From contig CM075987.1 in the NCBI GenBank assembly GCA_038087875.1, positions 23,872,001 to 23,936,000 on the forward strand: a stretch of 64,000 nucleotides of DNA. Direction: 5' to 3'. How positions within the stretch are numbered: position 1 is the first letter of the stretch; every line of letters begins with the position of its first letter. Positions 1 through 64,000 of this stretch are shown here, piece by piece. Under the pieces are notes generated by a model, which worked only from the letters and a program-made list of their open reading frames with translations, ran no database searches and was not told the DNA's origin. Source of the DNA: Malacoraja senta. Lineage: Eukaryota. The translations under genes were made by a program, and so were the position numbers.

Positions 1-400
1 CTCCTCTTCCCAGCTCTCCCACAGCCCACTGTCTCCGCCTCTTCCTTTCTTCTTCCCGCCACCCCCCCGCCCCCCCATCCCCTCATCAGCCCGAAGAAGG
101 GTCCCGACCCGAAACATCACCCATTCCTTTGCTCCGTAGATGCTGCCTCAACCGCTGAGTTTCTCCATCATTTTTGTCTAACTTCTGGAGAAGAACTCAT
201 CACTCAAACTGCCCCCCAAACCCCAATGTTGGGCAGACCCGATGGGCCGAATGGCCTAATTCTACTCCTATGTCTTATGAACCCTTCAATGACTATTAAC
301 CTCCATATCACACACTATCCTGCATTGTAATCCTAATCACCACTCTTTGCTGCTACGTTTGAAATTCTCTAACCCAGCCTCACTGTAGAAATAACTTTGG

Positions 401-703
401 TTGGCGCAGTGGTAGTGTTGCTGCCTTACAGCGCTTACAGCGCCAGAGACCCGGGTTCGATCCGGGTTCACTACGGGTGCTGTCTGTATGGAGATTGTAC
501 GTTCTCCCCGTGACAGCATGGGGTTTTCTCCAAAATCTACGGTTGCCTCCCACACTCCAAAGACGCACAGGTTTGTAGGTTAATTGGCTTGGTATAAGTG
601 TAAATCGTCCCTAGCATGTGTAGGATAGTGTTAGTTTGCGGGGATCGCTGGTCAGCATGGACTCGGTGGGCCGAAGGGCCTGTTTCCGCGCTGTATCTCT
701 AAA
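401..703 (+). mobile_element. tRNA-derived V-SINE (HE1-like)
   Basis: A box TGGCGCAGTGG, B box GGTTCGATCC, V-domain, CR1-like tail. Confidence 0.85.
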
Positions 704-849
704 CGAATCTTTGCCTGAAAGACCACAGTGGTTCACTCAACTCCATGTTCCCAAAGACTGGAACCAACAGGAACTGTGACTTTTCCAGCGACAAGCATGA
801 ATGTCAGCATAGTTTAACAGTACCGAAGGATATAGTCCAGCGTTGGAAC

Positions 850-1330
850 TGGAACTGCAGATGCTGGTTTACACTGAAGATAGACTTAAAATGCTGGAGT
901 AACTCAGCGGGACAGGCAGCGTCTCTGGAGGAAAGGAATAGGTGACGCTTCGGGACGAGACCCATCTTCAGACTGAGAGTCAGGGAGGGGGAAACTAGAG
1001 GTATGGGAAGGTACACAACAAATCAGTGACTCAGGAAAGGTGGAGCCCACAATGGTCCATTGTTGGCTCTGGACGAGGGGACAACGAAGGAATACAAACG
1101 GTGAAATTAGCAAGAGCATTAGGGTGGAGAAGGGACGGAGAGAGAGAGAGGGAAAGCAAGGGTTACTTGAAGTTAGAGAAATTCAACATTCATGCCGCCA
1201 GGTTGTAAGCTGCCAAAGTGAAATATGAAGTGATGTTTCCTCCAATTTGCGTGTGGCCTCACTCTGACAGCGGAGGTGGTGGAGGAGGCTCATGGCAGAA
1301 AGGTTAGTGTGGCAGTAGGAAGGGGAGTTA
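850..1330 (-). mobile_element. Penelope-like 3' fragment
   Basis: Terminal repeat plus decayed GIY-YIG C-terminus, similar to 60003-60485. Confidence 0.7.
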
Positions 1331-1521
1331 CAATGTGAACTAGAAGCATAGCCTGTGTGGGAAGGAACTGGTTTACACCGAAGATAGACACAAAATGCTG
1401 GAGTAGCTCAGCGGGGAAGGCAGCGTCTCTGGAGAGAAGGAATGGGTGACTGAAGAAGGGTTTCGACCCGAAACGCCACCCATTCCTTCTCTCCAGTGAT
1501 GCTGGCTGCCCCGCTGAGTTA

Positions 1522-1853
1522 AGGCCCTGTCCCACTTTCCCGAGTTACTCACAAACTCTCCCGGGTTTTCCCCTTGATTCGATCGCGGGGAACGTCGGGT
1601 AATGTCGGTAGCGAGCTCGTAGGAGCCCGATGGAGCCCGTAGTTGTTTCGTAGCGGCTCGTAATGCCAGCCGTAGGAACTCGGGGCATCAGGTAAGTCGG
1701 GACGTTTTTTTCAACATGTTGAAAAATGTCCACGAGTTTAAAAAAAATAGCCCCGAGTACCTACGAATGGCTATTACCGTAATTCTCCGAGTTCGAATCA
1801 AGGGGAAAACTCGGGAGAGTTTGTGAGTAACTTGGGAAAGTGGGACAGGCCCT
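1522..1853. mobile_element. PIF/Harbinger-type MITE (subfamily A)
   Basis: Long TIRs beginning AGGCCCTGTCCCACTTTCCC; 3-bp TTA TSD; splits a Penelope terminus. Confidence 0.85.
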
Positions 1854-1960
1854 TTACTCTGGCATTTTGTGACTTATCTTAGAAGCACAGTCTTACGGGC
1901 ATTTGGAATCCACTCCTTCACCCGATTAGAACACAGCCCTACCGAGGTCTCTCTACTCAC

Positions 1961-2120
1961 CGGGACTCTCACTCCGGAAGAGTTGATGCAGTGCATTGAG
2001 ATGGGAGCAGAATCATACAACGCCTTCAGCACTCGGCGACTCAGGGGGTCCCAGGTCACCGCGTTGTACTGTTGTGTTACAGGCACTTGGGGACAGGTGC
2101 AGATACTGCCATCATCCACC
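1961..2120 (-). CDS. DBH: DBH exon 11
   Basis: 160 nt, ag/gt; VDDGSICTCPQVPVTQQYNAVTWDPLSRRVLKALYDSAPISMHCINSSGVRVP. Confidence 0.93.
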
Positions 2121-2768
2121 CTTGAAGGAAAACAAAAATCAGTAGTTAGATCTTACTGGTCATTTGTCCTGGATAGAGTGGATGTGGAGAGGATGTTTCC
2201 ACTAGTGGGAGAATCTAGGACCAGAGGTCACTGCCTCAGAATTAAAGGACGTTCCATTGGGAAGGAGATGAGGAGGAATTTCTTTAGTCAGAATGTGGTG
2301 AATCTGTGGAATTCATTGCCATAGAAGGTTGTGGAGGCCGTCAATGGGTATTTGTAAGGCGGAGATAGATAGATTCTTGATTAGTACGGGCGTCAGGGGT
2401 TATGGGGAGAAGGCAGGAGAATAGGGTTGAGAGGGAAAGATAGATCAGCCATGTGGAGTAGACTTGATGGGCCGAATGGCCTAATTCTGCTCCTGTCACA
2501 TATGAATTTATGAACTGTACACAATATTCCAGCTATGACCTAAGCAATATTTTCTAAATTTGTACCGTTCTCTCATCCCAAAAAAGTACGAAACGCCTCG
2601 TCTCCTGAAAAAAAGTGGGATACCTCTTGTTGTGTGAAGGATGGGTTACGTCTCGTGATATTTCTCCTAATATTTTTTGCAGACTGTCAGGTTCTGATCC
2701 TGGACCATGTGCTGTGTGAGTATTTTGCTGAAAAACGAACATTCAGTAAGAATGAAGATTATTGTTAC

Positions 2769-2896
2769 CTGTTGATGAAGGCGAAATATTTCTGCAGGTA
2801 ACCGAGATCCATTGTACTCTTGCACAACTCCAGCTGCGTCAGGGGGTAGTAGTGCAAGTAGTTCACACACATTTCTTCGCTGATTCCGAGTCCTCC
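2769..2896 (-). CDS. DBH: DBH exon 10 (EEMC copper-ligand Met)
   Basis: 128 nt, ag/gt; GGLGISEEMCVNYLHYYPLTQLELCKSTMDLGYLQKYFAFIN(R). Confidence 0.95.
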
Positions 2897-2954
2897 CTGT
2901 GCACAAAGAATCTGGTGACGGTCAAGCAGCCGACTCTTAACCCATCACACCATA

Positions 2955-3475
2955 TCTGAGGTAGGATGTGCTGGCTCTGGAGAGGGTCCAGAGGAGGTTT
3001 ACAAGAATGATCCCAGGAATGAGTGGGTTAGCATATGATGAGCGTTTGACTGCACTGGGCCTGTACTCGCTGGAGTTTATGAGGTTGAGGGGGGGGACCT
3101 CATTGAAACTTTACAGAATAATGAAAGGCATAGATAGAGTGGATGTGGAGAGGATGTTTCCACTGGCAGGAGAGTCCAGGACCAGAGGTCATGATTAGGC
3201 TCAGAATTAAAGGGTGCTTCTTTCAGAAAGGAGGTGAGGAGGAACTTCTTTAGTCAGAGGGTAGTTAAAGAGTGGAACATTGCCACAGAGGGCGGTGGAG
3301 GCCAAGTCAGTGGATATTTTTAAGGCAGAAATAGAAAAGTTCTTGATTGAAACGGGTGTCAAGAGTTATGGGGCGAAGGCAGGAAAATGGGATTAGGAGG
3401 CAGAGATCAGCCGTGATTGAATGGCGGAGTAGACTCGATGGGCCGAATGGCCTAATTATACTCCTATAACTTGTG
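2955..3475 (+). mobile_element. CR1/HER1-like LINE 3' fragment
   Basis: LERVQRRFTRMIPG...LGLYSLE...RTRGH and the conserved 3' tail. Similar fragments at about 2170-2515, 4525-4915, 12083-12415(-), 13690-14430, 16298-16645(-), 22852-23120, 33850-34243, 34710-35010(-), 37464-37740, 38393-39135, 43520-43830(-), 53650-54300(-) and 60488-60787. Confidence 0.88.
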
Positions 3476-5290
3476 AACACCATCAATTCCCCATGAATTT
3501 GAATAAAAATTTGAATAGATTTTATTAGACACATACAAGGAATTTGCCTGGGTGCTTTGGTCGCAAGTAACAACACGATATGCAGTAGACGGAGGAAGTC
3601 AGGTGTTCGGGGCAGGTTGGCAGAGAAATGTGGGTCAGGATATGGCCAGGAAGTGATCTTGATCTTGTGCTAGTTACAAATCCCCTCATCACTGAGTACA
3701 ACTGTGGGTTCACAACAGAATATCAGTGGCAGAAGAGATTGATCTCAGTATTCATACATCTGCGACATAGCCTGACTTTCAAGGAATGGGCCACAGGAGG
3801 AGGTTATTTGACCCTTGTTGCCCATGGTGTTTCGTTCAAGGCATTTTCTTTCCTCAGCCATTTATCCATTTTATCTTTAATTATCTTTAATTTAAGAATA
3901 AGGAGTAAGCCATTTAGAGCGGAGAAGAGGAAACAATACAATACTGAGAACTATATTCTGCACTCTGTATTCTCCCTCTTTGCTCTATCTATTATACTTG
4001 GGTTTGACGATTGTGTTCATCTATGATATATCTGATCCGTTTGGATAGCATGCAAAATAATCAGGGGTCAGGGGTTATGGGGAGAAGGCAGGGGAATGGG
4101 GTTGAGAGGGAAAGATCGATCACCCATGGTTGAATGTCGGAGTAGACTTGATGGGCCGAATGGCCTAATTCTGCTCCTATAACTTATGAACATGAATCAG
4201 TGCCAACTGGAATGAATTCCTGGGCAGGCCCCTCTTTGGTAAATTGCAGTGTTTGTAATAATTTATCCTTCATCTCGCTGTCAGAATTATGTTGTGACAG
4301 GAGTGCAACAGCTGTTGAATTTTGGAATTAGCCCAGATTCCCTCGTTTTACTGACCTAACCCCTCTCCCCTTCCCCCCCCTCCCCAATCACGTAGTGACA
4401 AGCGATCTAAATCATAGATCCACCCACCCCTACTGCCTCTGTTGGGATTAGCTGGGTATCGCACCAGGTTCAAGAATAGCTTCATCTCACAACACCACAC
4501 GAACCTCAACTATGAAATATCATGAAACTGATTGAAACATACAAGATTGTTAAGGTGTTTGGACACGCTGGAGGCAGGAAACATGTTCCCGATGTTGGGA
4601 GAGTCCAGAACCAGGGGCCACACAGTTTAAGAATAAGGAGTAAGCCATTTAGAACGGAGATGAGGAATCACTTTTTCTCACAGAGCGTGGTGATTCTGTG
4701 GAATTCTCTGCCTCAGAGGGCGGTGGAGGCAGGTTCTCTGGATGCTTTCAAGAGAAAGCTAGATAGGGCTCTTTAAAATAGCGGAGTTAGGGGATATGGG
4801 GAGAAGGCAGGAACGGGGTACTGATTGGGGATGATCAGCCATGATCACATTGAATGGTGGTGCTGGCTCGAACGGCCAAATGGCCTACTCCTGCACCTAT
4901 TGTCTATTGTCTATTATCCTATCAAAGCTCCCGAGATGGCGAACACTTCCATTAAATGTCTCCACCCTCCCCTGCTGTCAGAAGAATATTTCTGGCTTCT
5001 CCAGAAAGCTGCATTCCCTCATTCTATTATTCATCTCTGTATCGTTTTATGGGGCTTTAGATGCAAGATATAAGAAGCAGAGCGCGTTCAGTCTGTTCAG
5101 CAAGATCTACCATCTTGTGGGTAGGAAGGAACTGCAGATGCTGGTTTAAATCGAAGATAGACACAAAATGCTGGAGTAACTCAGCGGGACAGGCAGCATC
5201 TCTTGAGCCAGTGATGCTGCCTGTCCCGCTGAGTTACTCCTGCATTTTGTGTCCACCTACCATCTCATGTTCTGGGTCTCAAGTACCTAC

Positions 5291-5350
5291 CACAGTCGCA
5301 TAGCTCCGGCCTTCTGTGTTGTACGTGCAGGACGTTATCAGAACATCACC
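5291..5350 (-). CDS. DBH: DBH exon 9
   Basis: 60 nt, ag/gt; GDVLITSCTYNTEGRSYATV. Confidence 0.93.
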
Positions 5351-6535
5351 CTGTTCACAAAAAAAACACACGGAGTGAGCCCATTTTGTAAACAAAAGAC
5401 TTAGTCTTAGTTTGGTTTGGTCTGAGAGAAACAGGCCCTTCGGCCCACCCACCGGGTCTGCGCCAACCAGAGATCCCCGCACACTAACGCTATCCTACAC
5501 ACCACAGGGACAATTTAAATGTTTTACCAAAGCCAATTAACATACAAACCCGTACGTCTTTGGAGTGTGGGAGGAAACTGGGGCACCTGGAGAAAACCCA
5601 CACGGTCACGGGGAGAACGTACAAACTCTGTACAGACAGTGCCTGTAGTCAGGATCGAACTGTAAATGCCTACTATGTTCTGTTGTGCTGAAGCAAAGCA
5701 AGAATTTCATTGTCCTATCAGGGACACATGACAATAAACTCACTTGACTTGACTTGACTTGAACCTGCGTCTCTGACACAGGTCAAAAGAATTCTTTGAA
5801 ACGTTAGAGTAGGAGAGGCTGTTGTTTGTGTAAAGAGCTATGCTTAGTTTTGTTAATCCATACAGTGAAAATATTTTTTTTTACATGCTATCCAGTCAGT
5901 GGAAAGATTACATGATTACAATCAAGCCGTCCATAGTGTACGGTTACAGGATAAAAGGAATACCGTTTAGTGCAGTAAAGTCCGATTAAAGATAGTTTGT
6001 GGGTCTCCAATAAGGAGATGGTCGGTCAGGACAGCTCTCTAGTTGGCGACAGGATGGTTCAGTTGCCTGGTAACAGTTGGGAAGAAACTGTCCCTGGATC
6101 TGGAGGTGTGCGTTTTCAAACTTCTGTACCTCTTGCCTGATGGGAGAGGGGAGAAGAGGGAGTGACTGGGGTGAGAATCGTCCTTGATTATGCTGCTGGC
6201 CTTGCCCGAGCAATGCGAAGTGTAGATGGAGTCGATGGTTGGTGTGTAGAGGACTGGTTTGCTGATGGTGAACTCACTAGGCCAGTGGGTAAAGTACAAG
6301 ACTGGTGTTTGTTAAAGAGCAGGTTCGTGACTGCAATAAATAGAGATCAGGCTTGTTCTGTGCAATGTGAATGGCTCGATTGTAATCATGTGTTGTCTTT
6401 CCGCTGACTGGTTAGCACGTGACAAAAGCTTTTCATTGTACCTCGGTACACGTGACAATAAACTAAACTAAACTAATAACAGCACAGGAACAGGCCCTTC
6501 AGCGCAATGTTTGTGCCGAACATCTTGGCAGGTTA

Positions 6536-6853
6536 AGGCCCTGTCCCACTTTCCCGAGTTACTCACGAACTCTCCCGAGTTTTCCCCTTGATCCGAACTT
6601 GGAGAATTACGGTAATAGACGTTCGTCGGTACTTGGGGCTGTTTTTTAAAACTCGTGGACATTTTTGAACGTTGAAAAAACGTCCCGACTTACCTGATGC
6701 CCCGAGTTCCTACGGCTGGCATAACGAGCCGCTACGAAACATCCACGGACTCCTACGAGCTCGCTACCGACATTCCCCGACATTCCCCGAGTTCGAATCA
6801 AGGGGAAAACTCGGGAGAGTTCGTGAGTAACTCGGGAAAGTGGGACAGGGCCT
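6536..6853. mobile_element. PIF/Harbinger-type MITE (subfamily A)
   Basis: Same TIRs, TTA TSD. Confidence 0.85.
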
Positions 6854-6943
6854 TTAGACTAATTACCTGCACGTGATCTAAAACTCTCCAGTCTCTGCAC
6901 TAAACACTGGGCTCCCACACTGTAATCCACACACTCTATGGGA

Positions 6944-6976
<33 letters not shown>

Positions 6977-7454
6977 ACTTTATTACAGACTCAAGGTCCA
7001 GATAAAAGACGACATTACATAGAATACATTGCATATAAAAACACAATGAATTACATAGAAACTTAGAAACATAGGTGCAGGAGGAGGCCATTCGGCCCTT
7101 CGAGCCAGCACCACCATTCATTGCGATCATGGCTGATCGTCCCCTATCAATAACCCGTGCCTGCCTTCTCCCCATATCCCTTGATTCCACTAGCCCCTAA
7201 TTACATATAAAAGTTTAATAAATTACTTATAAATTATATACAAAAACACAATACATGGTTTAAGATCCAGAATAACAAAAAGATCAGTGTACTACAACTA
7301 GACAACGATACCAATGTCTCCACAGCAGGGATTGGTAGCATGATGTGCTAAACCTTATGTTTGATAAGACCAAGATGATTTCATTTTCAGAGTCATTAAT
7401 CCGGCAAATAAATTTACACATAAGATTTCTTAGGATAGCTTGTAAAGTACTCAC

Positions 7455-7493
7455 AGGTAACACGGTGATCTCCTTCTGTAGCATACGGATTTC
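7455..7493 (-). CDS. DBH: DBH exon 8
   Basis: 39 nt, ag/gt; EIRMLQKEITVLP. Confidence 0.9.
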
Positions 7494-8476
7494 CTATAAA
7501 AAGCAAAAAAGCCACCTCAATATTTGTTCTTTTCATGATGTGAGGAGTATCGCAGAGATTACTGCATTTACATGAATACATTACCAGAAGATCGACACAA
7601 AATGCTGGAGTAACTCAGCTGAGAGGGGCAGCATCTCCGGAGAGAAGGAATGGGTAATGTTTCAGTTCGAGACCCTTCTTCAGACGGGACAGAGTTACTC
7701 CAGCATTTTGTGACTTTCTTTGGTTTAAACCAGCATCTGCAGTTCCTTCCCACACAAAACATGACCAGTGCCACACTCTGTAACCCAATTGTCTTTCTGA
7801 TTCATGGGGGGGGGGGGATGCATGTCAAGGTGGGTCTGGGAGGAAATAATTATGTTGTAACCATGGACAATAACAAATGGGTCCTTTCTCCAGTTCCTAC
7901 TGACCTGGGGACTTGTTTAACCAAAGTCCATCACAGACAACAGGATAACCTATCCCATCATTTTCCGTGCTAGGATGTATTCGATATTGTTCTTTAGTTG
8001 TTTATAAACCTATACGTCTTTGGAGTGTGGGAGGAAACCGAAGCTCCTGGAGAAATCCCACGTGGTCCCTGGGAGAGCCAACTATTGATCGATGGTTGGC
8101 ATGGGTTGGCTGAAGAGTTTGTCTCCATGCCAACCATCGACCACCAGTTCACACAAGGTTCTATGTTATTCCACTTTCTCATCCACTCCCTACACACTAG
8201 TGGCAATGTTTTTTAACACAAGCCAATTAGCCTACAAACCCGCATGCCTTTGGGATGTGGCAGGAAGCCTGGGTACCAGGAGGAAACCCACGTGGTCACA
8301 GCGAGAATGCGCAAACTCCACACAGACAGCAGCCGAGGTCAGCCTCGAACTTGGGTCTCTGGCGCTGTGAGGCAGCAGCTCTGTGCCCACTCAGACTGAA
8401 GAAGGGTCTCTACCCATTTTCTCCAGAGATGCTGCCTGACCCGTTGAGTTACACCAGCACTTTGTGTCTATCTTTT

Positions 8477-8925
8477 TTTTTTTTTTGAAAATATTTTTTA
8501 TTGGAGATAAGTACATAACCTATTAACATCATTACAGTCTTACATTTTTAAATTGATAATATTATCAATTATTATTACATTGTCTCCAATACCTTTTGCC
8601 TTTTTTAAAATTTTTAAACTAGATAGAACTAAAAAGATAGATGAAGTAAAGAAAGAAAAGAGAGAGAAGAAAAAGAGAAAAAAAAAAAAAAAAAAAAAAC
8701 CAAAACAAAAGAGAAAGATAGTTAAAGAAGAATGGAAAAATTTATTAAAATAAAAAACTTAATTCGAGATATATTCGTACATTTCAGAATATAGCATTTC
8801 ATCCATTCTTTAGCCCGAGCATTAGTCAGGTTCCCGTGCTGACCCATTCTGACCCTTTAAATAATCAATAAAGGGAGACCATGTTCCAACGAATAATTCC
8901 TGTTTGTCCAACAGGGAAAATCTGA
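8477..8925 (-). mobile_element. L1 3' end, inserted in a Penelope terminus
   Basis: Poly(T) on the plus strand, pyrimidine-rich 3' UTR, TSD TTTGTGTCTATCTTTT (8461-8476 / 8926-8941). Confidence 0.75.
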
Positions 8926-9201
8926 TTTGTGTCTATCTTTTGTCATTAACCAGCATCTGCAGTTCCTTTTCATTACATTTGATTTATTTTTATTTGGTTA
9001 GGGAGGGTATTAAAGGTTATGGGAGCATGAGAATAAATGAACTTGAGATTGGAAATGATTTGATTGAAGAATAAAGAGATTCAATGGGATGAATGGCCTC
9101 CCATTGGCTTTGTGTGCAGTCGGTAAAGAAATAAGATCGATATGAAGTGTTTGATTGAGGTTGTTTGTGAGAATGGGTTCTGGCCGCCCAGCAAACAGTA
9201 C

Positions 9202-9345
9202 CTGAAAGTGAGTGCTGAAATGTTCATCAGCATTGACTATGTCCACCTCAACCCCATCCTTGACAAGGACAGTCTTCACCTTCATGCCAGCAAGGTGAGT
9301 GTGGAGCTGTGAGGCAAAGATCTGGATCCCAGACCGAGGCAGCGT
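9202..9345 (-). CDS. DBH: DBH exon 7 (copper-binding HTH motif)
   Basis: 144 nt, ag/gt; TLPRSGIQIFASQLHTHLAGMKVKTVLVKDGVEVDIVNADEHFSTHFQ. Confidence 0.95.
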
Positions 9346-10114
9346 CTAGAATCAAAAACACCACTGAAATCACCACGAATCCCTCGCCCACAGTGTATGC
9401 ACGGTCTACCAACACCTTACAGCACAAGAACAGGCCATTCGGCCCACAACGTCTGGTCCCAACATGATGCCAAGACCATCACTTATCTACCGGCACATAT
9501 TCCATATCATAGAGTCATAGAATCATACGGCGTGGAAACAGGTCCTTCGGCACATCTTTCCCATGCCGGCCAACATGTCCCACCTGCCCGCGTTTGGCCC
9601 ATATCCCTCCATTCCCTGCGTATCCATATGCTGATCCAAAAGTTTTAAAATGCCACTAATGTCTATTGCAGCATCTTCCCCGCACCCCCCTCTTCCCCCC
9701 TCCCTTCCCCCCTCCCTTCCCCACACCTCTAGCCCTTCCTGCCCCGATACTTACCCTGGCCCTTTATGAATGATATTCAATTGTCACACGGTGACAAGTC
9801 TCAGTGATATTCTTGGTTTTGCATTCCCGAGGTATGCAAATAGTCGCCATGTAAAGTGCGCTGACAAACGTTTCAAGTATCCCATTTTAACACAAACCAT
9901 TTTTCATTGACACATTCCATTTGTGGTTCCCCCTTACTTCTCAGCGGTTCCCCCCCCCTCCCCCACGCCCAACTTGCAGCATCTTCCCCGCAACCCCCAC
10001 TTCCCCCTCCATTCCCCCATTGCTCGCTCCCCTCTGGAACCACCCTTGGCCTTCAGACCTCGCGGCCTGCATCGGTGTGTCACTGGTTTGTTTTTGCCAA
10101 GAGAGTTCGCTCAC

Positions 10115-10281
10115 GTGCTCGGTGCACTTTGCCGTGCAGTATCCGGTGAGCACGAAGCTGGGCTCGGCCGGTGGGATGGCCATGATGGGAGTGTACACCA
10201 GACCCAGCTCCATGATGCCTGCGTTGAATTTTCTTAAGGTGGGTATGTACAGCAGGCGAATCCCAGAGTGATCCAAGCGTC
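10115..10281 (-). CDS. DBH: DBH exon 6
   Basis: 167 nt, ag/gt; (G)RLDHSGIRLLYIPTLRKFNAGIMELGLVYTPIMAIPPAEPSFVLTGYCTAKCTEH. Confidence 0.95.
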
Positions 10282-11011
10282 CTGCAGATGGGAAAAGCTT
10301 GAATTAACAACAGTGTTAGGTCCACAATATATTACACTGGGCAACGCTAGACTTAAATCAGATAACACTGCAGCTAAAGGAAGCTTTAGTTAAGTAAGTA
10401 GGGTTATGCTGGGACTAAATCAGCCTCCACAGGGTTATGTTGGAAGGAACTGCACATGCTGGTTTATAGCGAAGATAGACACAAAATGCTAGAGTAACTC
10501 AGTGGGTCAGGCAGCATCTCTGGAGAGAAGGAATAGATGATTCCTATTCTTTTTCTCCAGGGATGCTGGCTGACCCACTGAGTTACTCCAGCATTTTGTG
10601 TCTACCCACAGAGTTGTACTGGGACTAACACAAATTGTACAGGATTATACTGACGTTGTATCTGACTGGACAGAATTATAGACTACACCAGATAATACAT
10701 GATTATAATGAGCCTATTTAAACTCTACCATGTTACATTGGGTTTAACCCATGCCGCCGAGGTTTACACTGGTGTTCAATCAGATTGTACACAGTTAGAC
10801 TGTCTTTCATGGGCATGCACGTTGATCTCCAAAATGGCCGATGACACCGAGCCATCTACAAAATCTGATGGTCCGCAAGCCTGCGAACATCCATACCCGA
10901 GGCCCTCATTTCCACCCTGCACCTCAATGTTGCATCTCCATTAGCTTCTGTGCTTACAGAATGAGGCAAGATCCCACTAACAGCGTTGCCTGTCAAGACC
11001 CCAACGGGTTG

Positions 11012-11211
11012 NNNNNNNNNNNNNNNNNNNNNNNNNNNNNNNNNNNNNNNNNNNNNNNNNNNNNNNNNNNNNNNNNNNNNNNNNNNNNNNNNNNNNNNNN
11101 NNNNNNNNNNNNNNNNNNNNNNNNNNNNNNNNNNNNNNNNNNNNNNNNNNNNNNNNNNNNNNNNNNNNNNNNNNNNNNNNNNNNNNNNNNNNNNNNNNNN
11201 NNNNNNNNNNN
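11012..11211. other. Assembly gap (200 N)
   Basis: Run of N. Confidence 1.
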
Positions 11212-11554
11212 AGTTGCTGCCTTACAGCGCCAGAGACCCAGGTTCGATCCTGACTACGGATGTTGTCAGCACGGAGTTTGTACGTTCTCCCCGTGACCGC
11301 GTGGGCTTTCTCCGAGTGCTCTGGTTTCCTCCCACATTCCAAAGACGTACAAGTTTGTTGGCTACTTGCCTTCTGTACATTGTCCCTAGTGTGCAGGATA
11401 GAATTAGTGTACGGTGTGATAGTTGGTCAGTGCGCACTCGGTGGGCTGAAGGGCCTGTTTCCACACTGTATCAATGAACTAAACCAAACTAAACTAAAAG
11501 GGCATCATCCAGCACTCAGCAACTTACTCAGCAGAGACCAAAGGCCCCACTTAC

Positions 11555-11701
11555 ATCAATGACATAGTCTCTCTTGTCACAAGTGTTGAAGAGCCTCTTG
11601 AAGGTGAGATAAAATCCTTGCTTAGATTGGTGAGCATCAATCAGCTGGTAATCCTGCTGTGTGTCTAAGTGGATCTGTGCCTGTTGATCAGTCCAGGCGT
11701 C
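11555..11701 (-). CDS. DBH: DBH exon 2
   Basis: 147 nt bounded by ag/gt; DAWTDQQAQIHLDTQQDYQLIDAHQSKQGFYLTFKRLFNTCDKRDYVID. Confidence 0.95.
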
Positions 11702-12981
11702 CTAATGAAACAGAAACAAAATGAAGATCAAACAAGTAACACAGCCACACTTTCCCTCAGGGGGACCTGCCGCAGAGAGATACCTTGCTTTGATGCCTAA
11801 CTATTTTAATAGAATCTAGTTTGTAATGAGGTGTGACTGATCTCTCTGTTAAACCATTTCCCTCTCTGATATAGGATTGAACACAGTAACAAACGCAGCA
11901 CAAAACAACAGGTATTAGAATTAGAATTAGAATCAGAATTAGACATAATCCAAGCTGTTATTCATGGCTGTGAACCTGTTTATAAATTGCTTGCGTCAAT
12001 TGTTCGTGAGGATGGCAGTGGTGCTTACGTTCCACCTCTGTATGCATTGCTCAGGTGCATTGGATATTTGTGCATTGTATATAGAGTCATAGAGTCATAC
12101 AATAGGAAAACAGGCCCTTCGGCCCAACTTGCCCATACCGACCAAAGTGCCCGATCTACACTAATCCCACCTACCTGCATTTGTCCCATTTCCCTCTAAA
12201 CCTTTCCTATCCTTGTACCTGTCCAAATGTCTTTTCAATGTTGTTACAGTTTCTGCCCCAACTACCTCCCCTGGCAGCTCATTCCAAAAATCCACCACCC
12301 TCTGTGTGAAAAAGTTGCCCTTCAGATTCCTATTAAATCTTTCCCCTCTCACCTTAAACCCCTGTCCTCTGGTTCTCGATTCCCCTACTCTGGGCAAGCG
12401 TTTACCCGATCTATTCCTTCTCATAATCCATAATAAATTTAAAATCCCTCTCTCTAGCCAGTGCCAACTTCCATTTATTTGTTCCATGATGCTGGCAACC
12501 CCTCAGTTTTAACCCCTCACCTCAAACGATTGTCCTCTGGTTCTTGATTCCCCTACCCTGGCTAATAGAGTCTGGTCATCTAATCCATTTACATGTGCAC
12601 TGTATTATGTGTAGGAAGTAACTGCAGATGCTGGTTTACACGGAAGATAGACACAAAGTGCTGGAGTAATTCAGCAGGACAGGCAGCGTTCAGTCTGAAG
12701 AAGGGCGTTGACCCGAAACGTCACCCATTCGTTCTATCCAGAGAAGCTGCCTGTCTCGCTGAGTTACTCCGACATTTGGTGTCTATCTGCACTGTCTTCT
12801 GCATTTATCTGTACATGAGTGAGTGTGAGCCTTTCTATCCAGAGACATTCTAACTGTGAAGCTGGTGACCCAGCTACTACTGGTGTGAACGCAGATATCA
12901 GCGGCTGTCTTGAATGTGAGTAAGTGTGATGCTTTAGAGTGCAGAGGCTGCTGGTTTAGAAAAGGCTTATCACTGACTTAC

Positions 12982-13311
12982 CCCAAAGTAGGAGTTGTGG
13001 CCATCACTCCACAGAATGGCCAGGTCTGCGTTCCTCATGTCCCCTCGGTCAGACATCCCAAACAACATGCCAAACTTCAGCTCTGTGACGGCCAGGCAGA
13101 AATACACGGCTTGCTGGGCATAGCTGACGTTCCAGCTCAGCTTGGCCAGTCCCTGAGGGTCCAGCGGTACTTGGTAGGGGAAGGGGCTCCGCTTGGGGGC
13201 GGTGGGACTGAAGCACAGCACCAGCATCACCACGATGACCAGCAGGGTGGTCATGTAGATGGAGACGGTCTCCCGTAGCCTCATGTTGCGGCAACACTCT
13301 GCCTCCCGCAT
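12982..13311 (-). CDS. DBH: Dopamine beta-hydroxylase, coding exon 1 (signal anchor plus start of DOMON domain)
   Basis: Translates MREAECC...SPFPYQVPLDPQGLAKLSWNVSY...LFGMSDRGDMRNADLAILWSDGHNSYFG, matching the vertebrate DBH N-terminus. Ends at a gtaagt donor, phase 0. The start could be a downstream Met. Confidence 0.95.
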
Positions 13312-13354
13312 GGCCGGTGCACCTCGACTGAAGCGGGGAACCAGGACGGCTGCC

Positions 13355-13590
13355 GGCTTTAAGGAAAATGGCCAGAGTTCAGGGTTCTGATCAAATTATT
13401 CCTCAGCCTCTGGGCAAACACATTTCAGCATTGAGTAATCCCATTACACCCGCTCATCATCAGTTAAGCGAAGGAGACGAGCTGCCCTTTGTTCATTTTA
13501 ACTTTACATTTATCTGGTTATGAAGTCCATTCAATGCCCCACCTGTCATTTCCAAATTAGCTTCAGTGAAATTATTCAATGACGTGATTC
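13355..13590 (-). promoter_or_regulatory. Putative DBH proximal promoter with paired-type homeodomain P3 sites and a CRE-like site
   Basis: TGATCAAATTA 13388-13398, TAATCCCATTA 13436-13446 and TGACGTGA 13580-13587, directly upstream of the start codon. Confidence 0.55.
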
Positions 13591-14667
13591 TTTGCTACCT
13601 TTGCATTCTTCCCTGTCCAACCTACATTGTCTCGTTCTCTGCATTCCTCATTCTTCATCTCATCCCTTGTACGATTGTGGGACCCATGGTCAACTTCTTA
13701 AAAATTCTGAAGGGATTGGACAGGTTAGATGCAGGATAAATGTTCCCGATGTTGGGGGGAGTCCAGATCCAGGGGTCACAGTTTAAGAATAAGGGGTAGG
13801 CCATTTAGGACTGAGATGAGAAAATACTTTTCCACCCAGAGAGTTGTGAATCTGTGGAATTCTCTGCCACAGAAGGCAGTGGAGGCCAATTCACTGGATG
13901 TTTTCAAGAGAGAGTTAGATATAGCTCTCAGGGCTAATGGAATCAAGGGATATGGGGAAAAATCCGGAACGGGGTACTGAATTTGGATGATCAGCCTTGA
14001 TCATATTGAATGGCGGTGCTGGCTCAAAGGGCCGAATGGCCTACTCCTGCAACTATTTTCTATGTGTCTATGTCAGGTACTTTCATCAGTCAGACCATTG
14101 AGTATAGAAGTTGGGAGGTTATGTTGCAGTTGTATAAGACATTGCTGAAACCGCATTTAGAGTATATGGGCACCATGTTATAGGAAAGATGTTGTCAAGC
14201 TGGAAAGGGTACAAAGAGGATTTCCGAGGTAGTTGCCAGGACTCAAGGCCCTGAGCTATAGGGAGAGGTTGAGCTGGCTGGGATTCTATTCCTTGGAGCG
14301 CAGGAGGATGAGGGGTGATCTTTTAGCTCCGTACAAAGTCATGAGAGAAATAGATCGGTCGACACACGGAGTCTCTTGCCCAGAGTAGGGGAATCGAGAA
14401 CCAGAGGACATAGGTTTAAGGTGAAGGGTGGGAAAGACCCAGAAAAAGACACAAATAACAAATTAGACATAAATTACACATAAAATTATAAAATATAAAA
14501 GACAAAAATAGTTGCAAAACAAAACAAGACATAAGTGGAAAAACATAAATATTCTAAAAAGTCCATAGAGGTGCAGGAAATAGTGTTTTGATTTTGTGGT
14601 ATGGTTAGGGTCGTGCAGTAATAATAAGTCTGAAGAAAGGGCCTGGCCCAAACCTTCACTTATCCAT

Positions 14668-16197
14668 AGGTACACAAAAATGCTGGAGAAACTCAGCGGG
14701 TGCAGCAGCATCTATGGAGCGAAGGAAATAGGCAACGTTTCGGGCCGAAACCCTTCTTCAGACTGATGGGGAGTGGGGAGAAGAAATGAAAAAGGCGGAG
14801 GAGGAGCCCGAGGGCTGAGGAAGGGGAGGAGACAGCAAGGGCTAGCAAAATTGGAAGAATTCAATGTTCATGCCCCCAGGATGCAGACTCCCCAAGCGGA
14901 ATATGAGGTGCTGTTCCTCCAATTTCCGGTGTTGCTCGCTCTGGCCATGGAGGAGGCCCAGGACAGAGAGGTCGAATACGGAATGGGAGGGGGAGTTGAA
15001 GTGCCTTGGGTATTAGAAAGGCGCTATATAAATCCAATCCATTATTATTAAGTGCTGAGCCACCGGGAGGTCAGGTTGGTTATTGCGGACCGAGCGGAGG
15101 TGTTCGGCGAAACGATCGCCAAGCCTCCGCTTGGTCTCACCGATTTAGATTAGCTGACATCTAGAGCAGCGGATGCAATAGATGAGGTTGGAGGAGATGC
15201 AGGTGAACCTCTGTCGCACCTGGAACGACTGCTTGGGTCCTTGAATGGAGTCGAGGGGGGAGGTGAAGGGACAAGTGTTGCATCTCTTGCGGTTGCAAGG
15301 GAAAGTGCCCGGGGAGGGGTGGAACGGGAGGGAAGGGAAGAATTGACAAGGGAGTTACGGAGGGAGCGGTCTTTGCGGAAGGCAGACATGGGGGGAGATG
15401 GGAAGATGTGGCGAGTGGTGGGGTCACGTTGGAGGTGGCGAAACTGACGGAGGATTACTTGTTGTATGTGACATACAAAGACCGCTCCCTCCGTAACTCC
15501 CTTGTCAATTCTTCCCTTCCCTCCCGTACCACCCCCTCCCCGGGCACTTTCCCTTGCAACCGCAAGAGATGCAACACTTGTCCCTTCACCTCCCCCCTCG
15601 ACTCCATTCAAGGACCCAAGCAATCGTTCCAGGTGCGACAGAGGTTCACCTGCATCTCCTCCAACCTCATCTATTGCATCCGCTGCTCTAGATGTCAGCT
15701 GATCTACATCGGTGAGACCTAGCGGAGGCTTGGCGATCGTTTCGCCGAACACCTCCGCTCGGTCCGCTCTAACCAACCTGACCTCCCGGTGGCTCAGCAC
15801 TTCAACTCCCCCTCCCATTCTGTATCCGACCTCTCTGTCCTGGGTCTCCTCCATGGCCAAAGCGAGCAACACCGGAAATTGGAGGAACAGCACCTCATAT
15901 TCCGCTTGGGGAGTCTGCATCCTGGGGGCATGAACATTGAATTCTCCCAATTTTGCTAGCCCTTGCTGTCTCCTTCCCTTCTTCAGCCCTCGGGCTGTTT
16001 CCTCCCATCCCTCAGTCCTCGGGCTCCTCCTCCGCCTTTTTCCTTTCTTCTCCCCACCCCCCATCAGTCTAAAGAAGGGTTTCGGCCCGAAACGTTGCCT
16101 ATTTCCTTCGCTCCATAGATGCTGCTGCACCCGCTGAGTTTCTCCAGCATTTTTGTGTACCTTCAATTTTCCAGCATCTGCAGTTCCCTCTTAAACA
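14668..16197. mobile_element. Penelope-like element, inverted-duplicated (GIY-YIG endonuclease plus terminal repeat in both arms)
   Basis: CNRKRCNTC...SNLIYCIRCSRCQLIYIGET.RRLGDRFAEH...VAQHFN. Arms 14668-~15470 (-) and ~15478-16197 (+). 14-bp TSD CTTCACTTATCCAT at 14654-14667 / 16198-16211. Confidence 0.9.
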
Positions 16198-18126
16198 CTT
16201 CACTTATCCATGTTCTCCAGAGATGCTGCCTGACCCGCTGAGTTACTCCAGCACTTGTGTCTTTCTTAGGATTGTGTCGGTTGGTTGAGGAACCTTATCA
16301 CAGAGTCATGGAGTCATATAGTGTGGAAACAGGCCCTTTGGCCCAACTTTCCCACATCGACCAACACGCCCCATCTACACTGGTCCCATTTGCCTGCGCT
16401 TGGCCCATATCCCTCCAAACCTGTCCTGTCCAAGTACCTGTCTAATTGCTTCTTAGGCGTTGCGATAGTCCCTGCCTCAACTACCTCCTCCAGCAGCTCA
16501 TTCCATATGTCCACCACCTATTGTGTGAAAAAGTGACCCCTCAGATCCCTATTAAATCTTTCCCCCTTCACCTTAAACCTATATGCCTTCTGGTTCTCGA
16601 TTCCCCTACTCTGGGCAAGAGACTCTGTGCGTCTACCCGATCAATTCCTGTAGTTGCAGGAAAGCAGTTGTCCCTAAACCACTGCCAGGTGGTGAAGTTG
16701 GCGTATTAGCAGATAATGAGACTGCTCCCATTCATAGATAGTGAGACAGGACCCAATGCAAAACAGTGGGGAGATTGTCACGGGCAGATTGTAGCATTTG
16801 ACTCATTGCTAGACGTGAAGCCAGTTCCAATGTGAAGCCAGTATGAAGGGAGAAAAACCTGAGTCTCTGAGCCATCAGATTGAGTCTTTTTAGCATTTCA
16901 CAAACACCCACCTTATTCTCATCACCTAGCAACAGAAGCCTGATCCTCAATCAAACTGAATTATATACAATCAAAGAAGATCAGAGCGGCTGCAGTGGTG
17001 AGCCCATCAAAAACTGGCCAAAACATTCTGTATGTGTGTTAATGAATGTTTAATGTGTAATATATGTGCCTTCAAACTGTAATCGATACAAAATATGTGC
17101 GCGATCTGTAATGTTTGTGTCGGCTCTATGTCAGCTTAGTTTGTAACGTATGTAGGTTTAATCTCCACAGTAACCATGGGTTAATGCATATTATATGCAC
17201 AATATATATAATGCGTGCTTAGCTTAACAATGTTTGCTGTGTAATGTATACATGTTTCCATGTAACTATTGTGAGTGGGTAATGTGTAATGTGTGTGTGT
17301 GGTGTATGTGTTTTATCTACACAATGTGTTCATCATATGTAATGCGAGTATATAAAGTATGGTTAATGGTTATATATATATCCACTTTACTGACTGGGAG
17401 AGAGAGAGAGAAGAATGATCCAGCTTGTTATAAACCAGTTAGTAGTCCAGCCTGATGTGGACAAACTTTTAGAATCCATCATCTGATATACATTAATTGA
17501 ATCATTTAATCAAGGCTGAGAGCAAATTGACCAAAGGCAGGCTATATTTGACAAGTTTAATAGAGCTTATTGAAGATGTGACTTGTTGTCAATACGAAGG
17601 ACTGAAGCTGGTGTGTTTGGCTATTCTGAGATTTTACTGCAAATCAAGCACAGAGTGGCTAATCCAGCCCAGATCTCTTACTGCCTTAAGGCACTCCCAC
17701 GCGCAGGGTCGACCCACTTGATCGCAGATCCATTAGGTCTTTCCGCCCCCTCTTAAACGCTGTCTATATTGAATTAGGAGACATGCCGGACAAATGATCA
17801 ATGTGTGGTCTATTGACATGGGAGCAGGAAATCGCATTATCTCAGTAAATGTATAAAATTGAAAGGAAGGGAACAATCTCATGTTCTTCGCCCACCCTCT
17901 CCGCCCATCCCCCACCACCCTAAATCATTTTCTCCATGCCCAATAGACCAATAATTTCCTCGGAGAGGCAAAAATCTTTGTTAGACGCTCCCTCCATCTT
18001 ACCCTGGTGATGGAAACCAATGGACGTGGCCATCAGGACTGGGTGTGGTCCACACCTTCTGTTTGAACATATCTTTTTCTTAAGGATGTTCAGAGTCCAA
18101 TGGTGAGTTCAAGGTTTCTTTATTTT

Positions 18127-18425
18127 GGTGGCGCAGCGGCAGAGTTGTTGGTTCACAGCGCCAGAGACCCGGGTTCGATCCTGACTGCGGGTGCTACCTG
18201 TACGGAGATTGTTCTCCCCGTGACCGCGTGGGTTTTCTCCGGGTGCTCCGGTTTCCTCCCACATTCCAAAAGACGTACAGGTTTGCAGGTTAAGTGGCTT
18301 CGGTAAAATTGTAAATTGTCCCTAGTGTGTAGGATGGTGTTAGTGTGCGGGGATCGCTGGTCGGTGCGGACTCGGTGGGCTGAAGAACCTGTTTCCGCGC
18401 TGTATCTCTAAACTAAACTAAACTA
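18127..18425 (+). mobile_element. V-SINE (HE1-like)
   Basis: Full length with an (ACTAA)n tail. Confidence 0.88.
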
Positions 18426-18657
18426 GACAATTCCAGAATTTGACTATCTCTGCTGTTTCCCTCTTTTACTGACCTAAATCTACTAACCTGAGGCATGTCT
18501 CTTTGAAGGAGGCCAATTGGCATTGCCTCATTTGTCCCAATAATTAGCTAGGTATCTCAATTCCTTTGTTCACTTATTGACTTCGTTTTTGCCGATTCTA
18601 ACTGGTTCACACTCCTGGATGGACTTGGGTTCTTTGTCCTTGGGCTCAGGTTACTTC

Positions 18658-18968
18658 AGTTTAGTTTAGTTTAGATGTACAGTGCAGAAACAGGCCCTTC
18701 AGCCCACCAAGTCTGTGCCGACCAGCGATGACCGCACATCAACTTTATCCTACACACACCAGGGACAGTTTACAATTGCACCGAAGCCAAAAAGCGACAA
18801 ACCTGTACGTCTTTAGAATGTGGGAGGAAAGCGGAGATCCCGGAGAAAACTCACGCAGGTCACGGGGAGAATGTGCAAACTCCGTACAGACAGCACCCGT
18901 AGTCAGGATCGAACCTGGGTCTCTGGCTTTGTAAAGCAGCAACTCTACCGCTGCGCCTCCGTGCCGCC
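18658..18968 (-). mobile_element. V-SINE (HE1-like)
   Basis: Full length. Further copies at about 5400-5660, 11212-11497, 20735-21030, 25083-25380, 30144-30452, 40252-40555, 40783-41405, 43943-44450, 54490-54782, 55823-56112, 56565-56853 and 62232-62500. Confidence 0.88.
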
Positions 18969-19305
18969 CAGTTCATAGACTGTTCCTTTCAAGGGGACGG
19001 CAGCTTCTACAGACTCACTCCAGCAATTCTCTCCCATCGTACCTTCTGTACGATGCAGTTTCTGTGTCGGCAGCTCTGTCTTGAAGTTAGAAGTTTAGCC
19101 CCTTTCGCTCAGAGCATTAAGAATTGATCCCAGTTTTCTTGGGAAACTAAGATCGAACCAATACCCATCGTATAACCTTCAGGTCTATACAAAATATGTG
19201 CACAAATTATGCTATTTCAGGTCTTTCCCTATCTGTGGCATGGAGTAATCCCTCACTGTTAGAATCCATCGGACAGAATGCGTGATCCTCCCCCCCCTCT
19301 ACTTT

Positions 19306-19340
19306 CAGTCTGAAGAAGGGTCTCGACCCGAAACGTCACC
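19306..19340 (+). ncRNA. Minimal hammerhead ribozyme motif in a Penelope terminus (best of about 20 copies)
   Basis: CUGAAGA-A-GGGU(CUCG)ACCC-GAAAC-GUC; other copies have GGGU(UUCG)GCCC. Confidence 0.65.
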
Positions 19341-19707
19341 CATCGTTTATCTCCAGAGAGGCAGCCTGATCCATTGAGTTACTCCAGGACTTTGTGTCTT
19401 GCCTTCGGTATAAATCAGCATCTGCAGTTCCTTTCGACACATGCATGATTTTTAAATTTGAGGCTATATGACATTTACACACCATCTCTTGTTACTCCAT
19501 GGACTTCAATCCCTAGAGCCTAACTTGGGATTGACTCCAATACCCTGAAGATGTGGGGGGGGAAGTACATTGGCCAGATTGTTACAACAGATGGTATTGG
19601 AATGGGAGAAACAAAGAACTGCAGGTGCTGGTTAATACATAGAAGGACACAAAGTGCTGGAGTAATTCAGTGGGTCAGGGTGCCTCCCTGCAGAACAAGG
19701 ATAGATG

Positions 19708-19892
19708 TTCAAGAAGGAACTGCAGATGCTGGAAAATCGAAGTTAGACAAAATTGCTGGAGAAACTCAGCGGGTGCGGCAGCATCTATGGAGCGAAGGAA
19801 ATAGGCAACGTTTCGGCCCGAAACGTTGCCTATTTCCTTCGCTCCATAGATGCTGCCGCACCCGCTGAGTTTCTCCAGCAATTTTGTCTACA
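19708..19892. mobile_element. Fold-back mini-Penelope
   Basis: Near-perfect palindrome centred at ~19816; 14-bp TSD AACAAGGATAGATG. Confidence 0.85.
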
Positions 19893-21362
19893 AACAAGGA
19901 TAGATGATGTTTCGGGTCGAGGACCTTCTCCTATTGGAATTGGTATCAGTTTATTGTAGCCTCATATACAGAGATACAGTTATAACCTTTGTAGCAAATG
20001 GATACCTGTCCATTTCAACCTCTCTTCAACACCATTATTGCCAAAGGAATATTGTTTCCCCAGTGTCTCGAGGAAAGAATGTATTTGTTGACGCAGAGAT
20101 AAGTGAAGTATTATAATAATGAAACGTTAAGACAAACTCTAATAGACAATTTATATTTTCACATAGCCCGTATCATTTGAATTTGACTGTAAAGTAATGA
20201 TGTATGTTTAATGATGAAGCAGACAAGGTTTGGCTGATGATTAAATTGCTGCTGTTACACTGACTAAGTGTCACAGACATGACCCGATTCTCACCTTCCC
20301 TGTTCTGCAGAGCAGGATTCAAGATCACATTGAAAACTGAGAGCTTTATTCTCCACTTGCATTAAATCACATCAGGATCTAATATCACAGTCTCTCTCAG
20401 CACGGAACCCAATCACTTGATAAAGGTCTTTCCGTATCCTCCCAGTTCATTCAATGTTCTGCAACTCCCCCAATAATTTGATTTCCTTCACTATTCCACT
20501 TATTCGTTTTTGATAATTTAATCTATCTCAGACGGCTGGCTATTAGAGGAGACGTTTCAACAAGCATAGAGTGGGCTCAGGGATCAGGCGAATCCATGCA
20601 GCTTTTATGAAAACAGGGAATAGAAATCAGGAGCCAGCGGAAGGAAGCTTCATTGAAGGGTGGCGCAATGGTACAGCGAGTAGTTCTGCTGCCACAGGAG
20701 TCTAAAGACTTGGTTCAATACTGATTTCAGGTGCTTTAGTTTAGTTTCGAGATACAGCGCGGAAACAGGCCCTTCGGCCCACCGGGTCTGCACCGACCAG
20801 CGATCCCCGCACATTAACACTATCCTACACACACTGGGGACAATTTTACATTTATACCAAGCCAATTAACCTACAAACCTGTGTGTCTTTGGAGTGTGGG
20901 AGGAAACCGGAGCACCCCCTAGAAAACACATGCAGGTCACGGGGAGAACGTACAAACTCCGTACAGACAGCACCCGTGGTCAGGTTTCTGGTGCTGGAAG
21001 GCAGCAACTCTACTGCTGCGCCACCGTGCTGCCCTCTGGTGCTGTTTGCATAACTCCCTGCGACCGCGTGTGTTTCCCCCGCTTGTTTGTTTGGTAGTTT
21101 AGAGACACAGTGCGGAAACAGGCCCTTCAGCCCACCGAGTCCGCACCGACAGACATTACATTTATACCAAGCCAATTAACCTACAAACCTGAATGCCTTT
21201 GGAGTGTAGGAGGGAATTGAAGATCTGGAGAAAACCCACACGAGTTACGGGGAGAATGTACAAACTCCGTACAGCCAGCACACTCTCCATGTATCCAGCC
21301 TTAAATGTCCTTAAAGATGTTGTAATTTCCAATGACATTTCTCTTCATTCTTCGAAACTCTG

Positions 21363-22030
21363 TCAAGTCAAGTCAAGTCACATTTATTTATATAGCACAT
21401 TTAAAAAACAACTCTCGTTGGCCAAAGTGCTTTACATTTGTTATAAGAATAGTATAAACAAACAAACTACATACATATAGCCCTCGCTCAGAGGACGTCA
21501 AGAAAGGCTTGGGAGTATAGATACGTTTTTAGTCTTGACTTAAAGGAGTCGATGGAGGGGGCAGTTCTGATGGGAAGGGGGATGCTGTTCCACAGTCTAG
21601 GAGCTGCAACCGCAAAGGCGCGGTCGCCCCTGAGCTTATGCCTAGACCGTGGGGTATTCAGCAACCCCAAGTCAGCCGATCTGAGGGGCCTGGAGGTAGA
21701 GTGGTGGGTGAGAAGACTTATGATGTAGGTGGGGGCAAGCCCATTGAGGGCTTTGTAGACATAGAGGAGGATCTTGAAATGTATACGGAACCGCACAGGG
21801 AGCCAGTGGAGAGAGGCCAGGATCGGGGTGATGTGGTCCCTTTTTCGGGTGCCCGTCAGGAGTCTCGCTGCAGCGTTTTGGACGAGTTGCAGGCGGGACA
21901 GGGAAGATTGGCTGATGCCAGTGTAAAGGGAGTTGCAGTAATCTAGGCGGGAGGAGATAAATGTGTGGATGATCTTTTCGAGGTCATCAAAGTGGAGGAA
22001 TTGTTTTATTTTAGCTATCGTCCGAAGCTA
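21363..22030 (-). mobile_element. L2 3' fragment, same family as 51916-53191
   Basis: Nearly identical reverse complement of ~52520-53190. Confidence 0.9.
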
Positions 22031-23465
22031 TCGTCTGTGGCTCCCATCTATGCAACTATCTCTCCTCAAATGGCAACCCCACCATCCCTGGAAATAGATG
22101 AATGAACCTTTGCTGCACTCCATCTCTGGATGGGACAGATCTTGGTCTGACCTGAAATGACAGTCTGGCAGAGACTGGAATGAGATGGAGATAGGCATAG
22201 ACCTGTGGCAAAAGCCACTTTCAATCTGGTGTCTTTGGTGCTGCTAGATTAAGAGTTTAAACAAATGTTCATGAGCAAAATTAGTATGGTAAGGAAACTA
22301 TTTTCCACTAAGGTCATAAGGAATAGGAGTAGAATTAGACCATTCGGCCCATCAAGTCTACACCGCCATTCAATCATGGCTGATCTAACCCCATTCTCCT
22401 GCTTTCGCCCCATAATCTCTGACACCTGTACTAATCAATAATCTATTTATCTCTACCTTAAAAATATCCACTGACTTGGCCTCTACAGCCTTCCGTGGCA
22501 AAGAATTCCACAGATTCACCACCCTCTGACTAGTTCTTATTCTAATCCAGTAAGCAACAAGAGACATGAACAGACCAGCTAAAAGTATATTTTCAAATGT
22601 TATGTTAATTGAGGGTGAGCTGCAACTTATTTTTGTGCGGTTGCCATGGAAATTGTTGTCAAGCACCCTCCTTGGTGCAGGGTGCGTCACTGGTGGAGGA
22701 AGTGTGAACAATCGTGTTCACAGAGTCTGTTTGATACTTGGTCCTCATGCAAGAATTTATGGGAAGTGACGTCTCATTTCCTGCAAATGCCTGTGTCATG
22801 AGCCCGTGATACCCATAAAAGTGCTGGGATCCTTGTATTTCAAAAAAGAGCGGATGTGGAGAGGATGTTTCCACCAGTGGGAGAGTTTAGGACCAGAGGC
22901 CGTAGCCTCAGAATAAAAGGACGCACCTTCAGAAAGGAGATGAGGAGGAATTTCTTTCGTCAGACGGCAATGAATCTGCGGAATTCATTACCCCAGACGG
23001 CTGTGAAGGCCAAGTCATTGAGTGTTTTTGGGGTTGAGAGGAAAAGACAGATCAGCCATGATTGAATGGCAGGGTAGACTTGATGGGCCGAATGGCCTAA
23101 TTTTACTCCTATAACTTATAAACGCCCAAAGAGACCCACATTGAACAGAATATCAACAATGGCATTACAGCACTTCCTGTAGCCATGTTTCATTGGGAAT
23201 GGAGATGGTTGTGGATCGGTTTAGATTTAGGTTTGTTATTGCCACATGTTTTGCTTTGTATGCTATCTAAACAGATCAGATATCACGATGCGACAGATTG
23301 TTGGGAGTATTAACGCTAAGGAACTTGAAACTCTCAACCATTTCCACATCGGCACCAATGATGTACTCCACCATGCTTCCTGAAGTCAATAACTAGCTCC
23401 TTCATCTTGCTGACATTGAAGGCAAGGTTAATGTCTGGACACCATGTCACTACATTCTCTGTCTC

Positions 23466-24320
23466 AATAGACAATAGACAATAGGTGCAGGAGTAGGCCA
23501 TTTGACCCTTCGAGCCAGCACCGCCATTCAATGTGATCATGGCTGATCATCCCCAATCAGTACCCCGTTCCTGCCTTCTCCCCATATCCCCTGACTCCGC
23601 TATTTTTAAGAGCCCTATCTAGCTCTCTCTTGAAAGCATCCAGAGAACCGGCCTCCACCGCCCTCTGAGGCAGAGAATTCCACAGACTCACCACTCTCTG
23701 TGAGAAAAAGTGTTTCCTCGTCTCCGTTCTAAATGGCTTACTCCTTATTCTTAAACTGTGGCCTCTGGTTCTGGACTCCCCCAACATCGGGAACATGTTT
23801 CCTGCCTCTAGCGTGTCCAAACCCTTAACAATCTGATATTGCTCCGGCGTCGGGAGGACTCTCCCGACGCCGAAGGAATATCACCCGGCGAGAACGGCCT
23901 GGAACATCGGGCCTCCGTAGAGGCAACTGTGGAGGCCTCAATGGGCCCGACTATGGGTGAACTGGGGTTGGGGACTGGACTTTGTGCCTTCCCTCATGGT
24001 GGGAGCCATTGTGGGGGAATGTTTTTTGTGTTAAGACTATCTTGGTGTTATGTTTGTATTCTCTTCTTTTGTGTGCTGCATAATGGCAAGAAGCATTTCA
24101 CTTCACTACACCTGGGTGTATGTGAATGTGACTAATAAAAATACATACTTATAGTTATGTTTCAATGAGATATCCTCTCATCCTTCTAAACTCCAGAGTG
24201 TACAAGCCCAGCTGCTCCATTCTCTCAGCATATGACAGTCCCGCCATCCCGGGAATTAACCTTGTAAACCTACGCTGCACTCCCTCAATAGCAAGAATGT
24301 CCTTCCTCAAATTAGGGGAC
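23466..24320 (-). mobile_element. CR1 3' fragment, split by a GC-rich insertion (~23838-24150)
   Basis: CR1 ORF2 C-terminus in ORFs 24155-24478 and 23557-23820; (TATTGTC)n tail. Confidence 0.8.
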
Positions 24321-24479
24321 CTCCTGCCAGTACTCCGTCTCATCATTGTTCGTGATTCAGCGCCCCGCAGGGTGCCAATCTGCAAACTTGTAAATTGAAT
24401 AAGAGTCAAATTTGGCCATGCAGTTGCGAGTGTATGGGGATTATAGTAGGGGACTGAGAACACATCCTTGCCGTACACC

Positions 24480-25080
24480 CGTGTTGAGAGCTATGGAGAA
24501 GGTGTTGTCACCTATCCTCATTGATTGAGGCCTGTGGGTCAGAAAACCAAGGACCCAGAGGCAGAGAGGAGAGCTGATTCCGAGGTCCCAGCGTTTGAAG
24601 ATGTTTGAAAGGGATTATGGTGTTGAAAGCAGAGCTATAGTTGACAAATAGGAATCTAATGTAGGAGTCCTTCTTGTCTGTGTATTCTCCAGATGAGTAT
24701 AGAATAGAATAGAATAGAATGCCTTGTATTGTCATTCAAACAGCTTGAACGAAATTGCATTTCTACAGTCTTAACATTACAAAAAAAACCAAGACCCACA
24801 CTTAACACAATTGACACAAACCAGGGAGTGCCAGGGAGATAGTGTCTGCTGTCGCCCTGTTGCGATGGTAAGCAAACTGCAGTGGATCAAGGTTGGCTGG
24901 GAGGCTTGAGTTAATGCGTGGCATCACCAATCTCTCGAAGCACTTCTTGATGGTGGATGTCAGAGCCACTGAACAGTGGTCATTGAGGCACGTTACCTTA
25001 ATTTTCTGCAGCACAGGCAAGATAGTGGTCTTTTTGAAGCAGGTGGGGACCTGAGAATGGAGTAGTGAGAGGTTATGGAT
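24480..25080 (-). mobile_element. Rex1/Babar-like LINE RT fragment
   Basis: CLNDHCSVALTSTIKKCFERLV...LDPLQFAY...YSSAFNTI. Related 3' ends at about 5935-6235(-), 37815-38150(-), and 51780-51915 plus 53192-53430(+). Confidence 0.7.
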
Positions 25081-25656
25081 GTTTAGTTTAGTTTAGTTTA
25101 GAAATACAGCGCTGAAACAGCCCCTTTGGCCCACCAGTTTGCACTGACCAGCGATCCCCGCACACCAACGCTATCCTCAACACACTAGGGACAATTTACA
25201 TTTATACCAAGCCAATCCACCAACAAATCTGTACATCTTTGGAGTGTGGGAAGATCTCGGAGAAAACCCATGCAGGTCACGGGGAGAACGTACAAACTCC
25301 ATACAGACAAGCACCCGTAGTCGGGATCGAACCCGGGTCTCTGGCGCTGTAAGGATGTAACTCTCTACCGCTGTGCCTCCTCTGCCAGCTGATCTGCCAG
25401 CTGTCCCTGAGAATGTGGCCAGGGACTCCATCCAGACCAGTTGCTTTCCGCAGATTCCCTCTCAGTGAATGGCATATAGAGGATAGATTATAGTGTACAG
25501 AGATCTGATTCTTTGGATTCAACACTTTTTCCCTGTGGAGCAATTGACTCTGTGGGTGAATAATTGGAAAATCAGAGTGAATGGTGTTTTGCAATTGTAA
25601 ATGCAGCCTGTAGGGTTGGGGGAATCTGAGCTGTAACAATTGCATTAAAGTTGTAG

Positions 25657-25852
25657 GTAGAAAGGAACTTCACGTGCTGGTTTCTCCTGAAGATAGACGC
25701 AAAATGCTGGGGTAACTCAGCGGGTCAGGCAGCATCTCTGGAGAAAAAGGGTGGGTGACGTTTCGGGTCGGGACACAAAATGTCACCCATCCTTTCTCTC
25801 CAGAGATGCTGCCTGACCCGCTGAGTTACTCCAGCATTTTGTGACTATCTTC
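25657..25852. mobile_element. Fold-back mini-Penelope
   Basis: Inverted terminal repeats; 16-bp TSD TGCATTAAAGTTGTAG. Confidence 0.85.
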
Positions 25853-28657
25853 TGCATTAAAGTTGTAGTCTGGATTTAACAAGGCCACTGGGTTTCATTT
25901 GCATCCTTCGAGGATCTGCTCTCTTCTCTAGGTCCTGTCTCCACCTGATCATTCAAGAAGGTTATGACAGTAGATCCACGGCCCAAAATATCAGCCAGAC
26001 ACCTGGATGTTGCCAGACAGGGTTAAATCTAAGGTGGAAGCAAGGAACTGCAGTTGTTGCTTTGCACAAAAGGACACAAAATGATGGAATATCTCAGCGG
26101 GTCAGGCAGCATCTCTGGAGAACATGGACAGGTGACATTTTGGGTCGGAACCATCCTTCAGACTGACAGGCAGACTGACCTGAAGCGTCACCTGTCCATG
26201 TTCCACAGAGATGCTGCCTGACCCGCCGAGCTACTCCAGCACTCTGTGTCCTTCAGGGTTAAACTAGAGGCTGTATTCTAAAACCGGCTACTTGACTGTG
26301 GGTGGCATCCCAACCACAATGATTCATGTTGTTCAGGAACAAATGCGTTTGGGCTTTTTGGTTGTGAGAAGATTGCTGCATCACTGTTGTCACGGCAACC
26401 GGGGATGCAGAGCCTCCTTCCATAACCAGGGAAACGGGAGGGATTGGCGATTGGATGAAATTGCCATGACAGCGCGTTTGCAATGCGCCAGTAGGCCTGC
26501 AGGTGGTGATCCACTCTGTACTCCATCATGTGCTGTTTATATTTTGCAGACTGTTGTTGAGACAGGAATATTTGTGATTTGTGAGCATTTTCTGATGTGA
26601 CAGGTATTTCTGGAGCCAGTGTGGGAAAACCTGGCCCGCATCTTACCCTGAAAGTGGCAGGTAATTTGCTGTGTTGCTGTCTGTGGTCTGGCCTCACTAT
26701 GTTTATGGTGTTTGCCGTCTGAGTACGTCCTTTACTTGTCATCTAAGTCATGGACTATGTGTTTATGTCGAGGAGGCTGATGATCTAAGCTCACTGTCAT
26801 TCCACCATGATGCCAGTTAGCTTTAAGTCGATCATTACACAAACAAGACCCGTGCAGAAACTGTGAGCAACACACAAAACTTAAAAGCCGCAGAGAGCTC
26901 AAGTGAAAGGAAGGTGGGAGTTCTTCCACATTGAAGACTATTAGCTATGTAGCACATCATGAGGGTGGCTGGTACGAGATGAGAGATTCGTGGGAGATGA
27001 TAATATTAAAAGGGAATCCGACTGATGGAGGAAGTATGTGAAGAGAAATGTTTAATGTTAGGAAAATGAGACTAAGATGGAGATTTACAGATCTACACAC
27101 CACAGCTTATCTTAGCCAGAGCCCAGTACGATTGTTTGAAAGTAAAGGAGTATGATGCACATAATAAGCTGTGTTATAATTAGTAAATCCTCCTATAACG
27201 CTGCCAGCTTGGATTATCGCTGGTTTATAAAACTTGGCCTTTTATTATCTGATCAGCAACTGACATGGAAAATCCTACCTGGTGATTTGTGCAGGGCACA
27301 ACACATCGAACAGAGAATAAAGAAACATACCTCCCACCCCATCTGCTCACCCCAACTTCACCCTTTCCCACCATAGTAACGGATAACCTGAACACCATGA
27401 GAGATGCAGCAATATCCAAATGTTTATCCCTCAATGCATTGACTCTGCCTGGGAATTAAACCTAAGACTGCAGCTGAGAATCACCTCTGCTGTTGTGGGG
27501 ACTGTGGATAGACACAAAATGCTGGAGTAACTCGGCGGGTCAGGCAGCATCTCTGGAGAAAAGGAATAGGTGAAGATTCGGGTCAATAAACAATAGACAA
27601 TAGGTGCAGGAGTAGGCCATTCGGCCCTTCGAGCCAGCACCGCCATTCAATGTGATCATGGCTGATCATCCCCAATCAGTACGAAATCCGTCTTCGGACC
27701 CTTGGACTGGGACTGGGGATCAGACTGATTGACCTGGTTGGAAGTGGGATTGATTATGGATGGGAATGCTAACCAAGGCTGGCAAAGGGTGAACTGTGGC
27801 TGTTATTGTGATTGTTTGCAGTAGGAAGTAGAATTAATTAAACACAGTTGGGAATGGGATTATATTTGGGAATGGAACAATTAAGACTGTAAATGAAATC
27901 AACTGAGTGGCAAGGGGCTTGATTGATGATGGGCATAAACTGGACTCGCACTGGGAATAGGAATGGCCATGCCAGGGATTGACTATGGCTGGGAATGGGA
28001 TTATTGATTATGGCTTTAAATAGGATTGTACATGGCTGAGAATCAGATCAATCACAGCTGTGAATGAAACTGGCTGATTTTGGCTGTGTGGAGTTTGCAT
28101 GTTCTGCCTGTTTCCTCCATGTGTTCCAGTTTCTTCCCACATCCCAAAGATATGCAGGCGTGTAAGTTGCCACTAGTGTATAGGGGGTGGAAGAGTAAGT
28201 GGGCTAAAGTGAAACCGGTATGAACGGATGAACGATGGTTGGTGTGGATTCAGTGGGCAAAGGGCCGGCTCCCATGCTGTATCTCTAAACTAAACAAAAC
28301 TAAACTGAAGAGCAGACAAAATGTGTAGGAAGGAACTGGTTTACACCAAAGATAGACACAAAATGCTGAAGTAACTTTGTGTGTCAGGCAGCATCACTGA
28401 AGAGAAATCGGTGACGTTTCAGGTTGGAACCCTTCTTCAGTTTCAAGAATCTAAAGAAGGGTTCCGACCAGAAACAACACCTATTCCACTTCTCCGGAGA
28501 TGCTGCATGACCCGCTGAGTTACTCCAGCATATTGTGTCTATTAACTGATGAACAGATGGTTTTAGTTTAATATTCTTTGATATCTCTTATGACTAAAGG
28601 TCTCCCAATCTCACTTTGGTTCCTGTATTTCCTGCTCATTCCTTTTCAGGTTGTTAA

Positions 28658-28786
<129 letters not shown>

Positions 28787-30882
28787 TGAGCCATAGTACA
28801 ACCATTTGAAAGGTGTTCTTGATTCAGGGTAGATGTCATTTGAGGTTTACACTCTGATAGATGCAGAGTCTGTGCAACTGAAGCACACAGGAGAATCTGA
28901 AACTGTAGTTTTAAATTATGGTGATGGACTTCCAAATACTTATAGAGTCATGCAGCTTAGAAACAGGCCCTGCGGCCCAACTTGCCCACGCTGACCAACA
29001 TGCCCCATCTGCATTAATCCCACCAGCCTGCGTTTTGGCCCAACTTGCAGTGCTTCAGATACCCTTTGTAAACAACACCTTTTACCCATATAGCACCAAC
29101 AATACATCCCAGGGCGTTTCACAGCAGCATTGAAAAATAACAGAACTGGATGCAGCTCACAAAGACATTATCAGGATGAATGACCAAATGTTTGATTGAA
29201 GAGATAAGTTCTAAAGACAGTCTTAAAGGAGGAAAGAAAGAAGGGAATATTAAGGGGTGTAGAGAGAGCTTACCACATTTTGGGGGTTGGTTATTGAGCA
29301 GCAAGGCTGTTAAATCAAAGTGCACGCAACAGCCAGGAATCCAGCAATCTCAAAGGCTTTTGGTCAGTGGGTGCTCCAGAAGAAGGGAAAGCCAATGCCA
29401 TAACTGGATTTACTGAATGAGTCATTGGTCACAGTAGGCAATTGAGAACAGAAATTATGTGCCCCCAGAACAATGCAGATTGGGAGCAAAGGTTTGGATA
29501 AGATCGGGGTTGAAAAACAGTTGCCACAGTCTGGATGGCCGGAATGAGACTTTCAACAATGATTGAGATGGGGCAAGGTACAATAGACAATAGGTGCAGG
29601 AGTAGGCCAATTGGCCCTTCGAGCCAGCACCGCCATTCAATGTGATCATGGCTGATGTGATACAGAGGTGGGAGCGTGCATTACTTGTTACTGAGTAGAT
29701 ATTGATACAGAAGCCCATGGTCGAGTTGTAAATAACCACAAGACAGTATGGTTTAGTTCAAAATTGGGTTATGGCCATTGAGCAGCAAGGGAAAATAGTT
29801 TGAGGATTAAAATATCGGCAACAGATTTTTGAAGGAGGTCAATTTTACATTGAATGGAAACACAGGTGACTGTCCGGGAGAGCCTTAGGAACGAAGGCAC
29901 GATTGGGGCTTTTGTCTGAAGAGGGATTGTAGCAGGAATGGCAATGTTCCGGATGTGGATGTTGGCAATGTTTATGAAGGGACAATATAAGGCTGTAAGC
30001 TAAGATGTTGTAGAGGTGTGAAGTCATAGAGTGCCACAGCATGGAAAGAGGCCCTTTAGCTTAACTCGTCCACCCACCTTTCACCGCGATCCCTCGAAAC
30101 TTTTCCTATCTACGTGCCTGTCTCAAGAGCTGCCTGAGGAGGTAGTTTAGTTTAGATATACAGCGTGGAAACAGGCCCGTTGGCCCACCGAGTCCACACC
30201 GACCAGCGATCCCCGCACACTAACACCATCCTACACATACGAGGGACAATTTACATTTATACCAAACCATTTAACCTACAAACCTGTACTTCTTTGGAGT
30301 GTGGGAGGAAACCAAAGATCTCGGAGAAAACTCATGCGGTCACCGGGTACAAACTCCATACAGACAGCACCCGTAATCAGGATCGAAACCGGGTCTCTGG
30401 CACCGCAAGCGCTGTAAAGCAGCAACTTTACCGCTGCGCCACCGTGCCGCCCAGTTGAAGCAGATACTATCACAATGTTTTAAAAACATTTCGACAGGTA
30501 CATGGATAGGAGTGGTTAAGGGGAATATGGGCCAAACACAGGTAGGTGGGACTAGTGTAGATGGGACTAGTGTAGATGGGGCATGATGGTCGACGTGGGC
30601 AAGTTCGGCCAAAGGGCCTGTTTCCATGCTGTATGACTCTAAATGCTACTATATTATCTGCTTCAACTACTTCCTCTGGCAGCTTGTACTATGTACCCAC
30701 CATTGCCTGAAAATGTTGCCCCCCAGGTTGATATGAAATCTTGCCCATCTCGCCTTAAACATCTGTCCTCTTGTTTTTGATCTCCCTACCCTGGGTGAAA
30801 GACTGTGCATTCACCCTATCTACTGCAAATCAGAGGAAGCAGAAGGGTCGAGAGTGGCTGTGGTGAGATAGAACTGTGACTG

Positions 30883-31037
30883 CTTAAGAAGGAACTGTAG
30901 ATGCTGGAAAATCGAAGGTAGACAAAAATGCTGGAGAAACTCAGCGGGTGAGGCAGCATCTATGGAGCGAAGGATATTTCCTTCACTCCATAGATGCTGC
31001 CTCACCCGCAGAGTTTCTCCAGCATTTTAGTCTACCC
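30883..31037. mobile_element. Fold-back mini-Penelope
   Basis: Inverted arms; 14-bp TSD TAGAACTGTGACTG. Confidence 0.85.
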
Positions 31038-31769
31038 TAGAACTGTGACTGGTTCATATTTCTTTGGATAATTCTGCTGATGTTATATGTAAATGCTGTA
31101 ATTCTAAGTGCACCATGTAATGTTTGACCTTTTTTCACTCATGCCCTTGCGGAGAATTGCAAATATAGGGCAGACATGCCCATCGGGTGCCGACTCATTG
31201 ATGCCTAGTTGTGATGTGATTGTCGAGAGGGTTTAACGGACTGATTAGTGCTTTCCTGTTTGTTTATTTCATGTCAATAACAGGGTATTTGAATAATAAA
31301 ACACCGCCCAACACGTTGAAGGCATTCTTGCAGCATGAGTGTAGTGTATAGCTCTGGCTTCACATTTAAAGCTGAGATACATTACAACTTAGAACATATC
31401 AAAGTACAGTACAGGAACAGGCCCTTCGGCCCACAATATCTATGCCAAATATGATGCCAAGATAAACTGATCTCATCTGCCTGTACATGATCCATATCCT
31501 CCCATTCCCTGGATATCCATGTGCCTATCTAAAAGCCTCATGTATACATTGTGTTTCCAACAGCAGAACAATGATCATACTTCAAAGACATTTAATTGGC
31601 GGGGAAAGGTCCTGAGACTTTCTGCAGTTGTGAAATTGTTACATAGGTTATAAAACATAGAACAGCACAGCAGAGGAACAGGCCCTTTTGTTTGTCGTGT
31701 TTGCACCTACAATTATTCCATTCTAATACCAATCCCATCTGCCTGCAATGGTCTGTGGCCCTCTATTTT

Positions 31770-32152
31770 CTGTAGGAAGGAACTGCAGATGCTGGTTTAA
31801 ACCGAAGATAGACACAAAAGCTGGAGTAACTCTGCTGGTCAGACAGCATCTCTGGACAAAAGGAATAGGTGCCGTTTCGAGTCGAGAACAATATTCAGAC
31901 TGATAGGAATAGAGAGATATAGAATAAATAATATTGAAAGATATGCAAAAAAGTAACGAGGATTAAGGAAACAGGCCATTGTTAGCTCTGGGCTAGGTGA
32001 AAACGAGTTACAGACAACGAGACTCAACAAGACAACTTTGAAGCTTGGGTGAGGGGGGGACGGAGAGAGAGGGATGCAAGGGTTGTTTGAAGTTAGAGAA
32101 ATCAATAATCATACCACTGTTGTATGCTGACCCAAGTGAAATACGAGGTGCT
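31770..32152 (-). mobile_element. Penelope-like 3' fragment
   Basis: Terminal repeat (aggaactgcagatgctgg...) plus 3' region. Confidence 0.7.
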
Positions 32153-32777
32153 GTATGCTGTTATTTATGCCTCTTAAACATTACTATTGTATTGTTTTTA
32201 CAACCTTCCTGACAGCACATTCCAGGAACCTACTATTCTCAGGATAATAAACTTGCCTCGCAAATCTCCTTTAAACGTACTCCACCTCATCTTAAACCAA
32301 TGTCCTCTGGTATTTGACACTTTCACTCTGGGGAAAGGCTCTGCCTCCCAACCGTTCTATTCACTTGTATTCCCACTTTCAATCAGCTGTGGATTTCCTC
32401 CCTCAGGAGTTGTGGCTGATCTTCCCATCTAGACCCCCTCAATGATCCAAAGCCCCCCCCCCTCCCACCCCCAATTCACTGTATACTTTCCTCTCGTATT
32501 TGACTTCCTCCTCCTTTACTGCTTAGCCTGAAGGTGGAGAAAACGTAAGATAGACACAAAAAACTGGAGTAAAGCTGGAGAACTTTGCTTTCTTCAGACT
32601 CTTCAGTCAGGGGAAAGGGAAACGAGAGATATAGATGTGATATAGAGAGACATAGAACAAATGAATGAAAGATAGATGCAAAAAAGTAATGATGATACTT
32701 GTTCTCTTAGCTGCATCCTGTCTTTTGTAATTGCTGTCTGTAAGTTTAATATTTTGTTGTTTTTTTCTCTCTCGCAG

Positions 32778-33137
32778 TATTATTGCTGTAGCTGAGAGGA
32801 ATGGGATGGAGATGAGGAGGAGCCGGACTTTGCAGTGCATTCCCGTCTACCGGCTGCTTACTACAACCACAATGCCGGAAATGGACTTCACTTTAGTTCT
32901 GTAGCCTATCCCCAGGATCACGGCCAGTCCCGAACTCTCTGCTCCAACTGCAAGCCACTCTTCTATGTGCACCAGATAGAGAGATTCGAAAGGGGGTCGT
33001 GAAAGATGTGAGCTGCAACTCTGTGAGGGAGGAGGATTTTGAAATGCTGGCCAATCCTCAGGAACTGCCCCTGGGCAGGGCCAAGTTAGCCAGAGACATT
33101 TTTAGCAGAAGTCGAAGTATCAGCACTGACTGTGTGA
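32778..33137 (+). pseudogene. FAM163B: FAM163B terminal coding exon, disrupted (nonsense codon plus frameshifts)
   Basis: Acceptor ctctctcgcag, then YYCCS*EEWDGDEEEPDFAVHSRLP (TGA at 32793-32795). Homology switches frame near 32980 to ...VSCNSVREED...RDIFSRSRSISTD. An extra T at 33131 precedes the expected GTG TGA. Confidence 0.75.
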
Positions 33138-35032
33138 AGAGGTTTGTTACGAATGGTTTCTACCGCAGCTGCTTTCACATAACAAAATTAGACCATTAGT
33201 TTACACATTTCGTGGAAAAAATGGATGGAATGATTGAATGCAATTTCTTAAGCATCATTAAAATTTTTTCAAACCCAAACTACGAAAAAACAATTACTCT
33301 TCCTATAAAAGGAGTGGCCTGAATATTAGAAAGTGTAATTGAAACAATAGTTTATTGATGTATTTATATATTAATTTATCTTCTAATGGATGAGATCTGT
33401 ATTGTTTACATGAAAGTTTTATAACTCCTGCTTTAAATGGGCCAGATACATTGTAGTAATTTTTTTTGTATAATAATGGCTGCTAACATGATTATATATG
33501 TTCTTTAGTACGTCTGATCTAATTTTGCAAAGGAGTTAGTTAGTACACGGCTGGTAATGTATTCTGTGGCACTGATTAACATTATGTTGTTCAGGAACAT
33601 TATTGTTCAGACTCACATGAATAAACCAGAGAATTTATGAATCAAAAATAAGATTACCGCTCATCACTTTATCCGCTAGCTATATAGATTCACAAAAGCA
33701 TCCTTGTTTTCTTAGTTTATGATCTCTGTGCAAAAGGTTAAATGGAAATCAATGGGGAATCTGGAAAAATGGGCTGAAATAGTAAGAAGGGATAGTGCAA
33801 CATAAACATTTACCGGCTATTGATCTTATTGATCTCTAAATTGATCTTAGCCGTGTACAAATTCATGAGAGGAATAGATCGGGTAGACCACAGTCGCTTG
33901 CCAGAATCGAGAACCAGAGGACATAGGTTTAAGGTGAGGGGGAAAGATTTAATAGGAATCTGAGTAACTTTTTCACACAGAGGGTTTCAGTTTAGTTTAT
34001 TGTCATATGTACCAGAGGTACAGTGAAAAAAGTTGTGTGCTATCCAGGGTGGGTGTGTAATGAAACGAACAGCCAGAGGAGATGGTTGAGGCAGGTATTA
34101 TCGCAACATTTAGACAGGTAGATAGATAGGGCAGGCTTAGAGGGGTATGGACCAAAAGCAGGCAGGTGGGACTAGTGTAGATGGGACATGTTGGTTGGTG
34201 TGGGCAAGTTGGGCTGCAGGGCCTGTTTCCACACTGTATGACTGAGTAGTTTGAATATAACTAGTCAAACTAATTATTTTTACTTTTATCTTATTTACCT
34301 GTGCACATGGAACTATTTGCCCACTCAGAGTCCCTCTACACAAGTGCAAGAACCTTATTGCCATTCAACTACCTCTACAAAAGATCTAAGCTTCAGTGCC
34401 TGAAGAAGGTACAATCATTGATGATGAGTGGTTTCAGCTCGTGCTACAATGGAAGTTGAGATATTGGCAGGCACTGCAACGCGGTGTCTAGTAGCTGGAG
34501 CTTTCCACCACTTCTTTACTTCTAAGAATGTGCTCCAAGCCAAGTGAACTGTGCTCCAGGATATTTTATGCAGCATTTTTGATGGGCTTGTGAGTGCTGG
34601 TCAAGTATCTTGTGAGTGCTGATCACCCCTTGTAAATGATTCCATCAAAGTCCTCATCTCAGTTTTCAAGCAGAAATCCAGAGTGACACTGGAAATAGTA
34701 CTAGGGACAGAGAGTCATACAGTGTGGAAACAGCCCTTCGGCCCAACTGCCACACCGGCCAACATGTCCCAGCTGCCTGTGTTTGGCCCATATCCCTCTA
34801 AAACCTGTACTATCCATGGGCCTAATTGTTTCTTAAATGTTGGGATTGTCCCTGCCTCAACTACCTCTTCTGGCAACTTGTTCCATACACCCACCATCTT
34901 TTGTGTGAAAAAGTTACCCCTCAGATTCCTATTAAGTCTATTCCCCTTCACCTTAAACCTATGTCCTCTGGTCTCGATTCACCTACTCTGGGCAAGAAAC
35001 TCTGTGCATCTAGAATGGTTAGATTCCAGATA

Positions 35033-35894
35033 CTAGACCAAGTGGGACCCTTTGGGGCCTGTTCCCCAACGCAATATTCCACGCACTCACCCGTAACCCC
35101 CAACTGCGCAGGCACGGCTGATGGGTTCCCATTGTGACTCCAGAAATTCCCGTTGGGCACGAGTCACAGCAACCCTCCCACAACTGCGCCTCGCCATCCC
35201 TCTTCCTCCCCCTATCTTCCTCCATTCCTTCATCCCCCAGCACTCCTTCCCCTCCCTCTTCTTTCCCCTCTCCTCCCCCACTCCTACCTCACCCTCTCCC
35301 CTACCCTCAGTCACTCCCTCCCTCCATAACCCCTCTCCCCCCACCCCCTCCTCTCCCTCTATCTCCTCTTATACCTCTTCCCTATCCCACCCCCCATAAT
35401 GAAAATTGCAATGTTTTGTTTTTTTAAAGTGATACCTCTCCCCTATCCCAACCACCCTCCCCCCCAAGAATTTGATAAAACTGAGTTTTTTTAAATCGAT
35501 CTTTTATGTAAATGAGTATCAGGATCCCATTGTGACATCATTGTGAATGAAAACGAAGAATTGAATAAAATTGATTTTTTTTAAAATCGCGATGTTTTTA
35601 TGTAAAGTGAGATTCGGATCACATTGTAACGTCATTGTGACATCGTACGCTGCTAACGGGCCAGTGCAAGTGGAAGTGATTTTTGTCAAGTGGTTTTTGT
35701 AAAGTTTAAAATGTGAAAATATACCATCAATCTGAACGAAACGCCACAGCACACCACATGACAATGGTGAGCAAGGTGGGCCAAAAATTGTAGTGATATT
35801 GTGTACCGTTTTGACGTATTTTCGGGTCACACACACACACACACACACATATATACAAACAAGATGAGAGTTTTAGTAATATATAATATATAGA
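35033..35894 (-). mobile_element. Non-autonomous Helitron
   Basis: Minus strand reads A|TCTATATA...CTAG|T, with an imperfect GC hairpin just before CTAG, an internal (GT)n tract and no TSD. Confidence 0.7.
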
Positions 35895-37263
35895 TTATAT
35901 TATGGATACCATTAATCAGTTAAAAACAGTGATACCCGCAATAAAAAAAATGTAAATATGAGTTATCGTTATGAAATTAATTTCAAAACTCTGCCTTGTG
36001 GTCAACAAACATGTTTATTATTATTTTTCATAATGTAATAGGTTTAAATATATACAAACTGTACATAAAATATTCCAATTGTCTTTTTTTCCATTTCCCC
36101 TAACTTCAAGTAGCCAGGGTAAATACTCTGGACTGAGTTAAAACTTAAGACTTCAACAGTATATCTGATTCATAAAATGCCTCTGGGAAAAAAAGGAAAT
36201 CACTTATCATTAATAATAATAGAATTATAAAATTACAGGTTACGTTATTAAATATCATAATAAAACATGATTGCCTCAGTCAGCCTGGGTTTTTTTTGCA
36301 CATGTTTACATGATTTATAACAGAAAAAAACATTATTTTCTTTATAAACTCACATCTGCATTTATCATTAACCATCGGAAAAGTGAAACAACTGGGATTA
36401 TCTGTAACAACCGGTAACATCATCCAATGATAAATCAGGAACAAAGATATTTGTGCAATATCACGAGGAGGAAGAGGATATCATGGAGTATTTATTTTCA
36501 CATGCACTTTGTCAGCAAAATGAAGGGTCTGGTTGGTGTCTTGAGTGCTGCTAGGTCAAATGTTGTATCAAAATTTTAACATAAATACTGGCAGATACAG
36601 TATAACTAAAATACTGGGAGGTCAAGTTATTTTCAGGTAGATCAGATGATTCCAATTTCAATACTGAAGCATGATATATGTGCGCTTGGGTAAAGTCATT
36701 ATCAAAGAAAATCAAAATTCTTTGACTGATGTAATAGCTGAATTTATTAATATTTTTTACGAGATGAAGATCTTTACTGTTACAATCTATGACTGTTATA
36801 CTATACCTCACAACAGACTGTCATTGGCTGTTAAACTGTGTCCTTTCTAAAGAGAAATTGTAGGGTTTAGAGCATTTTATCTGTGGAAAGTAAGAGGACT
36901 AAATATGATTACTAATGATCATAAAACAGAGTGATTGCTGGACACTCATTTCCTATCCAATACTACTTTTTGATGGAGAGTTATAGAATATCACATTTGA
37001 GAATACTGTGAAAAGCATCAGCAGATTCACCAGTTGCTGCCACAATGCAGATATTTATTGTACTGCTTTGAAGTAAAATTCACTGATAATAGGATCTAAC
37101 AAGGTTCAGGAATGTGTCAGAAACCTAAACACTGAACTAACATGAACTCCCAAAGGCTTAATGTGGTCTCAAGTGCAGACATACAGGTAGCACCAGGACA
37201 GACAGACTAAAGCTGAGGACAGGACTGACTGAGGAAAAGGCAATGCACTGAGGCTACTACTTT

Positions 37264-37463
37264 NNNNNNNNNNNNNNNNNNNNNNNNNNNNNNNNNNNNN
37301 NNNNNNNNNNNNNNNNNNNNNNNNNNNNNNNNNNNNNNNNNNNNNNNNNNNNNNNNNNNNNNNNNNNNNNNNNNNNNNNNNNNNNNNNNNNNNNNNNNNN
37401 NNNNNNNNNNNNNNNNNNNNNNNNNNNNNNNNNNNNNNNNNNNNNNNNNNNNNNNNNNNNNNN
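37264..37463. other. Assembly gap (200 N)
   Basis: Run of N. Confidence 1.
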
Positions 37464-40400
37464 TACTCGCTGGAGTTTAGAAGAGTGAGGGGGGACCTCA
37501 TTGAAACGTACCAAATTGTGAAAGGCCTGGATGGAGTAGATTTGGAGAGGATGTTTCCACCAGTGGGAGAGTCCAGGACTAGAGGTCATAGCCTCAGAAT
37601 TAAAGGACATTCCTTTAGGGGTTATGGAGAGAAGGCAGGAGAATGGGGTTAGGAGGGAGAGAGATAGATTAGCAGTGGTTGAATGGCGGAGTAGACATGA
37701 TGGGACAAATGGCCCAATTCAGCTCCTATCACTTATGACTCTACCATATTGGGCCTTGAGAACAGTTGATGGGATTATCTCAACATCCATAATCACTGGA
37801 ATGTCTCTTTAGTTTATTGTCACGCGTACCGAGGTACAGTGAAAAGCTTTTGTTGCCAGCTATGCAGTCAGCGGAAAGACAATAATTGATTATAATCGGG
37901 CCATTTACAGTGGATAGATACATGATAAGGGAATAACGTTTAGTGCAAGGTAAAGCCAACAAAGTCCGATCAAGGATAGTCCGAGGTCACCAAAAAGGTA
38001 GATAGTAGTTCAAGACTGCTCTCTGGTTGTGGTAGGATGATTCAGTTGCCTGATAACAGCTGGGAAGAAACTGTCCCTGAATCTGGAGGTGTGCGTTTTC
38101 ACACTTCTGTGTCTTTTGCCCGATGGGAGAGGGGAGAAGAGGGAGTGGCCGGGGAAGTGGAAGTGTTTTTGACAACTGACGTGCCTGCTGAAGAGCAAGT
38201 GGTCAGTGGGATTCAGACCACCCTCTGCTCAAAGTTCAAGTTGGAGATCCAAGGGCATTGTTAGTTCAACTCACGGAAGCTGGTGTGTCTGGGCCTGAGA
38301 TGGGAGGACAGGTGGCAAGACCTGGGGCCTGGGAGCGACCAGCATGGAGGCCAGAGGTCACGGACATTGGATTAGCCCCGTTCACTGTTCTCTGACATAT
38401 GATGAAAGAATGGACCGACAAGGCTTGTATTCACTGGAATTTAGAAGGATGAGAGGATATCTTATAGAAACATATAACATTCTTAAGGGATTGGACAGGC
38501 TAGGTGCAGGAAAAAAGTTCCTGATGTTGGGGGAGTCCAGAACCAGGGGTCACAGTGTAAGAATAAAGGGTCGGCCATTTAGGACTGAAATGAGGAAAAA
38601 CTTTTACACCCAGAGAGTTGTGAATCTGTGGAATTTTCTGCCACAGAAGGCAGTGGAGGCCAATCCACTGGATGTTTTCAAGAGAGAGTTATTGAATTGA
38701 ATTGAATTGAATTTATTTGTCATCCAAAAAAAATGTGAACGAAATGTTGTTACCATACAGTGTTTGCCTCTCCCTTGCTTCTTCTCCCGCGGTCAGGCAG
38801 TCAAACTGCTAGGTTAAGGTGATCGAGGCTCCCGATATTGAAGCCCCCACCGGGTGATGGAAGATTCGGCGGCCAAGCCGCGCCGGACGACGAAAGGCCC
38901 TGCGAACGGGCTGATTCATGCCTTGCGATTTGTGGCGGAAGAAGCTGCCGTGGCTGGAGCTCCCGAAAAGTCGGTCTTAGAGCTAAAGCTCTCAGGGCTA
39001 ATGGAATCAAGGGATATGGGAAAAAGCAGGAACGGGGTACTGATTTTGGATGATCAGCCATGATCATATTGAATGACGGTGCTGGCTCGAAGGGCCAAAT
39101 GGCCTACTCCTGCACCCATTTGCTACATTTCTATGTTTCCAGGCCAGATACTGTGCAATCCATCAGTTTCTATCACAGTTTAGGTAGGGCTTTCACTAGC
39201 ATTCATCAGCTTGGCCTCAGTGATTACACTTGTCAAACCAGCTTTTTTTAATCTTGTTTGAGGACGCATTGGGCCAAGGAGGTCCGTTGGTTAGTTATGT
39301 AGCACCATCGGTGGGCATTCAACATTGTCAGCCAAATGGTTGCTGCTGGCTGCAAATAATACCCCTGCAACCTCTCTGATCTCCCTCCACAATCCGCGAT
39401 CTTCCTCTGCCCAGTGCATCGACTGTCTACGCCCGCTGTTCTGCTGTGGGGCCCATCCCTGGAGATGCGCCACATTTTGGGGGAGTTCTCCGCATGACTT
39501 AATCAGCATGGGTGCCAGGGAGTTCAGGATTATTGTGAACACATGCTTGGTTCCCAAACTTGCTGACATTTGAGGTGATGCTTTGCCAGACAGACTGTAC
39601 TCTGAAACTGGCCTCCAATGTAAGAGTGCAAGTTTGCGGCGATTCCTAAACTCTAACAATTTACTGATGGAGTACCAATTCCCGTGGAGCGAGCTGCTGT
39701 GTCAGATTCAATTAAAAGTGATTACTTTGATTTTTTTTTTTAGTTTCTTTGAACGCTTGTCGACCTTTAGGCCCCTTTACTTGGTCTGGTAATTTTCGTA
39801 ATCAAGTGTTTACAGATTATCTTTAAATTCCCACTCCATTTATCCTTATTGAAATGTTTTTAGCAGCATAGAACGCAGCACAGGAACAGGCCCTTCGGCC
39901 CACATTGTCTGTGTCGAAGATGACGGCAGGTTAAACGAATCCCCTCCGCCTGCACATGGTGTACATGCCTCCATCCCTCGCATATCCATGCACCCATCTA
40001 AACGCCTCTTAAACTACTATAGTACCTACCATCCCTGGCAGTGTGTTGCAGGCAACTATTATGAATTGTCTTAGTGCCACCTATTATGAAGTAATTGTTT
40101 ACAATCTCTCTTATTTTTCTCTTTCCAACTATTAATTCCTTGTGACATCCTCTAAAGTATCTGTATCTTGGTCGGATTGGATGTGCGGAGCTGAAAGGCC
40201 TGTTTCCAAGCTATGTCTATCGATGAATCTAAACAAAGATCTCCTTTTTACAGTGGCGCGGCGGTTCACAGCGCCAGAGACCCGGGTTTGATCCTGACTA
40301 CGGGTGCTGCCTGTACGGAGTTTGTACGTTCTCCCCGTGACTTGCGTGGGTTTTCTCCAAGACCTTTTGGTTTCCTCCCCCACTCTAAAGACGCGCAGGT

Positions 40401-40820
40401 TTGTAGATTAATTGGCTTGGTATAAGTGTAAAATTGTCCCTAGTGTGTGTAGGATGGTATTAGTGTGGGGGGAATCGCTGGTCGATGCGGACTCGGTGGG
40501 CCGCAGAGCCCGTGTCCACACTGCATCTCTAAACTAAACTAATCTAAACTAAACTATGAACATACCGCTCATTCTGCTTGGGTAACTTGCAACAAGTACA
40601 ACAGGGAGAGGTGACTAGGTTTCGGAGGTTAGATCCTTAATCTCTGAAACACTCCTTTGGTTTTTCAATAGTTGACAGCAGTCAATGAATTATTTTTTTA
40701 ATGTGCCTAATAGGTTTATGTAAAAGTTATTTAGATAGAGGACCAATTTTAACATTTCAAAAATAATTGAAATAATAATCTGGGGTGGCACAGTGGCAAA
40801 GCAATAGAGTTGCTGCGTTA

Positions 40821-41126
40821 AGGGCCTGTCCCACTGTACGAGGTAATTCAAGAGTTCTCCCGAGTTTCCCCTGATTCGAACTCGGAGAATTATGGTAATA
40901 GCCGTTCGTAGGTACTCGGGGCTCTCGTGGACATTTTTCACAGTGCTGAAAAAACATCACGAGTTACCGCGTTTCCCGAGTACCTGCCGTTAGCATTATG
41001 AGCCGCTACGAGACATCCACGAGCTCTGACGTAGTCACTATATACATTCTACGTACTTACCACAAGTTTGATTTTTTTTACACTCGGGAGAGCTCTTGAA
41101 TTACCTCGTACAGTGGGACAGGCCCT
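40821..41126. mobile_element. PIF/Harbinger-type MITE (subfamily B), inside a V-SINE
   Basis: TIR AGGGCCTGTCCCACTGTACGAG; TTA TSD. Confidence 0.85.
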
Positions 41127-41464
41127 TTACAGAGCCAGAGACCCAGGTTCGATCCTGACCGTGGGCGCTGTCTGTGCGGAGTTTGTACGTTCTCCCTGTG
41201 ACCACGTGGTTTTCTCCGGTTGCTCTGGTTTCCTCCCCCACTCCAAAGATGGACAGGTTTGTAGGTTAATTGACTTCAGGAAAAATTGTAAAGTGTCCCT
41301 CGTGTGTGTGTAGGATTGTGCTAGTGGGTGAGGATCGCTGGTCGGTGCAGACTCAGTGGACAAAGGGCCCGTTTCCACACTTTGTCTCTAATCTAAACTA
41401 AACTAAAATAAATAAATAAATAATTGAAAAGTATATAAAATCATGAAAGACGTGGATAACTTTG

Positions 41465-42045
41465 GGGCTGCGGTGGCGTTCCGGCGGTGGCGGTGGCGTT
41501 CCGGCGGTGGCGGGGGGGGGGGGGGGGGTGGCGTTCCGGCGGTGGCGACCGAGGACACTGGTGGCGACCTGAATCCGGAGGCTCGGCCGCGGGCCCAGTG
41601 GACGACATCGTCGGGAGCGCGCAGGTCACAGGTTGGTGACCTGTTTTTCTGGGGCTCCCGCAACTACAGCTGCGTCCGCTGGACTGGAGGGCGGCAGCTT
41701 CGGCAGCTTCGACCACCCCGGGCCGCGGAGTTTGAGCCGGCCCGTCGCGGAGCACGGATTCGGCCGCTGGACTGGCTTACCGTCGCCCGGCGGGGCCACA
41801 GCATCAGAAGCTTGGATCGCCTCAGCGCAGAGGGAGAAGAAAGCGGGAAGAGACAGAGACTTTAAGACTTTTGCCTCCATCACAGTGAGGAGGTACCTGG
41901 TGAACTCACTGTGGTGGATGTTAATTTGTGTTTATTGTGTGTTTTGTCATTTATTATTATATGTATGACTGCAGGCAACGAAATTTCGTTCAGACCGAAA
42001 GGTCTGAATGACAAATAAAGGAATCTCTAATCTCTAATCTCTAAT
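41465..42045 (+). mobile_element. GC-rich non-autonomous retroposon, unclassified
   Basis: CpG-rich body, subterminal hairpin, AATAAA and (TCTCTAA)n tail. Confidence 0.55.
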
Positions 42046-43150
42046 AAGGTAGACAGTCAAAACCTTTTTCCCAGGATGGGAAAACCAAACACGAGAGGAC
42101 ATAAGTTTAGTGTGAAAGGGACACATTTAAGGAGATGTATGGGGTACGTTTTTTACACAGAGGGTGGTGAATGCCTGAAACTGCTGGGTGCTGGTGGTTG
42201 AGGCGGATATGATAGTGGCTTTGAGGAGACCTTTGGATAGGCACATGGATATGCAGAGAGTGGAGGGATATGGATTATTTGCATCATGTTGCGGCACAGG
42301 CATTGTGGCCAAAGGGCCCGTTCTTGTGCTGTACTGTTCTATGTTCTATGAAAACACCTTTAATTAATGAAGCATTGAATTAAGGGAAAAATAAACGAGG
42401 CAGGTACCCGTAGTGACTTATACGCACAAAGTCAGTGGCCAGGTCCAGTCCCTGTGCTCATCCCCGTTAGTGTTCAACAGGGGGAGGGTTTGCAAAGCAA
42501 TACCTGACCTCCAACTTGCTCATAACGTCCACTTGACAATCTGCAGCCCTTTGGCCAGGGACAGGTACGATCCAGCCAACCATTTTCCACAGATCTCCAG
42601 CATCGCAGTCAAAGCCTTCAGAATGAGGAGAGGACTGAATATCAGATGAAGGAGGCATTTTGTTAGAAAATGCCTTTCACAGTCTGTCAAAACAAGTCTT
42701 GTATTATTGGTAGGACGTGACACCATTGGAAGTTCTTGGGAAGACAAAGACTCGGATTTACACACATCAGTCTCTGGAAACCCCGACACTTGTCAAACTT
42801 GTTAACTCTCATAATTCCAACACTGCAATATGTATCCCACTGTGTGCTTTGAATGGAGTTTTGGCCCAAGTAAAAATCTTTGATGTTTCAGTCAGAACCA
42901 CACCATTCATTGGCTGTGTTTTTATAATTTCATAACTCATGGGACTGACATTTCACACATGTGGAAGTTAAAATCCTAACAATTTACACATGTGAAAACG
43001 CACTATAAAATATATCGCTCCTATGCATCGAATCACACGCAAATTATATTCTCGAATCCAGTAATTCAGTGCAAAGAGTTCTTGGTGTTTATCTCCCACA
43101 GTGGTACATGTCCCAACTCTATGTACAGTACCTGCCCTGCTGTATTACCT

Positions 43151-43239
43151 GAAGAAGGGTTTCGGCCCGAAACGTTACCTATTTCCTTCGCTCCATAGAT
43201 GCTGCTGCACCCGCTGAGTTTCTCCAGCATTTTTGTGTA
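43151..43239 (+). mobile_element. ~90-bp Penelope terminus insertion carrying the hammerhead motif
   Basis: 15-bp TSD CCTGCTGTATTACCT. Confidence 0.8.
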
Positions 43240-44139
43240 CCTGCTGTATTACCTACTCCCTCTCTGACCGTAAAGCTGTTCCACAGTGTCCTTGTGGAAC
43301 ACATCCTCTGATAGTGTAGGAAAGAACTGCAGATGCTGGTTTAAATCGAAGATAGACACAAAATGTTGGAGTAACTCAGTGGGACAGGCAGCATCTCTGG
43401 AGGGAAGGAATGGGCGATGTTTCGGGTCGAGAACCTTCTTCAGACGCCCTCTGAAGGATCAGTGAACTTATCTGGTTTTAATTGGACTGCGTGAAGAAGG
43501 AAAGTTAATCAGCTTAGAGACGTAGAAACATAGAAAATAGGTGCAGGAGTAAACCACCCGGCCCTTTGAGCCAGCACCGCCATTCAATATGATCATGGCT
43601 GATCATCCAAAATCAGTACCCCATTCCTGCTTTTTCCCCATATCCCTTGATTCCGTTAGCCCTAAGAGCTAAATCTAACTCTCTCTTGAAAATATCCAGT
43701 GAATTGGCCTCCACTGCCTTCTCTGGCAGAGAATTCCACACATTTACAACTCGGGGTGAAAACGTTTTTCCTCATCTCAGTCCTAAATGGCCTACCCCTT
43801 ATTCTTAAACTGTGACCCCTGGTTCTGGATCACAGTTTGGTTTGTGAAAGACGCAAAGTGCTAAAACAATATTATATCTTATAAGGGGCTTTTAGATAGG
43901 TTTATGGATATGGAGGGATATGGGTTATGTGCAGGCAGAGATTAGTTTAGTTTAGTTTAGTTTAGAGATGCAGCCCAACGAGTCCACACCGACCAGCGAT
44001 CCCCGCACACTAACACTATCCCACACACACTAGGGACAATTTTACATTTATACCAAGCCAATTAACCTACAAACCTGTAGGTCTTTGGAGTGTGGGAGGA
44101 AACCGAAGATCTCAGAGAAAACTCACGCAAGTCATGGGC

Positions 44140-44336
44140 TTCTTCTCCTTCTGTTCGACTCCATCTTGTTACAAGTGTTGACCTCGCTGTCATCGTCCGT
44201 CCTGAAAAGGACGCAAGCTTTCGGCGACAATCAGTGGAAGCCATCACTTGTCGCAATAGATGATGATGGCAGCAGAATTAGCTCAGGATACTTCCAGTTT
44301 CCAGCCCCGCCACGTGGGCGCTTCTGCTATGGGGCC
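44140..44336 (-). mobile_element. Short retroposon with a 5' HDV-like ribozyme and a GAA tail, inserted in a V-SINE
   Basis: 10-bp TSD AGTCATGGGC (44130-44139 / 44337-44346); the minus strand ends ...AGAAGGAGAAGAA; the host SINE resumes on both sides. Confidence 0.85.
44270..44336 (-). ncRNA. HDV-like (CPEB3-like) self-cleaving ribozyme, slightly degenerate
   Basis: P1 GGCCCC/GGGGCU, P2 AGCAGAA/UUCUGCU, P3 GCG/GGC (1 mismatch), L3 CCCACGU, GG for P1.1, weak P4, J4/2 GCUAA. Confidence 0.75.
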
Positions 44337-45699
44337 AGTCATGGGCAGAACGTACAAACTCCGTACAGACAAGCACCCATGGTCAGGATCGAACCCGTGT
44401 CTCTGGCAGTGTAAGGCAGTCGCTCTACCCCTGCGCCACCGTGCCGCCCCACTTTATTTTGGTATTATGTTTCGGCAAGGACATTGTGGGCCGAAGGGCC
44501 TGTACCTATGCTGTGCTGTCCTCTGTTCAATATTCTATTACATTGCTCGTTTGGGCTGAGAATAGTTTGCTCTTCTCTCTCGATCATGTTTTCAAGTACA
44601 AAATGACTCAACCCTCATTTAAATCATCAACTGTGTTTCTATATTCAGAGTTGTTGACAACCTACTCAATTGGAGCTAAATATTTGGCAATGAGAACAAT
44701 TCCAGATGGGGGTACTGTCGAAGTTTAATATGTAAAGGAGTTGGGAAGACTGCAACAAACAATTGGATAAAGAAAAGAGTGTTTATGATGAATGTTACGG
44801 TAGACTGACCCCATTTGCTTTGCATTTCTATGTCATGCATCCTTTTGTCTTGTGTTCTGTGACTCATTTCTGAATTGACATCAGTTGTCCTGCTATGTTC
44901 AAACATTGTGCTGCCCTATAACAAACTCGTGCTTCTTCCCAAGGTTCTCTGACTACCAGTCTTGTGAGCAGATTCCAGTTCTACTGGAAGCCAGGAATGA
45001 ACACTGTGTAAATATCACCAGTGCATTGTGTGTCAGGCGAATCAGAAAAAATAAACAACACATTAAAATGGCTGAAAATCCATCGCTTAGTTTAGTTTAG
45101 TTTAGAGATACAACGCGGAAACAGGCCCTACGGCTCACCGGGTCCGCGCCGACCAGCGATCCCCGCACTGTAGCACTATCCTACACACACAAGGGACAAT
45201 TGACAATTTTACCAGGCCAATTAACCTACAAACTTGTACGTCTTTGCAGCTCTCTCAGTCTGAAGAAGGGTCTCGACCTGAAACGTCACCTATTCCTTCT
45301 TTCCAGAGATGCTGGCTGACCCGCTGAGTTACTCCAGCGCTTTGTGTCTTCCTTCGGCGTAAACCAGCATCTGCAGTTCCTTCCTACACATGGTGATCTA
45401 AAGGTAGAGAGAACACAGAGTGAAATGAGTGTAAGTAGAGGAGAAACAAAATAATTTATTGGAAGTGAATCATTTCTAAGTGCAGAGACTGGTCATTATT
45501 CTCTTTATAAGTGAGTAATAATCTGGCTTTGCTTTTAGAAATGATTCACGTACAATAAATTATTTAGCATTGTTTTGGCTGTTGTGCAGGCAAAGTCAAA
45601 TTAATTTGTGTTGGAAGGAAAAAAGTTGCAAGTGTGGAAACCACACATTGCGTTGGATCATGGAAGCTCTCAACCACAAGCTATCTACACCCACCATTT

Positions 45700-46145
45700 A
45701 TTTCGAGAGGGCTTATATACAAAAACAGGGAGGTAATGCTGAGGCCGCATTTGGAATATTGTGAGCAATTTTGGGCACCCTATCTGAGGAAGGATGCGCT
45801 GGCTCCGGAGAGGGTCCTGAGGAGGTTTACATGAATGATCCCAAGAATGAGTAGGTTAACATATGATGAGCATTTGACGGCACTGGGCCTGTACTCACTG
45901 CTCACAGTTTAGAAGGTTGAGGGGGGACCACATTGAGAATGAGGCACAGAAGAGTGGAAGGCTTGGTTAGAGTGGATGTGGAGAGGATGTTTCTGCTAGT
46001 GGGAGAGTCTAGGACTAGAGGTCATAGCCTCAGAATTAAAGGATGTTCTTTTAGGATGGAGATGAGGAGGAATTTTATTAGTCAGAGGGTGGTGAATCTG
46101 TGGAATTCTGTGCCACAGAAGGCTGTGGAGGCCAAGTCAGTAGAT
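45700..46145 (+). mobile_element. CR1 fragment (continues at 50634-50810); outermost host of the nested insertions
   Basis: RPHLEYCEQFWAP...RTRGHSLRIKG...NLWNS. Confidence 0.85.
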
Positions 46146-46230
46146 CTTCTTGCATATGGCGTGCACAGCCTAAAGTTGTTGGTCAACGCGTTCTATTTAA
46201 TCTATTTGTTTGTGCACGTCGGGTTGATTG

Positions 46231-49200
46231 TGTAAATAGCCCGTTCTAAGCTCCCCCCAGTCTAGTTTCAGTCAATAAAATACTGAATCAAGCACTTGAG
46301 CAACTAAACTTTATTTGGGATAACACAACACAAATTCCCCTATACAATACCTAACCACCGCGGGTTCGATCCTTGTATCTGCTTGGCCAAGCCCTTCTAG
46401 CCTCGTGCAAGCAGAGACACTCAAAAAGGTCACGCAGTCTTCAATTAAATTTAATATGTTTGGTATAGTGATTTGAGGTTTTGTAATGTACAGTAATATA
46501 TCATCCGCGTATAAAGATATTTTATTATATGAATCTTTAGTATTATACCCATGGATATCAGGGTGTATTCTAATTTTTTCTGCTAGCGGTTCAATAATAA
46601 GTGCAAACAGCTGTGGTGATAATGAGCATCCTTGTCTATTTCCCCTTGATAGTTGAAATTTTGAGGATAATATATTATTAGTTAATATTCTAGCTGTAGG
46701 TTTATTATATAATAATTTTATCCATAGAATAAAATTCTCTCCCAGTTGGAATTTTTGTAATACTTTATCCATATAATTCCATTCTACTTGGTCAAATGCT
46801 TTTTCAGCATCCAGCGAAATAATTGATAATTCTTGTTCTTCAGATTTGTATGAGTGCATTATGTTGAGTAAACGTCTCATATTGTTAGAAGAGTATCTCT
46901 TAGGGATAAACCCCGTCTGATCTGGGTTTATTAATTTACTAATATATTTACTTAATCTAGCTAATATTTTTGCTAATATTTTTTGATCTGTGTTTAACAA
47001 TGCTATAGCTCTATATGAACCCGGTTCTTCTATATCTTTGTCTTTCTTAAGTATTAGTGTAATCGTTGATTCCGTTAATATATCAGGTAGTATTTGTTTT
47101 TTTAAAGCATATTGGTACATTTTTTGTAATCTTGGTATTATTTTATCATAAAAGCTTTTATAAAATTCATTAGTAAATCCATCTGGACCTGGTGTTTTTC
47201 CATTCTTTAGTGAGTTTATTGTATCTTCTAATTCCTTAATTGAGATTTGTGCACCCAATTCCTCTTGTTCCTTCAACTCTAACTTTGGAAGATTACAATT
47301 ATCCAAAAACTTTGTGATTTTATTGGAATCAATTGTCGTTTTAGATGTGTACAAATTCTCATAAAATTGCGCAAATCTTTTATTAATATCCTTCGGTGTT
47401 GTTAATAATTTCCCTTTATCTGATTTAATCTTTGGGATAGTATGTTCCTTTTCTCGTTTTTTTAGCTGGCGAGCCAAGAGTTTATGCGGTTTATCCCCAA
47501 ATTCAAAGTGCTCTTGTTTTGTAATTTGAAAAAGTCTTATAAGTTTGGCTGATAATAGTTTATTTAATTTAAATTTCAAAATTATTATTTTATTATGTTT
47601 GTCTATTGATGGATCTTTAGCATTATCTATATCCATTTGTCTAATAAGTTCTTCTAACTGTCTTTGTTCATTCTTATTCTTTTTATTTTGAAAAGCTTGA
47701 TATGAAATTATAATACCTCTAATGTATGCTTTAAAAGATTCCCATAATACAGTAGCCGATATATCTGGAGTATCATTTATTTGAAAAAAGGCATCCATTT
47801 GTTCTTTTAAATATATACTCGCTTGTGGATCTTTTAGGATTTGAGAATTAAATCTCCAAAACGATTTATTCTTAGACATTCCTTCCAGTTTTAAAAAGAA
47901 AGTTAGTGGAGAATGGTCTGAGATCGAATTTGTATGGTATGTTGGGTTAAATGTTTGAGGGATTAATTTTGTATCCAGCAGGAAGTAATCTATATGTGAG
48001 TATGTTTTGTGTACCTTTTCTGGATATAGAATAAATTGGAATAAGAGTGAAATTATGTCAATAAAACCGAAAGATTCAACACATCTTCTAAAATTCCCTT
48101 TTAAAATAGCTACAGAAAAATTTAAATACTTGGGAATTGAAATTACTAGAACATATCAAGGTATGTTTAAGGCAAATTTTGATCCACTACTTAATAAATT
48201 AAACACACTAATTAAATTTTGGAAAACGCTCCCGATGTCTTTAATAGGCCGAATAAATGCAATAAAAATTATCTTTCTACCGCAAATTTTATACCTATTT
48301 CAATCGATTCCTATATACTTACCAAAGAAGTTTTTTCTTAAATTGGACTCAGATATCACTAATTTTATATGGGACTATAAATCACATAGAATACAAAAAA
48401 CTCACTTGAATAAACCTAAAGTATTAGGGGGTTTAGCACTACCTAATTTCATGTATTATTATTGGTCAGTAAATATTAAAAATATGATTCAACTGATGGA
48501 TAACTCCGCCCAGCAAGTGGACTGGATTGTAATGGAGAAAGAGGATTGCTCCTCTGGAAACATTGGAGCGATCCTCCTCTCACCAATGAAACTGAATAAT
48601 ATAAATTATAATAAGAACCCAATTATCCATAGTACAATCCGAATTTGGAAACAAATAAAACAAAATTTAAAATTAAGAAATTTATCACTATTATCTCCCA
48701 TAGTTAATAACCCTTTGTTTAATCCCTCTATTATAGATAAATCTTTTATACATTGGGATAGACTAGGAATTAAAACGTTCGGTGACCTGTATGAAACTGG
48801 AAAATTACTTTCATTTCAACAATTACAAATAAAATATAAACTCGGAAATAATCAATATTTTAAATATTTTCAAATATGCGACTATTTGAAAAAATATACA
48901 AAAGATCATTATAATAACCCAGTAGATGTATTGGATGACAATGCAGATAAAAGCTGAATCAGCAAACTTAATATCATATTTGTATAATATTATCTTAAAT
49001 GTAGAAATACCATCTACGGAAGGTATCAGAAGAGACTGGGAACAAGAGTTAGCTATTAAAATTTCAAAGGAAAGGTGAAATGAACACTTATTAAACGTGC
49101 ATAAATGTTCGATTAATGTAAGACACACTTTAATACAATTTAAAATTTTACATAGATTATATTATTCCAAAACTAAAATCCATAAAATTTTCCCAAATGT

Positions 49201-50580
49201 ATCATCCATTTGTGATAACTGTCAATCCCAAGAAGCTACTATAGCGCACTCATTTGTTTTCTGTACAAAAATTCAAAAATTTTGGAATGAAATTTTCGAA
49301 ATCTTTACAAAATTATTTAAAATAAAACTGATACCCAAAGCAGAATGGATTATCTTCGGAATAACGGAAGATGGTCCAGAACTAAATGTGTTTCAAAAGA
49401 AATTAATAGACTATGGGTTAATAACTGGAAAAAAGCTAATCCTAAAATTTTGGAAGAAAGCTCCAATACCATCTATAAACATGTGGATTTCAAATATGTT
49501 CAAAACATTACACCTAGAAGAGATAAGACTCCTCCTGGCAGGTAAACCAGATCACTTCCATCTGACGTGGTCTGCATTTATAGAATTATTACAAATATAG
49601 GGTGCAAAGGTACCTTAAAAAAAAACTGAGGTCAGGTAAAGGGTGATGATAGCTGGAAAGTTGGTATGTCCCATTTGCGTAATGCTCATAAAAACTATTT
49701 GTTTTTCTCTTCCTCCTCTTTCTCTTTCTCCTTCTTTTCTAGGGTCTATTTCTTAACTCTTTTTCTTTTGTTTTTAATTTTGTTCTTATAGGGTCTTCGT
49801 TCTGTCTTGTTGTCACACTTTCTACACTTTCACTTTTTCCTTCACTTTCTTCTTTCTTTCAATCTTATCCTTTCCTTTTACTAGTGTAAAAAACAAATGG
49901 AGTACATTAATCGTAAGAAGATATAAGTTACGAGTACTGATGTATGTGGTTGTAATGTAATGTACTTCTAATAAATAAAAAATAAAAAAATAAAAATAAA
50001 AAAAAGGTCACGCAGCCCCTAGCGTTCTCCCAGAAGATCAACATCGGACCTCGTGGGAGCTACTTTTTATTGGTCCCCGAACCTTGAGGGGCCGAACCAA
50101 ATAGGGGTGGTCTATATACAGCCCAATAACAAATATCAATTAACACAGTACATGATAGACAGTTCCCCAACCCAATAACACAGTAACCAATACAATGTAT
50201 CCGACAAAGTTTCTAGATGGAAGTTGACAGAGATGAATTATGCAACATGTGCCTCGAGATTCAGACAACCCAGAAAAAGCTCAACATCTTAACCAATCAA
50301 CAACTATCCAAATAAGGCTTTGTAACATTATTTATACTATGTATTTCTCGTTTGCATTGACCCAATCAGTTTCATGCAAGTTACACCTCATTGTAAGAAT
50401 CTGCAGATGTCCCATTCTTTTCCTGCAGCTCTTATCTAGGCCACAGACAAACTGGCACCATTCAGCAGCTTGTCCCAGTTCTGCAAAAGGCACATTTAAC
50501 TTGACCAAAATGGCCTAGCAGCACAGAAGCCTTTACTCAATTTTAATGTCCTGGCTGCTACAATTTGGCCAGGATTAATA
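46231..50580 (-). mobile_element. Solo LTR (~770 bp; ERV or Gypsy type), split by an L1
   Basis: 4-bp TSD ATTG (46227-46230 / 50581-50584); minus-strand termini TA(degenerate TG)...CA; minus-strand AATAAA near 46310. Confidence 0.6.
46438..50000. mobile_element. 5'-truncated, 5'-inverted L1-clade LINE (ORF2: end of endonuclease, RT, C-terminal Cys-rich region)
   Basis: Minus strand 46438-~48003 encodes the RT (GKTPGPDGF, SLDAEKAFD, RQGCSLSP, LYADD) up to ...LNLIED. Plus strand from ~48005 continues TFSGYRINWNKSE through the 3' UTR and poly(A). 15-bp TSD AAAAAGGTCACGCAG at 46423-46437 / 50001-50015. Confidence 0.93.
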
Positions 50581-50633
50581 ATTGCATTAGTCGAAACAGG
50601 GTGGACCATGTGAAGGTTGCAATCTCCCACCCC
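50581..50633 (-). ncRNA. Minimal HDV-like ribozyme at the 5' end of a second short retroposon
   Basis: P1 GGGGUGG/CCACCCU, P2 GAUUGCA/UGCAAU(C), P3 ACC/GGU, L3 UUCACAU, vestigial P4 (UUUCGA), J4/2 CUAA. Confidence 0.8.
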
Positions 50634-51915
50634 AGTCAGCAGATATATTTAAGGCAGAGATAGATAGATTCCAGATTGGTGCGGGTGTCGGAGATTATGG
50701 GGAGAACAGAACGGCAGGCGAATGGAGTTAGGAGAGATAGATCAGCCATGAATGAATGGCAGTAGACTTGATGGGCCGAATGGCCTAATTCTACTCCTAT
50801 CACATGATCATGACCATTTACCCGCGCCTCCCACCCCAACGCCATTCTCTGACCCATTGATTCACACATCTCCAACCACAATATATTCAATCCCACTCTC
50901 CACTCCCACCAACCCGACTATACCCCAGGTCAATCCCAACAACCAGAACACAACTCTGCTTGCCACCCACACTGCATTATTATGTCTTCCCGATAATAAT
51001 GATTCCCCCAATTTGTTCTTCTTTGATGCTTCCAAACACCTATCCCTCCAGTGATAGATATTCATCTCCGATGACCCATGACCCGTCCACACCCAACATT
51101 CTCGCACCCCTCCCCCAATGTTCCCAGATGTGTGAGCTAACACTTGAGCAATTAGAGTCACAAAGTCACAGGGTCATGGAGCCATACAGCGTGGAAACAG
51201 GTCCTTCGGCCCAACACCGACCAACATGTCCCATCTACACTGGTCCCATCTGCCTGCGTTTGGCCCATATCCCTCTTTTTTTCCCCTTTTTTTTTCCTTT
51301 TCTTCTCTCCCACAAATATGTAATTACTGATTCTGTTCCATTCTGTTTGTAGTTTTTTTGCACAATTCGCAAGCATTGCCACTTTTCATTTCACTGCACA
51401 TCTCGTATGCGTATGTGACGAATAAACTTGACCTGACTTGACTTGACTTGAACCTGTCCTAACCATGTACCAGCTTCTTAAACGTTGTGACCGTACTTGC
51501 CTCAACTCCTCCGGCAGCACTGAATTCTCTTCATTCAGTTCACAGCCAAATCTGCCGATCTTGGTGCGTGTCTGTAATATTATATTCACCTTTGTCTCTG
51601 TAAAATGTTCTTGCAGAGAAGTGCCATCTCAGTGTCACCTGTCCAGTTCAGTTCAATTCCTCCACAAATGATCTAAACCTGCTTGCAAGAAGGGCTTTCT
51701 TGGCAATGTCACAGACATAGAAATGATTTGTTATCCTGAGTACATCCTGTGACCCAAATGTCTCCATATTCCCTGGTCACATCTGACGGGGAGTGTTATA
51801 CTTCGTCATGCAGCCCAGACCATCACACAAACCAACCTCCCTTCCATTGAATCCGTTTATACCACAATGCTGCCTCGGCAAGGCCAGCAGCACAATCAAG
51901 GACGAGTCGCATCCT

Positions 51916-53191
51916 GACTCTGGCGACTGTGCAATCCTGCTCCTTCTTGACCTCAGCGCAACATTTGATACTGTCGACCACACCATCCTAATTGACCGTC
52001 TACGGTACGGGGTTGGTATTGATGGCACTGCCCTGAGCTGGTTCATCTCCTACCTCAAAGGTAGGAGTTTCTCGACTAACATAGGCAACTCTTTCTCCTC
52101 CCCAGCTAATCTCTGCTGTGGGGTTCCACAAGGTTCCATCCTTGGCCCCATTCTCTTCTCCTTGTATATGCTCCCCTTAGGCCAAGTCATTGAAAGGCAC
52201 GGCATTTCCTTCCATTGCTACGCAGACGATACACAACTCTATCTCCCCCTGAAGCCCCAAAACCAATCAAATCTGCTTAAACTTACCCGCTGCCTCGAGG
52301 ATATAAAGTGTTGGATGGCCCAGAACTTCCTCCAACTGAACGAGAGTAAGTCTGAGGTCATCCTTCTCGGCCTCTCGGACTCAATCATAATGATAGCAGG
52401 CAGCCTTGGAAGCCTTACCCCGCTACTCAAACCTCACGTGAAAAACCTTGGCGTGATATTTGACTCAGCACTGAAATTTGACAAACAAGTCAATGCCGTG
52501 GTAAAAGCTAGCTTCTTTCAGCTTCGGACGATAGCTAAAATAAAACAATTCCTCCACTTTGATGACCTCGAAAAGATTATCCACACATTTATCTCCTCCC
52601 GCCTAGATTACTGCAACTCCCTTTATACTGGCATCAGCCAATCTTCCCTGTCCCGCCTGCAACTGGCCCAAAACGCCGCAGCGAGACTCCTGACGGGCAC
52701 CCGAAAAAGGGACCACATCACCCTGATCCTGGCCTCTCTCCACTGGCTCCCTGTGCGGTTCCGTATACATTTCAAGATCCTCCTCTATGTTTACAAAGCC
52801 CTCAATGGGCTTGCCCCCACCTACATTAAAAGTCTTCTCACCCACCATTCCACCTCCAGGTCCCTCAGATCGGCCGACTTGGGGTTGATGAATATCCCGC
52901 GGTCTAGGCATAAGCTCAGGGGCGACCGCGCCTTTGCGGTTGCAGCTCCTAGACTGTGGAACAGCATCCCCCTTCCCATCAGAACTGCCCCCTCCATCGA
53001 CTCCTTTAAGTCAAGACTAAAAACTTATCTATACTCCCAAGCCTTTCTTGACGTCCTCTGAGCGAGGGCTATATGTATATATGTATGTAGTTTGTTTGTT
53101 TATATTATTCTTATAACAAATGTAAAGCACTTTGGCCAACGAGAGTTGTTTTTTAAATGTGCTATATAAATAAATGTGACTTGACTTGACT
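51916..53191 (+). mobile_element. L2-clade LINE, 5'-truncated, with an open RT frame, inserted in a Rex1 fragment
   Basis: [42 protein letters not shown]; (GACTT)n tail. Confidence 0.93.
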
Positions 53192-55297
53192 TGGCCATTC
53201 CCTCTTCTCCCCTCTCCCATTAGGCAAAAGTATAGAAGCGGGAAAATGCACACCTCCAGATTCAGGGACAGTTTCTTCCCAGCAGTTATCAGGCAACTAA
53301 ATCATCCTACCACAACCTGAGAGCAGTGCTGAACTACTATCTGTCTCATTGGTGACCTTCGGACTATCCTTGATCGGACTTTTTGCTGGCTTTACCTTGC
53401 ACTAAACATTATTCCCTTATCATGTATCTATACCTTTGATGCTCTCATGATTTTGCCTGATGTGTTGGTTTAGGATTTCTAGTTTTGAAGTAACGAACTA
53501 ACAATACATTATTTGTTGGTTATCTGGTTGCCTGTGGGGGAATCTTACTCTTGAAAATAAAATGTAAGTTCTGTTCTTCTTACGATGGTAACTTTGGTCA
53601 TGGCTCTTCAAGTATGCATCCAAATGGAGTGTAAAGCATAGAGTTCTAGAGTCATTCAGCATGGAAACAAACCCTTTAGCCAACTTGCCCACACGGACCA
53701 AAATGTCCCATCTACACTAGTCCCACCTGCCTGTGTTTGGGCCATATCCCTCTAAACCTGTCCTATCCATGTAACTGTCCAAATGTTTTTTAAATGTTGT
53801 GATAGTACCTGCTTCTATACCTCCTCTGGCAATAGGTTTCATATATCTACCAGCTTTATTGTAAAAAAATTGACCCTCAGGTTCCTATTAAATCCTTCCC
53901 CACCTTTACCTTAAACCTATGTTCTCAGGTTCTTGATTCCCCTATTCTGGATAAAAGACAGTGCATTAACCCTAGCTATTCTTCTTCTGTCCTCATACAC
54001 CACTGTAAGATCACTCCTCTTGCAGCTGTGCTCCAAGGAATAAAGATCTAACCTGCTCAACCTCTCTCTATGAACCACTGTTGTATAACGTTAGTACCTC
54101 CACCAATGTAAAGCACTTTGGTCAACGAGAGTTTTTTTTTTAAATGTGCTATAGAAATAAAAGTGACTTGACTTGACTTGACTTGACTATAGCTCAGGCC
54201 CTTGAGTCCTGGCAACATCCTCGTTAATCTTCTCTACACCCTTCCAGCTTAACAACGTCTTCCTATAACAGGTTGACCAAAACTGAACACGATACTCTAA
54301 TTGTGTACTCTAACCGGCGGTGGTGGCTCGAAGGGCCGAATGGCCTACTCCTGCACCTATTGTCTATTGTCCATTATATTGAAGTTTTCTGTCTCCCGCA
54401 CATTTGAAGACAGTGAGTCCAGGCTCCCAGCACATATCATTGCACACCTACAGATCTCACAATGTATATTCATATTTAAGACCAAACAAGGGCGGCATGG
54501 TTAGCGTCACAGCACCAGAGACTCGGGCTCGATCCTGGCTATGGGTGCTGTCTGTACGGAGTTTGTACGTTCTCCCCATGGGTTTTCTCCGAGAACTTTG
54601 GTTTCCTCCCACACTCCAAACACATACAGGTTTGCAGGTTAATTGGCTTGGTATAAATGTAAAAATTCTCCCCAGCGTGTAGGATAGTGTTAATGTGCGG
54701 GGATCGCTGGTCGGCGCGGACCCGGTGGGACAAAGGGCCTGTTTCCGCGCTGTATCTCTAAACTAAGCAAAACTAAACTAAAGTCCCAAGGTCTCACTAA
54801 CGACTAACACCTTGTACAGTATATCCTTGCTATTTCTTTGTGTCCTTTGCTTGTGTTTTGAGAAGGAATGGAACTTTACGCCAGTCCCACCGACCCTTTT
54901 ATATTGCCATGGATACGGATGCTTTCCTCTGTACCCTGTGTGTTTTTTGGCAATAGGCTGATTGTTTTTGCCAGCTTTTGAAAGTGCCAATTTTGGAACA
55001 GAGTATTAATCTCATATGGAAGTTCAGAGAGCTGTTGCACCATGTGCTGCTTCGCAGAGATTGTAACGTAACCTGCAGGGAATTCAGATTCTTATTTCAA
55101 TCAGGCCACTTCCAGACAAAACAAACTGCGTGTGAGAGAGAAGAAAAAAGACCAAGAGCATGCTGCTGGAAAACAAATCCCGTAAATTGCAAAATGTTAT
55201 TCTTGCTTCATGCACGTCTGAATATCCTCAGACCCAGTAACTGTTGAAAATGACTGCAGAAATTCTGAAGATAGATAGATATAATACGTTGCTCTAA

Positions 55298-55628
55298 AGG
55301 CCCTGTCCCACAGTACGAGTTCATTCCAAGAGCTCTCCCGAGTTTAAAAAAAACCCTAACTCGTGGTAAGCACGGAGAATGAACGTAGCGGGTACGTCGG
55401 AGCTCGGGGACGTCTCTTAGCAGCTCGTAACGCTAACGGCAGGTACTCGGGAAGACTCGCTAACGGCAGGTAAGCTCGGGAAGTCTCGTGAAGATTTTTC
55501 AACATGTTGAAAAATGTCCACGAGAGCCCCGAGTACCGACGAGCGGCCATTGCCGTAAATCTCCGAGTTCGAATCAGGGCAAACTCGGGAGAACTCTTTG
55601 AATGAACTCGTACAGTGGGACAGGGCTT
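55298..55628. mobile_element. PIF/Harbinger-type MITE (subfamily B)
   Basis: TIR AGGCCCTGTCCCACAGTACGAG; TAA TSD. Confidence 0.82.
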
Positions 55629-56205
55629 TAACTCGAGTCATGCTGCCTGATCCGTTGAGTTACTCCAGCATTTTGTGTCTTCTCTTTGGTGTAAACCTAC
55701 ATCTGCAGTTCCTTTTTACTATTGCACAAATTCTTATCAGATTGATGAGGAAATGATCTGTTTCCAGTAAGTAAGTACAGTTTCCAGCTAGCCTGGCAGT
55801 AAACTATCTTTGAAAAGCTCTTTGTTTAGTTTGGAGAAAGAGACGCTTCGGCCCACCAAGTAAGTCCACATCAACCAGCGATTCTCTGCACACTAATTCT
55901 ATCCCACTCACTCAGGGCAATTTACAGAAGCCAATTCACCTACAAACCTGCAAGTCTTTGGCGTTTGGGAGGAAGCCGGAGCACCCGGAGAAAACTCACG
56001 CGGTCACAGGGAGAACGTGCAAACTCCACACAGACAGCACCCGTAGTCAGGATCGAACCCGTGTCTCTGGTGCAGTGAGGCAGCAACTCTAGCGCTGTGC
56101 CACCGTGCCACCCCGCAGCTCTTCTGCTGGGACCTAGAACAGTCCATGTGCAGATCACTGTGGAACGTGGTAAAGAATGTTTGTAAAGAGTTTTCACAGT
56201 TGCAG

Positions 56206-56476
56206 TTGCAGTAGCGTGCAACTAGCATGGCCTTGCAGTAGCGTGTAACTGGCATGGCCTTGCAGTAGCATGTAACTGGCATGGCCTTGCAGTAGCGTGT
56301 GACTGGCATGGCCTTGCAGTAGCGTGTAACTGGCATGGCCTTGCAGTAGCGTGTAACTGGCATGGCCTTGCAGTAGCGTGTAACTGGCATGGCCTTGCAG
56401 TAGCGTGTAACTGGCATGGCCTTGCAGTAGCGTGTGACTGGCATGGCCTTGCAGTAGCGTGTGACTGGCATGGCCA
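56206..56476. repeat. 27-bp minisatellite, about 10 copies
   Basis: Unit TTGCAGTAGCGTGTAACTGGCATGGCC. Confidence 0.95.
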
Positions 56477-56859
56477 GACACCCCTCCAACAGTTCCCATG
56501 CTCCACCACACTATGACTTTACATCACTGAGTGCAATCAATGTTTAGTTTTGCCCAAACGTTATTGTTTAGTTTAGTTCAGCGATGCAGCGCGGAAACAG
56601 GCACTTTGACCCACCGAGTCCGTGCCGACCAGCGATCACCCCACACTAATTCTATCCTACACACTAGGGACAACTTACCGAAGCCAATTAACCTACAAAC
56701 CCGCACGTCTTTGGAATGAGGGAGGAAACCGGAGAAAACCCATGCAGGTAATGTACAAACTCTGTATAAACATCACTTGTAGTCAGGATCGAACCCTACC
56801 CGGGTCTCTGGCGCTGTGAGGCAGCAACTCTACCGCTGCGCCACCGTGCCGCCGTATGT

Positions 56860-57128
56860 TGCGCCTTTGCGGTTGCAGCCCCTAGACTGTGGAACAGCCT
56901 CCCCTTTCCCATCAGAACCGCCCCCTCCATCGACTCTTTTAAGTCAAGACTAAAGACTTATCTATACTCCCAAGCCTTTCCTGACGTCCTCTGAGTGAGG
57001 GCTATATGTATATATGTATGTAGTTTGTTTTGTTGTGCTATTCTTATAACAAATGTAAAGCACTTTGGCCAACGAGAGTTGTTTTTTAAATGTGCTATAT
57101 AAATAAATGTGACTTGACTTGACTTGAC
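56860..57128 (+). mobile_element. L2 3' end, same family
   Basis: Matches ~52928-53190, including the (GACTT)n tail. Confidence 0.85.
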
Positions 57129-57928
57129 TACCCTAAATGCTGCTTTTAGACCATCAGCTTCCCATCGAGCCTTAGCTATTTCTAGCTGTTACTTTATCTC
57201 TATAAAAGACTCATCAGGTCAGCATCCAATACTTGTGTTTCAGACGGTTCTGTCTGCATGCAAAAAGCTGCTCCAGCAAATGTCTTTATTCTTTCTTTTC
57301 ACAGAGCACATCTAGCAACTGAGTAATGACCTCTCCTTCTCACTTAACGTCTCCTTGAGATTCCTAGATGACTCCTTGAGATTAATTAATGATTCCTGAC
57401 ACAATCTTGCAAGCACGCCTTGCTTCTAACACTGCATGCCAGCGACGACTCAAGCTTCTGTTAGTCCCTGTTACAAGGCAATCCTTGCAAATCTGTTTAT
57501 CAAATCAAAGGACTCCACTTCACAAGAGCGGGTATCAATTAAGCAACCAGGCAAGTTTACAAATTGGAATTTGCAAGTGTAGAAACTTACAGAATAACAA
57601 GTTGGGGTCTGAAGAAGGGTCCCAACCCGAAATGTCACCGATCTGATCCATGTCGTCCCGAGATGCTGCCTGACCTGCTCAGTTACTCCAGCACTTTGTG
57701 TTTTTTTTACCTCGCAAACCAGCATCTGCACTTCGCTCTGTCTCCAATGAGTGGATTGAGTTTTACGAGTTCCCCTAGCTGATATAGGCATCACTAATTT
57801 AAACAAGCTAAATTCATTCTCTTCAGAATGAAATGGTACAATATCAAGAGTCAAGAATGTTTCATTGTCATGTGTCCCAGATAAAACAATGACATTCTTA
57901 CTTGCAGCAGCACAATAGAATATGCAAA

Positions 57929-58437
57929 ATAATAGCAAAAAAATTAATATTGAAATTTTGGAAAAATACACCAATACCAACGCTCAAAATGTGGATTGCA
58001 AGTATGTTGGATACCGCACATCTTGAGGAAATGCGATTCCTCCTAATAGATAAATTTGACCAATTCATAACGAGTTGGTCTCCATTTGTCGTCTTTTTGG
58101 AAGCATATGGTGCAAAATAGGTGTAAAAGCTAATCCGTGACTGCGGATGGTCAAGATTATAAATGATCTCCTTACTTCTATTTTCTTTTCTTCTCTTCTC
58201 TTCTTTTATTCTCTTTCTTCTACTTTCTATGTCTCAACTTTCTTTTTTCATTCTTTATTTTTCTTTTTCACACACTATACATCTCACACTTTTCTATTTT
58301 TCATTATCTAACTTTTTTCTTTTTCTTCTTTATTACAAAAAATTTAAAAAATAAGAAGCTGTACATAAAAGGTATTGTGAAAATATGATTGTATACAATT
58401 GTACTTACTTCTAATAAAATTAAAATATTTTTAAAAA
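57929..58437 (+). mobile_element. L1 3' fragment
   Basis: IIAKKLILKFWKNTPIPTLKMWI... is similar to the C-terminus of the 49097-49600 ORF; AATAAA and A-tail; ~15-bp TSD AA(T/C)AGAATATGCAAA. Confidence 0.8.
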
Positions 58438-58497
58438 AACAGAATATGCAAACATAGTACACTGTAACCAATATAATAAACAAGAGAAAAATGTTCA

Positions 58498-58559
<62 letters not shown>

Positions 58560-58700
58560 ATATGCGTGTATATGTACTGTATACTGTATATATACATACA
58601 CACCCACTCACACCCACATACACACATATGTATATATATAAATGTACATATATACATATATATACATAATGCACACACAGACACACACACCCATATAGAA
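58498..58700. repeat. (TA)n/(TG)n/(CA)n compound microsatellite
   Basis: Read directly from the sequence. Confidence 0.9.
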
Positions 58701-58969
58701 ACAAACACACTAAATAGTGCAAAAGGACAGAACGTAGTTTGGAGCATATTTGGAGGTTGTAGTGTTTAATAGCCCGGTGGCTGTAGTTATTCATAAAGGA
58801 ATTCAGATTCTAAGATTCAGATCTGGTTAATTGATCCAAGTTGGGCTCATCCATTGCTCACTTCTTGTAACAACTGGTTGGTTAAAGATTCAGCTCTGAA
58901 GAAATTAAAAAGAAGGACTATTCCTTTATTATTTGATAATATTCTATTATTCCAAGTAATGGAAAATAA

Positions 58970-59342
58970 TTTCTCTAACTTCAAATAACCCTTGCATCCC
59001 CCCTCTCTCCATCCCTCCCCTACCCATGGTAATTGGCTTCAAAGTCATCTTGTTGAATCTCATTGTCTGTAACTAATTTTCAACTAGTCCCTAGCTAACA
59101 ATGGCCTATTTTCTTTATCATTGTAACTTTTTTTAGCATACAGTACCTTTCATTCATTTGTTCTATATCTCTCAATATCACTGTCTATGTCTCTCATTTC
59201 CTTCCCCTCAGTCTGAAGAAGGGTCTCGACCCAAAACGCCACCTATTCCTTTTCTCCAGAGATGCTGTCTGACCCGCTGAGTTACTCCAGCATTTTGTGT
59301 CTACCTTCGGTTTAAACCAGCATCTGCGGTTTCTTCCTACAC
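58970..59342 (+). mobile_element. Penelope-like 3' fragment
   Basis: Reverse orientation of the 31770-32152 family. Confidence 0.7.
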
Positions 59343-60002
59343 AGATCACACTTTAACCTCTTTTACTTACTCTCACAGAACTGCCAAGCGTCTTTCAACG
59401 TACACACGCATTAGCAAAATGGAATCCTTTAAATTTGGGTTAATTATTTTATAGACGATTTTCTGGGAAGCGTCGAGCAGCATCTGTTGTTTCCCTCTGT
59501 CCAATGCGTGTTGTTACTTTAATGAGCAGGACCATGCATCTGCAGGAAGGTCGCTGGTGCAGGCCTCCCTGACACTTTCAATTATAGCAGTTGCTCTGTT
59601 TTTCGTTCATAGCGACATAGAACAGAGGTTCTGTCTACATATTTGATTATATATAAAGAACATACCGAAATAGTTGGAAAGGAACAGGGTGTAACCCTAT
59701 TGTTCCGATTGAAATTCTCCCAAGTCGACCCTCCAGGTGGCTCGGCCATTCGAGCAGACAAGTACTTAATTATTGCTGTCCAATTCGGCTAGATTTCCTC
59801 TAAGTGGTTCGACTTTATTAACTCTTGGCCAGGCAGCTTGATAGATGACTTCCAGAATGTGGCAACACAGATTCAACATCTGTACCGAAGAGTTCAACTC
59901 ATTCAACCAATATGATCGTGTGGTACCAAGAACAGGGCAACTAACCTTCTCACAGCTAAATTCAGAGCGAGGGTTATACCCAAATAACATTACATGTCTT
60001 CT

Positions 60003-60485
60003 GTTTCAGAAGGAACTGCAGATGCTGGAAAATCGAAGGTAGACAAAAATGCTGGAGAAACGCAGCGGGTGAGGCAGCATCTATGGAGCGAAGGTAATAG
60101 GCAACGTTTCGGGTCGAAACCCTTCTTCAGACTGATGTGAGGGGGGGGGGGGGAAGAAGGAAGGAAGAAGTGGAGCCAGTGTGCTGAGGGAGAGCTGAGA
60201 AGGGGAGGAGAAAGTAAGGACTACCTGAAATTAGAGAAGTCAATGTTCATACCGTTGGGTGCAAACTGCCCAAGCGAAATATGAGACGCTGCTCCTCCAA
60301 TTTACAGTGGTCCTCACTCTGAACATCGAGGAGGCCCATGACAGAAAGGTCGGATTTGGAATGGGAGGGGGAGTTGAAGTGCTGAGCCACCGGGAGGTCA
60401 GGTTGGTTATTGCGAACCGAGCGGAGGTGTTCGGCGAAGCGATCGCCAAGCCTACGCTTGGTCTCACCGATGTAGAGCAGCTGAC
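60003..60485 (-). mobile_element. Penelope-like element 3' fragment (GIY-YIG)
   Basis: LLYIGETKRRLGDRFAEHLRSV...VAQHFNSPSHS, followed by the terminal repeat. Confidence 0.88.
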
Positions 60486-61161
60486 TCAAGGACCAGAGGA
60501 CATAGTTGGTTTAAGGTGAAGGGGAAACAATTTAATAGGAATCTGAGGGGTAACTTTTCACACAAAGGGTGATGGGTTGCTCGAGGAGGTAGTTGCTAGA
60601 GGAGGTAGTTGAGGCTGGGACTATCCCAACGTTTAAGAAACAGTTCGACAGGTACATGGATAGAACAGGTTTGGAGGGATATGGGCCAAACGCAGGCAGG
60701 TGGGACTAGTGCAGCTGGGACACGTTGGCCGGTGTGGGCAAGTTGGGCCGAAGGGCCTGTGCCCACACTGTATCACTCTATGACTCTATTTGTTTATCCT
60801 TCAAATTTGTATATTATTGTAATTCAATCACAGCTGATGTGTACTTAGTAACTGAGGGCAAGTCGGTCGAACCTTTTGGGAAACTTTTGCAGATGATACC
60901 TTGGATGACATTAGTTATTATTTAAAATGAAGAAATAACACATGATAGAATTAATTTGTTAAAATATGTATTGTTAACGTCATTGATAAAATATTGATGC
61001 CAGTAATGTGGCTGATGTACTGTACTTCTAAATAGCATTGGGAAATGTGCAGCACAATAGTAGCCTTTGGAATTAAAAAAACAGGTGTAGTGTGTTTAAA
61101 AACCTAGTATTGTGTACGCACATTTCAAAAGTTGTTGATCATTTGCTATAGTAATGGATAA

Positions 61162-62158
61162 GGAATGGAATGGAATGGAATGCTGGAATGGAATGCTATT
61201 TATTGTCATTCAAACCTAGGTTTGAACAAAATTTCATTTACTACAGTTTTTTACATTAAAAAAAAACCCAAGACCCACACTTAACACAGTTTACATAAAC
61301 ATCCATCACAGTGAGTCTCCAACACCTCCTCACTGTGATGGAAGGCAAAGTCTTATCTCTTCCCTTTGTTCTTCACCCGCGGTCCAGCAGTCCAACTGCA
61401 GCGTCTAGGCGAACTGGGGCTCCCGATGTTAAAGCCCCCGGCGGAGATGGTAAGTCCTGTGGCCATTTAGCCACGCCGGGCAATGTTAGGCCCCGGCTCC
61501 GTGTCCTTTAAACCCCGCGGTTCAAGCGGTCCAACCCGCGGTCCAGCAGTCCAACTGCAGCGTCTAGGCGAACTGGGGCTCCCGATGTTAGAGCCCCCGG
61601 CGGGTGACGGTGAGTCCCGTGGCCGCTAAACCCGCGCCGGGCGATGTTAGGCCCCAGCTCCGAGTCCTTTAAACCCCACGATTCCAGCGGGAGAAGTTGC
61701 CGTTGCGGGATACTCCGAAAAGCGGTCTCCCACCAGGGACCCGCGAGCTCCCAATGTTCCTGTCCACCGGGCCTGCAGCCAGAGCTTCCGAAGCTCCAAA
61801 GTCGGGTCGCAGCCGAGCGCCACCACAGCTCTCCCCGCTCCGAAGACAGCCAGCTCCGCGATGGTGATTCCGCAGGCTCCGTGACTGGAGCCCTCAGGTT
61901 GGTCCCAGCCGGAGGCCGCTGCCGGCTCCACGATTTTAGGCCCAATGACATCGGAGACCCGACGGGGAAAAAGTCGGGTCCGCGTACAGGGAAGAGACTA
62001 ACGGTTTCCCCCACATCCCCCCCTCCACCCCCCACATATACACAGCTAAAAAATAATAAAAACTAAGCTCAGGACATACATTTAACAAGACAAAAATAAA
62101 AAATAAAAATAAAAAGACGGACGACTGTAGTCGAGCCGCTGCCCTTAGGCACCGCCAC
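61162..62158 (-). mobile_element. GC-rich non-autonomous retroposon with an internal ~160-bp tandem duplication
   Basis: Shares the TTGCCTTCCATCACAGTGAG motif and 3' end with 41465-42045; (ATTCC)n tail; relatives at ~38695-38980 and ~62630-63463. Confidence 0.55.
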
Positions 62159-64000
62159 ACCCACAAGAGATTATAGCCTACAATAGGACATAAACTAAAG
62201 AAATTCCATTTAATGCAAGTGGCTATTAAGTGGGCGGTAGAGTTGCTACCTTACAGCGCCAGAGACCCAGGTTCAATCCTGACTACGGGGGCTGTCTGTA
62301 TGGAGTTCGCATGTTCTCCCCATGACTGCATGGTTTGTCTCCGGGTGCTCCGGTTTCCTCGCACACTCCAAAGACGCACAGGACTGTAAATCACTTTGGC
62401 TTCAGTAAAAATTGTAAATTGTGCTCAGTGTGTAGGATAGTGCTGGTGTATGGGGATCGCTAGTCGGCACGGACTCGGTGGGCCGAAGGGCCTGTTTCCT
62501 TTTAGGAGAGGCAATATGAACCAAGTGTTACAATTTTATAGGAGATGTAGGAAGAAAGAGTCAAGGGGGTGCATGTACACAAATTTTTGAAGGCAGCAGA
62601 ATAAATTGAGGATGTCGTTACAAATGAATATATAGTTCAATAGTTCAATAGTCCTTTATTGTCACGTGTACCCTGAGGTACAATGAAATTTGAAGTCATA
62701 CCAAAAAACGCAACAAGACACAATATTACATAAAGATCAAACATAAACAGCCACCACGGCGGCGTGTGAGAATCCCCAGGATACACAGCAAAAGCGGAGA
62801 CCCACAGCCATCAGTCCAATGTCCGGGCCACACACACACACACACACACTCCTTCACCGTGATATAACCAGTTACACCGACCGCTTGTCGCTCTCTCTGC
62901 AGTCCCTGTCCGCCCGGACAGTCAGAAAGCCGTCCGTACTCGGACCAGACTCCAGGACGCTCTCGTGTCGCGACGTCCCCGCAAACACCGAGACCACCGC
63001 ACTCACGGCAATCCCTCCGAGTCCCCACCAGCGCAGGCAGCATCCATCTTGCTTTCGGTGACCTCGCACACCTCACTGTGATGGAAGGCGAATAACTTTT
63101 ACCTTCTTCCTCCTTTACACCCGTGGTCGGGGCGATTGAAACATCCGCAGTCGGGCCGATCGAGGCTCCCGCAACGTGGCGATCAAGGCTCCCGCAATCG
63201 GGGCAGGTCGAAGCTCCTGCGGTTGGAGTTCCCAAAGCCGATCCCTAACAAAGGGACTGCCAGCTCCACCATGTTAGGCCGCAGTGCGTACGGAGATACG
63301 ATGGGAAAAAGTCCCATCTCCTTCAGGGGAAGAGATTTAAAAAAGTTTCTCCCACCCCCCCACGTAATACAAAAACTAAAGATCAACTAAAACATAGAAA
63401 TAAAACAGACTAAAAACAACAAAGAATAAATGGGCAAGATGAGGCTGCCTCTCACTGCGCCACATGCTGGGATATGGGATCCTTGGCTTTATTATGGCAT
63501 CATATTGTAAGAGTGAGCTAAACCATTGGTTTCCACTTGAAAATTACAAAACATTGGTTTGGAGCCAGCCAGAAAATTATGTTTAGTTCTGGGCATCACA
63601 TTTTAGAAAGGAATTAGAACTCTTGGAAAGGATCAAGGGACCAAAGACTGAATACTAAAATAGATGGCATCTGATCATGACCTGGCACAAACTCATTTTA
63701 ATTTGCTACCTCAAAGCATTCTAGACATCTTCAGATAAAGGCCAACATTCCATTAGACTTTCTATTGCCGTCCACCATTGTCAGAAGGGTCTCGACCCCG
63801 AAACGTCACACATTCCTTCTCTCCAGAGATGCTGGCTATCCCGCTGAGTTACTCCAGCACTTTGTGTCTATCTTCGGTTTAAACCAGCATCTGCAGTTCA
63901 TTCCCATACCATTGTTTATTGATTTGTAACACAAGGGAACACATTTTTTCCACTTTTAATCCACTTATTATGTAAATAGTATGATTTGTCTCTCACACTT

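What the first reader, a model, noticed from the sequence alone, without database searches (positions are those of the whole stretch)
44130..44346. SINE-like retroposon headed by a CPEB3-like HDV ribozyme
Seen: a 197-bp insertion with a 10-bp TSD and a GAA-type tail, and no tRNA A/B boxes. From its first nucleotide the minus strand reads GGCCCC AU AGCAGAA GCG CCCACGU GGC GGGGCU GG AAACUGGAAGUAUCCUGAG CUAA UUCUGCUG. This fits the HDV nested double pseudoknot: G1.U wobble P1, 7-8 bp P2, P3/L3, CC:GG P1.1, and a candidate catalytic C in CUAA at 44281. Known: HDV-like ribozymes process the 5' ends of R2/RTE-type retroelements. P2, P3 and L3 closely resemble the mammalian CPEB3 ribozyme as I recall it (AGCAGAAGCG..CACGU.GC...AAUUCUGCUG). 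Inference: this is a non-autonomous family that releases itself from host transcripts by self-cleavage instead of using Pol III, is probably mobilised by an RTE LINE, and may relate to the origin of the CPEB3 ribozyme. This copy has mismatches in P3 and P4 and may be inactive.
Basis: partly seen in the sequence, partly recalled or inferred. Interest (0 to 1): 0.88.

Follow-up and report, generated by a model that had tools for sequence, protein, structure and literature searches.

The report
Ribozyme-headed retroposon, CPEB3-type, in a skate
A 197-base jumping element in a skate-like fish genome starts exactly at the predicted cut site of a self-cutting RNA whose sequence closely matches a ribozyme so far reported only in one mammalian gene, which suggests where the mammalian ribozyme came from.

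Summary
Window 44336..44140 (minus strand) is a 197-bp retroposon with an exact 10-bp target-site duplication and a GAA-type tail. It sits inside a tRNA-like host SINE. Its first 67 nt match one Rfam family only, the mammalian CPEB3 ribozyme (25.5 bits, below the cut-off of 35).

The genome holds roughly 2,000 candidate copies. In a sample picked by the 3' half alone, 16 of 20 start at position 1 and none has family homology upstream. The family majority restores P3; the P4 mismatch is family-wide.

The same genome has at least five more CPEB3-type ribozyme families. 39 of 60 listed matches exceed the Rfam cut-off (best 64 bits). P1 and P2 covary across families.

One family heads a 3.1-kb RTE-like LINE. 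It ends in GACACGAA plus (AAG)n, as the SINE does. An unrelated metagenome RTE relative has the same head and 3' box.

Best reading: a non-autonomous ("bipartite") RTE derivative. It is probably released from read-through transcripts by self-cleavage and copied by the RTE enzyme. Cleavage itself is not shown.

The kind is known. CPEB3-type ribozymes outside mammals appear unreported, and this makes a retroposon origin of the mammalian ribozyme testable.

The parts
44337..44346 (-). 5' copy of the target-site duplication (gcccatgact)
   Evidence: identical 10-mer at 44139-44130. TSDs of 6-13 bp were found by exact match in 20 of 30 family copies.
44270..44336 (-). CPEB3-type HDV-like ribozyme, positions 1-67 (G1 = 44336)
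   Evidence: RF00622 25.5 bits; own model R1 65.8 bits (this copy was among the sequences R1 was built from). Family copies score 27.3-39.6 bits on RF00622.
44331..44336 (-). P1 5' strand GGCCCC. It pairs with 44303-44308 (GGGGCU), with G1.U34 at the predicted cleavage site.
   Evidence: sequence. P1 columns show compensatory changes in 4 of 7 pairs across families.
44322..44329 (-). P2 5' strand (U8)AGCAGAA. It pairs with 44270-44277.
   Evidence: helix 2 has 94.9% of cells paired and 4 of 7 pairs with changes on both sides.
44309..44321 (-). P3 (GCG/GGC in this copy; GCG/CGC in the family) and loop L3 (CCCACGU here; UCCACGU in the family)
   Evidence: this copy carries U19C (44318) and C26G (44311). 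Reads and contigs of all 4 runs show the family letters at both places.
44301..44302 (-). J1/4 GG, candidate P1.1 partners of C20 and C21 in L3
   Evidence: sequence. Families with L3 UCC have GG here (F; metagenome L086). Families with L3 UUC have GU.
44282..44300 (-). P4 hairpin region (CUGGA AGUA UCCUG with an internal U.U)
   Evidence: the MFE fold of a majority-type copy gives this hairpin. The mismatch is family-wide.
44281..44281 (-). candidate catalytic C (C56) in J4/2 GCUAA
   Evidence: It aligns with the C of GCGAA in the CPEB3 model (alignment). That this C is the catalytic residue is recalled, not from a call, and catalysis was not tested.
44270..44277 (-). P2 3' strand UUCUGCU(G)
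44162..44269 (-). body of the element, with no ORF and no match to the LINE
   Evidence: only the ribozyme core and the last 18 nt match LINE A
44154..44161 (-). 3' box GAGTCGAA (family majority GACACGAA), the conserved 3' terminus of this RTE lineage
44140..44153 (-). degenerate (GAA)n tail CAGAAGGAGAAGAA
44130..44139 (-). 3' copy of the target-site duplication
43942..44450 (-). host tRNA-like SINE that received the insertion (context only)
   Evidence: sequence. One search shows very high repeat depth on both sides of the insertion and joints that skip it.

Best explanation
The element is a short non-autonomous retroposon of the RTE lineage. In Kojima's terms it is a 'bipartite non-autonomous LINE': a LINE-type 5' head and a LINE-type 3' end with no coding part. 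It is SINE-like in size but has no Pol III head.

Its head is a CPEB3-type HDV-like self-cleaving ribozyme.

Proposed cycle:
- A source copy is transcribed as part of a longer host or read-through transcript (inferred).
- The ribozyme cuts just 5' of G1, which gives the RNA its exact 5' end (inferred from fold, covariation and the position of the 5' ends; not shown biochemically).
- The reverse transcriptase/endonuclease of an RTE-like LINE recognises the 3' box GACACGAA plus the (AAG)n tail. That LINE carries the same kind of ribozyme and the same 3' end.
- It copies the RNA into a nicked target by target-primed reverse transcription. The result is full-length copies with 9-13-bp target duplications (TSDs, tails and the shared 3' end are shown).

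The copy in the window is an ordinary, slightly decayed insertion. With two changes in P3/L3 it is probably a poor ribozyme itself.
For: Anatomy: 197 bp, exact 10-bp TSD, GAA-type tail.

Family size: 1997 and 1845 first-look candidates with whole-element and 3'-half queries. The 40 scored each time were 92-100% and 98-100% identical.

TSDs: 20 of 30 copies by exact match, with (GAA)n tails.

5' ends: 29 of 30 best copies start at GGCCCC. Among 20 copies picked by the 3' half only:
- 12 start at GGCCC,
- 3 start at AGCCCC,
- 1 starts at G1 and has an internal deletion,
- 2 (a duplicated pair) have a mutated start,
- 2 lack or have lost 12-19 nt.
None shows family homology upstream of position 1.

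Ribozyme: only RF00622 matches. The window copy scores 25.5 bits and six other copies score 27.3-39.6 bits. The majority sequence has an intact P3.

Covariation across six families (34 sequences), for P1+P2+P3:
- 90.1% of cells are paired, against 37-54% in slid registers.
- 89 cells are changed on both sides, against 30.3 +/- 6.2 in shuffles (0 of 500 reach it).
- P2 has 4 of 7 pairs with compensatory changes, one of them with three pair types. P1 has 4 of 7.

Partner: a 3.14-kb element with one 934-aa ORF (Exo_endo_phos + RVT_1). It starts with a CPEB3-type ribozyme and ends in GACACGAAAAG(AAG)n. The SINE shares with it the ribozyme core (18 nt) and the last 18 nt.

3' box: GACACGA(A/T) plus a trinucleotide repeat is also the 3' end of RTE relatives on metagenome contigs. 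That covers 5 distinct elements, in 8 of the 15 loci.

Independent example: one of those relatives, 51% identical in protein, carries a CPEB3-type ribozyme with the SINE's own L3, J1/4 and J4/2 letters. It scores 55.6 bits on RF00622 and 60.6 bits on a model built only from skate sequences.

Second short family: family E starts at G1 with 11-12-bp TSDs in 5 of 6 copies and ends in GACTCGATAAGAAG.
Against: No cleavage assay exists.

RNA-seq: raw poly(A) RNA reads of a related species covered the element at depth 14-37 in both orientations. No pile-up of molecule starts was seen at G1 ('none' in table 6). About 6% of the run was read, and 5'-OH ends are poorly captured, so this is weak.

Folding energy: nested MFE folding is not better than shuffles (z = +0.66 for a majority-type copy, +0.14 for the window copy). 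This is expected for a pseudoknot but gives no support.

Uniform 5' ends would also follow from a fixed transcription start.

Dispersed copies show no conservation of the ribozyme: 5.0% divergence from the majority against 2.6% in the body.

Two sub-groups carry changes at key positions. G1->A occurs in 3 of 20 copies. C26G, which breaks a P3 pair, occurs in the window copy and 3 of 29 others. So elements with imperfect ribozymes either spread or arose repeatedly.

The partner link rests on an 8-nt box, the tail and the ribozyme type. The body of the SINE matches nothing in the LINE.

Only 40 of about 2,000 candidates were scored per search.
Confidence: 0.85

Rival explanations
1. The 5' end is set by a promoter, not by cleavage. 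The head acts as an internal Pol II or Pol III promoter, or a master copy sits behind a fixed start site. The ribozyme-like fold would then be a relic, or a secondary function as in the dual promoter/ribozyme Pr77 of trypanosome L1Tc/NARTc.
For: Uniform 5' ends fit a fixed start site as well. No start pile-up at G1 was seen in RNA reads. Sub-groups with G1->A or a broken P3 pair exist. A dual promoter/ribozyme is described for L1Tc/NARTc (PMC3383444, abstract seen).
Against: Compensatory changes keep P1 and P2 paired across six families and in an unrelated metagenome element. That needs selection on the RNA fold. No tRNA, 5S or 7SL-like head was found. The start coincides with the predicted cleavage site to the base in the LINE and in families E and F. 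A promoter role in addition to cleavage is not excluded.
Confidence: 0.08
2. The resemblance to the mammalian CPEB3 ribozyme is convergent. HDV-type catalytic cores are constrained, and similar letters arose independently in a fish retroposon lineage and in a mammalian intron.
For: HDV-like ribozymes occur widely and may have arisen more than once (PMC8256844, passages seen). The window family F itself differs from the mammalian model in P1, J1/4, P4 and J4/2 and mostly scores under the Rfam cut-off.
Against: Published work says only about six nucleotides are invariant in the fold (PMC8256844 passage). Yet skate families match the mammalian model at 37-64 bits. Family C shares even the catalytically unconstrained P4 stem CAGAUUCU/GAAUCUG. 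Single decayed copies are 78-81% identical to the model consensus over 67 positions, by my count on the alignment. No other Rfam ribozyme family matches.
Confidence: 0.3
3. It is not a ribozyme at all: a chance match in a GC-rich repeat head.
For: The window copy is below the Rfam gathering score (25.5 against 35). MFE z-scores are not significant.
Against: See the covariation control values, the independent hit on a metagenome RTE and the 39 of 60 genome matches above the curated cut-off.
Confidence: 0.02

Closest known systems
HDV-like ribozymes at the 5' ends of non-LTR retrotransposons (R2, RTE, R4, L1Tc/Ingi, LOA). Sources: Ruminski et al. 2011 and Eickbush & Eickbush 2010. The Ruminski paper is not held here, so it is cited through passages of PMC7936874, PMC3774820 and PMC5786205.
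   Same: An HDV-type double-pseudoknot ribozyme forms the first ~70 nt of the element, with the predicted cleavage at the exact 5' junction. The element is RTE-like (single ORF with endonuclease + RT, ~3.1 kb).
   Different: The ribozyme sequence here is of the mammalian CPEB3 type and matches RF00622 above its cut-off. I did not find this reported for any retrotransposon.
Bipartite non-autonomous LINEs of the RTE clade, e.g. MAR4_MD, RTESINE2 and WALLSI3 of marsupials (Kojima 2018, PMC5786205, passages seen)
   Same: A short ORF-less element with the 5' end type and the 3' end of an RTE and no Pol III-type head. Kojima already suggested the 5' ribozyme as the reason such elements keep the LINE 5' end.
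   Different: Only the ribozyme core (18 nt) and the last 18 nt match the co-resident LINE. So it is not a simple internal deletion of that LINE. It probably derives from another RTE of the lineage, or its head and tail were acquired separately.
R2 SIDEs of Drosophila (PMC3414825, abstract) and NARTc of Trypanosoma cruzi (PMC3383444, abstract)
   Same: Non-autonomous partners that keep the LINE's 5' ribozyme and its 3' recognition end.
   Different: Those belong to the R2 and Ingi/L1Tc clades. SIDEs insert only in rDNA. This family is dispersed, has variable TSDs and lives in a vertebrate.
Mammalian CPEB3 intronic ribozyme (Rfam RF00622; Salehi-Ashtiani et al. 2006, recalled; Bendixsen et al. 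2021, PMC8233481)
   Same: The P2 sequence is the same (AGCAGAA/UUCUGCU), P3 is the same (GCG/CGC), and L3 differs by one letter. The predicted catalytic C holds the same place. The overall length is the same. Sister families in the genome also share P1, J1/4, J4/2 and the P4 stem.
   Different: This is a multi-copy mobile element head in a cartilaginous fish, not a single conserved intronic locus. In family F, P1 is inverted to GGCCCC/GGGGCU and one pair shorter, J1/4 is GG, J4/2 is GCUAA, and P4 is unrelated.

Membership tests
HDV-like self-cleaving ribozyme (fold class) | P1 helix that begins at the cleavage-site nucleotide (G1, usually G.U) | tested here: met
   GGCCCC/GGGGCU with G1.U34. 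P1 columns are 85.6% paired, and 4 of 7 pairs show changes on both sides across families.
HDV-like self-cleaving ribozyme (fold class) | P2 pseudoknot closing the 3' end onto the strand after P1 | tested here: met
   7-8 bp are formed. 94.9% of cells are paired, 4 of 7 pairs are compensatory, and slid registers reach 37-54%.
HDV-like self-cleaving ribozyme (fold class) | P3 (3 bp) with a 7-nt L3, and P1.1 between L3 and J1/4 | tested here: inconclusive
   P3 is intact in the family majority and broken at one pair in the window copy. P3 hardly varies, so there is little covariation. For P1.1, L3 UCC goes with J1/4 GG and L3 UUC goes with GU. That is one co-change, possibly a single event.
HDV-like self-cleaving ribozyme (fold class) | Catalytic C in J4/2 | tested here: met
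   C56 (44281) aligns with the C of GCGAA in RF00622. That this C is the catalytic residue is recalled, not from a call. The position is kept in the family majority: 45 of 46 copies (variability line).
HDV-like self-cleaving ribozyme (fold class) | Site-specific self-cleavage giving 5'-OH at G1 | not testable with these tools
   No assay was possible. The RNA reads gave no start pile-up at G1.
Rfam RF00622 CPEB3_ribozyme | Score at or above the gathering cut-off (35 bits) | tested here: not met
   The window copy scores 25.5 bits. Of 6 other family-F copies, 1 passes (39.6) and 5 score 27.3-34.4. Other families of the same genome pass: 39 of 60 listed matches, up to 64.2 bits.
Rfam RF00622 CPEB3_ribozyme | Single conserved locus in an intron of the CPEB3 gene of mammals | tested here: not met
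   It is a dispersed repeat with about 2,000 candidates. The genome's DBH exon is 96% identical to a skate's and 47-58% to the mammals and other tetrapods listed. The window lies next to DBH, not CPEB3.
Non-LTR retroposon mobilised by target-primed reverse transcription | Target-site duplications of variable sequence, a 3' repeat tail, and many dispersed copies | tested here: met
Bipartite non-autonomous RTE | 5' end and 3' end of an RTE LINE without its coding region | tested here: inconclusive
   The ribozyme type and the 3' box plus tail are shared with LINE A and with metagenome RTE relatives. Outside 18 + 18 nt there is no similarity to the LINE examined, and the true parent LINE was not found.
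Classical SINE | Head derived from tRNA, 7SL or 5S RNA with an internal Pol III promoter | tested here: not met
   ARAGORN finds nothing. No tRNA, 5S or 7SL match was found at E<=10.
RTE clade (for the partner LINE A) | About 3.2-3.3 kb, a single ORF with AP-endonuclease and RT, and a very short 3' UTR ending in short tandem repeats (features recalled from Malik & Eickbush 1998, paper not seen) | tested here: met
   The element is 3.14 kb. It has a 934-aa ORF with Exo_endo_phos, Exo_endo_phos_2 and RVT_1. In 2 of 3 copies the frame runs to about 30 nt from the end. The tail is (AAG)n.
RTE clade (for the partner LINE A) | Phylogenetic placement of the RT among named RTE elements | not tested
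   No named RTE reference was available. The relatives found are unnamed or 'RT domain-containing' proteins of many animals, on contigs mostly 2.3-4.7 kb long.

The most novel reading that the evidence does not exclude
The mammalian CPEB3 intronic ribozyme is an exapted 5' head of a retroposon of this RTE lineage, either a LINE or one of its ribozyme-headed non-autonomous derivatives. It would have landed in the CPEB3 intron of an early mammal. The skate families and the metagenome element are living relatives of its ancestor. They supply the outgroups that Bendixsen et al. (2021) said were missing.
Probability: 0.55. Interest if true: 0.85.

Novelty: new member of a known kind. Interest (0 to 1): 0.7.

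Why it matters
Ribozyme-headed RTE elements and their ORF-less derivatives are a known kind, so the mechanism is not new.

What seems new is the ribozyme's identity. The CPEB3 ribozyme is one of the very few self-cleaving RNAs of mammals. It has been linked to memory and is described as not found outside mammals (PMC8233481, passage seen).

Here the same sequence family forms the working head of a LINE and of several short retroposon families in a cartilaginous fish. It also heads an RTE relative from an unidentified organism. This has three consequences:
- It gives outgroups for reconstructing the ribozyme's history.
- It turns the question of where the CPEB3 ribozyme came from into a concrete comparison, between RTE 5' heads of mammals and the CPEB3 locus.
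- It provides a natural set of covarying variants of this ribozyme, including a form without P4, for structure-function work.

Tried and rejected
- RNA evidence: the look-up of sequencing runs listed no holder on record as RNA. Only one raw RNA run, of a related species, could be laid.
- The search of earlier findings by sequence, by words (twice) and by place gave nothing that bears on this. The HDV hits were phage or other cases.
- Papers not held: Ruminski 2011, Webb & Luptak 2011 and Webb 2009. Their content is cited second-hand or recalled, and they might already note a CPEB3 likeness of retrotransposon ribozymes. Supplements were not consulted.
- TSDs and ends of families B, C and D: no convincing TSD in 0 of 12 copies. 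There were two 8-mers, one of them 1 kb away, probably chance. Their extent is unknown.
- Other metagenome RTE relatives (L089-L096): no ribozyme hit with Rfam at E<=0.1, or with model R1 at E<=1. Of 4 distinct elements with upstream sequence, 1 has the CPEB3-type head.
- A weak R1 hit at window 37072-37150 (18.7 bits, E=0.1) lacks the L3 core and was dismissed.
- Protein Atlas: only 'RT domain' clusters, nothing on clade.
- A parent LINE carrying the F-type head in this genome was not found.
- Whether this genome's own CPEB3 gene holds a ribozyme was not examined.
Full report
**1. What is at the site**

On the minus strand, window 44336..44140 is a 197-bp insertion. It is flanked by two exact copies of gcccatgact (44346-44337 and 44139-44130) and ends in CAGAAGGAGAAGAA. 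It splits a tRNA-like SINE whose two halves continue on either side (very high repeat depth and skipping joints).

With G1 = 44336 the parts are:
- P1: 1-6 with 29-34 (G1.U34)
- P2: (8)9-15 with 60-66(67)
- P3: 16-18 with 26-28
- L3: 19-25
- J1/4: G35 G36
- P4: a weak hairpin
- C56 (44281): in J4/2

An Rfam scan of 4.5 kb at E<=10 returned one ribozyme family only, the mammalian CPEB3 ribozyme. It scored 25.5 bits against a gathering score of 35, with E = 0.0012. ARAGORN finds no tRNA-like gene in 43900-44600.

**2. It is a repeat family whose 5' ends sit on G1**

The window's own assembly is 1.94 Gb. It gave 1997 first-look candidates for the whole element. The 40 that were scored were 92-100% identical.

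In the 30 loci fetched, 29 begin with GGCCCC directly after unrelated flanks, and one has a 1-nt deletion in the C run. TSDs of 6-13 bp were found by exact match in 20 of 30, and the tails are (GAA)n.

That sample favours full-length copies. So I searched again with the 3' 100 nt of a majority-type copy (1845 candidates; 40 scored at 98-100%). I then fetched 20 places not seen before. Their 5' ends:
- 12 start at GGCCC.
- 3 start at AGCCCCTT, a sub-group with G1->A.
- 1 starts at G1 and has an internal deletion.
- 2 are a duplicated pair with a mutated start.
- 2 lack or have lost the first 12 and 19 nt.

No copy has family-related sequence upstream of position 1.

Across 46 distinct copies the mean distance from the majority is 5.0% in the ribozyme and 2.6% in the body. 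So the family is young, and the dispersed copies decay freely, fastest at CpGs.

**3. P3 and P4**

The majority has GCG UCCACGU CGC, which is an intact P3. The window copy carries U19C and C26G. All four runs laid on the window show the majority letters at 44318 and 44311. C26G is shared with L023, L026 and L030.

The U.U mismatch in P4 is family-wide. A majority-type copy folds by MFE into P1 + P3 + P4, but no better than shuffles (z = +0.66). The window copy prefers another nested fold (z = +0.14). Thermodynamics therefore neither supports nor contradicts a pseudoknotted ribozyme.

**4. The wider picture in the same genome**

The Rfam CPEB3 model was run over the assembly. It listed 60 matches from 59 scored candidates, and 39 of them exceed the curated cut-off, with a best score of 64.2 bits.

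The 30 loci fetched fall, by eye and by BLAST, into five further families:

| Family | Loci | Notes |
|---|---|---|
| A | 12 | long element |
| B | 3 | |
| C | 5 | |
| D | 4 | |
| E | 6 | no P4 |

All keep GCG-UUCACGU-CGC, J1/4 GU(C/U) and J4/2 GCGAA or GCUAA. Their P1, P2 and P4 sequences differ.

I aligned 34 sequences of families A-F and counted P1, P2 and P3:
- 90.1% of cells pair, against 37-54% when the partner is slid by 1-3 columns.
- 89 cells show changes on both sides, against 30.3 +/- 6.2 in shuffles (0 of 500 reach it).
- The covariation score is 0.462 against 0.223.
- P2 has compensatory changes in 4 of 7 pairs. One pair is C-G, U-A or A-U depending on family. P1 has 4 of 7.

One caveat applies. 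These counts are over sequences. The independent events are the differences between six families.

Family C shares even the P4 stem of the mammalian model (CAGAUUCU/GAAUCUG). By my count on that printed alignment, two decayed copies are 54 of 67 and 52 of 67 identical to the model consensus.

Family E is a second clear short retroposon, 136-177 bp long. Its G1 abuts 11-12-bp TSDs in 5 of 6 copies, and its end is GGACTCGATAAGAAG. For B, C and D I could not define ends.

**5. The partner LINE**

Family A is a 3.14-kb element. Three copies align over 3.14 kb at 98% identity. In one copy there is a single 934-aa ORF starting 27 nt after the ribozyme. It carries Exo_endo_phos, Exo_endo_phos_2 and RVT_1.

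The other two copies are interrupted. In them the frame runs to about 30 nt from the 3' end.

The element ends in ...AAAGACACGAAAAG(AAG)n. A TSD is visible in L061.

Size, single ORF, short 3' UTR and trinucleotide tail are the RTE hallmarks as I recall them from Malik & Eickbush 1998. A tree with named RTEs was not made.

Protein relatives at 46-63% identity occur in many animals, on contigs mostly 2.3-4.7 kb long.

The SINE shares with LINE A only AGAAGCGTYCACGTCGCG in the ribozyme and the last 18 nt, GACACGAAAAGAAGAAGA.

**6. Independent confirmation from elsewhere**

A scan of metagenome contigs with the LINE protein gave 15 loci.

GACACGA(A/T) followed by a trinucleotide repeat, (AAG)n, (TCA)n or (ATG)n, is the 3' terminus in 5 distinct elements there. 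It is also the terminus in 3 of 3 skate LINE copies. So the box on the SINE is a lineage signature rather than a chance 8-mer. The box reads GACACGAA in the majority, GACTCGAA in some copies and GAGTCGAA in the window.

One of those elements is L086 (= L087, L088), 51% identical in protein. About 150 nt upstream of the protein match it has a CPEB3-type ribozyme scoring 55.6 bits on RF00622. It scores 60.6 bits on a model built only from the skate alignment.

This ribozyme combines the mammalian P1 (GGGGGCC/GGCCCCU) and P2 with the SINE's own L3 (UCCACGU), J1/4 (GG) and J4/2 (GCUAA). It is bounded by a TSD, TCCGAGTCTT.

The other three distinct elements with upstream sequence gave no ribozyme hit.

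**7. Where the genome belongs**

A first coding exon of dopamine beta-hydroxylase lies in the window (12982-13284, minus strand). Its identities to named proteins:
- 96% to a skate protein
- 80-84% to other batoids
- 67-73% to sharks
- 47-65% to the bony fishes and tetrapods listed, including 52-55% to the four mammals

The host is therefore a skate-like cartilaginous fish, not a mammal.

**8. RNA**

No run on record as RNA held the stretch. One raw poly(A) RNA-seq run could be laid. It comes from a species whose unique flank differs by about 7% (21 differences in 314 bases).

The element is covered at depth 14-37 in both orientations, against hundreds for the host SINE. No place where many molecules begin was reported.

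This fits passive co-transcription. It gives no evidence for cleavage in vivo, and only weak evidence against it.

**9. Mechanism**

Shown:
- a dispersed, young, ORF-less family with TSDs and microsatellite tails
- 5' ends on the first nucleotide of a fold that is kept by compensatory changes
- a co-resident RTE-like LINE with the same head type and the same 3' end

Inferred:
- transcription as part of longer RNAs
- self-cleavage 5' of G1
- recognition of GACACGAW plus the repeat by the RTE protein
- target-primed reverse transcription

**10. Comparison with what is known**

HDV-like ribozymes at the 5' ends of RTE and other LINEs are established (passages).

ORF-less 'bipartite non-autonomous LINEs' of RTE, Ingi and R2 are catalogued. 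The ribozyme has been proposed as the reason they keep the LINE's 5' end (Kojima 2018, passages). The kind is therefore known.

What I could not find in print is a CPEB3-type ribozyme in any retrotransposon or outside mammals. I searched, and read passages.

[quoted passage not shown] De la Pena et al. suggest in general terms that conserved vertebrate ribozymes were domesticated from mobile elements.

Three key papers were not held and may bear on this.

**11. Verdict**

This is a new member of a known kind.

Its interest comes from the CPEB3 connection. The mammalian ribozyme most plausibly descends from the head of an RTE-lineage retroposon, and that is now directly testable.

Noticed in passing
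window 44337 and the base before G1 in loci L001-L030, L064-L083, L051-L060, L086: The base just upstream of G1 is T in about 25 of 28 distinct family-F insertions of the first sample, 8 of 11 of the second, 5 of 6 family-E copies, and the metagenome element. It lies inside the TSD, so it comes from the target. That points to a target-site or 5'-joining preference. It is unexplained.
   Followed up: partly
G000 loci L031-L060: There are at least five further families of CPEB3-type ribozymes in the same genome. They include a P4-less 53-nt form heading a ~170-bp retroposon (family E). Family C has a P4 stem that equals the mammalian one.
   Followed up: partly
L086 981-1053 and 4130-4150 (also L087, L088): An RTE relative on metagenome contigs from an unidentified organism carries a CPEB3-type ribozyme (55.6 bits). 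It ends in GACACGAA(TCA)n and has the TSD TCCGAGTCTT. It carries one extra G before the P1 strand.
   Followed up: partly
L061 3215, L062 3205, L063 3210; L089 3493, L090 3287, L091 4172, L093 2645: A conserved 3'-terminal box GACACGA(A/T) sits directly before a trinucleotide microsatellite in RTE relatives that are only 46-52% identical in protein. It is probably the RT recognition signal.
   Followed up: partly
L066, L069, L072 (start AGCCCCTT); window, L023, L026, L030 (C26G): Two sub-groups of family F share changes at key ribozyme positions: G1->A, and a broken P3 pair. Either source copies with imperfect ribozymes spread, or the changes recurred.
   Followed up: no
window 12982-13284 (-) and 9010-9345 (-): These are exons of a dopamine beta-hydroxylase gene. 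The retroposon lies about 31 kb upstream of the first coding exon.
   Followed up: partly
window 45444-45570: A long AT-rich hairpin matches several miRNA precursor models far below their cut-offs (mir-627 at 34.8 bits against 86). It is probably an inverted-repeat element, not a known miRNA.
   Followed up: no
window 46311-49600 and 51787-53061, 21488-22027: Large fragments of other LINE reverse transcriptases lie here: an L1-like ORF of 614 aa and CR1/L2-like fragments. They are unrelated to the RTE described here.
   Followed up: no
window about 10.9-11.2 kb and 37.2-37.6 kb: Runs of N (read as X in the ORF list) mark assembly gaps or withheld stretches.
   Followed up: no
L041 (G000:C8:937615-937735): One LINE A copy has a partial tandem duplication of the ribozyme core, seen as two RF00622 matches 8 nt apart.
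   Followed up: no
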